Source: Massalongia carnosa
Lineage: Eukaryota
Direction of reading: 5' to 3'
DNA length: 64,000 nt
Assembly (NCBI GenBank): GCA_965645245.1
Contig: OZ287067.1
Span: 2,108,001-2,172,000, forward strand
The translations under genes and the position numbers were made by a program. The notes under the pieces were generated by a model. That model did no database searches, was not told the origin of the DNA, and saw nothing but the letters and a program-made list of their open reading frames with translations. Positions 1-64,000 of the stretch are shown here, piece after piece (within the stretch, counting starts at the first letter, position 1; every line of letters begins with the position of its first letter).

Positions 1-1065
1 ATACACTCGATGAATCTCTCCTTCCCCCTTTCTTAAAATCTACCTCAGGCGTAAAACCCCCCATTAAAAAACTCCGAAAGCGAGAGAGCACTAGACAACT
101 TATGGGTTCATGTCCGAAAAAGATTCGATGGGATCATAAATTTCTTCATCTCATTCGTATTATTCTTGATAGTCTCGGATCTTTCGACAAGTGAACCCCG
201 TCCATTGAAAACGTCTGACTTCACCACATTCATTTCCATTCCATTCCATTCCTCTCCTTTCTCTCCATTCTGTCTTCCTCTCATCTCTTTTCCTTCCACA
301 CCTCTACCCCCACTAGCCTTTTCTCTCCTTTCTCCCCTCCCCCCTTCCCCATCTTTTAGGTTGCGAAAAAAACCGGGGGGAAGACCGGAAGGATGAAATG
401 GATAAATGAGAAGATGTATGAAAAGAAGGGGGGGGGGAGGGGGTAGAAAAGTGGGGGAAAGGAGTACGTACGTAGGGAGGAATGGAGGGAGGCGGTTTTG
501 GTTTGATTCGGTTGATTTATGAGGGGAAGGACAGTCACAAAGAGAGTGTGTGTAAGAGAGAGAAGCGCCATTTTTCAAAATACAGATGTATGTATACATG
601 CAGGGATACATGCAAAAACGTGTATTTCAATAAAAAGGAAACCTCCCCTCCCTCGAACCCCCCGTTTCCTAGAAACTGATAGATAGATATACTCGTATAA
701 CACAATGACTGATGACTAAGAGATACATAGGTAATCCCCATCCTATCCAATCATGAGTCGTACCTTGCAGGTATTTATCTATCTATTTATCTATGTGAGA
801 TCTCCCTAATGCGAAACGCATAGCAAGACGATGAAACACTCAATCGGTAGGGGCGGTTTGGAGTTGCTCCGTTACGGAGATATAGTTAGGCTAGGAGGAG
901 GGGGGGTGGGGGGCGATTATTTTGGGAGGCTGTTAGCAGCTAAGGATAACAGGTGGGCAGAAGGGTTGTTGGGAGCTAAATGCTAGGTAGGTAGAGATAA
1001 GTAGGCAGGGAAAGAAAAACGGGGAGTGGAGAGGATTTGAGCGGGTGAGGGGGGGAATTTATTTG

Positions 1066-3768
1066 TCAAGCCGCTAGCCCGCGCTTCTCGGACTCGGAGA
1101 AGAAGATAATCTGTATTAAGAGAAGGGGGTTTAGCTTGGATTGGACGTGGAAGGGGTGGTCGGTGAGAGGGACTGGGGGTTGCAAAACGTACCATGCGCC
1201 AGAGTTTCTTCACCAAGACTTCGGCTTCTTCGTCCAAGGCCTAGAAAGGGTGGAAGTTAGCAAGCAACCCCACCAGAAACAAGAAAGATTAAACAACCAA
1301 CGATAGAGGATACAATGGGGGGAAAAGTGGATGGAGAAAACGAAAACTTACCCCTTCAAGCTGCTCAACCAACGCTTGCGGCTCGCCCCTTTTCCGAATA
1401 TGCTCCTCTACCACCTCCACCAACATCTGCTCCTGCACCCCCAAATACTCGACAATCTTCTTCTCCACAAACGGCTTCAGCTGCTCGCCCAGCACCGTCT
1501 CGTCCACAAACTCCCATTTGACTGCCCACTGCCACAGTCCCTCCCTGTCCGACGGAATATCTGCCGCCAGCTGCCTCACCGCCTGCGCGCGCTCCTCCTC
1601 TGTCAACCCGAGCGCGTCGGCCGCGCTATCAAACTTGATTGGCACGAGCGTGCGCTTGGTCGTCGTGTCCGCCTCCTCCTCGTCTTCTAGCAGGCCCTCC
1701 ACTTCCGCCACCGTACGCCGGCTGTTCGTGGCTGCCGCTTGCGCCTTCTGCGCCGCGGCACCAAGGGACAGTTTGAAGCGCTGCGGTTCGCGTGCGGGCG
1801 CTGCTTTGGAATCCAGCTCCATGGCTTGGCGGTTGAGGAAGTCGTCGGCCATGCCACGAGCCTGCTCGCGCTGCTGCACGTCACGCGCGCGGTCGCGGTC
1901 CTCGGCCGCACGATCTAGGTCGTCAAGGTGGATCTCGCGCGCACGGAACGAGGCGCGGTTTCGGATCCAGAGACTACGATCCAGATAGTATTCTTCGACT
2001 TTCCGGTTGGCTTCGATGTCGTCGTTCCAGTCCTGCAATCGTTTGGCCACTGTATCCTTCTCGACAAGCTGGTGCACTTCCTCTTCCTTATCGCGGATTT
2101 TTTCACGTTCCACAGCGGCAGTACGGCTACGCTCGCGGTTGAGCCAGCGGCGCTTTTGGTCGTGGTACATCTTTTCTTGCTCGGCTGCTTTGCGCTCTTG
2201 GCGACGCCGCTCAATCTCTTCATCGCTTGCATCACTATCTTCGTCCTCTCTGTCGATCACTGAAGTTCCAGCGCCATTGATACCGCTTCCATTGACAAAC
2301 GTTACATTTTTTTGATAATCCCGTGGCATTTGTGACTCTTGGTAGCCCTTCGGCCCCGCGGGAGCGTTTAGAATCCCTTTATCTCTAGGTCCTATTGGAA
2401 TCCCATTCGCGCCACCAGCAGGACCACTCGGTGCTGCTCGAGGAGGAGAGGCTAGTCGACTAGGACGCGGCTGCCCAAGGTTTCGCTGGCGCTCCATCGC
2501 CTCAAGCTCCTCCTCCTTCCGTAACCGTTCCAAGTCGCGCCTAGTGCTCCGGTCTCGGAAAGCTGCAATTTCTTTAGCTACCGTCTCGCGCATTTCAGCA
2601 GGGATGTCGGAGAGCTCATCGTCGACCGTCAGGGGGATAGTGACGACCTCTGTGTCGGGCTTCTCATCTCCGTTTAGCATGAAGAAATCACCGTCACGGT
2701 CAACGGTTGATGCATCGTTCGATGGTATGGGTGTTGAGGGATTAGCGAGATCTGCAAGCACGCGGGCGAGTGAGCTTTTGGCAGCATCCATGCGTAGCTG
2801 GGCTTGTATAGGATCTTGGTCTCCTCGAGAGGATTGGTATTGTTCGAGGTAATTCAGCGAAGCGTCATCAACCATAATCTATGTTCATTAACGACGCCTC
2901 CGGCCGAAAGATGCATTGCAGAACTCACGAGTAGTTTGCTCGACTCGGGTTTTGCCTCAATGGCATCTTCATCCTTCTTTGCACTAGTTGCAACTTGCTG
3001 CTTGATAGGCACCTCCACGTCTCTCAGCACATCTACGGCTGTGGCAAGGCTTTCGGGATCTTCGTACTCTGCAAACCCAAATCTACAGGCCTTGTTATCT
3101 GCATCCATCGCTCTTGTCCATCGCCGAAGATTGCCTGCACATTGCAAAATTCGTTCCACGCCATCATCTCCCCCTGCGCCTTCTGTGATGCCTCCTACGA
3201 AAATTGTCCTTACAACCTCGTCCTTCGTTGGTGGAGCTAGTTGCATCATACTTTCCCGTACCGCTTGTCGTTGCGCCTCCATGCCGTAACCAGCCCCTAG
3301 CCCAGGCCGAGCAGACCTTGGCTCAGCATTACTTTCCCTACGAGCAGCATCCGCTCCAATTGCTATATTGGTTTTTGTGGGGCCCGAAGTTCCAAGGCGA
3401 ATGACAGGGGCAGAGAAGTTGATATTGGGCATGTTCGCGGGTGGTTGGAAATTCGGAGGAAAGCCCCCTGGTCTTCCTGGTTGCTGAGAGTTTGATTGCA
3501 TCCCTGGAGGTGGCGCGACACCCGGAGCAGACATTCCTGGCGGTGCTAGAGAGGATCAGGACTCTATTGTATACCCATGGGGGACGACCTACCCATTCCC
3601 GGAGAACCGCCCATCCCTAGCGACGCATTCTGACCAGGAAAGCCTCCAAAGCCTGGAGGGCGGCCGTATGCTGGATTTCCTTGCGCTTAAAATCAGCAAT
3701 GAGCTCCAGATTATTGACAAAGCGCAGATGGGCGACTCGGGTGGAGACTTACCTTGGTAGTTGTACAT
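1066..3768 (-). CDS. SNU71: U1 snRNP-associated RRM + PWI domain protein (Snu71/RBM25-like), multi-exon
   Basis: RRM-like IFVGGI...FGFAEYED, a long E/R-rich coiled region and C-terminal PWI (LKPFVEKKIVEYLG...LVKKLWRM|IIFFSESEKRGLAA*). First exon is ATG TAC AAC TAC CAA G|gtaagt at 3768. Confidence 0.85.
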
Positions 3769-4157
3769 TGTGAGAAAAGTGCCACAGATGAGGAATCAGC
3801 TGAAATTTCTTGAAGCGCCAGCAAGTGTGAGAGGGTTGAAAGGCCGACAAGTGTTGATCTTCATGGTCGATATTTGCATCCAGAGGACGGAGTACTTTGT
3901 AATTTGTACTTTAGTCAACCTAACAGGGTGGATACCTTACATAATCTTCAGCCCCGTAAGGGTTGATTATCCACGTGATAGCCTTCTCCCAACTGACCGA
4001 ATAACCGTAATATCAAAGCTTTTTTTATAACTGAAGCTATTTTAATTTTCACCCAATCCCATGATAATTAGAGAGGATCTTCTATTTTCCGCGAATATGT
4101 GAATATACTAATATCTCCTTTTACATTGAATGTTTCTTTCCATAGTTTCAATATCAT

Positions 4158-5870
4158 ATGGGCACGTCTTCCCTTTCAGACGATCTTGAATATTATCTCT
4201 TATACCCCCGACCATACCTGATACTACCTACGGCTGCTGTGTTTTCTACCGTTCAATGTCCTTCGCCGAGTTGCGGAAATTGTAGGTCCCCAGCCTATGC
4301 CTTCAAGCATGGTCGCAAGAGTGATGCTGACGATAACTCAAACTGTATGAATCGGGAAACCAGTAAGGTCTGTCTTCGTTATGCAGAGTTTGAAAAGTGC
4401 AATGCCGCTGCTCTCCGTGGGTCTATTGTCGCGTCACTCTGGGTGTCTATGAAACCCGTCATTCACAGTTGCTTATAGAGCAGGCTATCATCAAGAGAGC
4501 AAGATCCGTCCGGGAGATAATGGTCCCATTCAGCCCGACAAATTCCAGAGACCCACAGCCTAGCACCTCTCGCCTTACATGTATTTACGTAAGTTATTCT
4601 TGCTCAGACCAGTCAAAATTTCTGATGGATCGTAACATGTGGAACCATCCATATCCTCCTTCTGAACAGATTCTAAGCGCTGTCAATCTGATCCCTAGCC
4701 TATAGAAAATAACAGTATCCTACGAACTAAAAAAATCTACCAGGCCCAGAAGGGTTTAATATCGAACATTTGCTTCAGTAGCATTAAGGAACAACATGAA
4801 ATTAAAATTGGATTCCCTTTGACCTTAAGAAGTGTTCTAGTCCTACAACGTCTCAAGCAGCTGATCCTTTAATCGCCAGGGCTTGAGGCTCTATCCTTGA
4901 ACTTTGGAAGACCACAGCGACCTTGGACTTTGTATACGTCAGGTGGTGATGTTTTTTTGGCCAAATCACGAAAAAATTCCGCCTTGCGTAGGCTAACCCT
5001 TGAAGGACATAACGGCGGACTTGACAACCCTCAACCAACTAAACATCAGTTTTTAGATGTCGAAACTGGAGGAGTTGTTCTTAATCAACTGCTTTCTCCT
5101 AGGCCTAATTGCCTGCTTCGATAGCCTGCAGATAAGTCAAATCTACATGAAGACATTGGAAGTGCACGGACGCAGTTATCCAGGGATTCAGACATTGGTA
5201 GATTGGCAACCTTGCTTAGTCAAGTTTCTCTGTGGCTTCAAAAGGCTGGAGAAATTGTCCTTGACAGACTCCTTTAGAGACGTTAATGGCCTGATTGGAG
5301 GTATCATACATCACAGTCGCTCCTTGCGCCATTTGACACTAAAAAGCGTGAACCGGCTCAAGAGCCCTGCGGTAGGTGGTCGCTTAACCGCCGAGAGCCT
5401 GTAGCACCTATGCGAATTGTGCCTAGATCTCGAATATCGTTCGATCGGCCCTTCTCTTATGCCTGATGATCTCCTTTCTGTGAGTAGCCCATCTTGACTA
5501 GGATGGTGTAGTCTTTGATAAGATACTCGCAAGATCGCTCGAAGATAAGCGCCTTACAGAACTTCAATTCCCTCGGAACTCTGCAAATCCACAACTCTCT
5601 GTACAGAAAATACGCGTTCTTTAAGCCTCTCATTGATGATGAGTTCGCGCAGAGCTCAGCAGCGCACATACGTTGCCCCAACTTGCAGCATCTGGTAATC
5701 TCTCATGGCGATGAATACTTCACTCGCCCAGGAGTTTGGAATGAGAGCGCAGAGTGGTATAACTGGCGCCGAAAAACGTGGGCCTGTTGAGTTTTGTTAC
5801 GGAAAAGTTGCGGTCCAGGAGCTAGCGAGATTGGAGGAAGAGGTCGTGATGAAAGAGATGTTGGACTAGC
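4158..5870 (+). pseudogene. Degenerate leucine-rich (F-box/RNI-like) hypothetical gene fragments
   Basis: Several short same-strand ORFs carry LxxLxL repeats (LRRLTLEG, LEELFLIN, LEKLSLTD, LRHLTLKS, LQHLVISH) and are broken by stops and frameshifts. Confidence 0.35.
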
Positions 5871-6449
5871 TTAGCAGGCTTTTCAATCCTCCGTAGAGGT
5901 GGGATGACTTCAAGATCTGGAAGACAAACCTCGTGGGAGATGACAGGAAAGCAAATGGTTTGATTGATGCGATTTCTCGTAAATCCCCTAGTACTCCTGC
6001 TTGCTGATCTCTACGATGTAAGTTGTCTTGACTCGACCTTAGTGTTCAGCATGTATGCTCATGAGAAGACCCATCACGTAACGGGTGCAGGGGAGGGGGC
6101 AATGGTATGGTGTACAAATGAGAGGCATAGACGCTTTGCAAGCCGTCACCCTAGACCCTGTGGAGGAAGCTGTTTCTCCTTATTCCTTAGCTTCCACCGG
6201 CGCCGGATTGGAATGAGAGATCTTGTAGATCGCCTTGCAGGAATCAAAAGATCGGATCAGAGAGGAAAATCTCTAGTTATAACTCCACCTCATCCGTCCA
6301 ACCCCCCTCTCCCCCTTCTACAACCACGAGCCAAAACCTCGTGAAATTCGAGGACCAAGAAGAGGCATCACTATACCCACAGCCAGCCCTTGAACCAACC
6401 AAAACAAATATAGAACGACGAACCAAAAAAAACCCCCCCTTTTCCAACC

Positions 6450-7193
6450 ATGCGCCTCCATACCCACCGCCTCCTCTCCCTCGCTGCTCTCATCGCCCAT
6501 GTAGCCGCCAAATCGGCCGTTCAGGCCCCAATCGTACTTCCCCTTGGTACCACCGGTACCGCTGTGCAGAACGCGACCGGCGATACACACGTCTACTACC
6601 AGTCCACGGACGGCTCCACCCACGAGCTGGTTGGCTCCGGCCCGCCGAAGCTGGGAGTTGTGTATACGGACAAGTTACTCGTGGCGACAAAGAAGGTGAA
6701 GCGGAATAGCCCAATCGCGGTAGTGGATCTGGGGGGATAAGCTTGCGAGAGTGAGTTCAAGGTTTTTTATGTTTTTGTTTCAGTCTTTCTTTTTTAGCCT
6801 TTTTTTCTTCCAATGTAGTTTGGGAGATGGATTTGGCTCGTGTTAATATGGTTTCTTGTCCATATCTGGCTATATGGCGGCTATGAATGCATATCACATT
6901 AGAAAATAAGTTCTTTTACTAATATCAGGGCCGCTACCCGTATTCATCTCTAGCTCCGACTTTCTTACATCAGCCCCGACTTTAAGCTGAGGGAACACGC
7001 CTATGACAGCGGCACCGGCTGGTACGACGGCGTGCTTAACGACTACAAATTCGCCGTGCTCAAGGGCACGCAATTCCGCTACACTATCGCCGTACTGAAT
7101 TCAAGCCATCCGCGGGTAGGGTATCAGGGTGCCGACGGCGTTTTATACGAGACGTACTATGAGTCTCACACATGGCGTTCTTATCAGTTCTAA
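6450..7193 (+). CDS. Secreted fucose-specific lectin-like (AAL/RSL beta-propeller repeat) protein, 2 exons, 1-nt frameshift in a G run
   Basis: Signal-peptide-like N-terminus followed by three blade-like repeats: THVYYQSTDGSTHEL, LRLSYISPDFKLREHAYDSGTGW and PRVGYQGADGVLYETYYESHTW. Intron gtgagt at 6751 to tag at ~6952. Confidence 0.6.
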
Positions 7194-8587
7194 AAACTTG
7201 TCGCTGAGGTTTGATGATAAGAGGCAGATCGAGAGGTTGCAAAAGGTAGGTCGAGTTAGAGAATGGGGAAATGAAAAAAGTGAACTTTTCGAGGAGTTTG
7301 GAAGTGGATTGTTGGTAATCCTGCAATCCGTGGTTGGTTTCTAAGGGACGATGATTCTGTGCCGCTGAACCTGGAATTCTAGTGATGTTTTTGATGTGGC
7401 CATGGTGCCATGGTGTCATGCGGGATGACAGTAGTGCTTTCCACTTCGTTTCTTCTGTTGGCGAATAGCGTCGGATAAAACTGTGGAGCTCCTGCCCGTC
7501 AGCAAGATCCACGAGCTTGTCATGGATCATCTATATAAACTGATACTCTCTCAGTGGTATACCTAAAGTTAAACTCCTGTTCTGAAAGCCAGTTAAGTAA
7601 CCAGGTGTGGGCAGCCAACTTTCTCTTCGCAATGGAGAAGTAGACTTATTTCAAGGATCATACTTTTTTTGGATGAGAACAATAGGCCTTTGGATACTTT
7701 TCTGTACGGAAAGCTAATTTTTCTAGACTCCGGGAATGCGAAGGATTTCTGCGTTAGGTTAAGTGCGGGCTTTTTCTATTGAACGCTCTAGAACCGCAGA
7801 CAAAAGCAGGAACTAATGCCCCTTGAAATCCTAGTAGTGTGACAGGAGAAGATCACCTAGGGATACTTAATATTGCGGATCAATCACTTTAAGAAGAGAC
7901 ATGAATCTTGCGCTGCATCTTATCGTGCCTTTTAAGTTTGAAATGGATATGGGGTTTTATTTTGAGCAATTGTTACAAGTGAACGGTACTGGCGAAAATT
8001 TACTAGAAAGCCTAAAATCCACATATTTGGACGACTCGCTCCAGGATGATTTAAGCACGTTCTTCAGGTTATGGTTAGACTCTTGATAGGTATAGCACTA
8101 GCTACAGGGGAGACCCAATATAAATGTTACAGATATTTTGCTATGGGATGTAGTTGACTATTATGTTATCGACACAGAAAACAACCGATTTGAAAGACAT
8201 CAGCGATAGAGTAACAGAATAGGAAAGGTCAGCAACACCACAGCAAGAATGTCGGGACTTCTGAGCACATGGTCAATCTCCAGCTTTCAAGATCTACTCG
8301 AATTCGATGGCAGTTTGTGCAACTATTGTTAAGCTCTCTGTTGGGTTCATTCCTTTTGGACCATTTGGTGGAAAGGTGTTAAGATGTTGACATGGCGCTT
8401 AATATCCCCATAAAGTAAAAGCAATGTTAGCCGCGCGGAAAAGCAATAAGTTCTAACTAGATACGGAGGTACATACTAAAATATTTTTTCATCTTCCGTT
8501 CGCTCAATTGAGTAACTCATTTCAAGTCAGTGGTTTTCTGCCCATCTAGCTCATGCAACACTGAATTTTCTCATTCTCACTTCTTGA

Positions 8588-9418
8588 ATGGAAATCCAAC
8601 GGTTGGGCGAGATTGTGCTAAGATGGCGCCCTTCTCCTCTACTATCATTCCTTGCACCTTCCCTTTCCCATGATCTCGTTCTTGCTCGAACAACTACCTC
8701 GTACATTGCAATCGCAAACCTTGCTATATTTCGGAGAACAGTCACCACCAGTCGCACCCTTCGACAGGCCTCCACGGCCACTGCATCAGCCCCCCTCCAA
8801 GAGCCCTCGGAGAGCGATGATGCCCGACAGATCTCCCATGCCTCCACATCCACAGAACCTTATGATCCTCGAGCAGACCGAATTAAATCGCTTCTAGCCG
8901 AAACTATAGCAACCAGAACAGTGCCAAGCGGCAAAAATAACGGCGCCTCTAATACCCTCAATACTCGGCCACGCTCGTCTTATGCTTCCTCCCTCCGAGA
9001 TATTCAACAAGGCTACGAAAACTCACGCTACCCCCTTTCTAGGAGGAAAGTTTCAGGTGCGATAGCTAGAGATATGCAGTCCCCTCAGAGCGTCACCGGA
9101 ACCTCCAAGGCCGTGGCGAGCGACATCAGTAAGACCACCAGGCACCGTGCCGTCAAAACCATCAAATCGCGACCGAGTCTCGGACGTACCATTGAGGTTG
9201 ACACGGCTCGCGGGAGGCACTTGGGACGGGCATTGAAAATGCTGCAGGTACAATGCAACATCAACAACGTGATGCGGGATCACGCAGCACAGCGCTTTTA
9301 TGAGCGACCTGGACTGAAAAGGAAGAGATTGAAGAGCGAGAGGTGGCGAGCAAGATTTAAGGCTGGGTTTCACGCCATGGTGGAAAAGGTTAAGGCTATG
9401 AGGCGGAAGGGATGGTGA
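8588..9418 (+). CDS. MRP21: Mitochondrial small-subunit ribosomal protein bS21m
   Basis: C-terminal S21 motif FYERPGLKRKRLKSERWRARFKAGF...RRKGW. Confidence 0.9.
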   Translation: MEIQRLGEIVLRWRPSPLLSFLAPSLSHDLVLARTTTSYIAIANLAIFRRTVTTSRTLRQASTATASAPLQEPSESDDARQISHASTSTEPYDPRADRIKSLLAETIATRTVPSGKNNGASNTLNTRPRSSYASSLRDIQQGYENSRYPLSRRKVSGAIARDMQSPQSVTGTSKAVASDISKTTRHRAVKTIKSRPSLGRTIEVDTARGRHLGRALKMLQVQCNINNVMRDHAAQRFYERPGLKRKRLKSERWRARFKAGFHAMVEKVKAMRRKGW

Positions 9419-9979
9419 ATTGAGGGGGGGAGGGGGGAGTGTCAGGTGTTGTAGCGAGGAGATATCACAACTGTACACATGTATCACCATACGACCTAGG
9501 GCGGCCTTTACAAATACATCATGTAGAAGACTTGGGTGTAGCGCTGGTGCTATTTTGAATCATTGATGTTAGATCATGAGATGCATATGTTTGTGATTTC
9601 CAAAGGAGGGGTTGTATGCGGTATGTAGTTCGTTGTCTCGCGGTTATACTTAAGTAGAGATTAAAGTTGACAGTAGGTATCTGTACTCTGTAGAAAACCG
9701 CGTACTGTAACTACGTAAAAATGGATTAGGTCTATGTGAGATCAAGCCCTAATCCGTGATAAGATAAGAATTCCGTGCTTTTCCCCCTCATAAGTATATC
9801 GCATTCTACATGCGTGAACTCAATTGCGCCCTCTGGACTGAAACTGCATCACAGCTACAAGATAAAACGCCTATCATCTTCCTGTGCCCCATCAATCCGA
9901 TCTTCAACGAGCGCTCCGGCGCCATTTACGATATCAGCCACCCTCCTTCAAACCCCCTGACGGCAGTCAAACCGCGGCA

Positions 9980-10683
9980 ATGCCTCCCAGCAATCTCCTG
10001 CATACATCCTGGAACACGGAGACCCTTCCCACCTATACCCGCGACCCAGAAACCACCTCCATCCGCTCCTCAGCGCCCTCTTACGTCTCCGAGGTTTACC
10101 CTGCCCTTTTCCCCCAAGCAGACCACAGAAACCCCCCCCCCTAACTCTCCAGGTTCCATCGTACCACTCCAACGCCAACTTCCCTCCGCGTCCGCTACCG
10201 ACTCCCCTCTCCCAGCCTCGGTCGGGCCTCCCGCGCACCGGTGGCAATATCTCCAACGTCCGTAGCCACACCTACAACATCGGCGAATGGTCCTCGGCCA
10301 CCAACGGGCCCCGAGCCCGACACTACGAAGCCGTCGCCGCCCGTCGCGCAACACGAGCATGGGAGCCCTCGGGCGCTGTCAAGTCCCACAGCCCCACTCA
10401 CCATCATTCCCCACCACCACTCGCCTCCATCCCTCTTTCGTTCACCACGGCGCAGACGACACTCGAGCAGCGCGCGGCGGCCGAGGAAGAAGCGCTGCGA
10501 GAAGAGCAGAAAAGTTGGGATTTCATGGTGGCGCAGATGGCGGATTGGAAGGAGCGGGAGAGCAGCTGGGAGGGGTTCCGTAGGGGGTTGGAGGGCGGGA
10601 GGTCGTTGGGGGGAAAGAAGAAGATGAAATGCGGGAGAGAGGGGAAGGGGAAGGGAAAGGGAAAGAGAAAGGAAAATGAATGA
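9980..10683 (+). CDS. Conserved fungal hypothetical protein (one intron ~10094-10152)
   Basis: The spliced reading MPPSNLL...SIRSSAPSYVSE|VPSYHS...ARHYEAVAARRA...LREEQKSWDFMVAQMADWKERESSWEGFR is open, and the intron has a ctaac...ccag 3' end. Confidence 0.6.
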
Positions 10684-11067
10684 AGGAGGAAGTGCGAGGA
10701 AATGTGATGAAGGGGGGAAATCGGGACATTCTGAGGAACCTAATTCCTAGGAAGTCGGAAAAGTACATCCACACATATACAAGCATCTCCATTCCCCAGA
10801 ACGAGTAGGGCAATTCATGTATCTATGAATGTCTCCAAGTTTCTTTTAGTCGGACTTGTCATGTTTCGATGAGGATGGGTAGACTATACATCACGGGATT
10901 TGTTTAAAGAAAATATACGAGTTACATATATACACATAGAACCGCGAAACAAGGGATGTCCTATAACCCGACCCGAAAACGAAAAAACCCCGAAAACTCC
11001 TCCGCTAAGTACATAATTAAACCTGCTCCCCCTGCTCCCCCCCGACTAAAAAATAGAATAAAACAAT

Positions 11068-11887
11068 TCACTCAATAACCCCATCCACCCCCTGGCCCCA
11101 AACAAAAACCACCTTCTTCCCCCCCTCATCGAGAAAAATCTCCTCAAAATCCTCTTCGCCACTGCTCCAGCTAATCTGGCGAAACAGCTTCGTGCGCACC
11201 TTGACCAGCGTTTCCCCGCGGTCCCGCTCCCCACCCCCTTCCGGCACGCACCAACTGACCACGCTGCCCCGCCGCGTCTCCGTGTTGCTGAAATTGCCGC
11301 CGCGCAAGATTCCCCGGAGCGGGCCTCCGGCCGCTGCCGTCGTCGTCAACGTCCCGGCGCTGGGGATGGAGATGAGGGGGGGGCGACGGGAGGTGGTGGT
11401 CAGGGGCGGGGGCGACGACAGGAGATCGAGGGAGGTGTGGCTGATTATGCGGACTAGAGAGGCCGATTCGATGGTTGGCGAGGGGGGGCGGGCCCAGGCT
11501 GGGGGTGGCGGGGGAGGAAAGGGTGGCGGGGGAGGAGGGGCAAGGAGGTGGGTGGTGGAGGAGTTTTTAGTTGTGCGGCGGGCCAGCGGGGAACGCTTAG
11601 TTTGCTTGAGGAGCGCGAGGGCTTCTAGGCCTGGGTTAGTAGCTATAGGTCGGTTTTCTTTTGAGGGAGGAGTTAGAGAAGAGAGAGAAGACATAGGGAG
11701 TTGGGAAAAGAACGTAGCTTCCCGGATAAAGGGAGTAAACCAAAGACTGCTGCATACCGTTCCTCTCCGTCCGACCCTGCTTTCTCTCTGCAAGGGCAGT
11801 TTTGATCAGTTCGTAGGGCCTGGAGAAAAACTTGCCAAGGCCAGTCTTTCTTTCCTGTTTCGTTGCATTTTGCTGCCGCCGGGCCAT
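11068..11887 (-). CDS. Hypothetical proline-rich protein, probably one intron
   Basis: ORFs 11636-11887 and 11068-11793 can be joined through a putative intron with a ctaac branch point. No recognisable domain. Confidence 0.35.
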
Positions 11888-14197
11888 TCTTTTTGTGGAT
11901 AAAGACCAAGGGGAAAGGTGCTGATGGCTTGAGGGTAGGATTTTCTCTGGGATGGAGTTGTCGTGGTAGGTTTGCCTGGCCGTTCTGGACGGGCAAGGGC
12001 CGAGGGATGGCGATGGTGTGATAGGCGTGGGTATATTTTAAAGAACGATTTGAGTTGGAGAATTGCTCAGGGTTTGCTATAGAAGGATTGCACAGATGCT
12101 GATCAAGTTGAAGTAGAGTAGATTGTAGGATGCGAGGTCGAGTATTATATAAAGCGAAGGTATATGAGTACAATGATTGGAAGGAAGGAACGACTGCGAG
12201 GGAAGACGACGAGTTTATCTGAACCTTAAAAGCACGTGGAAAACATATGATCCTAGAGTGATTTAGGTGCAGAGGGGTCCCACGGAGCAAGTAAGCCCAC
12301 ACTCACAGATGGAACCGGAAACCTATGAGAGCAATAGAGAACAACTATAACATGGTTGTGGATAGTGAAAGATTATTCGTCACCCAGAAAATTCCCACCA
12401 TTAGGTTACAAGATCTTCAGGGGTTCCTATTGTGAATCCCATCGTACCAGACTTGCTAAACCAGGTTTCTGGGAAGGTATCAGTGGCTAAGGATATACTT
12501 TCAGCCCGCCTTCGTATTCCCTGTTGATGGTAGCCGTCATCTGGCTTTCTCAGCTGTGCGCAAAGACATCGTTCTCGAATGTTGTTCCCTTTATTTTCCT
12601 GTGAAAAAAACCTCCAGCATGGAATGCATGTATAATTCATCTTAGTTGAGATAGATTTTTTCAAGGATTTTGCCAAATTGAACGATATTTATAATATATG
12701 TCCTAGCCTCGCATACCTGCAACGAGTTCTCTCACTTTCATCAGTCACCCATGAAGCACCCCATATATAGAAAGTAGGAACGCAAGGTATTCAGAGAAAC
12801 AACTCGAGTATTCACGGAAGGCGCGGCCTTTTTCACTTTCGGTCGAGGAGGACAATAAGCGACAAAAATGCGGTACAAGAACCCGAAGAAGGCTTTGAGA
12901 AACCAAATTTCCATGAATAGACATCAGTATCATCCCATAGGTAATGATGAAATATGAATCATGCTGATTCCAAGCCCGTGACATTTGAGTATCGATGTAA
13001 AAAAAATCTACAGGTGCAGAATTCGTTAATCGCCATTGGTACGAAAACAAAGAAGGTGCAAGCATAGCACATCAAAGCGAGAGTAAAGTCACAAGAAAGC
13101 CTTTATCGGAATTGTTTACCGGTGGCTGATGAGAGTTTGAAAAGGTGTATTGCTCTCCCTCGTAGCTTGCACAAACTTCAGGAAACAGTAAGCTCTGCTG
13201 GCACGCCAGTCCTTCTCCTGGATTCTTTCTCCGGGAGTTTCCATCATTTTCAACCGAAGGAACGGGCTGAATGAGGCCTTTCACATACCTGCTATGTCTT
13301 GACAACCCCTTTTGATAGAATATAAGATTACTCCAAGACGCTCAAAAATCACATATTCACAAGGCTCCATCTGTGCGATCGTCCTGAATAAGCCATAGAC
13401 TCGATTCATGGAGTCTAGAGCGCGGTTAGGATATCTCGTACAGGACGTAAAATGGGTAACTACGGGATCGCAACTGACGTGGCCCGTGGCCGGTGAATGC
13501 CTCTGTAAGCCGTGGCTGAGGTGGGCAGCTGAGGTGGGCAGTTCAAGTCCACGTCCGCGATGATGAATGCAAGACTCTGTAATCATGTATTACTGATAAG
13601 AAATGAAAATGTCCCGCCGGGTGAAAAATCCAACCCTTCTTCGGGATAGGTAAATATTGCAAGCCTACTCGATAGTCCAAACCTTCTTTTGCCAGTCTTG
13701 AGGATATCACATGATAACCTGTAATCCGCCCCCCCTCCTTTTCTCCTTCCTTTCATTGACAAGTACTTAACATCACCTGAGATCGTGCAACTTCTCTTCC
13801 ACGCAGTCTCTCGAATCCTATCTATCCCTCAGGGATGATTACCTCGGAAGCTTAACGTTCGATAAAGGCTGGGGAAGGGAAGGGAACTGATATTGTTAAC
13901 GGATGCTGCATGCTTTGCCATCTGCATCACATTCGATAGGGGAGTCCAACGAGTAATTTAGATTAGGAGGAGAAGGGGGGTTGATTGCTCTGATGAATTA
14001 TTCTATCAGCGCTCTTCTTGAAAGTGCCCCAATCTTGATGGTGCTCATGGGTAGATCCTGTGGTTGAAAGATCCCGTAGTCTCACGGCCCTTTCATGTAA
14101 AAATCATTCCAACGAAGATTGCCCAAAGCAGATCCAACCAGCGATGCCTCCGTCCCACACCAGCCGTTAACACCTAGATATGCAGAGTCTTTGCAGC

Positions 14198-15508
14198 CTA
14201 CAACTTCGACTCCTTCCTTACCATTGCCTGACCCTTAGCCAACCATAAGACAGCATCGCAAACCATTTCGTCCACAATGGCCTTGGCGCTCTTCTTTTCG
14301 TTCACGACGGCGGCGGCTTTGCCCATGAGAAACGGGCGCGCCTGGTCCATGGTTTCATCGTCAATTTCGTCGCCTAACTTCTCGAAATCATGCTCGACCG
14401 GGATAACCCCTTTGCTGGTGAGATCTTTGATTTCTTGCGCGCGGTTCTCCTCCCAGTCTTTGATGTAGCGGTTGTTTTGAACACGAAGCGGACGACCCTG
14501 AATTAGGTGCCATATTAGTGGGCAGATGGCTCCCTGGAAGGACTGTAAAAAGGCAAATGAGAACATACGGTGAAAATGATGGTGCGGATGTTGTCGTCGA
14601 AATCAGAAATCCTCACAGCTTCTTGATGCGCTTTGGACGCTCCTGCTTCTTCTGATAATACGAACCGTGTGCCAATCCATACGGCGCCGGCACCAAGCAT
14701 AAGGGCAGCCGCTAACGATTGTCCGTTAAACAGCCCGCCGGCCGCAACGACCTGAACCTGGTTTCCAGTCATGGGGCTTTTCTTGCCCTTGACCATCTCG
14801 ACTACTGTTGGGATGAGCACCGTAGTTGGGACGTCACCGGTGTGACCGCCTCCCTCTCCACCTTGAGCGCAGATCATATCTACTCCCACATCGAGGCACT
14901 TTTGAACATGTTTTGGGTGGCCAATCATGTTCATGTAGAGTACGCCTGCGTTGTGAAGTCTTTCCACTACGTGTCTTGGAGGAACACCCACGGCAGAGAC
15001 GAATAATTTGGCTCCGCTGTCAATTATTATGGTGACAAGTTCGTCAAGCTTGCCTTTAGTATAATCGTAGCTGTGACCAGACCAGTTGTTCAGCATAATC
15101 AAGGGACTCAGCCGAAACTAGGGTTTCTGAGCTCACTTGGTTTTCCTAGCACTACCACCCACTTGAGGGATTAGGAGATCTACTCCAAAGGGAGCGTCCT
15201 TGTCCTTCAGAAAGCCTTTTAGTTCTGCTATCTGCTCTCGTAACATATCCGGTGTATAGCCAAGGCCCCCAATTACGCCTAAACCTCCAGCATTCGTGAC
15301 AGCAGCGGCGAGCTTAGGTCCAGCCGCAACGTTCATGCCTGCCAGCATGACCGGGTGATTTATTCTAAGAAGTTCCGTAACCGTGGTCCGGAGTTTTTCT
15401 ACACGTTTCGTTAGCAGAGATCATGAGAGCGCGTATTGTACAATAATTTCCACGCTTCAAGGGCATAGCTCTAACATTATAAGGATGAGACTTACGTGGG
15501 GAAGCCAT
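14198..15508 (-). CDS. Nitronate monooxygenase / 2-nitropropane dioxygenase family flavoprotein with PTS1 (-SKL)
   Basis: Motifs LAAAVTNAGGLGVIG, AQGGEGGGH, VVAAGGL, GAGAVWIGTRF and FTGRPLRV; multi-exon; ends ESKL. Confidence 0.92.
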
Positions 15509-15714
15509 GATGGAAGAAGGAAGAGATATGTTTGTGGTTTATAATGTCGAGCAAGTGACAACCAAGAGCCTCAGTTACAAAATAGAGGTTGAGGAAGGGA
15601 GGATGAATACGAGACTGGAGATGGAATGCCATCTTATGCCGAGGTCCAAGTCTCTTGGGGGCAAAATCGGAACCATTCCCGTTTTGTTGATGAAAAGGCA
15701 GGCAGATTCTTCTA

Positions 15715-17581
15715 ATCGTCGGCCTCGCTTAGCTGCCTCCATACGAGGTGTACCACCATCTAGTCGGGGAAAGCGGTCTGCGTAGGCAAGCGATCTGCGT
15801 AGTTTCAATCTTAGGATTCACCCATTTTACCACCTATTTTGCAGCTTTTTGCAACACTTCTCGACCGCAACCTACGACCGTTAGCTGTTATTAATCATAC
15901 CATAGATAGATATCAACTGCACATCCTAACTGCTCATTTATCAACCGGGAATGCATTATATTTTTCCAATTTCACCAGTTTTATCACCTATTTACAACTC
16001 ATTTGCGACGCCGTCTCATCATGATTTGCAACCTCCATTTGCTTTATTTTCAACCTCATTTGCAAATATTATTAATAAGTAGATATATATCAACTGTGCG
16101 TTCTAATATTTACTCCTAGTCTGACGATAGCCCCCTTGATAAAAGTTAAACTGCTCATCCTCATCACCCTCATCACCCTCATCATTCTCATTATTCTTAG
16201 TGTTGATCTCTGCAAGGACATCTTGGATAGCCTTATCATGCCATTGCTTATAGGGTTGAAATACGCCCACATCAAGGGGTTGCATACAATGAGTCAGATG
16301 TGGTATCAGGGGGAGAGGGCGAATGTGATTTTCATTGGCAAGCTTTATAAACTCAGGGGTGCAATAACTAAGTCCCATGATTATCCATGAGCATCAATTT
16401 CTACTGCTTTGTAGGCCCCGAGTTTGTATTCGCAATGAAATGCTTCAAAAATTCAATTGCTATTTTATCGGTGATGAACCCACTTTTTGATACTTCAGTC
16501 AGAGTCCCTGTGGGCAGCCCCTCTTGGAAGCAGTTCTGCATTATTCTACGACCTTGCATAATTAAAACGGGAGAAGGTGGTTGATGACCGGCGGCGTTGA
16601 TGCTTTCGATTATGATGAGAGATTTGCGATTTTCTGGACTGATTGAATAGAACTCCTTAATATCTGATGGAACTAGAATTTCATGACCCTTCATACACCC
16701 AACTCGAAATCCTGCTTTATCAAAGTTCCAGATATCTTGTGAATGAGTTATCCCCAACTCTGCAAGAACCCGCTGATATCGATCAAACCATAATCTTACA
16801 TCTGACTCCTGAGCCGCAGTATATCGAACAACTGCCAGCGGCTTAGTCTTTATCTTGTGCAGGCCATTGTCTTTCCACCGTTGCCTAAACCACCGCGGAC
16901 TTGGATCATTGAATTCGGCATCTTGAGCACGTTTCAGAGTCTTAATGGCAGCAAAAGCCACTTTATGAGTAGGTTGAATGCCATACGCATTCAGAGATCG
17001 AATGAATTCGTGAATGGCTCTGACCTGATGCTCCTCCAGTATTTTGTTCTACCCTTCAATTTTCTTCGACAGCATCTTTTCACGTTCAATTGAACTGTAT
17101 AGAGTGATGTCGACGAGGTTGAAGATTCGAGCAGCGCAAACGATGCTCTCCTTGGGGTTTCTAATAAAACTGCTTAGCATTTTGCACGCGCGTTGCAATA
17201 GAATCACTGGTTTTAATAAGGTTCTTATTCATGATGCTGCTGCTATTCATGATTGAGGTGGGGAGCGGTTGATGAAATAGGGAGAGAGTGATTGACGAAA
17301 TAGGAGGCATGCAACTGATGCGGTCGCGATTGAATAAAGGTGAATATCCCGGTTAATCAATGAGTAGTTAGGATGTGCAGTTGATATCTATCTATGGTAT
17401 GAATAATAACAGCTAACGGTCGTAGGTTGCGGTCGAGAAGTGTTGCAAAAAGCTGCAAAATAGGTGGTAAAATGGGTGAATCCTGAGATTGAAACTACGC
17501 AGATCGCTTGCCTACGCAGACCGCTTTCCCCGACTAGAGGTGGTACACCTCGTATGGAGGCAGCTAAGCGAGGCCGACGAT
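15715..17581 (-). mobile_element. Fot1/pogo (Tc1-mariner superfamily) DNA transposon, defective, with ~235-bp TIRs and TA target duplication
   Basis: 15715-15950 and 17347-17581 are near-identical inverted repeats flanked by TA (15713-14, 17582-83). A fragmented transposase lies on the minus strand from ~17232, with DIWNFDKAGFRVG, HGSH and PHLTHCMQPLDVGVFQPYKQ. Confidence 0.93.
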
Positions 17582-18188
17582 TAGTTAATCCTTTACGCAG
17601 GTAAAGGTGGACCTACCAACACTCCTATGTAACTTTCCACGATCACGTGATATTTTCCCTTGTTCGAATAGCGAACTACATGTGTTCCTTGCATACCTCT
17701 GTACACAGGTATATCATTTAAGAGACTGCGTGCATCTATTTCATCGCTTTCCCATGAAATCCGCTTGTGATCTCTCATCATGACTCTTGATTGGAGCCGG
17801 CTTGATCGCAGTCTTTTGGTTTTGTCTCAGAATCTTTCAAAGGTCTCAAGGCGGAAAACTCATATATCTTCATCACAACATACACGAGATACAACAGGGG
17901 ATTCAGTAATGAGAAAAGATTCTGGTCCTATCAGCGATGGCTTCGAGAAAAATAAGACGCCGGGAATTTGTATTCAAGGTTTCCGGCCGTATGTATCGTA
18001 TCGTGCCTGCTTTACGGCAAGATTCAGGCAAAGTTCCCAATGACTGAGAATGCTCAAGGAATACTACCGCGCGCCCTGAACAGGACCTTTTACATGTAGG
18101 CGTTAGGTGCAAACCTAATCAAGCGTCGTCGTTCAGCCAACTCGATCCCGTTGCCGATGATTCTGGGCACCTTACGCTCCTGGAGCTG

Positions 18189-20379
18189 ATGCGGAAAGAG
18201 ATTCGCCCAGGACGGTCTGTTTTCAGTATAGGGGAGAGCGTGGTAAATGGTGTCTTCACGTCCTGTGTTGACTCTATATATGTGTCCATGAACTTTCATT
18301 TCACCAGAAAGCTTGCATCGGACAACACAAACTGTGCCGTCTATGTATACAAATCCAATGACTCGACGGAGAATCGGTGTTTAGCTGATGCAGCAGATCT
18401 ACCGTGCATGTATTACTGTTCTTCTCATTGGGATTTCATCACCACTATAAATGCAGAAGAGCAACCTGTCAGGGTAACCATAGGTACCAGGGAAGTAAAT
18501 GCTTTGGAGTCCAAGAAAACCCCAGGTTTTGTATCAGAACAATACAGAGCTCCAAAATGTAGAGCGGATACGTTAAGTAAAGCATCATGGCCTCCAATAT
18601 TTCAAATTCATCAGACTCTTATAAATCATCTAAAGGCGATACATCATCTAAATACGCAAACTTTAGGCTTACACCTCGCAAAGTTAGCATATCGCCAAGC
18701 AGATGACAACTCCGATTGTGGCTTTCTCAAGGAGTTCCTGATACGAATTCTTGCTGTACCGAAGGACTCAAGGGAAAAAAACTCTCATTCTTTGGAAGGT
18801 TCTATGAGTCTTGGCATCCGACTCAGTCGCCTTCAGTACGAGAATTCTCGTTCATCTTATATCGAAGAAAGGCTGCGCCCGCAGGTTGGTCATCGAGTTT
18901 ATATTGCACTCGGTAGCAATGTTGGAGATCGAATTACCATGCTAGAATCAGCATGCCGTGAAATGAGTCGGTGTGGGATTCGCGTTGTTCGAACCGGTGC
19001 TCTTTACGAGACCGAACCCATGTATCGCCTCAATCAGCAGTCATTTCTCAACGGAGTTTGCGAGGTGTGTGAGATAGACATTGGAACATCGAGAAGGCCA
19101 AGGGTACAAAGCTGATGCGTCATTCATAGGCTGAGACTACCTTCGAACCTTTGGTATTGTTGGACAAACTTAAAAAGATTGAGACAGCGCTAGGAAGAGA
19201 GGAGTCAGTCAGAAATGGGCCGCGTAGCATTGATCTAGATATTTTACTCTACGACAATGAATGTGTTGATCAGGAACGTCTCTCAATACCGCACCAGAAA
19301 ATTCTTGAACGGGAATTCGTTCTCAGGCCACTATGCGAGTAAGACATCTCCCAGAATGAACTAAAACTGCGCTTTGTTTAACCAAACGTAGTCTCATTCC
19401 GAATAATACGCTCCCCCTTCCGTTCGAGACAAGGTCTTTCCGGGCACAACTTTTGAAGCTTTCCAAGTCTGCCTCTCCATTGTCTCCTCTGACTCCGCTA
19501 TCACTCAACCAAGCTCCAATATCGTCTCTTTCGCCTACCCGTGTTACGCATATTATGGCAATTCTAAATCTCACCCCCGACTCGTTCTCTGACGGAGGAT
19601 TTCACAAAACCGAACCCTCGTTGCTCCTTCCACTCTTAAACAGATTTCTCGCTGCTGGCGTTTCAATAATTGATATAGGAGGGCAGTCTACTCGACCTCA
19701 TGCTCCGCAAATCACAGCTGAGGATGAAATATTGCGAGTCCTTCCCGCTATCATATTTATCCGCTCTCACCCTTCGTTTGACAAATTAGCAATTTCAATA
19801 GATACGTACCGTGCCTCAGTGGCTGATGCCGCCATATCTGCAGGTGCCAACATAGTCAATGATGTATCGGCGGGCCAGATGGACCATAATATGCTCCCTA
19901 CAATTGCAAGATTGGGTTGCACGGTCATCCTGATGCACATGCGGGGTACCTCTGAGACAATGACCACTCTTACAGAATACCCGTCTGGCCTACTATCCGA
20001 AGTCGGTTCCGAGCTCTTAGACCGAGTTTCTGCTGCCGAGAAGGCTGGCATCCGACGCTGGCGCATAATCTTGGATCCAGGCATCGGCTTTGCCAAGAAC
20101 CAGGCACAAAACTTGGAGCTACTCAGGCGGCTTGGCGAGCTCAAGAAATCAGAAGGGTTGCATGGACTGCCTTGGGTGGTGGGTGCAAGTCGAAAATCCT
20201 TCATAGGAAAGATTACGGGGGTGCAAAAGGCGAGCGAACGATCTTGGGGCACCGCGAGTACGGTCACCGCGGCGATCCAGGGAGGAGCGGACATTGTGAG
20301 AGTGCATGATGCCGTGGAGATGGCGCAGGTTGCTAAAATAGCGGACGCTATTTGGAGGATTGAGTCTGGGAGTCAATAG
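18189..20379 (+). CDS. FOL1: Folic acid synthesis protein (HPPK + dihydropteroate synthase); start codon uncertain
   Basis: HPPK motifs YIALGSNVGDR, YETEP and RNGPRSIDLDILLY; DHPS motifs IMAILNLTPDSFSDGG, DIGGQSTRP, ILDPGIGFAK, SRKSF and IVRVHD. Confidence 0.93.
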
Positions 20380-21653
20380 GATGTCAACACTAACAACTGC
20401 GAGAGAAGAACACACTTGGAGGATGGCAGTCGCGGTATCGGACAGCAAGCTACCAAAATGAATGTATACTGGCCGAGACAGAGTAAGAGCTAGTGGTTCA
20501 TTCGGGGAAAACAGAGGAAAGGGGAAACCCCACAAACTGAAACTTCAAAACTACAATCCCTTCCCCTAAACCCGCCCAAAAAGTCGTACTACACAGGTCG
20601 AGTTATGCCGCGCCTTCAACTAAGGAATAATCCTCACCTTAGAGTTAAAAACACCCATCTCCTCGCCCCACCCCGGCCCATCCTCCTTTCCAAAAGCTTG
20701 CCCGATCACTCCTCCTGTCTACCTTCCACCCTTCACACCTCCAGATAAGGCAACCTTGTAACATACTAATCCCTCCCGTTCACTATCTTGGAGCTGTGGA
20801 AGGGGGAACCGCAACTGGGGTTGGAGGATTGCTGCTTAGGGAGAAGAGGGAAGAAGGAGAAGGATTAGCTTTAGGGGTTGAGATGTTTGCTTTCGGGACG
20901 GGGGCGGAGGTTGTGATGATGAGATTAGGATTTAGGAGAACTTATATGTGAAGAAGGGACAAGTAAGCAAGCAAGACAGCAGGCAGGCAGGCAGATAGGT
21001 AGAATCTATATCCTCAATCAAACAAGGCCGTTGGGTTCGGTTCGGTTGTAGTAGGCATGAATCTATTCTATTGTTCTCTATAGTTGGCGGAAGAAAAGAA
21101 GAAAGCCGCACGTGTCATTTCCCTCCCTTCCCCAATCATGACTTACAAGCAGTGCCAGCACCAGCACCGACTAGCCACCCCTCCGTCTCGCTTCTCTGTG
21201 TATATGGAAAGAAAAATAATAACAGGGAAGAAAACCAACCAAACGAAACCAAGCCGGAAAAGAAGGTAGAAAGAAGCCGGGAGGGAGGGAGAACAGGAAG
21301 CATAGCAGCTAAACGGACGAATTCTGAAGTCTTTTTTAGCGCAATTCACGTTGTGCACAGAGCAATGTTACATCTATCGAAAAGTGGAAGGAAGGGGGGA
21401 AAGCCTAAAAGGACGACTTGGAACTCCAAAATCTGAACGTGCTCTTCGGGCAGAAGCAACTTGACTTCTCCAGAGAGAGGTGAACAACCCAGCTATATGA
21501 GATTCATGTGGTATGCTCTCAATTTTACATCTCATCGCCGTGTTTACGTTTCGCGTCTCTGCTCGGTAGTTTCTTCGTCTATCAGGCAAATCCCCTCGAG
21601 AAGCGCGTACCGTACTGTGTGCAATTTCTCTTTGTGGTTATTCGGAGTGGGCT

Positions 21654-23464
21654 TTAGGTATTGAGATAACGTCGTATGGCGCCTACCAACCCCACTTGTC
21701 AGCATACCTAGCTTCCCCTTTTCAAGGTTTAACCCGTAACAAAAAGAGATGCGAAGGAAGAACAGAAACCAACCTTGCAGTTTAGTCGCTCCCTCTCCCA
21801 ACACAGCGCTAAGATTCTCCAAATCATCCCCAGCCGTGACTCCGAATTTGCGCACGAAATCTCTCGCGGCCCCCTCAAGGTCTCCGTAATTGCCGTACTC
21901 GTCCGCCTGCGGGATGTCGTCATCTCCGCGCCCAAAGTACGCGTTACTGGAGATGGATGACGCCCCCTCGAATCCTTGCAAGCGGGCTTTGGCTTCGCTC
22001 TGCGCCGAAGGATCGAAAGCCGCTCGTCCGAAGAACTCGTCCGAGGAGATGCCCTTTTGCGTGCCAAATTTGGAGCGAGCGTATTTCTCTTCATCTGGAG
22101 CGAGGAGAATAAAGGTTGAGTTAGTTAAGGTGAAGAGTAGATAAGGGAAATGAGGAAATGAGGAGAAGAAGATTGCATAACAAACCTTCGTCAGCGGCGC
22201 GGCTGGTGCTTCCCATGGAGCCAAAGCCCATCTTCTTCGGACCGGATGCAGCTGGCTTGGCCCCTCCTACTTGCCCAAACCCCAGTTTTCCTACTCCCAT
22301 GCCCAACCTCTCTACCTCGCTTTCGCTCCGATTATGACCTCTAGTTGCGCCAAAACCAGCTCGGGAGGGACTAATAGGGGTAGGAGCGGCCATTTTGGAT
22401 TTCTCCGCGAGTCCTATGAACTTCGTCGTTGAGGAGCTGGCGGCTTGCTCAGCCTCAGGGTCATAGCCTAGTTTCTCTATTCGCTCAGCCTCTTCCTTTG
22501 CTTTTTTCTCCGCGGCTTCAAAATCGACGGCCTCGCCTCCACCAATCTTCTTCGTGCCTAGCTTTTGCGTCTTTTTAGCGCCCAAGACATTGGCCTTTCG
22601 CGGAGCGCCTGTGCCTGTGGTTTTGCGAATAGCCGAAGAAGATGTAGTGCGCGAGTTAGGAGGAGCTAGTGAAGATTCACTGGCAACAAGAGGCGACTTA
22701 GGCCTTGCTGGACTATTTCCATTGGTACCCGGGTTGAGGAATGGGGACGCTGTTCGGCTAATCACGGGTGGGGTTTGGGTTCTGGACGGAGGATTGCTGG
22801 GACGCTTGATCGAGGGTTTATCCCATGATGAAAAGAAGTCGTCGCTGGGTTCGCCTGAAGGGGTTGCAGTTCCATCAGTAGATGCCGTAGAGACGATGTC
22901 GGTAATGACGACCTCCTCGGGATATCTGAAGCCGCTTTAGCTTGTAAAGCATGCTGAAACTGCGAACATACTCTAGCGCGTCCGTTGCGGCTCTTCGTTT
23001 CAATTCGTCCTTATACTTAGTCGCTGCGACGGACGTATATTTAATTTTAGGATCCTTGCTTGCAAGGGCTGCGGTGCCCCCATGCGACTGGAAATATTTT
23101 GTTGCCGACTCATTCCCGCCAACCTTCATGATCCGTAACTGATCCCATTGCCATTCTGCACAATCCTTCCATTAGTTTCTTATTGAAATCACAGGTGATA
23201 ACTGTGGCATACGATCAAGATTCGTCGACCTGACAAAGGAAATGTGAACACCCAGGTTGCGGTGGTTCGACGAGCAATCTAGGCAAAGATATATCCCAAA
23301 TGGTACCGATGACCACGTTGGATTCTTAGTCCCACAATCGAAACATACCTGTAGACAGTCAGTATAGTAGTCTTCCCCCAAGTTTATGGGCGCACTTTAT
23401 TCGCCGCCTTTGTCTTCAATTTCTCGAAGATTTTCTGTGATTGTGCTTTCGATGCAGCACTCAT
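21654..23464 (-). CDS. GLO3: ADP-ribosylation factor GTPase-activating protein
   Basis: ArfGAP zinc finger [40 protein letters not shown]; Glo3 motifs [11 protein letters not shown] and [10 protein letters not shown]. Confidence 0.93.
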
Positions 23465-23722
23465 CTTGCAGGTAAGGCCGTGTATAGTCTGCGTTTGATC
23501 AGATATAGAAAGGGAAGGCCTTCTGATGGATGATCAAGTTCAAATTCAGGGACAACAAAAGTGGCCATTAGATTAGGGCTGATTACGTAACATGTGGAAT
23601 GAGAAGCTCATCTTTCAACCTCCATGGCATACGGTTGGCAGCATCTGTGCCATCCATGGAATTCTCTACGGGTCATGATGATAATCTTGATCCAATAGAG
23701 CGTACACGTCTGAGATTCGCAT

Positions 23723-24647
23723 ATGATGCTTGCCAAGCCGGTGCCTCGTATCCTTACGAAACTCTCTATCATTGAAGCCCACCTCCGTAAACCAACGCTG
23801 CCAATAAGCTACAGAGGTTATGCAACACAGGCTCCACGAGGCGGCTCAGCAAACTCATCAAGAAAGCAAGTCACCGTCGTCAGTGATGATGGCAGAGTGC
23901 AGTGGAAAGACTTAAGTATCCGGGAGAAAGCGGCAAGGACGACCCAGCAAACCTTCAATCTCGGGGTGATCCTGACTGGACTGCTCATGACAGTACGAAT
24001 GGTGCACCCTGTATGGATTTCTCTTCTCAGATCTGCTCATATATGAGAATAGGGTGGTGTCATCTATGTCCTTTACACCGAAGTCTTCGCCTCCGACAGC
24101 AAAACCCGTCACTTCAACCGGGCGGTGGATCGGATAAGAGCAGACCCCCGCGTTATCGACGTACTTGGTGGGAACGGCAAGATCAGAGCTTTTGGAGAGC
24201 CAACTTCTAATAAGTGGGCAAGGGCAAGGCCTATCGCGTGGGTGAATCTAGGCCTACTTTAGAGAATATGGATGCTGAGACCTGGTTTGTCAGATCTACC
24301 CTGCGAAAGGACACCTCAGGCACAGAGCACTTTTTTATGCACTTCAACGTAAATCAGTTCTATCCATGATGCATAGCTTGCAACATATACTGACTTCATC
24401 ATTGTTAGGTAGAAGGTTCCTCGCGCTCAGGGGTGGTAAATCTGCACATGATCAAAAAGCCCAGGCAGGCTGATTTTGAATACAAATATCTGGCATTAGA
24501 TGTGAAAGGTATTCCACGCGTCAATTTAGACGCCACTATGTGCTCATTCTTACATCAGGCCACCAAAGAATCTATCTTGAGAACGTTGACGCTGTGAAGG
24601 ATGTCAAAAAGCCTGGCTTCAAACTGTTTGGGGTGAAGTGGCAATAA
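23723..24647 (+). CDS. TIM21: Mitochondrial import inner membrane translocase subunit Tim21, multi-exon
   Basis: VQWKDLSIREKAARTTQQTFN, a TM segment, LYTEVF, IRAFGEP...HFNVEG and YLALDVKGHQRIYLEN. Confidence 0.88.
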
Positions 24648-27600
24648 GGCCTCATTCATTGGTAAGACATCTTCTTAAACAAGGCCTGAACAATGTATTA
24701 AAATCCTTTTCGAAAAGATCATTCTCTCCCTTGCCCTACTTTTAACAGATATATCCTATTATAAAGCCTCTCACGCATCTACGCTTTGGCCCAACATCGG
24801 CCCCACCAGCACAATTTTTACCTTCACTCTCATCATCTATCATAACTCCTGCGCAACCCAAGTCTCCAGCCAGCAGCACTTAACTCATCAATCCCGCTCG
24901 ATACCTGATATCTAAAATCCAAAATCCTCAAGATGAATCAACTCAAAACTATGAATTTCCAAGGCAGAAATTTGTGAATGTCCTAACCCACACTCATTGG
25001 AGTCTCCAATTCTACCTTCACGCAACCCTGGCAACGACGCCTACAGACGCCTACTCTTATCCACCATCAATCCTTTACCTCTCGTCCAATATCCCCACTT
25101 TGGATTTTCTTTATTTAGGTGGCTGATGACGAGCTTGGCACGTTAATTATCTGCTATGTTTGGCTAGCTTCATGCTTTCATTTCCTTAACGGAAACATTC
25201 GCAACATCAACTCTCATGTGCGAGTCAGAGATGGGTTTCAAACCTTCCTTTGACATTGCCACCAAAAGAAACACGAGAGTCTATCAATCTTATCCAGCAA
25301 TCTTCTAGCTCCTCGTCGCCATGTTTCTTCCCAGCTCGAGCTCTGCACTTGCCCTTACCAAAGCTTCCATCTTTCATTTTGGACAGTCATCATCACCTTG
25401 TGCCAAGTCTTAAGTTCTTCTCATACAGAATGAGAGACTCATCTCCCCACCCCACCATATCTCTATCGAAACCTCAGTTATTCGGATATAATCCAGTCCC
25501 TTTCAACCTATATCTCTTGAGTGGACACTTCTCCACGTTGAGAAAATTTCCCACAAAGACGCTTATCCACTAAGAAGCCCATCTTCAGGAAGTCTTTATC
25601 TAGCATTTGGACACCTAGCATACGCATCTACCTTTATGGTTTATGTGCTCCAACACCTGGGCCTGCTGCAGATAGATGAGACATAGGCGCAGTCTCTCCT
25701 AGTGGGCGGGTGCAAAGATAGGTTTTGCGGGTGGTGGAAAGGCTCGCATGCGGGGTGGGAGGCATCATTTTGACCATAGCGAGTTCATTCTTGGCAATAT
25801 CTGCATACGGCAAAGGCTCGATATACTATATAACACAAAACTTTAAACTCAGGCTGCGGACCCGTTTTCACGATTATGAATTCCGTTTAAATATCGATTT
25901 AATTATTTTTCGCGCAACTCCTTTCTTTCATCCCAATATCAGCATCTTTAATCTGACGACAAGGAATTTAAACCCGATCCCTAGCAGGACGACTTGCGAT
26001 TCGACATCTACCGGCACACACTGGAATTGGTCAAGGATGGAGATGGGTGGAGCCGGAGTTCGGATACCTATCTAAAAACCCCGGACCAATGTGCTTTGGC
26101 TGTCCTTCCTACCTGGCAAGCTGGGCGGCTTGGTGCCTTGGTGGCTAGATTCCTAAATAGCTTGGTTGTTCATCGAATCAACAGCCTGGTGATTCATTTG
26201 AAAAATGATGTCTTGTAATGTGTTTCTTTGACTGGACGGATCTGGGGTTGATCCTGGATGGAAAAAACTCTATGTTGTCCATGTCATGATGGCTTCCAGA
26301 AATATCATTGTGTGCAGAATAAGCGAAACAGGCCAACCATATTCTGGAGATTATATTTTGATCTAAGCAACGCATTTGTCGAACGAGTCTATTTGCCGCA
26401 AAGGCGGCTTCTAAGAAAGAGCCGGGACATTCATAGGAAGGGCTTTAGCAAAGTAAAGGCCACGAAGGTGGAGCAATATCAGGGAGAGGATTAATACTAA
26501 ATGAACGAATTGAATGGGGAGGCAATGGGGAGGAAAGATGTTATAACCTGATGACGAAGATGATTGGGTTTTGTTCTCTACAGAGGATAATATATTAAGG
26601 GAGAGGCGGGCCTAAAATTCTTATATCTTGCACACCTAAATCATCATATATATACCAAGTCTTCAAATACGGAAGATGATCCACCGGCCTCTTGATTTTA
26701 ACTCGCAGTGCATTCGGGCAACCAAAGCCCTCTAGCTCCATTAACCAAATGCATGGTAAATTTCGAATACTTAGAAATCGTCTGTTCTGCTAAGGCCCAC
26801 TGATAAACCAAGGGCTCAAGTCTTTGGACTGCTCCTGAACAAAGAGACCTACGTATTGTTTGATTTGAGGAATCGTGCAGGTAGAGCAGCCAACATTCCC
26901 AAGACGGCACTAATCGAGCGATTTCTATCTTCTTAAAGCGTTGCCTGTTCCCATGTTTCAAGAAATCCCTGCGACTAATAGCTTGATGGTGCCCTTAATG
27001 CCGTCAAGTATATGCTTTGGCAGAAGGCTTTTCTGGGTTCCGGGTTACTATGGGCATCGATAGCAATACAATGGCCCTTACGTTAAGTATAACTAAAGTA
27101 TTTACCTCAGCAATTGAGTTGACTCTAGTTCTTCTAAATGTACAGAATAGAACGATAGCGTAGAAAAGAACTGCCTTGCTAGAAGCAAGGCTGGAAGCAA
27201 GTACAAGAGGGAATTGAACGTTAGGGGTTGAAGAAATTAAGGTGAACAGTTATCAAGGTAGTCTTTTGAATGATAGTACAACTAAAAAAAAATAGGAGGG
27301 GAAGGGAAATTCATTGCTACGAATCATGGCCCTTAAGGTACATTCACTCCAGAAGTAGCTTGAACCGGGGTATGTAACTTTTGGGCTCTAACGAAGGTTA
27401 TGAATATGGTAAATACCTTACAACAGTAAATACCTTAGTCTGTATCCGGGTTTTCTTACCGCCGTGAAGATTCATGGTTGCCCAATGATCTTCATCTTCT
27501 CTGCAAGCTCTAAGACTAGTCTTTCTTAGACATCTAGGAAATTGACACGAAACGTCGATAGTGTTCCTAGAATTAAGGACAATGATGTGATTCGTCAACC

Positions 27601-27860
27601 TGACTGGATTTACGCTTCGTTTCGTTGCACATTCCTTAGGTTTGTCACAGCTGGATTGTTTGGACTCCATCCGTGAAGTAATGCTTAGAGTCTTGAACAT
27701 AAATCTTTCTGCTCTCTACTCCATCCAACTCTAATGCTTTAATTGTTGGTCGTACTTACCAACCAGAACTAACTTGACAGCTTTTTCTTTGCAGTTATTC
27801 AGCAGCTAATATTTCTCCGCTTTCAAAATCGATCACCTTACCTGTAGAGAATATTTAACC

Positions 27861-28884
27861 ATGCGTCTTGCATCCTTTGTCCCTCTTCTTGTTCCCTTCC
27901 TCTTCTCTTTAGTAGCTTTGATCCTCTCTCTTCTCTGCGTCTTCGCTGGTTCGAAACGTGGATACATAGAGCATGCTGATCTTCTGACCGTGAGTTATCT
28001 TGAGTAGTAAATCAGTATGGTGCGACTGACTTTGGCAGCTCAATACCTCCATGCTGGGACATCTTACCTTGAGCGCTCCGAAAACTTCCTCTACGTTTCT
28101 CAACAACCTTGGGGGGAACATCAATGGTGATATCAACGGCTTAATCACCGACTTCGCGAAGACTCTAAAGATACATGATTTCTATAGCGCTCATATCCTT
28201 GACTACTGCGAAGTAAACAGCCATCCCCTTGCTCTACTAGGAGGAGAGAATTACTAATTTCGCTTTACAGGGCTTCTATACACCATCTCCCGTTGCCAAT
28301 AAGACCATGCATCCAAAGAAGAATGTTACCCACTGCTCCAATTCCACATGGCTTTTCCACTTCGATCCTACCTCCGTCATTCAGACCGAGCTTATGCCTG
28401 GTCTCAAACTGGCTGATTTGAAGTGGCCCTCTGCCATTAAAGATGCAGCTAGAGCGGTGGGCTCCGCTAGCAAAGTGATGTTCGTTCTCTACTGCATTGG
28501 TATTACGACGACCGGCCTCGCACTCACCGGCGCTTTGGTGGGGATCGTGAGGGCAGGGAGATTGATAGCCATACTCAATATAGTAGTTGGTTTAGTAAGT
28601 CAGACAGCATACTAGCTTCATCACCACTACTCATATGTTTTTAGCTGGCTTTCGTGTCTTTGGGTATTGCCGCGGCAATTGCAACAACGATTGCGGTCAA
28701 AGTTGTGAACGCCGTCAACAAATACGGGGACGAGGTCGGAGTAGCGGCATATAAGGGAAATACTTTCTTGGGTATGACGTGGGCTGCGACGATTTTGATG
28801 TTCTTGGCGTCTTTGGCGCATTTTCATGAGTTCATCCGTGGTCGAAAAAGGTTGACGAGAAATGGCGAGAAAAGTGGCTTTTGA
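27861..28884 (+). CDS. SUR7/PalI family membrane protein, 4 exons
   Basis: N-terminal TM LILSLLCVFAG, LTLNTS, IHDFYSAHILDYCEG and three C-terminal TMs ending GNTFLGMTWAA. Confidence 0.85.
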
Positions 28885-29383
28885 ATGGTTTGGTTTGTGG
28901 TTGGTGTTTTCAAACATATTTCCCCCCCCAGGTGTTTCCGGTTGAATTTAATAATACTAGGATACCCCTCAATGAGTCACGAGTTTCATAGAGCTTCAGA
29001 GCCTTACAATCCTGAACACCTAGTCCTTTGACGCATTGAGTATCCGCAAGGAGCTTCCTCGAATCACCTGGTGTGTGTGTGAATGATGCTACTTCACTGG
29101 ATGTTGAAAATCTTGGCATAGTCATCATATGTATTTTATTGCGGGGCACAACACTTGTTCTCCGAAATGGTGTATGTTTTCTGTATTCATACCCACTTTC
29201 TCTCTACCCCACCTTTTTCTCCACATCTGAGACTCCGACCCTCAACAATTAACCATTACCTATCTACCTAACCATTCACCAGGTAGGTCTCCTCATTCGC
29301 TGTAGCACACAGATAATTTACTACTTACAGCTTTCCTAAAGTAATACCAAACTTGTCTTGAGCATCCTCAACCGATATTCATC

Positions 29384-30666
29384 ATGGGCAAAAAGGCAGT
29401 TCATTTTGGGGGTGGAAACATCGGCCGTGGTTTCGTGGCAGAGAAGCTGCATATATCAGGCTTTGAGGTTGGCTAAGGTCCTACCTAGTTGACCCTAAAG
29501 CTCTCTGATTCACACTTCCTACCAGGTTGTCTTTGTTGATGTCATGGACAGTATCATTGAGCAGCTTCAGAAGCACAAAGAATATACCGTGACCGAAATT
29601 GGAGAAGAGGGCGAAAAAGTCAACAAAATCACTAACTACCGTGCCATAAACTCCAAGACTCATGAGCCAGACGTGATCAAAGAAATCTCAACTGCAGACC
29701 TAGTAAGTTCTACCCCTGGACATCGCTCAACAACCTCCATAACAGTCCTTCCAGGTCACCTGTGCCGTTGGCCCCAATATCCTTAAATTCATTGCCCCAG
29801 TTATTGCGAAGGCAATTGATGCTCGTACCGAGCCCACCCCGATTGCAGTCATTGCCTGCGAGAACATGATTGGGGCAACGGATACCCTTGCCAATTTCAT
29901 CAAGGACCCGAAAAACACACCTCAAGACCGACTGGCGTCCATCCATGATCGCGCTCGCTTCGCAAATTCAGCCATTGACCGCATTGTCCCCCGCCAAGAC
30001 CCCAATGATGGCCTCAACGTCAAGATCGAATCATTCTTCGAATGGGTCGTTGACAAGACTCCATTCGCTGAGTTCGGGCCCCCAAATATCAGTGCCATTA
30101 AATGGGTCGACAACTTAGTGCCATACATTGAGCGAAAACTATTCACAGTAAATACCGGACACGCCGCTGCGGCATACTATGGGTATGCACGTGGAAAGAA
30201 GACCATAGCCGAAGCACTAGAAAATAAAGAAATCAATGAAATTGTTCGTAAGTGTTTGGACGAGACCAGCCATCTCATCTGCACCAAGCACGGAATCAGC
30301 AAAGTTGAGCAGAAAGAGTACGTCGAGAAGATCATAACTCGTATCTCTAACCCATATCTTGAGGATACTGTGGAACGTGTGGGGAGGGCCCCACTACGAA
30401 AACTTGGTCGCCAGGAGCGCTTCATTGGGCCAGCAGCACAGTTGGCCGAGCAAGGAGCCAAGTACGATGCACTTCTAGGAGCTATTGAGGTGGCGTTTGG
30501 TTTCGTTAACGTTGAGGGAGATGAAGAGAGTGTGGAGCTAGGAAAATTTTTAAAGAGCATGGACGCCAAAGGGGTTGTCGAGAAGGTTACCGGGCTATCC
30601 GAGTCCGATAAGCTATTTGGGGATATTGTGAAGGTAGTGGAGAAGGTGCAGAAGGGCACGAAGTAA
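29384..30666 (+). CDS. mpdA: Mannitol-1-phosphate 5-dehydrogenase
   Basis: [52 protein letters not shown] and [10 protein letters not shown]. Confidence 0.96.
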
Positions 30667-31167
30667 GATAACACTGCCCGAGAAAGGAATTCTCTAAAAA
30701 AAGGGTTACCGGCGATAGGTCTTGACGAGAAGAAGTAGAACGGGTTTTGCTAATGATGCCTTTTGTACTTGCACGAGGTATCCCCTCCTTTCTCAGTCTA
30801 CATCAACTTTACTTTCAACAGCAAATAGACGATGCTCTTTGGCACACAAGCTTCTTATATCAAACCAAAAATCTGATTATGTCAAAGTGGGCATAAATTG
30901 ACGTTGGCTTTATATATGACAGTAAGAGTTCATAATCCAAAAAAATGGTAAGCATATCTAACCTTAGCGGAAGTGCAATATGGGAACATAAACTAAACAG
31001 AAGAATCCTAGATTGAGGTTGATAGGTATTTCCTGCTAGTGAAGGACGAGGTGATGTTGGAGGATCATCACGTGATACAAAAGCTTCTTCCTAAAGATCC
31101 ACGAATCTCCCGTGGCCACTAAACCCCATTCCGCCAACCTTTCTAAACTCCACCAAACCATTACTCC

Positions 31168-32199
31168 ATGTCGCCCTCCCCAGCCTCCTTCCTTACTCCC
31201 CCACCCCCAGCCTCCTTCACAAAACTCTCCTTCCCCGCCCCCCACACTCTCCTAGTCACGCTGTCGCGCCCCCAATCCCTTAACTGCATCAATGCAGCTG
31301 GGCACGCGGAACTCGATGCTGTGTGGCACTGGTTCGATGCGGAACCGCGGCTGCGTGTGGGCGTTGTGACGGGCGAAGGGCGCGCCTTTTGCGCGGGCGC
31401 GGATCTAAAAGGTTGGCCGCTCTTCATATTACTATCGGCCCCACCCTTTCCCTTTGGCAGTTCTCTCTCTATCTATTTAGATACGACCGGTCGGCTGAGC
31501 AAACGCTCCCCCTCTCTCCCTCTCCCACCATTGGAGGGGGTGGGGTATGGGGGGGAGTTGGGATGAAAAACAGAATGGCACCTCTCTTCCTCATCTTCCT
31601 CGTCTTCGTCTTACTCCGTATCGCGCCTTCCCGCTTCCGGCTTCGGCGGGCTATCCCGGCGCGTGGGCAAAAAACCTATCATCGCGGCCGTGAACGGGCT
31701 CTGCCTTGGTGGTGGCTTCGAAATGGCCGTGAACTGCGACCTGGTGCTCGCGTCGTGGTGGGCAGTGTTCGGCCTCCCCGAGGCGAAAGTCGGCGTCGTG
31801 GCTGGGGCGGGTGTGCTGCCGCGCCTAGCGCGCACGGCGGGGAGGCAGCGGGCAATGGAGATGGCGCTAATGGGCCGGGAGGTGGGCGCGAGGGAGATGT
31901 GTCGGTGGGGGGTATGCAATCTTGTCGTAGGGGAGGAGGGGGGGAAGAAGGATGGAGGATGGGTAGTGGAAAAGGCGGTGGAGTGGGCCGGGGTGGTAGC
32001 GGAGAATAGCCCTGATGCGGTCGTTGTTAGTAAGGAGGGGGTCGAAGGGGGGTGGGAGGCTGGCGGGGTGGAGGAGGCCACGGCAAGGTTGGTCACTGGG
32101 GAGGCGTTTGGGAAGATGGATGGCGGAGAGAATATGCGGGAGGGGCTGAGGGCGTTTGGGGAGAAGAGGAGGCCCAGGTGGGTGGATAGTAAGCTGTAG
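31168..32199 (+). CDS. Enoyl-CoA hydratase/isomerase (crotonase) family, peroxisomal (-SKL)
   Basis: GRAFCAGADLKE, KPIIAAVNGLCLGGGFEM and FGLPEAKVG; intron ~31412-31573. Confidence 0.9.
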
Positions 32200-32817
32200 G
32201 TGTTTGCTTTGGGTTGGGCTTTGGTTGGAGGGGGAAAAGGGGATGGTGATTTTGGAAGAGCAGCGAAATAGTTTCTGAATTCAATGGTTTGTTGCTACAA
32301 CCCCTAATCTCCTGGCCTGCCTTGATTGCTTCCTGTAAACCTTATGTTGATGAATGTATTTATATTTCATCCCCCCCTCCCCCCTGGGTTCTATCCCGAG
32401 TTTTACCTTTTTTTCCAAGGATTTATCTCCCTTGTTCTCTATCTTACTTTTCCGCTACAGCAGTACCGCGCGGGAGAGAGATTTGCTCCCTTGGCATGCT
32501 ATAATGGTTGAATCTGTGGATGCGCATTGCAACTCTTGAATTTGACAATTTATAATACTAGTACTGAACCAGGCGCTTATATAGCATTCTAGACACCGGA
32601 GATCAAGTTTAAGAGGCATTTAAGAAGATGAGAATTTTTGAAAAAATTTGATCTAGGAGGTTTATTAGCTCCAGGTCTACATCTAGTGCAGCAACGATAT
32701 CTCAATCGCATCGAGTCATCTATCATCAAAGAAAATCATCAACCATCAAGATCAGGCTTGGGTACGCTTAGATGGTGAGGGCGAAACTTTAGCTCTCGGA
32801 GAAAAACGAAAAATCCC

Positions 32818-33475
32818 TCAATAGTCAACCCATATATCAGGCACGTAATCATCTGTCAGTCGTTCGTCTTTCCCATACCTATAAAATATAGTCAGCCCTG
32901 TCTTGATAATACTGCACTCCCCTGGTAGCGTTTAGGCTTCTCGTTCCTAGGGAGCAAGCATACTTCTCCTGCCACTTGACAAACCCGCCATCGAGGACGA
33001 AAACCTCCTGGTGCTTGGCATTCTTTGTTCTGGCTCCCGAGTCCTGAGCAGTTGATACCTCAATATCCTTGCCCTGATCGACCAATTCAAGTTCTTTGTC
33101 TTCCTTCCTAATCTTCGTTTGATCCTTGCCATTGGCACTTGACTCCTGAGCGCCACTACCTAAGCCTTTCGCACTATGTAGCTCCGTCGACCTCGCATTT
33201 CGCTCCTTCAAATATATCAATGCCGCACCGGGTCCTCTCTGCTGACTGAGAGCACAGTGGAACACAACAATCTCCTTGTCGCCCAGGTTTTGGATCACTT
33301 CAGGTATGCGAGTGTCCAGGGATGAGGAAGGGACGTTGATTGCGGAGTGTATGTGGCCGCCCACGTAGTCATCGTCGCGCACATCAACAATGGCCACTTT
33401 GTCGGCATGAGGGGAGAGTAGGATGGAGGAAAGTCGCTCACGGGAAATGTGGTGTAGAGTAGCAGTTGTCTCCAT
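32818..33475 (-). CDS. YCH1: Cdc25-like rhodanese phosphatase / arsenate reductase (Ych1/Ibp1)
   Basis: IVDVRDDDYVGGHI, catalytic VFHCALSQQRGP, VLDGGFVKWQ and last exon YGKDERLTDDY. Confidence 0.88.
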
Positions 33476-33765
33476 GCTTTTCTGTCGATGAATTGAAGTT
33501 AGGAGTGCAAGGCCCTTCTTGTAGAACATAAAGTTCATTCAATGTTAATCACGCCATCGCTGCCAGTATTCTATTCTTCGTTGCGGATGCTGTGCGGGTG
33601 AGTACGCATTATTATTAGCTTGCCGGCAATTGACTGCGAGCTTTCGGCTAAATTGAACGAAGTTCGCGAAAAGTTGCTAGACCTTCGGTTTCAACCCACG
33701 TAAAATTTGAAATTATCTTCAAATACATCACCCTTCACGGATTTTCCCCGCAACGCTACTCAACC

Positions 33766-35884
33766 ATGAAGACTACTTGGAAAGAGATTCAGCCTGTTCC
33801 TACCAGTCAAGAATTTCTTGATGTCGTTCTAAGTCGCACACAGCGACGGCTGCCAACACAGATCAGAGCGGGATTCAAGATAAGCAGAATCAGAGGTATT
33901 TGCCTCCTGGCCTTAACTTCTTGGAGACAAGCTGAATGTGCCTAGGATTTTACACCCGCAAGGTCAAGTATACCCAAGAGACTTTCAGCGAGAAGCTATC
34001 GGCCATTCTTGAAGGCTTTCCACGACTGCAAGACATACATCCTTTCCGTGAGTGGTGCACAACTTTCAAATATGTATGGTAGCTAAATAGACGCATTACT
34101 CTAGACAAGGATCTCTTGAATACCCTTTATGATGCCGACCATTTCCGCATTGCTCTCGGCCAACTCGCTACTGCAAAGCACTTGATAGAGACCGTCTCGC
34201 GAGACTACGTCCGCTTACTCAAGTATGCGCAATCGCTCTTCCAATGCAAGCAGCTCAAGCGCGCTGCGCTTGGGCGCATGGCTACCATTTGTCGAAGGCT
34301 CAAAGACCCTCTTATATACCTCGAACAGGTTCGACAGCATCTGGGGCGTCTACCGTCAATCGATCCAAATACTAGGACTTTGCTCATATGTGGCTATCCG
34401 AACGTTGGCAAGTCTAGTTTTCTAAAAAGCGTTACAAGGGCCGATGTCGATGTTCAGCCTTATGCCTTTACAACGAAAAGCTTGTTTGTAGGGCATTTCG
34501 ACTACAAGTACCTTCGATTTCAGGCCATCGATACCCCTGGCATATTGGATCATCCCCTGGAAGAAATGAATACGATTGAAATGCAATCAATCACAGCGAT
34601 CGCTCATTTGCGTTCGGCTATCCTATATTTTATGGACTTATCAGAGCAATGCGGTTATTCTGTCCAGGCCCAAATACAGCTTTTCCAAAGCATCAAGCCA
34701 CTTTTTGCAAACAAGTTAGTCTTCGTAGTCATCAACAAGATCGATATCATGAGGCCCGAGGATCTAGACGTGGAAACCAAGGAGAAGCTGGATTCCATAT
34801 TGCAACATGGTGATGTTGAGATGCTGCAACTCTCGTGCACAACAGCTGAAGGGGTGACTGAGGTGAAAAATGCCGCGTGTGAGCGACTCATTGCAGATCG
34901 TGTGGCGCAGAAGTTGAAAGCCGGGACTAGTAGCGGGGGCACAATAAGCGGGAGGCTGGGTGATGTATTAACTAGGATACATGTTGCACAACCACTGGGT
35001 GGAGTAGTAAGAGAGTCATTTATTCCTGAAACCGTGAGGAGGTTGAGAAAATTCGACAAGAACGATCCAGATCGGCGGAAGCTGGCAAGAGATCTTGAAG
35101 AAGAAAATGGAGGTGCCGGCGTATTCAATGTGGACCTCAAACAAGACTACAAACTCGAAGAGGATGAATGGAAATATGATAGGGTTCCTGAAGTATTTGA
35201 CGGGAAGAATGTATATGACTTCATCGATCCCGATATTGAGTCGAAACTGGCCGCGCTGGAGGAAGAGGAGGAAAAGCTCCAGGCAGATGGATACTATGAC
35301 TCAGATGAGAGCGTCGAAGACGCAGACGATGCAGATATTCGAATGAAGGCAGAATTAATCCGAGAGAAACGTCAATTGATACGGAACGAAGCTAAACTAA
35401 AGAAGTCACTGAAGAATCGCGCTATGATACCTCGGACCGCGACTGCTAAGAAGCTCTCCGTCATGCAAGATCATCTGGACAGACTAGGATTTGACACCAC
35501 CGCCATCTCCGCTCGTGTACGATCACATTCACGCGGTCGAAGCAAGCTTAGAAGCAGAGCAGAAACCGAAGATGTCATGGACGTGGATACTCCACAAAGT
35601 ACAGATGCTTTACGGGCCAAGAGTAGGGCCAGAAGCAAGAGCAACCGGAGAGAAGACGGTGTGACCAGTATTGGAGCACGCAGCAAAGCTGAGAAGCTCG
35701 CGAAACTAGGGCAAGTGAAGATGAATAGAATGGCGAGGCAAGGTGAAGCAGATAGGCATACCTCATCTGCTTTGCCTAAGCATTTGGTAAGCTTGCTCTT
35801 CCTTGGTTTTTGCTTGATCTGGTTACTCACGTCTCTGAATAGTTTTCTGGTAAGCGGGGAATGGGTAAGACTCAACGACGTTAG
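33766..35884 (+). CDS. NOG1: Nucleolar GTP-binding protein 1
   Basis: [27 protein letters not shown] and NKID; C-terminus [17 protein letters not shown]. Confidence 0.97.
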
Positions 35885-36081
35885 GCGCTTTTTACTCTCT
35901 GACGGAATTCACCCAACATAACCACCAGCCCTGCATGGCTTTTCATTTGAACCCTCCATAACCGGAGCATTGCAAGGTAACCAAACCAAACACACAACTT
36001 ATGACGTTGCAGGCGTTATTGGTGGCACAATAATCGGCGGTATCCCTTGCTCCTTTTCTCGGATTCGGAGCCTTGTGCCGC

Positions 36082-36777
36082 TCAGCCACTTGCCCGATAT
36101 CTAGCCTGATACTTCCGTAACCTTAACAAGTCCTCCTTGTCTCCCGCCTCTTTCATCAACACAATCAAATCATCCAAAGTGATAATGCTTAGTACTGGTA
36201 CTCCATAAAGTCTCTTCACTTCGCCAATTGCACTCAACCTCGGGGTTTCATCATCTTCCTCGCTGCCACCTGGCATCCTCTCCATCCGATCCAGTGCTAC
36301 AATCACTCCCACTAATATACCCCCCTCTTTCCTGATAATCTCAATCGCCTCTTTCATCGCTGTGCCGGCCGTAATTACATCATCCACAATGAGTACCCTT
36401 CTCCCTCGCAAGGGCGCCCCCACGATATTCCCGCCCTCCCCATGATCCTTCGCTTCTTTTCTGTTAAAACTGTAACTAATCCCGGCAAATCTCTCCGGAT
36501 CCAACTCCGCTAGCTTATCGACCGTTGCCGTGGCTAGCGGAATGCCCTTATAGCTGGGTCCGAAGAGCACGTCAAACGCAAGGGGAGTATTGGCGATGAA
36601 ATCGAGGATAGAGCGTGCATAGGCGGTAGAGATGGAGCGGAGAAGGTCGGCGCGGTGGAAGAGGCCGGCGTTGAAGAAATAGGGGGATTCGCGGCCAGAT
36701 TTCAATTTATAGCTACCAAAGGTGAGGACATTGGCTAACAGGCAAGACTTTAGGAAGTCGTTCTTGTAGGAAGACAT
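36082..36777 (-). CDS. URA5: Orotate phosphoribosyltransferase
   Basis: [34 protein letters not shown] and PRPP motif [12 protein letters not shown]. Confidence 0.97.
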
Positions 36778-37779
36778 TTGTGAGAGGGCTTCAAATGCCG
36801 GTAATTTATTGGCCATGAGTGCAGAATGGTGGATGCAGGTTCCCTTATCGATCGCGCAATAGATTATATATGAAGTGTCCAATCCAATGGGATGTATGTA
36901 GGCCTGCGTCCGATGGAGATGCTGGGACCGAAGCTGTTACGACGCTAGGATATCAAGTATCTTGAGAGAAACGCAATGAGCGAGACGAAAAAAAAGCCTA
37001 GTAGTTGCGGTTAATGGCCAAACATCTCCAACTCAAATGGCATATTGACAACCTCGATTTGGTCCTTGCATGGTGGGGATGCTTGCTTTATCGATAGCAA
37101 CGTAACGGAACGGATAAACCAGTCGCATTAATTCCGTGAAAAATACAGACTGCAACAAAAGTCAGTTAAGTGGACATGTCAACGAATCAAAGACTCAAGC
37201 TACGTTATTCTGTGGAAAATATGATTGTGGGCTGTCTTGATACATGCTCCGCGAACGGAGCGGGAAAAAAAAGTTATGCAGCTACTCTTCTTGTCTTGCA
37301 TGCACAAGTCCCACTCAAGCGTGAAAACCCAAGACATCCCCAAAATTCGACCATCCTACAAATAGATCATCTTTCGAATTATTGACTGTAATAGCAGACT
37401 TCATGCCGCGACAACAGGTAGACAGGTGGGCTCGGAAACGGTACTTCGGATAGCAGGTGGTGTTTGCGGACAAAACACCTGAAAGAACTTTCCGGAATCT
37501 ACACTAACCGCAAGGAAAGAATCGCATTGTTCGTTGTCTATAGCAGTTTGATGCTCGGCCTTTATCACATACGCTAGAAATTGCCTCATACATGATTGCT
37601 TCGAGTGTTTTCGTGGCCTTGAGTTTTGGATGACTCCCCCTAACACGTACTTTTTATTGCTGAGATCTCACCAATTTGACGCTCATTCTAGAGGTCTATT
37701 TTATCGAGCTTCGAATTTCGAATCGGCTCTCTAGCTATCAATTTAAAGCCAAATCCATAACCACTGAGAGGCCTGCAAG

Positions 37780-39889
37780 ATGCACATCAACGAGAAGCTC
37801 GCTGAGGCGGCCAGGAATGGACAGCCAATTTTCTCGTTTGAATTCTTTCCCCCAAAGACAGCCCAGGTGAGGCCTGCTCAGCTTGCTGACTTAGCATCCC
37901 TACTTACTTTCCTCTAGGGTGTTCAGAACCTTTATGATCGTAAGATCCTCATGCTCCCTAGAGCGAGAAACGCCTCCTTTTTTTTTACCGCCCCTTGCTA
38001 ACTTGTGGAAGGTATGGATCGCATGCACGACCTTGGCCCTGCTTTCATCGACGTTACTTGGGGAGCGGGCGGTAGCGCGTCTCAATTGACTTGTGAAATG
38101 GTTCATGTAGCTCAAACTGTTTACGGCTTTGAGACCTGCATGCACCTTACCTGTACCGATATGGAGAAGAGGAAGATTGACGATGCGCTGGAGGAGGCGT
38201 ACAAAGCCGGCTGTACTAATATTCTGGCTCTTCGCGGAGACCCTCCCAGAGAAATGGAGAAATGGCAAGCCATTGAGGGCGGCTTCCATTATGCCAAAGA
38301 TTTGATAGAGTATATCAAACGGAAATATGGAAATCATTTTGACATTGGTGTCGCCGGCTATCCCGAAGGTCTCGAGGATCAGCAGGATTCCGAGATACTC
38401 ATGGAACATTTGAAGGAAAAAATTGATGCTGGTGGCACATTCATCGTGACCCAGATGTTCTATGATGTAGAAATTTTCCTCGCTTGGGTAGATAAATGCC
38501 GCGCTCGTGGTATAACCGTGCCTATTGTTCCCGGGATCATGCCCATACAGACACATGCCGCATTTCTACGACGGGCAAAATGGTCAAACTGTCGCATACC
38601 CGAGAAATGGTTGGAGGTGCTGGATCCAATTAAAATGGACGACGCAGCGGTCCGAGAGGTCGGAAAAGGGTTGGTGACCGAGATGTGTCGAAAAATCCTT
38701 GCAGCGGGGATTTTTCAGCTGCATTTGTAGGTGATACGTCTGCTTTGACTGAAGCTTGCTTACCATAAGTAGCTATACCATGAACCTTGCCCAAGCGACA
38801 CGCATGGTTCTCGATGAATTAGGTCTTACCTCCAAGGACGGAACGCCAACGAAGAAAGCCTTGCCTTGGCGACAGTCGTTGGGGCTCAATCGACGGGAGG
38901 AAGATGTCCGACCCATCTTTTGGAAAAACCGCAACAAAACCTATGTTGCGCGGACTCAAGATTGGGATGAATTTCCCAACGGCCGATGGGGCGATTCACG
39001 TTCTCCAGCTTTCGGTGAATTAGATGCATACGGAATTGGGTTGAAGGGGACAAACGAGCAGAACATCAAGCTGTGGGGAAAACCCGAGTCATTGAGAGAT
39101 ATGGCGAATGTTTTCATACGGTTTCTGAAAAAGGAACTACAAAGCCTACCGTGGAGCGAATCCCCCATCAGCAGCGAGGCGGAAGAGATTAGGCCTGAGC
39201 TTATAGATCTGAACCAGCGAGGGCTATTGACAATCACCTCACAGCCATCAGTGAATGGGCTAAAGTCTACCCACCCAGTACACGGATGGGGCCCTTCGAA
39301 CGGTTACGTCTATCAGAAAGCATACCTAGAAGTTCTCGTGCCTCCTGAGCTCATGCCTACTCTCTTTGATCGAATTGAACAAGATAAGGGCGTGACTTTC
39401 TATGCCGTGAATAAAGACCAAGATTTACGAGGCAACCCTCCAACCGCCGAGCCTAACGCGGTGACTTGGGGAGTATTTCCCGGCAAAGAAATCGTGCAGC
39501 CAACGATCGTCGAGAGCGTCAGCTTCTTGGCGTGGAAAGACGAGGCATTCCGCTTTGGCACAGACTGGGCTCATTGCCACCCTCCAGAGAGCGCTAGCCG
39601 CAGGCTAATCAGTAGCGTTATGGACAGTTGGTATCTCGTCAATATAGGTAGATGCTCTTTGTTCTCCGTTTATATAGTTGGTGACTAACATAAGACCACA
39701 GTGCACAACGATTTCCACCTCAAGCACGGCATTTTCGACCTCTTCCAAGGCCTCGAGGTCAAGAACATGGATGATCCCTTCACCACCATCAAGCTCCTAA
39801 CAAACGGCCACTATCCCCCTAACCCCATGCTATCGAATAACAAGTACAAACTTGATGTCCGTCCAGCCCAAAACGAGGTCCTGAATTAA
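37780..39889 (+). CDS. MET13: Methylenetetrahydrofolate reductase
   Basis: FSFEFFPPKT, FIDVTWGAGG, ILALRGDPP, VAGYPEG, TQMFYD, WDEFPNGRWGDSRSPAFGEL and NAVTWGVFPGKEIVQPT; includes a 22-nt exon at 37918-37939. Confidence 0.96.
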
Positions 39890-41558
39890 TCCTTCTCCCT
39901 CGGTTATTGCCTTTCGAATGTCATAACTGTAGACCTTTGCGTTCCTTCCCCTCTTCGGTTTTTCTTCCTTGTTACTTTCTAGAAATAGACGCATGGCCCC
40001 CCAAAAAATCCAAACACAGAATCATGCGAAGCATAGCGAGGCGGTGCGCTGCTTTTCGGCACTCTTTAAAGAGACCAGCCATTCAACATCTCATACCCCC
40101 GCAGGCGTTTCCTTGTCGCGCGAGTTTTCTCAACGATCTCGGTGCGGGGTGTCTTCTTAGTTTCGGAGGGGAGGGGGAGTTGCTCCGTTAAACATAGGTT
40201 TCATTTCTCTAGGGAAAAGGCTAGGTAGGCAATTTAACGCTCGCGGTAGATCTCAACGATCGTGCTGCTTAATGTGCCCGAATGGGTGGATGGGTTAGCG
40301 ATGCGCGAAGAGGTATAGAGCATTAGCTTTGGCGCCCTTTTTCAACAGCTTTCGTTCGCATCACCGGGAGGGGGGGCAGAGGGGTACGCGTGCGTATGTG
40401 CGTGGCGAAAGGATGGGATTTGTAGGTCGCTGTTACATAGCTGCCCAGCGGAAAGATATCAAAGTGCAAGAGAGGCATGATCGTGAGATTTTGCGTGAAG
40501 GCCGGGAGCTTTCTTTAGCTCCCTCTCACTCCTCTTATCGTTCACTATTGAACTATCCATCCATCCATCCGTCCGTCCGTCCGTCCACCCCTCATATTTC
40601 CATCTCATCCCTCCGAACCCAGCTATCTATCCCTCTTTTGCTCCGCTCCGCTCCGCTCCACGTCTTCTATTTATCTTGCTCTCGTATCCCACATACACAC
40701 CATCCCCACCATTCAATCCTGTAAAACACCACAACCCTGCTTAGCCACCTCCACCCCAAAAACTTCCACTGTTATATATCGTAGACTAAAGGGTCCAAAT
40801 CTCCATGGTTAAACTCTTTCATGTAAGACCGATAACAAATACATGGGCTTGGGGTTAGACCTAATCCGGGGGTTTTTTAACTTCTCGGAGTAATATCACC
40901 ATGACCATGTTTCCCATAGAGCTTCTGGCGGTTGTTGTAATATCGCTTACACAAAAGCCGATATTGGGTAGTAGTGGTGTCTTTGTTCGTTTGAAGTATT
41001 ATAGGTAGGGAGTGCCCAAACCAAGGGACTGGAAATGAATATGTCGCAGCAGTCTAGGCGTATTAGAGTGTTGCTTGATTTGAGAATAGCAGGAGGATTG
41101 AAGAGTTCCGAAGGGCTGAAGGGGAAGATAGATGTGTGTGCCTGGCGAGATGCCTTCTCCGGATTCGTGATATGGGTTTGAGCTGCGAGAGCCATTTCCT
41201 CTTACAGGGCTGTTATTTTCTGATAGACCGTGGATTAGAAATAGTTATGGAAGGCAAATCTATTGCTGAGGGGTTGTAAGGTAGGACAGGGCGCTTTAAG
41301 TGTCTTGCTATGCCGAGGAGATGTAATGCCGAAGACGGCGGTTGAGCGGATTTAAGACCGTTGGATTCAATATTGGACGGTCAAGGCCGTTTTCGTGTGC
41401 AAAGATCTCAATCGCTGAGTGTGTTACGAAGGCGGAAGAGATATATAAGGGTTCCCCTTCATCCTCTAGAAAAACTCGTTTGATATCTTGGCCTCTGTTT
41501 AAGTCTCATCGTGGCGGCATTATAAGCGAGACTTAGATACAGGTTGTGCACAATGTCT

Positions 41559-42355
41559 TTAATGTGGCTGTGATGCCATCTCGTTGTGTGCTGGCAATTC
41601 TCTTCTGTGGGGTCTAGGGGCCAACACTTCTGTTGTTGGTATCCCCAACTGGTTTACTTCTCCTGTGATATCGATATAGCAAGAAAGCCAAAATTGCCAT
41701 GATGAGCACGCCGAGAGGCACACCAAGGCCAACACCAGTTTTTGTCGAGGCACTCATGTCTGATGAGTGGTGCCCTGTGGGTTGTATTGAGGACGACGAA
41801 GACGGGCCATCAGGAATGGTCGTTTTTGATGGCAAATCTAGAACAGAAGTTCCGAGCAATGACGTGACTATTCCGTAGACGGATACTATTAGGGTTACTA
41901 TCGTAGTACTTGATATTGAGAGTCTTGCTATCTGGCGACGTCGAGGTTAAATTTAAGACAGTTACTGTTCTAGAGGGTCTATCCCCGGCAAGGTCGTAGG
42001 CGACACAATAGATACCAACTGGGAATCGTATAGGTAATCACGGAGGCCGGTGGGCTAGGTTGATGGGAGAGGCAATCTACGCCCTGGATGGCAGTTATTG
42101 ATACCCTACCCAGCTCATGGAACGTTGAAATGGAAAACCTACCTGTGGACAACAACCGTCTTCAAAACAGACGAAATCCGTAGGAGATATATCTACATAC
42201 ACAATTACCATGTAATCAATAAGAAAACACAAGAATGTTTCCTTACAATTAGGAGGGCAGCGTTTTCCTCCAGAGTCGGGCTTGATGCACAGGTCACCAC
42301 ACCGTATGGATCCGTCATTTAAGCAAAAGTTGTTGGGTATGATAGTAGTTGCCAT
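41559..42355 (-). pseudogene. Degenerate single-pass membrane protein (Cys-rich N-terminus, S/T-rich stalk, Mid2-like TM)
   Basis: Fragments CLNDGSIRCGDLC...CFEDGCCP and STKTGVGLGVPLGVLIMAILAFLLYRYHRR; no continuous frame. Confidence 0.4.
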
Positions 42356-42737
42356 GACCTAGCAATATATCGTCTTGTTGTTCATAGAACCCCTAAAAAA
42401 GAAGCTCTTATAAGTTTGAAGGATCTTCGGCAAGCTTATGCTACAGATAGCTGAAAAGGATTGAACCGATATCACCTCCCTTTGAGCGCAAACTGTTTAA
42501 ATCCAGAGATTACTACAAGGTATGAAGACATAGAAATCGTGTTTGAAAGAATGACTAAGGTATTTTCGAGGCCAAAGTCCTAACCCGAAAGAAAGAGTAT
42601 CTAAGAACGTCTTCAGAAGGGTTTAGAAAGATCAGTTGAATAAAATGATAGAAGAAGATAAGCGAAGACAGTAGCGTAGGAAATATCCATCTCGGAGAGT
42701 GAACCTTCTGTCCCACCAGCAAACGCTACATACCTAT

Positions 42738-44901
42738 CCCTCCGTCTGGCCGTTTGGCAGCCACCTCAAATAGGCTTAGTTTTTTACCGTAAGGCTGAGT
42801 CGCGAACATCAAAACTTTTACCCCTTTATTTCGCCGCATAGTAAATAAAGAGATAAACATCACTTAAAAATCACCTTAACAGCTAAATTTATTGAATAAA
42901 TCATCATGAGAGGCATAGAAACTGAGGTTCCTGATCAATCAGATACTTTGCCCCCCTCAGTGCTAAAAGAACAGTCAAAAAGAAATAAACCAAGCATGAA
43001 AAGCATCATTGATTCTATTCCCCCTCCGTCATCAAGTTATTCTCCAATTTCAATCCCATTTCGATCACCCCAACCCTACGAGACATTGGGCTTGATAAAA
43101 CAGACTCCCTACAGTTTATTCTCTCTCTTTTTCAGCTCTGATTTATTGAGAATTGTAGCCGAAAACACCAATTTGAAAGCAAATAAGAAGTATTCCCGCG
43201 ACAGTAAGGAGCAACGTCGATGGCACGACACGTCAGCTGCTGAAATAGGAGCTTTTTTGGGAATTCTTCTATATATGGGCCTAGCTCGTATGCCTCGTAT
43301 CACCGACTATTGGAATACCACTTCAAACTTTGCCATTCATGAGATGATTACCCAAGCCATGAGTCTCAAAAGATGGGAGCAAATCAAGCGATTTTTGAAG
43401 ATATCCAATCCCTACGAGACCATTGATACTCGAGGCCCTGATTGGTGGAAAAAGCTGGAACCATTGACCACAGACTTTCGAAAACCATCAAAGAAATACT
43501 GGATTCCTGGAAGCCATTTGTCAGTTGATGAGCAATTGATTTTATTCAGGGGATGAAGTTGCCACACCATGCAAATAGCCACTAAGGCGGCTGGTGTAGG
43601 CTTCAAAATCTATAGTCTATGTCAGAATAATTACCTTTTTGACTTATTATTTACCTCCAAGGTGAGTCAAAAGATGAGCTGGAAAATGAGCTAGAAAATG
43701 AGCTGAAAATAAGCTAACTAACTTTGATAAATAGGTGTCAAAAGTTAGTGAGTTGAAAACAGCTCGACAATTACATTTTTCAGCCAGCAAATGGAATTTA
43801 ACCCCATCTTCCCTGATTGTCATTCAACTGTGTCGGAATTTACCTTCTTATGAGACGTCAAAATACGCCGTGTTTCTTGATAATTTCTTCACCAATATCA
43901 GACTTTCCAAAGCATTGAAAAGCATTGGAATTGGGGCTTGTGGGACGGCCAAATCGGGATGTGGATTTCCAGCTGATTTACTACGTCTCCGTGCAGCTGC
44001 CACAAAGAATAAAGACTAGGGGAAAAAGGCTATAACCACAGTTAAAGAAGACAGAAAAATCATTGAAGAAGGGGACATTCTATGTATGGCTTGGGTGGAT
44101 TTAAACACCGTACAATTCATGACCACCATTCATACAATTGAGGAAATGGAGACGATAATCTACAAGAATGCTCGTCGACGTCATGGAATTCCCACAGATT
44201 GCAGAGTCATCGTTGACGAAGAAGAAAAGCTCTCATTTCCCATGCCCATCGTGGAATATAAGCAGCACATGGGCGGGTCAGATGGGAATGCTCAGCAAAG
44301 ATCGTACTATTGTCCTGAAAGATCTGATCGATGATACTGGTGGCCCTTATTCATCTTTCTTTTAAAAGGAGTCGTGTTGAATGCCTTCAAATTGTGGATC
44401 ATTCTTTATCCTGATTCAAGACTCAGTCATTCGGAATTTCAAAAGAAAATAGTTCAAACCCTACTAACCAATCAAGGGGGTATTCTACGAAAAGGCGTCT
44501 CAGCATCATCAATTTCAGATGAGGTAGTATGCAAATAAATGGGAGCATTTATCTAAGAAAGCCTATTGTTTGGCTTGCAAAAGGCAAATGCCCACGCTCA
44601 AACGCCGCCGGCCACTTGCCGAAATAGAAGGAAATTGCACCAAAAGAAGACGTGCAAGTCAGACCATCTGGCAATGTAAGAGCTGTGGGCCTTGCTGCAA
44701 AAAGGAAGCATGTTGGGACATTTTACATATACATAGATCATGAGGGGTAATTGAGGTGTTGTACCCATTGTGCCATTATCGTCAGAAAGGGAAAATGCAG
44801 TAAATCTGATTGGTCAGATTAAAGTTATTAGTCATTACCCGGTGACGGTGCGTGTAAAACTGAATATTACCTAAATAGCTGCCAAACGGCCAGACGAAGG
44901 G
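42738..44901 (+). mobile_element. piggyBac-like DNA transposon, inactivated, 24-bp TIRs
   Basis: TIRs ccctccgtctggccgtttggcagc / gctgccaaacggccagacgaaggg (1 mismatch). Transposase 42906-44743 has SVDEQL, FLDNFF, YKQHMGGSD and a C-terminal Cys-rich domain, with an intron at 43662-43734 and in-frame stops at 43554, 44017 and 44332. Confidence 0.93.
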
Positions 44902-45499
44902 ATAACGTCCCGTGCCGTGGATCTAGAATAGATTTCTATTCAGAACCTCAGCCAATGATCAGAAGATTTATCCCAATGAACGATAGCTTTCGCAACGGGC
45001 TCGAACTGTGTTCTTGGGACGAAAGCGTAGATGAATGACATTCTATAAGTCCGCAATGCGCCTCTATGTTCGCTTTTGAATGAAGTCGTGACTGTCCAAG
45101 TCATGACGCCGTGTATAATTGCTGCCAACATCCCGTTCTCCATAAAATAGGTCTACAAAGAATAGAAAAGTGATTTGGAGAACTTTGTTCTTCTTGCAAA
45201 CGTTCCGACCTCAACATTTAGACGAACACAACAAACCCTGATAAACCAAACCAGGGCGATGGAAAATATTACAGAATATATGTGTATCCATTCTGAATCA
45301 GTATCGACCTTGCTAGTTAGCTGTAACCAATCAAAGTTACTCGTATAATACCATAAATTGTAAGTTATTCAGTATCAAGGTACGATAAGTTACAAGTAAC
45401 GCATCTTACAGCCCCACAAAATGATCAAAGATACGAAATGATACCAACTCAATATCGAAATTGCACAATCCGTTTAACTTCGCGGCAGCTTCACCAGCA

Positions 45500-47335
45500 A
45501 TGTTTGCTGTCCCAGGGTGGTCGGTCTCGGCCAGTTCACTGACTACTCAGAGGGAAGCGCATCGAGCAGTTAGTTCCAAAGAGGCAGATACTGGAGCAAG
45601 CACGGTGAAGGCCTGGAGAAAAAGAAAACGAGGCCAACAGCAGACCAAAGGCTCCAACATAACAGACGAAAATCTGGCAGATCTATGGAGGAAGCATATT
45701 GAAGGGAGAACGCCAGAAGGAAAAAATGAAAAGGCTTCGTTGAAGATGAAACAGCGCCAAAAGAAGAAGAGAAAGAAGGAAGGGGAATTAGTTGGCGAGG
45801 AAGCCGTGAATGGGATGGGAAATAAGGCCCTTGCCAAGCCGAAACTTGGTCGAGATGAGGAGAGAGCTGAAGACACGAAACCGATTGAGGTCAACAACAT
45901 CAAGCCGAGCCCCATGGGTAAAACCAAACTAGCCAACTACAATGGCGCCCCACAGACTCTTCAAGCTTCGGTCAAGAAGCCCTGTTCTGAGTTAGACGGG
46001 AAAGCCAAATATCTGCAGAGAAAATCTCTAGCGCTTAAAAAGCAGGCTCGAAAGAGTCTTCAGCAAGTCAATGGTGACCTTCCACCCCCTCGACCAACTC
46101 AATATTCCGACATGATTCCTGCTCCGCCCGCTAATTCAAAATCTGCAAAATCTTCTTCAAGAACCAGTCCGACCCGTTTAAAATCTTCCCCAGCACCAAG
46201 CACCACCGCGCGTCCCTCGCTCCCATCTCCACCTCCACTAATTCCATCCACGCGCTTGACCCCTCTTCAAACCTCTATGCAGCAAAAGCTTATATCCGCC
46301 CGCTTCCGTCACTTAAATCAAACTCTCTACACAACCCCTTCTGCCCACGCTTCAGCCCTTTTCTCTGAATCACCAGCATCCTATGCCTCTTACCACGCCG
46401 GTTTCCGCACCCAAGTGGCTGTTTGGCCGCAAAACCCCCTCGATACCTTCATTGCCGACTTTAAAGCAAGAGCGCAAGTTGGAGTCCGAGGCGAACCACT
46501 AGGCAGCCAAAAGAAGCGCTGGCGCGAGCAGAAACAAGGTAAAGTGCCGGATACAGCGACTAGAAGCGAGAATGATAACAACGCCGCCATTCCAGCACTT
46601 GACCCGCTCCCCCGCTCCCCACGCGGCCTCTGCACAATCGCCGATCTGGGCTGCGGTGACGCCACTCTTGCCGCAAAGCTGGCGCCCCTTTGTAAATCGC
46701 ACTCCCTACGTGTTCATTCCTTCGACCTCGCGGCCGGCGATGGACCCAACGCGCACCTGATCACCGTTGCAGATTTGTGTGGCACCCTTCCCCTACCCAA
46801 TAGCAGCATTGACGTAGCAGTCCTTTGCCTTGCGCTCATGGGCACCAACTGGGTCGAGGGCGTGCGCGAAGCCGCCCGCATCGTCCGGCCCGGCGGCGAG
46901 GTCTGGGTCGCGGAGATCCGATCACGGTTCGCGCGAGCGGGAGGAGTGGCGCCGCGAGCGAAGGGAAACCGAATCGGTGCGCCGCGCCATCACGATGAGG
47001 ACCTCCAAGCGGAACTAGACAGTGCGGAGGGCCGCGGCGGCGGCAGTGCGCAGCAGAAGGAGGAAACCAACGTGGGGCCGTTCGTGCAGGTGTTTCGCCG
47101 ACGGGGCTTCGCGCTCCGGGGCGAGCCTGACGTGGGCAACAGGATGTTTGCGAGGATGCGGTTCGTCAAGGAGTCTTCTTCGGGCGCTGCGGTGCCGGCC
47201 TCGGCGGACCGCCTAGGTTCGGATCGGGCAGGGAAGGCGAAAAGGCTCATGCCGGCGACGAGCGGGGAGGAGGATGGTGGCGGTGGGGTGGAGGAGGGGA
47301 AGGTGCTGAAACCTTGTGTTTACAAGATCCGCTAG
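45500..47335 (+). CDS. RRP8: 25S rRNA m1A methyltransferase Rrp8
   Basis: MFAVPGWSV, KLISARFRHLNQTLYT, YHAGFRTQV, IADLGCGDA, CLALMGTNW and LKPCVYKIR. Confidence 0.95.
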   Translation: MFAVPGWSVSASSLTTQREAHRAVSSKEADTGASTVKAWRKRKRGQQQTKGSNITDENLADLWRKHIEGRTPEGKNEKASLKMKQRQKKKRKKEGELVGEEAVNGMGNKALAKPKLGRDEERAEDTKPIEVNNIKPSPMGKTKLANYNGAPQTLQASVKKPCSELDGKAKYLQRKSLALKKQARKSLQQVNGDLPPPRPTQYSDMIPAPPANSKSAKSSSRTSPTRLKSSPAPSTTARPSLPSPPPLIPSTRLTPLQTSMQQKLISARFRHLNQTLYTTPSAHASALFSESPASYASYHAGFRTQVAVWPQNPLDTFIADFKARAQVGVRGEPLGSQKKRWREQKQGKVPDTATRSENDNNAAIPALDPLPRSPRGLCTIADLGCGDATLAAKLAPLCKSHSLRVHSFDLAAGDGPNAHLITVADLCGTLPLPNSSIDVAVLCLALMGTNWVEGVREAARIVRPGGEVWVAEIRSRFARAGGVAPRAKGNRIGAPRHHDEDLQAELDSAEGRGGGSAQQKEETNVGPFVQVFRRRGFALRGEPDVGNRMFARMRFVKESSSGAAVPASADRLGSDRAGKAKRLMPATSGEEDGGGGVEEGKVLKPCVYKIR

Positions 47336-48560
47336 CCGGCCTGCTTTTCGCTGCACATAGGATTTCTCAGAAAAGAAAGAATTTGCCAATAAGAAAAGCT
47401 TGGAAGTTTTTCTTCCCATACATCTTTGCATCACATGGCATTTAATGTTCCTGCCTTTCACCCAACTTCCTCTCCCTTCCCCTTCCCTTTCCCATCCATC
47501 TATCCTCGCTTCCCACTCATTCCAAGCACATAAATCCCTCCTATTATATATCCTACCTTCCTATCCTCTCCATCCTTACCCTTCCTCCCGAAACCCAGAA
47601 GTCCAAAATTTCTAACCAAACCGGCTGTTAGCTTCCTCCTCCTCAGTCTTCAGTCGTCAGCCTTCTCCTTGACACTGTCCAGATAGCTAGCTAGCTAGAG
47701 GGCGTTGCCGGAACTTAGTGAGAGCCTTAGTCTCCGCTCCGCTTTTTCTTCTTCTTTTCTCTTGGTATGGTGTCGGATCAGATCGTGTCGTGAGGTAGGT
47801 GGATAGAATAGATAATGTAAGAGAGAGAGATAGGGTAGATAAATATGCACTGTACGGTGTAAATGAATATCCCAAAAGAAAGAAGGGGGGAAGGGAAAAC
47901 GAAAAATTAGAAGTGGAAAAAAAAGGGGGGGATGACGACTGAAATGAATGGAGTAGAACAGAACGAAGAGGAATTCGGGAGAGAGGGAGAGATACCCAGA
48001 TATGTATCGAAATGAGTGAGTGATCGGCTAGATAATTCCCCTGAAAAAAAGAGAAAAGGTAAGGGATATGAAAGGGAGGAGTTGAGGATGATGAATCTGT
48101 TTTAGATTCTAGTTTTTTTTAATTAAAAGAAACATGAGAGGTTTGTAAGAAATAAGGAAGATCTCGAAAAGAAAAAGGGATTATGGAAACGAATGATGAG
48201 TAAGAGCAGCAGATGGAAGAAAAAAGGGGAGAGAATGACGCAGAGAATGAACGATTAATATAACAATGCTGCCTAAAAAAACAAGATTTCCTTCATAAAG
48301 CAACACGTCACGATCAGTTCTAATCATCCGATTTCTCTCCTCTAAAAAAACACCACGAAAACGCAAAATCTAGAGAACCAACCACCGGCCGCCCGTTTCA
48401 AAATCAGACATACACCAAAACGAAATGGAAAGAAAAAAGGACAAGGCACGTCCGAAAATAACGGTTCAACCTGCTCTGACCTTACCTGCGCTTTCACAAG
48501 ATATTTGCCTTTCTGCCATGACGGGTGGGAACCGTAACACCGGCAAGTTGGGAGAGCCGC

Positions 48561-50011
48561 TTAATTGAAGAACATTCCCGCCGCCAGGTCCACATTGCCA
48601 TTGGCCGCCTCGAGGAAATGAATCGCTTGCTCCCGCGACAGGCCCATTTCCATCAATTTTGCGACCGATTCCTGCGGGAATGTGGAATGCGCAAAGGTTG
48701 AGGCTGATGGCTGTCTATGCGCGGCGGATGAGCTTGAAGGCGCTGCTGCGGGCCCTTTGCCTTTAGAAGCCTCAAGTTCCGCCGCGGAATCTTTGGTGAC
48801 GGTGCCGGAAATCGCACCGGTTCTCATGCCCGAGGGCCCAGCCACGGTAGGCTCGTCGTTTAGGGGTTCCGTGTCCTTAGGTATGTCCGCCTCACCCAGG
48901 AACGGCACAGCTTCGTCACGAATCACCAACACGCCCTTGTTCAAATCTATGCAGGCCTGGTGCCTCTTCAACATGTCCAGTCCTAGCAACAAGTCGACGC
49001 TTTTGCCCTCCATCACCGTGAAGCTGCATGGCAAGAAGAAGCTGCCGATTTTGATCTGCGCCCAGTGCACACGGCCGAGAACTTTGGCCGTGCCCACGCC
49101 ATGCGCCATGCCTTCAAACCGTTTGTCGATCAAGCGCATAATGCCGCACAATTCCGCACAGGAAGGTGACATGATGGTGGTTTGAGCCCCGGAGTCGACA
49201 AAGGCTTTGACGGAGTGATCGTTCACTTCCACAGGTATGTAAAGCATATGAACGCGACCAAAAACTACCGTAACGGAATCAGTCGGTCGGCCGGACAGGG
49301 TAGAGAGGTAGGGAATGGGTCTCACCCTCAGGAGCGTAGTCTATTGCGTTTTGCACGTTTTCCATCACACGATCTTCGCGAATCATTTCCTCAATCTTGA
49401 CCTGTGCATCAACATCAAAAGGATCTGCGTTCAGCAGCGCGAGCTCTCGTTGCTTCTGAGCCTCGACGTTTTGCTGCTGTCGTAGCATCTCGTGCCACAC
49501 GTAGCGAAAGCGTGCAGGATCAGAAGCTGCATCCGCAAGCTCTGGGTTCTGCGATCGGATATTGGCGAGGACCTCTGGGGCCCCGAGAGCCTGGAGACGG
49601 ATTACTTCGGGGTCCGGGTGTCTGGTTCGTCCTCGGTTTGCCTGATCTCGAGCGGCGTGAGATCCTGGCCGCAATTGACCCGGGCCTCGTATTTGTGCTC
49701 CACCATGAGCGTCTTCTACCAGCATACCCAGCATGGCGTCTTCTTCGATTTCGCACTGGCGAAGGGTTTTGGAGTCATCAAGCAGCTGCCTGTTTTTGTA
49801 GAAAAGGGTCTGGAGTGGAGGGGACACATTGGTATCACCTTGAATGACTGCTTTGAGATCGGCAATGGTCATCTCTTGTCCCACATCAATAGTTAACAGA
49901 TCTTGTTCGACTGCGCCTTGCGGCGCGGTAATGGAGATAGTGATTTGCCTGCACGTGCGGGTTAGCAACTGCGATGGGAGGGTCGGGAAGGCCGAGGTGA
50001 AGCACAGACAT
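48561..50011 (-). CDS. DDI1: DNA damage-inducible aspartyl protease (UBL-RVP-UBA)
   Basis: UBL N-terminus, [27 protein letters not shown] and C-terminal UBA. The start codon is split by the first intron. Confidence 0.95.
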
Positions 50012-50752
50012 AGTTCACGACGCCTTTAGCAGCTCGAACGAATATGGATATTTCCCCCTAGAACGCCCGGAGCGATATCTTTTGCTAGGGCGTGGTAGGC
50101 AGGGGGTGGTGTGCCGCTTCTCGACGAGTTTCACAATATTTCCGAGCGCGGATTGTTGCCTGTCAGCGTGTATCACAGTCAGCAGCAACTAAATGTAGCT
50201 TGAAACATTGCGGTAGATTTGGGTGGGGGTGTGTGGGAGGGGAACAAAGTATGCAGGCGATTGTTTGCAGGCTGAGCAACATGATGATTCCAGACGGCCA
50301 CGCATGCTAGGCAGGAGTGAAGATGACAAGCAGCATGGAAGCGGCTCGAATCACCTGGAGAGTCCCCGGCCCAACACTTTGATTTCTTATTCATCCGCCG
50401 TACCGTGGGCATATTGGATTGACAAGTGAACATGAGAGAAGTGAAGGTCAATATCAAGAACCTCTCTATGACTTTATAATGCCCTCGAGTGTGGGGGGAG
50501 GGGGAGGGGGTTGTTTCGGGGAGGTGTTTTGGGGGTGGGGGTTCAAGAGGAAGACGGGAGATGTTTGTTTGTTTGTTTTCTTCCTTTTTTTCTTTCTTTC
50601 TTTCTTTCTTTCTTTACTAGGGACTGGGACCTGGTGACTGGCGTATGGTGCCTGAGGATAGTAGGAACCACGTAGAGAGTACGAATTCAGGTGACGCAGT
50701 AAGGCAATGCATTGGTGGCATCTCCGGGGTCGCGTGAATAGCATTTGGATGA

Positions 50753-50790
50753 TGGAATGGGTGGATGGATGGATGGATGGATGAATGAAT
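50753..50790. repeat. (TGGA)n-type microsatellite
   Basis: ggaatgggtggatggatggatggatggatgaatgaat. Confidence 0.7.
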
Positions 50791-51588
50791 AGAGGGATAG
50801 ATTGATATCTTGATACTTACCGTCCAGCAACTACGTCAAGCTTGAGGGGAACAGCGGATGGCAGATGGCAGATGGGCAGATGATGCAGTCGATCGTTTGG
50901 GGTTCATCGGAATCAATCCAATCACCCCATGGCTTTTCACCCCATCAAACTGATCTGCACGGGTCTGGACCGAGTTGGGCAGCAAACTCGATTAGGTCTG
51001 AGAACAAAACAGAGTCTCCCCTTAATCGATTCCTCTCTCTCTCTCTCCCTCTCCCTCTCGGTTCTGTCTCTGTCCGTCGGTTCTGTTTATCTATGTGTCT
51101 CTCTCTCTCTGACGGTCTCATTTGACACACGTCGGATGACCTTGGATGACCTTGGCTAATGGTATTGTCCCTCGCTCAATGTAGTAATTCTCGTTGCTCT
51201 TCATCCGCCTTAGTTATACGGAATCCGCCGACTGTTTGATGTAGAAGATCACCCAGCCCCGGTACCGTTACCGATACTCTGTATTCGTACTCTGTCCTCG
51301 TACTCGGTACCGAGTACCGATACATTCCTTCGTGGAATGCAGAGTAGTATCTTCCACGGTACCGTAACCTTACAAAATACTCCGTGACTACAAAGTCACG
51401 AGTGTACTCTGTACATACATACCTCGGTACTCGTACGGTCTGTAATGACCACATACAGTTGGTGGTTCGGTTCAAGACGTCACTTGTACATCGAGAATCC
51501 TTCGAACCAGCTTCACGTGTCGGTTGTACTCCGTTTTGTTTGGCTGGCTGGCTACGGTATCATCCTATCGCTGAGAACATCATTCGGT

Positions 51589-52663
51589 ATGCCACGGAAC
51601 CTGTTCTCCAAACAGTCAGACGACGAGAAATCCCTCAACCTCACTAAAAGTCCAGAATCGCAAAGTTCAACTGGGACCGGCCGAGGTCTGCTCCACGAGT
51701 TAGGCCTCGTAAAGTCTCAGCTGCGAAGCAAGGGAGCGAATATCACGGCCAGAAATGACTTACATCCCTACGTGCAGACCTTGTCCCTGGCAGACCTGGA
51801 TAGCTGCGTCGCATTAGAGACTGCAGCGTTCCCCGAGGCTGAGAGGTGCTCGAGAGAAAATGTGAGCGATTTCCAAGTAATGTGTGAAGACTAACCAAAA
51901 GGGCTGGATTGTTTTGTACAGCTCTTGTGTCGTTGTGTTGCTGAAGGGGAAATGTATTCTGCCTGTAGAATCGCGTTCATCCAATATCTGGCTACTTGAT
52001 CATTCCTGGGAATATTTATATTTATTGTTTTACTTCTGTCGACCTGTCTTTTGTGGAGCCACTACGGTCAAGCGAAGACGATTATTTCAACTTACTCATC
52101 TTATCTAAAGTACATCTACCGCCTGAGCACCTGTCCCGAACTCTGCCTCGGTCTCTTCTCCACTACCCAACCTGACACGCCCGCCTCATCCCTCCCAACC
52201 TACGCATCCGCCCGCCCGCCTAACTCCGCCTTTCCGTCCAGGAAAGGCGTCCTGATCGCACACGTAATAGCCACCAAACGCGAATCCCCTGTCGTCACGG
52301 ATAATGCCATGAATGTTGGTGGCCACCAAGAGCATGGCCGCACCATCGCTATCCATTCGCTCGCTGTCTTGCCACAGTATCAACGTCGAAATCTGGGAAA
52401 GACACTATTGAAGGCGTACACCCAGCGGATGGAATCCGCCGGCATTGCGGATCGGATCGCCCTCCTGGCTCATCCGCATCTATCGAAATTCTACGAAGAA
52501 CAAGGCTTCTCCAATAAAGGAGAGAGCAAGTGTAAGAGTCACGGCGGCGGTTGGCATGATTTAGTATTGACCCTTTTGCTTGCTTCCTCTCGGCTGAGGG
52601 GTGGCGCTTCTGCTAACGGCATCACAGATATACGAATTTTCCGAACATGGCCTAGGATCCTAA
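51589..52663 (+). CDS. GNAT acetyltransferase (Paa1/arylalkylamine N-acetyltransferase-like), 3 exons
   Basis: LHPYVQTLSLADLDSCVALETAAFPEAERCSRE, YRLSTCPELCLGLF, GRTIAIHSLAVLPQYQRRNLGK and GGGWHDL. Confidence 0.88.
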
Positions 52664-54619
52664 GGCTCCGCATTTCTGGATGGTCTTGGAATGATCCTCC
52701 TAAGAGGCGCACCGCAGCCGGTTTGTGCTGGTGCCTGAAACGTGTCGTGTCAAGTTTTGCGTATTGCTCGAAAAGTCCAATCGGTGCCTTTCCCACTATC
52801 TCAATTTTCTACTACCCTTATCACGCAATAGTTTTCTCCACGGAGACGCCTTCATGGGGTCTTTCCATCTACCTCACATCTGTACACGTCTCTACATAGA
52901 TACCCAGTTCTGGTCTATCAACAACCTTTGCACCCAAGCATGCCCACCCAGTGGGACATCATCACGACTGGAATCCAATTCCTGAAAAGAATGCTTGACG
53001 AGCACCTAAAACTCCCTTTTCTTGATGAGATACCTAACCGTGCCGTTGTGTGTACTCGTTCTTCCTCGGTACCTACGCGGAGGCTCTTTTTATCTTGAAC
53101 CAAACCTTCTCATACTTATATCTATTTCTCTCTATTTCATCGTACCTAAAATCAATCGACAAAAAAGGTTCTTCCTCTTTTCCCTCGCCGTTCCTCCCTC
53201 CCATGAATTATCGCAGCTTGATCCCAAAAAACCGCGCATCCTTGTATCCTCCCGATTCGCCCTTGCTATCTGTTCTTTCTGAATTCGTTTCGACGAGAAT
53301 GAGGTTTGGAAGGGCGGTTTCTTGTTTTTCAGAGTATCGGAAGATTGTTCTCGACATTCACACTTTCTTCCAAAGAAGAAAACGCCCTCTTGAGCCACAG
53401 ATCTAAGTACTTCCTGCATACACATATTTCTTCATGGTCCCGCTCCCTCAAATGAAGGGAATCTTTTCCTGATCTGCCCTTCTCAGTTAATTATCTGAAA
53501 ATCTACAGTTCCGATGCTCCACCTCCCAAATCCCGAGCTCCTTCCATTGCTTTAGCTTCCACCTGTGAGCGTCTTTCTTCCAATTCGGCCGCTTGTGCAT
53601 CAGAGTAACACGTAGGTATGTGATCATTGAACTGAAAGTCGAGAGTTTTTGAGGAAAAGGGAGAATAATGCGTCCATGTAGATTTGCATACATGGCTGGC
53701 ATGTGTCTAAATTGGCTGACTTAGTCTGGAAAGTATTTTTTTATTGATGTTTTTGTCTTTTCTTTTCTTTCCTTTCCATTTCTTTTGAGTGAGAGAGTGT
53801 GTGTGTGTATGAGTGAGTGAGCGGAAGTAAGGAATGGGTCGACTAACTCCGAAGAAAGATCAAGGGAAAGTATCCGAGTAAGTATCCGTGGAGTACCTAC
53901 ATACCTACATATTATATGAACCCATCTAGAAAGCATACCTACCTATCTATTTATACGAACCACAATCTTTCCAACTATCACAAACGTCTTAGTTCAGTTT
54001 CCCATTCTTGAAAAGTCTGCAAGCATTTCGTCGCAGTAGGAAGAGAAAATAAACGAAACATTTCAATATTTCCAACAAAAGGGAGGACTCTTTTACCTTA
54101 CCCGATGAGCGTAAGTCAATGGTTTTGGGGAAAAGGCTTCAAAGCCTCGGTCGCTCATCACAGAAAAATACCAATGGCAAGAAAATAAATCAGGTTAATG
54201 GCCTCCGAAAACATTACTGGAGGTAACTAGTAGGTTCGATTTGCGATGACTTCCCCCCAGCGGATCGATTGATATGGTTCTAGAGACCGATCCAAGGCGC
54301 GAATGAGCGGAATTCAGGTACTTTGCTTAGATACTTGCAGAAGTTCCTTTTATTTGTGGGAAAGGGGTAGGATTGCGTTTTCTGCTTTCCCCATTCTTTC
54401 CATTCTCCCTCCCCAAACCGGGTCCCGAAACCCATCTCGTCCGTTCAGTTTCTCCTAAAAAAATAATCCGGTATCCGTTATTTTTTCAGTGATCCTCGTT
54501 CCATTATTCGTTCCCTGCTCCCGGTTCCCGGGGGAAGAGGAACTTCGTTGGTGGTGGGCCCCCCCCCGGGGAAGGGGGAATACCTACCTACCTAGCTAAT
54601 ATAAACAATTGCGGTTTCT

Positions 54620-54925
54620 TTGTTTCCTTTCTCGTCCATTCCTCTTGCAAAAGGCCGCGTGCAATGTGGCTCCTCTTAAGGAATTTGGTCAAAAGTATTG
54701 ACTATTTCTTTTAGGATGGACCGGGTTATAGGTCAACGTTCTCGTGGCTGGACAGCGGGGCGGAGCCGGCGTATGCCTGCTACGATTCTTTCTAGTTGGG
54801 GATGATGAAATATATCTAATTCAGCCTTCGACGCGCCTCTGTCGACTTGATAAGATCTGATGCCGTTTATGTATTGTTTTATGGTTTTTGGATTAATTCC
54901 CCTATCGCGTAAATAGGCTGCCACG
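54620..54925 (-). mobile_element. Tyrosine-recombinase (DIRS/Ngaro-type retrotransposon) fragment
   Basis: AYLRDRGINPKTIKQYINGIRSYQVDRG...FHHPQLERIVAGIRRL...RER*PITRSIL resembles the N-terminal part of fungal YR integrases; truncated. Confidence 0.7.
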
Positions 54926-55024
54926 CGAGGGACAAAAAAAACTAAACAAAATTTAACCGGGCTCAACTCCTCACCAAAACACAAGCAATTTACATACGAT
55001 TTTGATGGGATAATCATCATTATT

Positions 55025-55460
55025 ATGAATTCTATACATATCGAGACTCCTATTAAAGCTAAAATTCAGGGAGCCGTTGAGTTTTGCGAAAAGCAAGGCA
55101 TTTCTTATCACAAAGAGGATGTTTTTCGCACATTTGATGTGGAACGTACGAGGGGCTATGCATACCTGCGTGAAGGAGCCTCATCACGCCGTCATCATAA
55201 TAATTCCGATGTTTCTGAAGCTCGTGGGCGTCTCAATTTTTACGCCTAAATTGATTAGAGAAATGGAACGGCTATTGGAAGAAGAAGGTATGAAGGCACG
55301 CGCTCTTACATGGAAGCAATTGAGCTTCGAAGTAGGCCTAGACTGCAGTGGCAAAATCATTCAACGAATCATGAGCATCATGGATTATCACAAATGCATT
55401 GCGTGCAGAAAGGATAAGTGAACGAGAAGACAAGAAAGCTTCGTATGAAGTGGTCAGATG
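55025..55460 (+). mobile_element. Tc1/mariner transposase 5' fragment, frameshifted
   Basis: TPIKAKIQGAVEFCEKQGI...KEDVFRTFDV...RGR / ARALTWKQLSFEVGL...MDYHKCIACRK (HTH region); no DDE domain retained. Confidence 0.7.
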
Positions 55461-55649
55461 CTATCCGTGCCCCACACTTTCGCTCGGTCGGCCTCACTTA
55501 GTGCTAGCCAGCCATACAACCAAAAATCAACTACTCTACATATATCGGGGTTTTTTTCAACAATTCCTTCATGCTCATCATTCATCTTTTGTGATTATTC
55601 ATTCGCTTAGTCATGAGCATCTTTCTATGCGCTTTTGACTGTCTAGTCA

Positions 55650-56539
55650 TATTGGTGAGAGCCGTACAATAGCGCTTTTCCCATGCGACCCCTCGTTCTT
55701 TCTCTCTCTCCTCCTCTACCTTCTCTGTCTCGAATCATTAAACGAGCCTCTTCAACAGTAAATACATCTTCGCGATGAAGAATCTTATTGAACCTTTTCG
55801 AGCAGTCTGAACCGCGGTTTGCTGTTCTCAGCGTTGTTTGAAAAGATCGTCTTTTCGTACTTCGATCACAGCTTCTTTCACAAATTTGCTGATCATTTAT
55901 ACAAGATCATCAGAACAAGTCGAATGCATCATGATTTCTGTGATTATTTCGATCAACTGTCGCACGATTCGAGGAATTTTTGTATTGATTGAACTGCTAT
56001 ATAAGACGAAATTGAAATTGAAATTGATTCACGAAAACGAGAAAGAAGTTCTCGAACTTTATCGAGAGCAATTTTCGAATTGTATGAAATCAAGTTCGTT
56101 TGTTTTCAAGCGAATTTTATTGTTGATGATTTAAACGCTCGCGATCGAAACGAGTTAAATGCAGCAAAAAATTCGATTTTGAAAAACGTTTCGTCTTCGT
56201 TCTGAATTGTCTCATTGACGACACTGGCCCAGATTCTGGCCCTCGTGCCATTGGTTCTCCCATCGCATAAGGCTCGCAAAAGGCGTTTCGAAATGTACCT
56301 GGACGTCTGCCGTAGTATCCGATGGGTTTTGGTGATCCAATCGTCCAGCGATTGGCATTCGTCATCCGTTAATGCTAATGGATCGAGTGCCTTTCCCCAC
56401 TGAAGCCTCATGACCCGCTCATGTAGACCCATTATAGACGCAACTAGAATACTGAAATTCTGGGTGCATTACAATACTGATGATAGAGCGCAACGCTAAG
56501 CTTAGTGATAGTTGCGAAATCGCTAACCCCAAAATTCAT
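55650..56539 (-). pseudogene. Pseudogene with a SesA/HeLo-like fungal NLR N-terminal domain and an AT-shifted 3' part
   Basis: MNFGVSDFATITKLSVALYHQYCNAP, then a 1-nt shift to QNFSILVASIMGLHERVMRL...LDDWITKTHRILRQTSRYISK, then stops. Confidence 0.45.
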
Positions 56540-59052
56540 GGCGGCCGTGTTGGTTGAATTGCGATAGGGATTATATTAAGGGTAGAACTGGGATGAAAGT
56601 ATGTTCGAAGTGGAGCTTATGATAAGCTTACTGTTACTATAGGAAAAGGGTGATTGGAGAGGATGAGCTGTTGTGGATTGAGGGTAGTGAAGTATGCTGC
56701 TATGGTTTGAGCGCAGACTCCTATATATGTAAATTAACCTTCTTAGGGACTAACATTAGGTCTTCATTCTGAATCGTTCTACTATCTAGACTCCAGCGCT
56801 GAAGCATGACAACACCACATCTCCCGCTAAGTTTAATATATGATTCAACTCGAAACCAAAGACAGCGCTGGAATTAATGAATGGACGTAAGAGACAATCG
56901 CGGATGATGATTCAAATCAGCCATAACGACGATATGTCCAAAACACATTTCATACCCGAGGTTGGTTATGGAAAGTTACCTAGAGACAGATCGAGATAAG
57001 CCTCTTGCAGGAGCACGATGCGTCGATGGCCAGCGGAACCCAATAAGCGAGCCAAGAATGTCTGACATTTCTTTGTTCTCGACGGTTATGGCTAAGACAA
57101 GCCTCCTTCGAGACAAGATTCTGGAACCCATGTGCTTTTTCCTGAAGAAAATTTTTTTGAAAGCCTTCATGCACCTCTCCTTCCGACAGCCTGTCTTGTT
57201 CAGTTTTGGTATATTCTTAACGAAATCTTGAACATCAAGGGAACCTTTCGCACAGACTCAGTCTCTTTATTGTTCTTGTAAGAAGCAAAAGTGATCCAAA
57301 TGAGAGCTTTTGTTCAAAATCTACGCTTGGATATGGTTGCCAGAACACGAATTATATGGGGAGCTCATGATTGTGGTGGCTGGGCTCAGTCGTCAGATAC
57401 GTCAAGGAGGCCGCCCACATCCTTCGCGACAGAGAACGTACAGAACAAATAGTTATACGATTAGTCTAAAAGGGCGGTTTAGGTTACGGAGGCCACAGTC
57501 TCACATATCATAGGAAGGAAATTTCCTGACGTTGCTGATCGGGTCTGTTATTCTGTCATTTTGAAACGTGGGTCTCTTAAAACGAAAGACACTCTACTTC
57601 ACCAATGTGAGCCATCCTCACAATTAACCAAGCTCGCTATCGATCAGTTCAAGAGACGCTCTGAAAATGCGAAACGCCAATTTCCACTCCCATTTGTGCC
57701 TCCAACAACGCCACATGGTCCCCTTAAACTGGCTGTGAATTCCCCGTAGATCGCTGCGAGGATCAAGCCGAGGACCCACAGGACCCGAGACAGTGAGAAA
57801 GCTCTTGAAAATTTGGGGATCGAGCAGCCAACAAAGCTAACATATTCTCGAAATAATGCGAATAGAAACGGATCGCAGATCCCGATTTGCACCTTTTCAG
57901 AAAAGGGGAGACGGGAAGAATTTAATTTAGCAATCAGAGCAGCCAAAGATATTAAGTCATCATGTAGGTTCATAAGCTGAACAGCTGAAACGCTAACCAA
58001 CACCAGGCAAGTATTCCTACTTACAAGCCAGATGAGTCCATTCGGGTGATAAAGGGGGCCCCGTTTCTCGGTCCCTAAGGAGGCCCAAATTCGAACGTAG
58101 CGGGTTTTTTTCTCTTCGTGTGATAGAGAGTTAGATATACGACATCAATTTTCATAATGCGTTCAAGCATTTGCGAACAGCGCAAATTACCGTTATGGCT
58201 TCAGGCTCGGACTGCAGATTCCCCCCACCCCTTCCATTGCCCTACGTTACGTTCTAGATAGAAAGATTCTATCATTCTGCTAATATAAGCTGTGTTGAAA
58301 ACAGTTACTGTGACAGTGGGGTCGGTTCCGCATTCAAACTTAGGGATTTGTCAATTTCCAAAAAATAAAAACAAAACAACTGAAATGTGTTTGAATTCAG
58401 AAGATATACAAATCAGGCTCTAAATTTGGGGAGACAAACTTGGAAATGCTAGGAAATCGAAAAATAGCTATTTTTGGCCCTATGCCACCTTGGGCTACTA
58501 CCCCACCAACCAAACACCCTCCGCTCCTACTCTGCCCTCGACCGTGCTACCGCTAAAACTGTCCAGATCCTCGATCCTCTACCCTTGTCCCCAGGAGATA
58601 CGTGAGCTTGCTTTGTTCATGAAAGTGTTTGGTGGAGATTGGTGGTGGTGGTGCTTGGCAAAGTGTCGAGCGGAGGTGGAAAACTTTGAGCACAAGGCCA
58701 CGGCGGCGAGATGCCGCTGCTGCTAAATTAAGCTCGATAAGGTCAAAAAGAACTTGGATCTTTAATTGGGCTTGAGCGCACACTTCGGTTTGTACTGGTT
58801 GTCCAGAAAAGGGTGCCTGTGCTTCTTAACGTTATGTGCGATCCATGCGGGATCATTGAAACCTGTTGGCACTTTCGACTCGCGCTTTCTCTAGCCCCTT
58901 ACAACTCCCCTTAGGCTGTTCCTTCCGTGACCCGCCATGTGGTTTTCTTCGAGTGGGCTGGGAATAAAGGGTCTTTAGATCTGCGAACCTTCTAGCTTTT
59001 AACTATGATTTCTTCCATTAGCACCCTCAATGTCTAGACTAGCAATAGGAGT

Positions 59053-60369
59053 TTAGCTCGGAACTGTGGCATCCAGACTTTGAGTCTTAGCGTTGGCGGC
59101 GGCGATGAATCGACAGCGTTGTTCTTTTGCCCAGTCACGGGCATTCCTGTACGCACTGGCACCCTCACGAAATGATATTGACGTACTGGCCATATCCCAT
59201 TGTCCTAGCTGCGTCATTTGATATTGTATAGTACTGTTGGAGTTTGCTGTCCGAACAGCATGGATCGTATACAATGTGAGTAATCCGGCCTCTGTGTTAT
59301 AAGTCGATGTGATCGTATAAGCATCCGTCTCCAGAAATTTCTCGGAATCAATATAACATCGAAGCATATCCATACCACGAGCACCTAAAGTACCATGATA
59401 GCAAGCTTGACGCCAGCTGACTCGAGGAGATTTCGAGCCTCCTTTTGCTTCTGTGAAGAAGTTTGGCAAGCATGGGTTTTTCTTGTTTTTTGATGGTATG
59501 ATGTATTTACTGAGTTCGTTCCGGACGCGTTTGCTCAATTTCCGGGACTGCTCTCCATCATAGAAATCTGGCCTGCCAGTGATGATCGAGCCATCTGTGA
59601 GATCGCAAAGGTTTGTGAACCTGATGCTTCTTTGAGTCCTAAATCTTGCCTTGCCAGCAATCAATAGAAGCGCCTGATCCGTCGTTCTGGGTTCATTGGC
59701 TGCTGCTCGTCTCGCACTTACGAAAGCTTGAAACGCAGGTTGGATAATAAAGATCGAGGTAAGAGATGGTCTGGGTGCGCTCAGCATTTTCTTGATTTCC
59801 TTTATGTTGCTTGGTTTTTCTAGACCAGGTCCTTCTTCCATAAAAATACGGTAATCAACAAGATGCTGTTGGAAAGCAGCATCATAGGCAGACCTTCGAC
59901 GAGTTTTGGTTTCTGAAGGAGCTCGTTCTTTGGTGGAGAAGTTTGAGTACTAGAACGTGTCAGTAATTCCCTCACAATAATCCCATATATATAATACCGC
60001 TATCATTTCATTGATATTTGGACCGCCGTGTCTGGCAAAGCGCTTTAGCTGTAAAATGTTGACCTCCCTCAAAGTGGATGGTGCTGGCGGCTGGGGTTGA
60101 GAAAATCGGACTGTCCTCCGATCAAATTCCCGAAGAGCACGAAGAGTGAGCCATTGGCGTGAAAGACTATCCCAGAACGCGGGCGGGTTTATATTTAGTC
60201 TATTAGATGATGCTGATGTTGTTGATGGTACCGAAGGAGTGGAAGACGGGGGAAGAAGAGGAGAATAAGAACGAGAAAGAGAAGAAGCTGGAGACAGAGA
60301 TGGAGACCGAGACTGAAACGGAGAAGGAGAAGGAGAAGGAGAGGAATCGGGCTCGCTTTCGCTAGACAT
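59053..60369 (-). CDS. Fungal PD-(D/E)XK nuclease-like hypothetical protein (~422 aa, 2 exons)
   Basis: Exons 60369-59998 and 59949-59053 splice in frame across a 48-nt intron. Motifs PPAFWDSLSRQWLT, SAYDAAFQQHLVD, RPDFYDG, LPNFFTEAKG, RQACYHGTLGARGM and FREGASAYRNARDWAKEQR. Confidence 0.8.
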
Positions 60370-60466
60370 TCTCGTATTCAAAAGAAAATGATGTTAATGG
60401 GTCAACCAGAAAGAGAATATAGTGAAAACGATGCGCAGTTATACTAGCATGTAGATACATTCCGCG

Positions 60467-60558
60467 AACAAAGGCACTTAACCTTCCATATGCGGAGAGG
60501 ACTCTTCTTCCACAAACGAAAAATTCTCTCCGCATATGGAAGATCAGGTGCCTTTGTT
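60467..60558. promoter_or_regulatory. 33-bp inverted repeat (30/33 match, 26-bp spacer) in the divergent intergenic region
   Basis: Left arm aacaaaggcacttaaccttccatatgcggagag (60467-60499); reverse complement of 60526-60558 is aacaaaggcacctgatcttccatatgcggagag. Confidence 0.8.
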
Positions 60559-60676
60559 AGTCCCCCTGGTTTGTGTCAAAGTCCCAGCTTTTTAAGAAAC
60601 ATACCTTAACATCAATCATAGAAAAGGACGCTATCGAAGTCTTACCTAGCTAATTCCTTGCCCCTATACTCCTATA

Positions 60677-61760
60677 ATGGATAATCTGGTAGGTTGGTTC
60701 CGCTGATGTCTCCGCCCTTGTGTTTCTCGGAGGTATATCATCTAATTATTCACAGGATTTGCGCATTGCGGGAAAATACCGCCTGAAAAGGAAAATTGCT
60801 AGTGGTGGCTGGGGAGTTGTTTATCTAGGTATGGTTTGCTGATACAACACGACCTGTTCCTATTACTCACCATTGTAAAAGCAACCGATCTCGATTCAAA
60901 GGAGGATGTCGCCGTCAAGCTCGAGCACATGTTCAATGAGTCTTTGCTACTCTCAAACGAAGCTAACGTTTATCGCCATATTTCTGGTGGTGTTGGTATC
61001 CCTCGCGTTCATTGGTATGGCTCTGAATGCGAATATTATGCTCTGGTCCTTGAACTTCTAGGCCCAAGTTTGGAAGATCTGCTCTACTTTTGTGGGGGGA
61101 AGCTTTCTCTCAAGACTACTCTTATGCTCTTTGATCAGCTTATATGCCGGTTACGGTACATCCATTCCAAAAAGATTCTTCATCGAGACATAAAACCAGA
61201 AAACTTCTTGATGGGCACCGGCAAGCGTGGCAACCAGGTTTTTGTGACCGATCCAGGCCTTGCAACCCACTATGTGGCCAGTGACAGGGTGGATCCCATG
61301 CCCCGGCCGGAAAACCCACAGGGTCTTGGCACCCCATACTACTCCAGCATAAATGGCCAGCTAGGTATACGTATGCCATGCAATCCATATGGGCGAATGT
61401 CTAGTGGTAACTTCGCTAATCATGGTTGTAGCGCAATCATACCGCGACGATCTCGAGGCTCTAGGATTTGTGGTCGTCTATCTGCTTCGAGGCACTCTGC
61501 CATGGCCAACAGGAAACGATTTAGAATCCATCGCCAAAGTGCTCAATGTGAAGGAGACAATCAGTGTAGAGGATTTTTGCCAAGGGCTGCCAAAAGAAAT
61601 TGCCACGTATCTCAAGTATGTGAAGTCTCTTCGAGATGGAGAAAAGCCCAATTACTCTTATTTGCGCCGCCTGTTCCAAGGCCTCTTCAAACGAGAGGGC
61701 TTCGAATACGACTATGTCTTTGACTGGACTATTTTAAAGTATAGGATGACAGTACCATGA
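60677..61760 (+). CDS. Divergent casein kinase 1 (Hhp1/Hrr25-derived) paralogue, ~300 aa, 4 exons, no C-terminal tail
   Basis: Exons 60677-60688, 60756-60828, 60882-61370 and 61432-61760 give an open frame with DLRIAGKYRL, VAVKLE, LLGPSLEDL, HRDIKPENFLMG, QSYRDDLEALG and DYVFDWTILKY. Confidence 0.9.
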
Positions 61761-62558
61761 CGGGAGTAGCTTTATAACATAGGCTCTGCCTTTTAAGGAT
61801 AACAGGAAACATAAAATAAGTCGAAATTATTGTCATAGGATAATCTATACTCGCAATGATAGGCATATTTGATAGTCAACCATTGAAAGGATAGAGTTAC
61901 TATTCAACCATTTGACCTTAGGAATCGAAAGGATCATGATAGCACCATTTAAGAGTAAAGCCAAATCTGTATCGAGAGTGATATGGTGGTGGGTAGTCAT
62001 CATATCCTTTAACCTAAAGCCTGATTAAGTTAGAGCGAAAATCTGCCACGTGATTAGAAAGCAGCGTTAGCTTAAGTCAAGTTACCTAAACTATTTACAC
62101 ACAAAAAGAAGATTATCTCGTTATGGTTGACGGACTACAAAGGAATGGAAAATCGAATGATTGCGGAGGATTGATAGCTATCTACCTAGTTGCTTCGATA
62201 ACCGGATGGCCGAATGGGTCAGATGGTCGAATAGCGGAATGAGTGAGTGACCGAATGCGTACTTTGGGGGGGAACACATGATCGGATAGGCTTTGTTCAG
62301 GTCTGGGGACAGTGATAAAAGGGGAGCAGATCTGATGGAATCATTCCGCTTGTGATGGTTGTTTTTCTGCATTTGACTTTTGGTTGTTTGAATTGGTGGG
62401 GGGCCCTTTGCTGGGGTCATTTCGAAACCTTTACCTTAGAAGTGTCCTTCGGGTTGCTTGGTTCGACGCAGAGAGGGGACAAAAGGAAAAGAAGTATGAA
62501 AGACTTTGGGCTTTCATTGAAACTTTGTCTGTCTAACCTGTTATATTTTTGGAGACAA

Positions 62559-63420
62559 CTATGCCCCCCCTCCGCCCAAACCGCTGGCCTGGCGCCCCAA
62601 TTGCCCCCAAAACTCCTCTCTCTCTCTCAGCAGCTCCGTGCACCAAGCTTTCACTTCCGGCAGCCGAATCCGCTTCACTACCCCAGTGAACTCCCCCAGG
62701 TCGAGTCTTCCCTCGTGGCTCCGCTCATATTCCATCATCTGCAGCACCAGCTCGATCTTGTCCACATCGTGTACGAACACTGCCTCCAGCGTTTGCGAAT
62801 CCTCATACTCCTGCCACACTTCGCGGATGCCCTGCCCTTGCTCGAACCCCCCACTCGACCGGCCCAGTAGCGTTCCGGTCAGGAAATCCATAGTTTCGGA
62901 TTCCCGGCTGTGCTTCTCGGCTACAGGAACGCCGTCAACGGGTGTAATGTCGCCGACAAGAGCCTCTGCCATGTCGTGCACGAGAGCCATTTTCATGCAA
63001 CGGGAGAGGCTTAAGCGGGAAGATAGGGAGGGCGGGGCTAGCATGGTAATTATGGACATGCGGTACATATGGTCTGAGATTGATTCCCCGGCGGAGATGC
63101 CGAAGCGGCGCCATCCCTCTCGTTTGGTTGTTTTGAGCCGTTCAATAAGATGTAGGAAAGGGAGTGTGGAGGTGGGGTTTTTAGGGGGGGGGAAGGGTAG
63201 GGAGGCGAGTACTATGATTGTTTGTCAGCCTATTGAGTGGAGACAACTGTTTCATGGGTGTCGAAAATGAAATGGGGGAGTAGAGTTCAGTACCTGTTTT
63301 CAGCGACCATGGATCTATGTTTGCCGATACTACAGCAGGTGGTGTAGATGAAGCTGCTTCATTAGACTGCGTATTGGACACATGCAATGAATCAGTTGTA
63401 TTTGATGGTGGATGTGACAT
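62559..63420 (-). CDS. HD-domain 5'-deoxynucleotidase (HDDC2/Ygk1-like)
   Basis: LKTTKREGWRR, ESISDHMYRM, MALVHDMAEALVGDITP and VHDVDKIELVLQMMEYE. Confidence 0.9.
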
Positions 63421-64000
63421 CTGCAGGATGTTTTTGAGGATATTTAACCTGTAGTGACTGAGAATGGAGACGGTGAGGCAGGGTATGGGGGTTAAATTGA
63501 TCTTATTATTTGCGTTTGCTCAATTTGGTCAGTACAGTTAGTGGTAGCCCGGATTTAGAACAAAGAAACGCTCGTGGAAATGAATGTTTGCTAATCTAGA
63601 GACACGCAATGTACTCTATATGCGCGTATCCCTGTGTTATCCACTACAAGAGTACCTTATCCTCGTCTATCGATAGGGATATTCTATAAGCGCTTATCCG
63701 TGTATCATTAGCCGCCGTGCCGCCGTATTTGTTTCACACTAGTCGCTCGGTCTAAATACGTCAAGGTAATCTATAACCTCCGTATCTGCTCTGTACGGAG
63801 TACGGAGTATAGAGTACGGAAAAAAAATGCGCAAACCTTCAATTGTAGTTCTTATGCCCCTGAATCTTGCTTAAAATCTCCTCCTTTGCAACAGAATCTC
63901 GAGCATCCCATGATGCGTCTGATTGTTGATTGCCAGCATGACCAAACCAGATGTACCTGCATTGTCAATCTATTCCAAGTCGCAAGCTTCAATTTTCGTC

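What the first reader, a model, noticed from the sequence alone, without database searches (positions are those of the whole stretch)
59053..61760. Head-to-head nuclease-like gene + divergent CK1 kinase: candidate two-gene toxin/antidote or selfish module
Seen: two genes with fully open spliced frames diverge from a 307-bp intergenic region, inside an island where the other recognisable elements are broken. One protein has a PD...ExK arrangement (RPDFYDG...FFTEAKG). The other is a CK1 that is clearly not the housekeeping copy. Known: PD-(D/E)XK is the restriction-endonuclease fold. In Podospora SPOK meiotic drivers, a nuclease domain is needed for killing and a kinase domain for resistance, within one protein. 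Inference: this may be a split nuclease-kinase unit in which a captured host CK1 controls a toxic nuclease (spore killing, allorecognition or defence), or the core of an unrecognised mobile element. I recall the nuclease-like family as a fungal DUF (possibly DUF7924), but this is unverified.
Basis: partly seen in the sequence, partly recalled or inferred. Interest (0 to 1): 0.85.

Follow-up and report, generated by a model that had tools for sequence, protein, structure and literature searches.

The report
Fungal nuclease paired with private kinase
Many fungi carry a two-gene cassette in which a probable DNA-cutting enzyme sits back to back with its own shortened copy of an essential host kinase; it may be an undescribed poison-and-antidote unit, but killing and rescue are untested.

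Summary
The minus-strand gene (422 aa) has a PD-(D/E)XK fold with a full catalytic set and is a peripheral relative of DUF7924. The plus-strand gene (300 aa) is a tail-less HRR25/CK1 duplicate that keeps all three HRR25 introns. In this genome 4 of 7 nuclease loci lie head-to-head with a CK1, and all 4 non-housekeeping CK1 loci lie beside a nuclease. Among 55 non-redundant metagenome loci, 25 are head-to-head, 1 tandem, 6 carry a CK1 relic, 13 have none and 10 are too short. Four named fungal genomes show consecutive locus tags. Both genes are under purifying selection and co-diverge. No conserved ends were found, so it is cargo rather than a transposon. Best reading (0.45): a Spok-like split cassette in which the kinase restrains the nuclease. 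Against it: intact nucleases without a kinase are common, including two in this genome, and the window's kinase has a unique DPG for DFG. Toxicity, rescue, binding and expression are untested. My literature searches found no description of the pair.

The parts
59998..60369 (-). Nuclease-like gene, exon 1 (aa 1-124): Ser/Pro-rich start, then the family's FWDxLS and FARHGGP motifs
   Evidence: motifs shared with relatives
59950..59997 (-). 48-nt intron, GT..CTGAC..AG, phase 0
   Evidence: relatives are interrupted at the same place
59053..59949 (-). Nuclease-like gene, exon 2 (aa 125-422 and stop): PD-(D/E)XK domain. E210 at 59694-59692, D252 at 59568-59566, E291 at 59451-59449, K293 at 59445-59443, Q305, Y308. 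Lacks the acidic Ser/Thr-rich tail of many relatives
60370..60676 (.). 307-bp gap between the two start codons; inferred shared bidirectional promoter
   Evidence: sequence; relatives have about 450-700 nt between the matched parts, with conserved ATTGG, TGACTC and CGCGCG boxes that the window copy does not show
60467..60558 (.). Palindrome: 41-nt arms, 85% complementary, 10-nt loop, centred between the two starts; unique to this copy
   Evidence: z = -7.3, 0 of 100 shuffles as stable; only a self-match in the genome
60677..61760 (+). CK1 paralogue derived from HRR25, 300 aa, no C-terminal tail. Exons 60677-60688, 60756-60828, 60882-61370, 61432-61760. K41, alphaC Glu and HRD (D131) kept; DPG at 61250-61258; rebuilt activation loop
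54736..54920 (-). Fragment of a multicopy tyrosine-recombinase gene (DIRS-like label recalled); not part of the cassette
   Evidence: 136 matches in the genome; a 351-aa relative hits Phage_integrase at E 6e-4
54914..55464 (+). 5' part of a multicopy Tc1/mariner-type transposon, frameshifted; not part of the cassette
55463..56220 (-). Fragment of a DDE_1 (pogo-type) transposase; not part of the cassette
62562..63224 (-). Flanking HD-domain gene (ordinary gene; right edge of the island)
   Evidence: Pfam HD_3 E 1e-50

Best explanation
A two-gene conflict cassette that works like a split Spok. Shown: one gene encodes a PD-(D/E)XK-fold protein with a complete catalytic set; the other is a DNA-level duplicate of HRR25 that lost its tail and rebuilt its activation loop; the two face a shared short gap, co-diverge and are kept by selection. 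Inferred: both are transcribed from that gap; the nuclease cuts nuclear DNA; the tail-less kinase is always on and holds the nuclease off, by phosphorylating its Ser/Thr-rich flanks or by binding it. A spore or nucleus that receives nuclease without kinase is damaged, which favours the cassette and the accessory DNA that carries it. Copies without a kinase would have to be silent, restrained by host HRR25 or covered in trans. The window copy is an old, divergent member whose kinase may be weakened.
For: Fold: model pLDDT 84.8; top matches mL37 Z 11.6 (rmsd 5.1, 220 aligned), DrdV Z 8.8 (2.8, 132), BpuSI Z 8.7 (3.9, 144), then Uma2-type, HsdR, NucC, EcoRI. E210/D252/E291/K293/Q305 conserved in 99-100% of 119 relatives. 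Linkage: 4 of 7 and 4 of 4 in G000; 25 of 55 clusters head-to-head, 32 of 55 with CK1 sequence; 4 consecutive locus-tag pairs and 14 of 119 shared contig lengths against 0.53 by chance. Linkage survives a second, tandem arrangement whose nuclease and kinase both branch separately. dN/dS 0.07-0.20 (nuclease) and 0.13-0.34 (kinase) in 28 comparisons; Mantel rho 0.88 over 13 pairs. Of 29 head-to-head units, 13 have both frames open, 14 have both disabled, 2 have a broken nuclease with no stop in the visible kinase, and 0 have an intact nuclease beside a broken kinase. Two sister copies in G000 lost 5 of 5 and 4 of 5 catalytic residues while keeping about 75% of other conserved sites (P 0.001 and 0.018). 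Precedent: in Spok3 the nuclease Lys is needed for killing and the kinase Asp for resistance (PMC6660238, passages).
Against: Intact nucleases with no linked kinase: L041 and L042 in G000; 9 clusters with at least 2 kb on both sides and 4 with at least 2 kb upstream (some of these are themselves broken); L115, 98% identical to L050 but with the kinase deleted; and a clade where only a CK1 C-lobe relic remains beside a catalytically complete nuclease. A true antidote should sometimes outlast its toxin, yet 0 of 4 kinase paralogues in G000 stand alone. The only open paralogue in G000 has DPG (1 of 46 sequences) and lacks the Arg and Lys that most relatives keep (36 of 46 Arg; 38 of 46 Lys/Arg). 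Much of the joint decay looks like region-wide transition damage (RIP-like; my reading), which hits both genes whatever their function. Close relatives swap partners (L049 and L052 have near-identical kinases but separate nucleases), so specificity is not strict. Every host already has HRR25. Co-divergence is expected of any linked genes. 69 of 80 metagenome loci share one accession series and are not independent.
Confidence: 0.45

Rival explanations
1. The kinase switches the nuclease on or senses a threat. The pair is a defence or non-self-recognition cell-death unit: the nuclease is dormant until its private CK1 phosphorylates it, and host HRR25 or another signal serves the solitary copies.
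For: Solitary intact nucleases are tolerated; kinase paralogues never stand alone in G000 (0 of 4), as expected if useless without the nuclease; neighbours include NLR-type, HET, TPR and ankyrin genes; kinase activation loops are highly variable.
Against: A tail-less CK1 is expected to be always on (tail autoinhibition: PMC10699747 and PMC7733671, passages), which suits a brake better than a trigger; no sensor domain seen; 0 of 29 units have an intact nuclease beside a broken kinase; the immune-type neighbours are common in accessory DNA generally.
Confidence: 0.22
2. The kinase acts on the host, not on the nuclease: extra HRR25-type activity helps the cell survive nuclease-made breaks or alters meiosis in favour of the carrier.
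For: HRR25 acts in DNA damage repair and meiosis (PMC10699747, passages); partner swapping among close copies and loss of the kinase in some clades fit a helpful but optional, non-specific partner.
Against: The paralogues lack the C-terminal region that localises Hrr25 in yeast and have rebuilt the activation loop, pointing to new substrates; no direct data.
Confidence: 0.13
3. No functional link: one ancient capture of HRR25 beside a nuclease gene, then passive co-inheritance as cargo of Starship-like and other accessory DNA.
For: All linked kinases can be one clade (90/80, not starred); many nucleases thrive alone; captains or DUF3723 lie near some copies (6 and 6 of 80 loci).
Against: Both genes stay under purifying selection beyond synonymous saturation; flanks turn over completely while the pair persists; it survives a change of orientation; the three other G000 pairs are disabled in both genes by separate lesions.
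Confidence: 0.12
4. The pair is the core of a small self-mobile element, with the PD-(D/E)XK protein as its cutting enzyme.
For: In G000 the four pairs sit as small islands between housekeeping genes, not behind captains; the family is huge (3008 clusters at 50% identity); many copies are hypermutated.
Against: No conserved ends or terminal repeats; similarity ends raggedly soon after the stop codons; recent copies are parts of blocks of 10 kb or more; no close DNA copy of the window pair in G000.
Confidence: 0.08

Closest known systems
Spok spore killers of Podospora (and FuSpok of Fusarium)
   Same: PD-(D/E)XK nuclease plus kinase; a Q..Y motif after the catalytic Lys; Spok3's best HHpred hit, Vibrio HsdR, is also in this fold list (3h1t, Z 7.0); multicopy, found in accessory DNA.
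   Different: Two genes, not one protein; the kinase is a captured eukaryotic CK1, whereas Spok's is described as closer to ELKs; no Cys cluster seen; no killing shown; sequence homology to Spok not tested.
CR/Crinkler REase-plus-kinase toxins
   Same: REase domain thought to be toxic, kinase thought to regulate it (PMC5289972, passages, reviewing Zhang et al. 2016).
   Different: Those are single proteins with an N-terminal header domain; here two divergent genes, no header recognised. Zhang et al. 2016 itself was not available and might list this family.
DUF7924 (PF25545)
   Same: 78 of 82 relatives match at E up to 0.1; Atlas top clusters (0.96-0.98) carry it in 55-60% of members.
   Different: Window domain scores 19.1 bits against a cut-off of 27. 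Core members (70 matches in G000) are a separate set and none lies at a CK1 locus.
HRR25 / CK1 delta-epsilon
   Same: About 49% identity, all three intron positions, catalytic Lys, Glu and HRD.
   Different: No tail, long branches, DLG (32 of 46) or DPG for DFG, variable activation loop, multicopy and often pseudogenised.

Membership tests
PD-(D/E)XK superfamily | Helix-three-strand-helix-strand core fold | tested here: met
   REase-fold chains fill the top ranks (DrdV Z 8.8, rmsd 2.8, 132 aligned). Foldseek alone gave nothing at E 0.001 or better.
PD-(D/E)XK superfamily | Catalytic Glu on helix 1, PD, and (D/E)xK on the core strands | tested here: met
   E210, D252, E291, K293 at matching secondary-structure positions, 99-100% conserved
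PD-(D/E)XK superfamily | Metal-dependent nuclease activity | not testable with these tools
   needs an assay; the top fold match, mL37, is a ribosomal protein
DUF7924 (PF25545) | Score at or above the gathering cut-off of 27 bits | tested here: not met
   19.1 bits, E 0.001; some relatives pass (best E 4e-12). Peripheral relative, not a core member.
CK1 family, HRR25 branch | Sequence, tree position and shared introns | tested here: met
CK1 family, HRR25 branch | Catalytic Lys, alphaC Glu, HRD Asp | tested here: met
   Lys and Glu 46 of 46; HRD intact in the window copy
CK1 family, HRR25 branch | DFG motif | tested here: not met
   DPG, 1 of 46; relatives mostly DLG or DMG
CK1 family, HRR25 branch | C-terminal regulatory tail | tested here: not met
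   ends at residue 300, right after the kinase domain; own HRR25 runs on for about 85 residues
Spok family | Nuclease, Cys cluster and ELK-like kinase in one polypeptide | tested here: not met
   two genes, CK1-type kinase. One fused record, P0244, among 10 long hits lacks the kinase's first strands and may be a merged gene call.
Spok family | Sequence homology to SPOK proteins | not tested
   no SPOK sequence was fetched; no such Pfam family among hits
Spok family | Spore killing and resistance | not testable with these tools
   needs crosses or expression
Starship cargo | Lies downstream of a DUF3435 captain within element bounds | tested here: inconclusive
   No captain listed on C1 among 60 scored candidates, and flanks are ordinary genes, so unlikely for the window; L054 and L121 have the pair directly behind a captain; element bounds not mapped.
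TIR DNA transposon | Conserved terminal inverted repeats and target duplication | tested here: not met
   old copies could have lost them

The most novel reading that the evidence does not exclude
An undescribed, widespread class of fungal gene drive or addiction module in which a captured, tail-less copy of the essential kinase HRR25 is the antidote to a divergently transcribed DUF7924-related DNase, with catalytically dead derivatives acting as resistance-only alleles.
Probability: 0.3. Interest if true: 0.9.

Novelty: new variant of a known kind. Interest (0 to 1): 0.7.

Why it matters
How Spok's kinase confers resistance is stated as unknown (bioRxiv 10.1101/2025.02.05.636631, passages). 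A natural split version that uses a well-studied kinase would make that question directly testable: each half can be expressed alone, and CK1 mutants and inhibitors exist. It also assigns a fold and active site to a family of about 3000 clusters that appears in one held paper, and it explains extra CK1 genes in fungal genomes as cassette cargo that annotations label simply as casein kinase I. Even if the kinase activates rather than restrains, a nuclease with a private CK1 would be a new regulatory design in fungi.

Tried and rejected
PDB sequence search with the family profile: nothing significant. Foldseek on PDB and viral models: nothing at E 0.001 or better. Viral contigs: 0 of 149 candidates confirmed. 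Prokaryote genomes: 2 of 81 candidates, both intron-split and at 37-56% GC, one abutting 74% GC DNA, read as fungal contamination, no CK1. Expression: no RNA holder listed; this is no evidence either way. Empty site: no joint in 4 runs over 56300-64000; the left edge of the island was not covered. Conserved termini: none. Other kinases as substitute partners of solitary nucleases (APH, FTA2, FunK1, Pkinase near some loci): positions inconsistent, rejected. Fusion as proof of partnership: 1 of 10 long hits, possibly a merged call. N-terminal motif region: low-confidence model and no Atlas hit. Island DNA 52801-59050 against fetched loci: no translated match printed. Earlier findings: none for the pair in 5 look-ups; one giant-virus note (e1-5599351) is a different arrangement and was not used. 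Literature, 10 searches: DUF7924 and PF25545 (125) each gave one paper; Starship + casein kinase gave 2 unrelated (31); CK1 + drive terms 0 (33); spore killer + casein kinase + fungal + nuclease 0 (114); kinome expansion (64), Starship/lichen cargo (65) and Hrr25 duplication (79) listings showed nothing on the pair by title or abstract start; two searches found the precedents. Subscription papers and supplements were not searched.

Full report
OBSERVATION. The window is G000:C1:2108001-2172000 of a 52-Mb, 25-contig genome; introns and the named relatives make it an ascomycete fungus, not identified further. Both genes are as described: a two-exon minus-strand gene of 422 aa (60369-59053) and a four-exon plus-strand gene of 300 aa (60677-61760), 307 bp apart. 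Left of the pair lie fragments of three multicopy elements: a tyrosine-recombinase gene, a Tc1/mariner-type and a DDE_1 transposase. A GNAT gene and an HD-domain gene flank the island. Four public runs show no differing letter where they cover 56300-64000; they are at most three samples and one may be the source.

THE NUCLEASE-LIKE PROTEIN. Exon 2 has 471 relatives in the word-indexed search and 3008 clusters at 50% identity by profile. Named relatives are lichen-forming and rock-dwelling fungi, plus Anthostomella, Ophiocordyceps, Macrophomina and Rhinocladiella among longer hits. It matches DUF7924 only below the cut-off. The model (pLDDT 84.8) matches restriction-endonuclease folds: mL37 Z 11.6, DrdV 8.8, BpuSI 8.7, a Uma2-type protein 7.0, HsdR 7.0, NucC 6.6; a second model from a relative gives the same list. 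The tool notes that Z under 8 can be a common arrangement, so the case rests on the top rows, the consistency of the list and the motif. E210, D252, E291, K293 and Q305 are 99-100% conserved and fall on helix 1, before strand 2, on strand 3 and on the next helix. Activity is not shown.

THE KINASE. It is a duplicate of HRR25: about 49% identical and sharing all three intron positions, so copied as DNA. Linked kinases form a clade apart from HRR25 (21 rows at 100/98; with three deeper ones, 24 rows at 90/80, not starred). They end near residue 300 without the tail, which in yeast and mammals is autoinhibitory (PMC10699747 and PMC7733671, passages). Lys and Glu are kept in 46 of 46 sequences; DFG is mostly DLG (32) or DMG (6). 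The window copy alone has DPG, and has lost the Arg and Lys that most relatives keep. That these two residues bind the priming phosphate, and that a proline in DFG should impair activity, is recalled knowledge. Both window proteins still show selection: 76 of 86 highly conserved columns kept against 9 of 41 variable ones (nuclease), and 56 of 67 against 11 of 47 (kinase).

LINKAGE. In G000 there are 7 nuclease loci and 6 CK1-like loci: HRR25, a Yck-type gene and four paralogues. All four paralogues lie head-to-head with a nuclease. The best 80 of 134 confirmed metagenome loci give 32 head-to-head, 3 tandem, 17 with a downstream CK1 relic and 28 with none. Collapsed at 95% identity, 55 clusters give 25, 1, 6, 13 without a kinase despite at least 2 kb upstream, and 10 too short. 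69 of the 80 share one accession series; among the other 11, three are head-to-head and three (one cluster) tandem. NCBI locus tags are consecutive in Protoblastenia (006316/006315), Lepraria (003106/003105), Xanthoria (005000/004999) and Flavoplaca (005715/005714). 14 of 119 nuclease hits share a longest-contig length with a kinase hit; jittered lengths give 0.53 on average, at most 5 in 2000. The metagenome search started from the nuclease only, so solitary kinases outside G000 were not counted.

EVOLUTION. For 13 intact pairs, the 28 comparisons not involving the window with dS under 1.2 in one gene give dN/dS 0.07-0.20 and 0.13-0.34; one kinase model (L054) has an imprecise third intron. 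Comparisons with the window are saturated. Distances correlate (Mantel rho 0.88; 0.64 within nine close pairs), as for any linked genes, with partner swaps among close copies. Linked nucleases are spread over the tree (10 changes against 22.1 shuffled), which fits old linkage with repeated loss; the tree is unrooted. Of 29 head-to-head units, 13 are open in both genes, 14 disabled in both, 2 have a broken nuclease with no stop in the visible kinase, and none has an intact nuclease beside a broken kinase. Much of this is region-wide hypermutation and so weak evidence. The three other G000 pairs carry separate lesions: a frameshift and a 2-kb transposon insertion (L036), frameshifts and stops (L039), and a kinase frameshift with a nuclease that lost all five catalytic residues (L038). 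L038 and L039 are sisters, so one lineage, not two.

CONTEXT. Conservation stops soon after the two stop codons, with no terminal repeats. Close relatives share promoter-like boxes in the gap; the window copy has a unique palindrome there. Neighbours in metagenome loci include DUF3435 (6 of 80), DUF3723 (6 of 80), NLR-type, HET and other accessory genes; that DUF3435 and DUF3723 mark Starships is recalled. In G000 the pairs sit between housekeeping genes and no captain is listed on C1.

AGAINST A STRICT POISON-ANTIDOTE READING. L041 and L042 in G000 are intact with no CK1 hit on their contig. L115 has lost its kinase by deletion, though an intact pair (L054) lies in the same assembly. One clade keeps complete nucleases beside a kinase relic. 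No kinase paralogue stands alone in G000. The window's kinase may be impaired while its nuclease looks active. Expression and binding are untested.

MECHANISM. Shown: two selected, co-inherited genes, a nuclease fold with its active site, and a tail-less CK1. Inferred: shared promoter, DNA cutting, constitutive kinase, control of one by the other. I put restraint by the kinase, as in a split Spok, at 0.45; activation or sensing at 0.22; action on host repair or meiosis at 0.13; passive hitchhiking at 0.12; self-mobility at 0.08.

KNOWN SYSTEMS AND NOVELTY. It may work like Spok (PMC6660238, passages; PMC9972908, abstract and section list; bioRxiv 2025.02.05.636631, passages) and like REase-kinase Crinklers (PMC5289972, passages), but it is not a member of Spok: two genes and a different kinase class. 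DUF7924 occurs in one held paper, as a family of highly variable copy number in Neurospora crassa (PMC13412767, one passage). Ten searches found no description of the pair; Zhang et al. 2016 was not held and supplements were not read, so a listing there cannot be excluded. Verdict: a real, conserved and apparently undescribed nuclease-CK1 cassette, a new variant of a known kind, interest 0.7.

Noticed in passing
G000 C7, C11, C12, C13, C19 (e.g. C11:2161230 and 2185180): Core DUF7924 has 70 matches in this genome; at least six lie 15-27 kb behind DUF3435 captains, so it looks like regular Starship cargo and may share the nuclease fold.
   Followed up: partly
L038:5974-6900 and L039:5584-6746 (G000 C10, C3): Sister pseudo-nucleases: catalytic residues replaced while the scaffold was kept; possible resistance-only or decoy lineage, now decayed.
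   Followed up: partly
window 60467-60558: Strong palindrome centred between the two start codons, not seen in other copies or elsewhere in the genome; origin unexplained.
   Followed up: partly
L036:6121-8132 (G000 C10): Apparently intact 2-kb DDE_1 transposon with 25-nt terminal inverted repeats and a 556-aa frame, inserted in the CK1 paralogue.
   Followed up: partly
window 54736-54920 and over 100 places in G000: Large family of tyrosine-recombinase elements with many near-identical 351-aa frames, suggesting recent spread.
   Followed up: partly
L068:9083-9400 and relatives L073, L075, L085, L086, L101, L113: Clade with a CK1 C-lobe relic immediately downstream of the nuclease on the same strand.
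   Followed up: partly
L050:5665-7611, L088, L092, L106: A 1.7-kb insertion with 244-bp direct repeats splits the shared gap and duplicates its nuclease-side part.
   Followed up: no
L052, L057, L059, L112, L049: Recurrent block of over 10 kb: helicase, CK1, nuclease, DUF7025 gene and another kinase; possibly a larger mobile unit.
   Followed up: no
L126 and L127: Intron-split fungal-type genes inside two bacterial genome bins; probable contamination of those bins.
   Followed up: partly
L040 (G000 C3:635000-644999): A frameshifted nuclease copy sits between a polyketide synthase and an AflR-type regulator of a secondary-metabolite cluster.
   Followed up: no
window 56300-59000: About 2.7 kb of single-copy DNA with no recognised gene between the transposon fragments and the pair.
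   Followed up: partly
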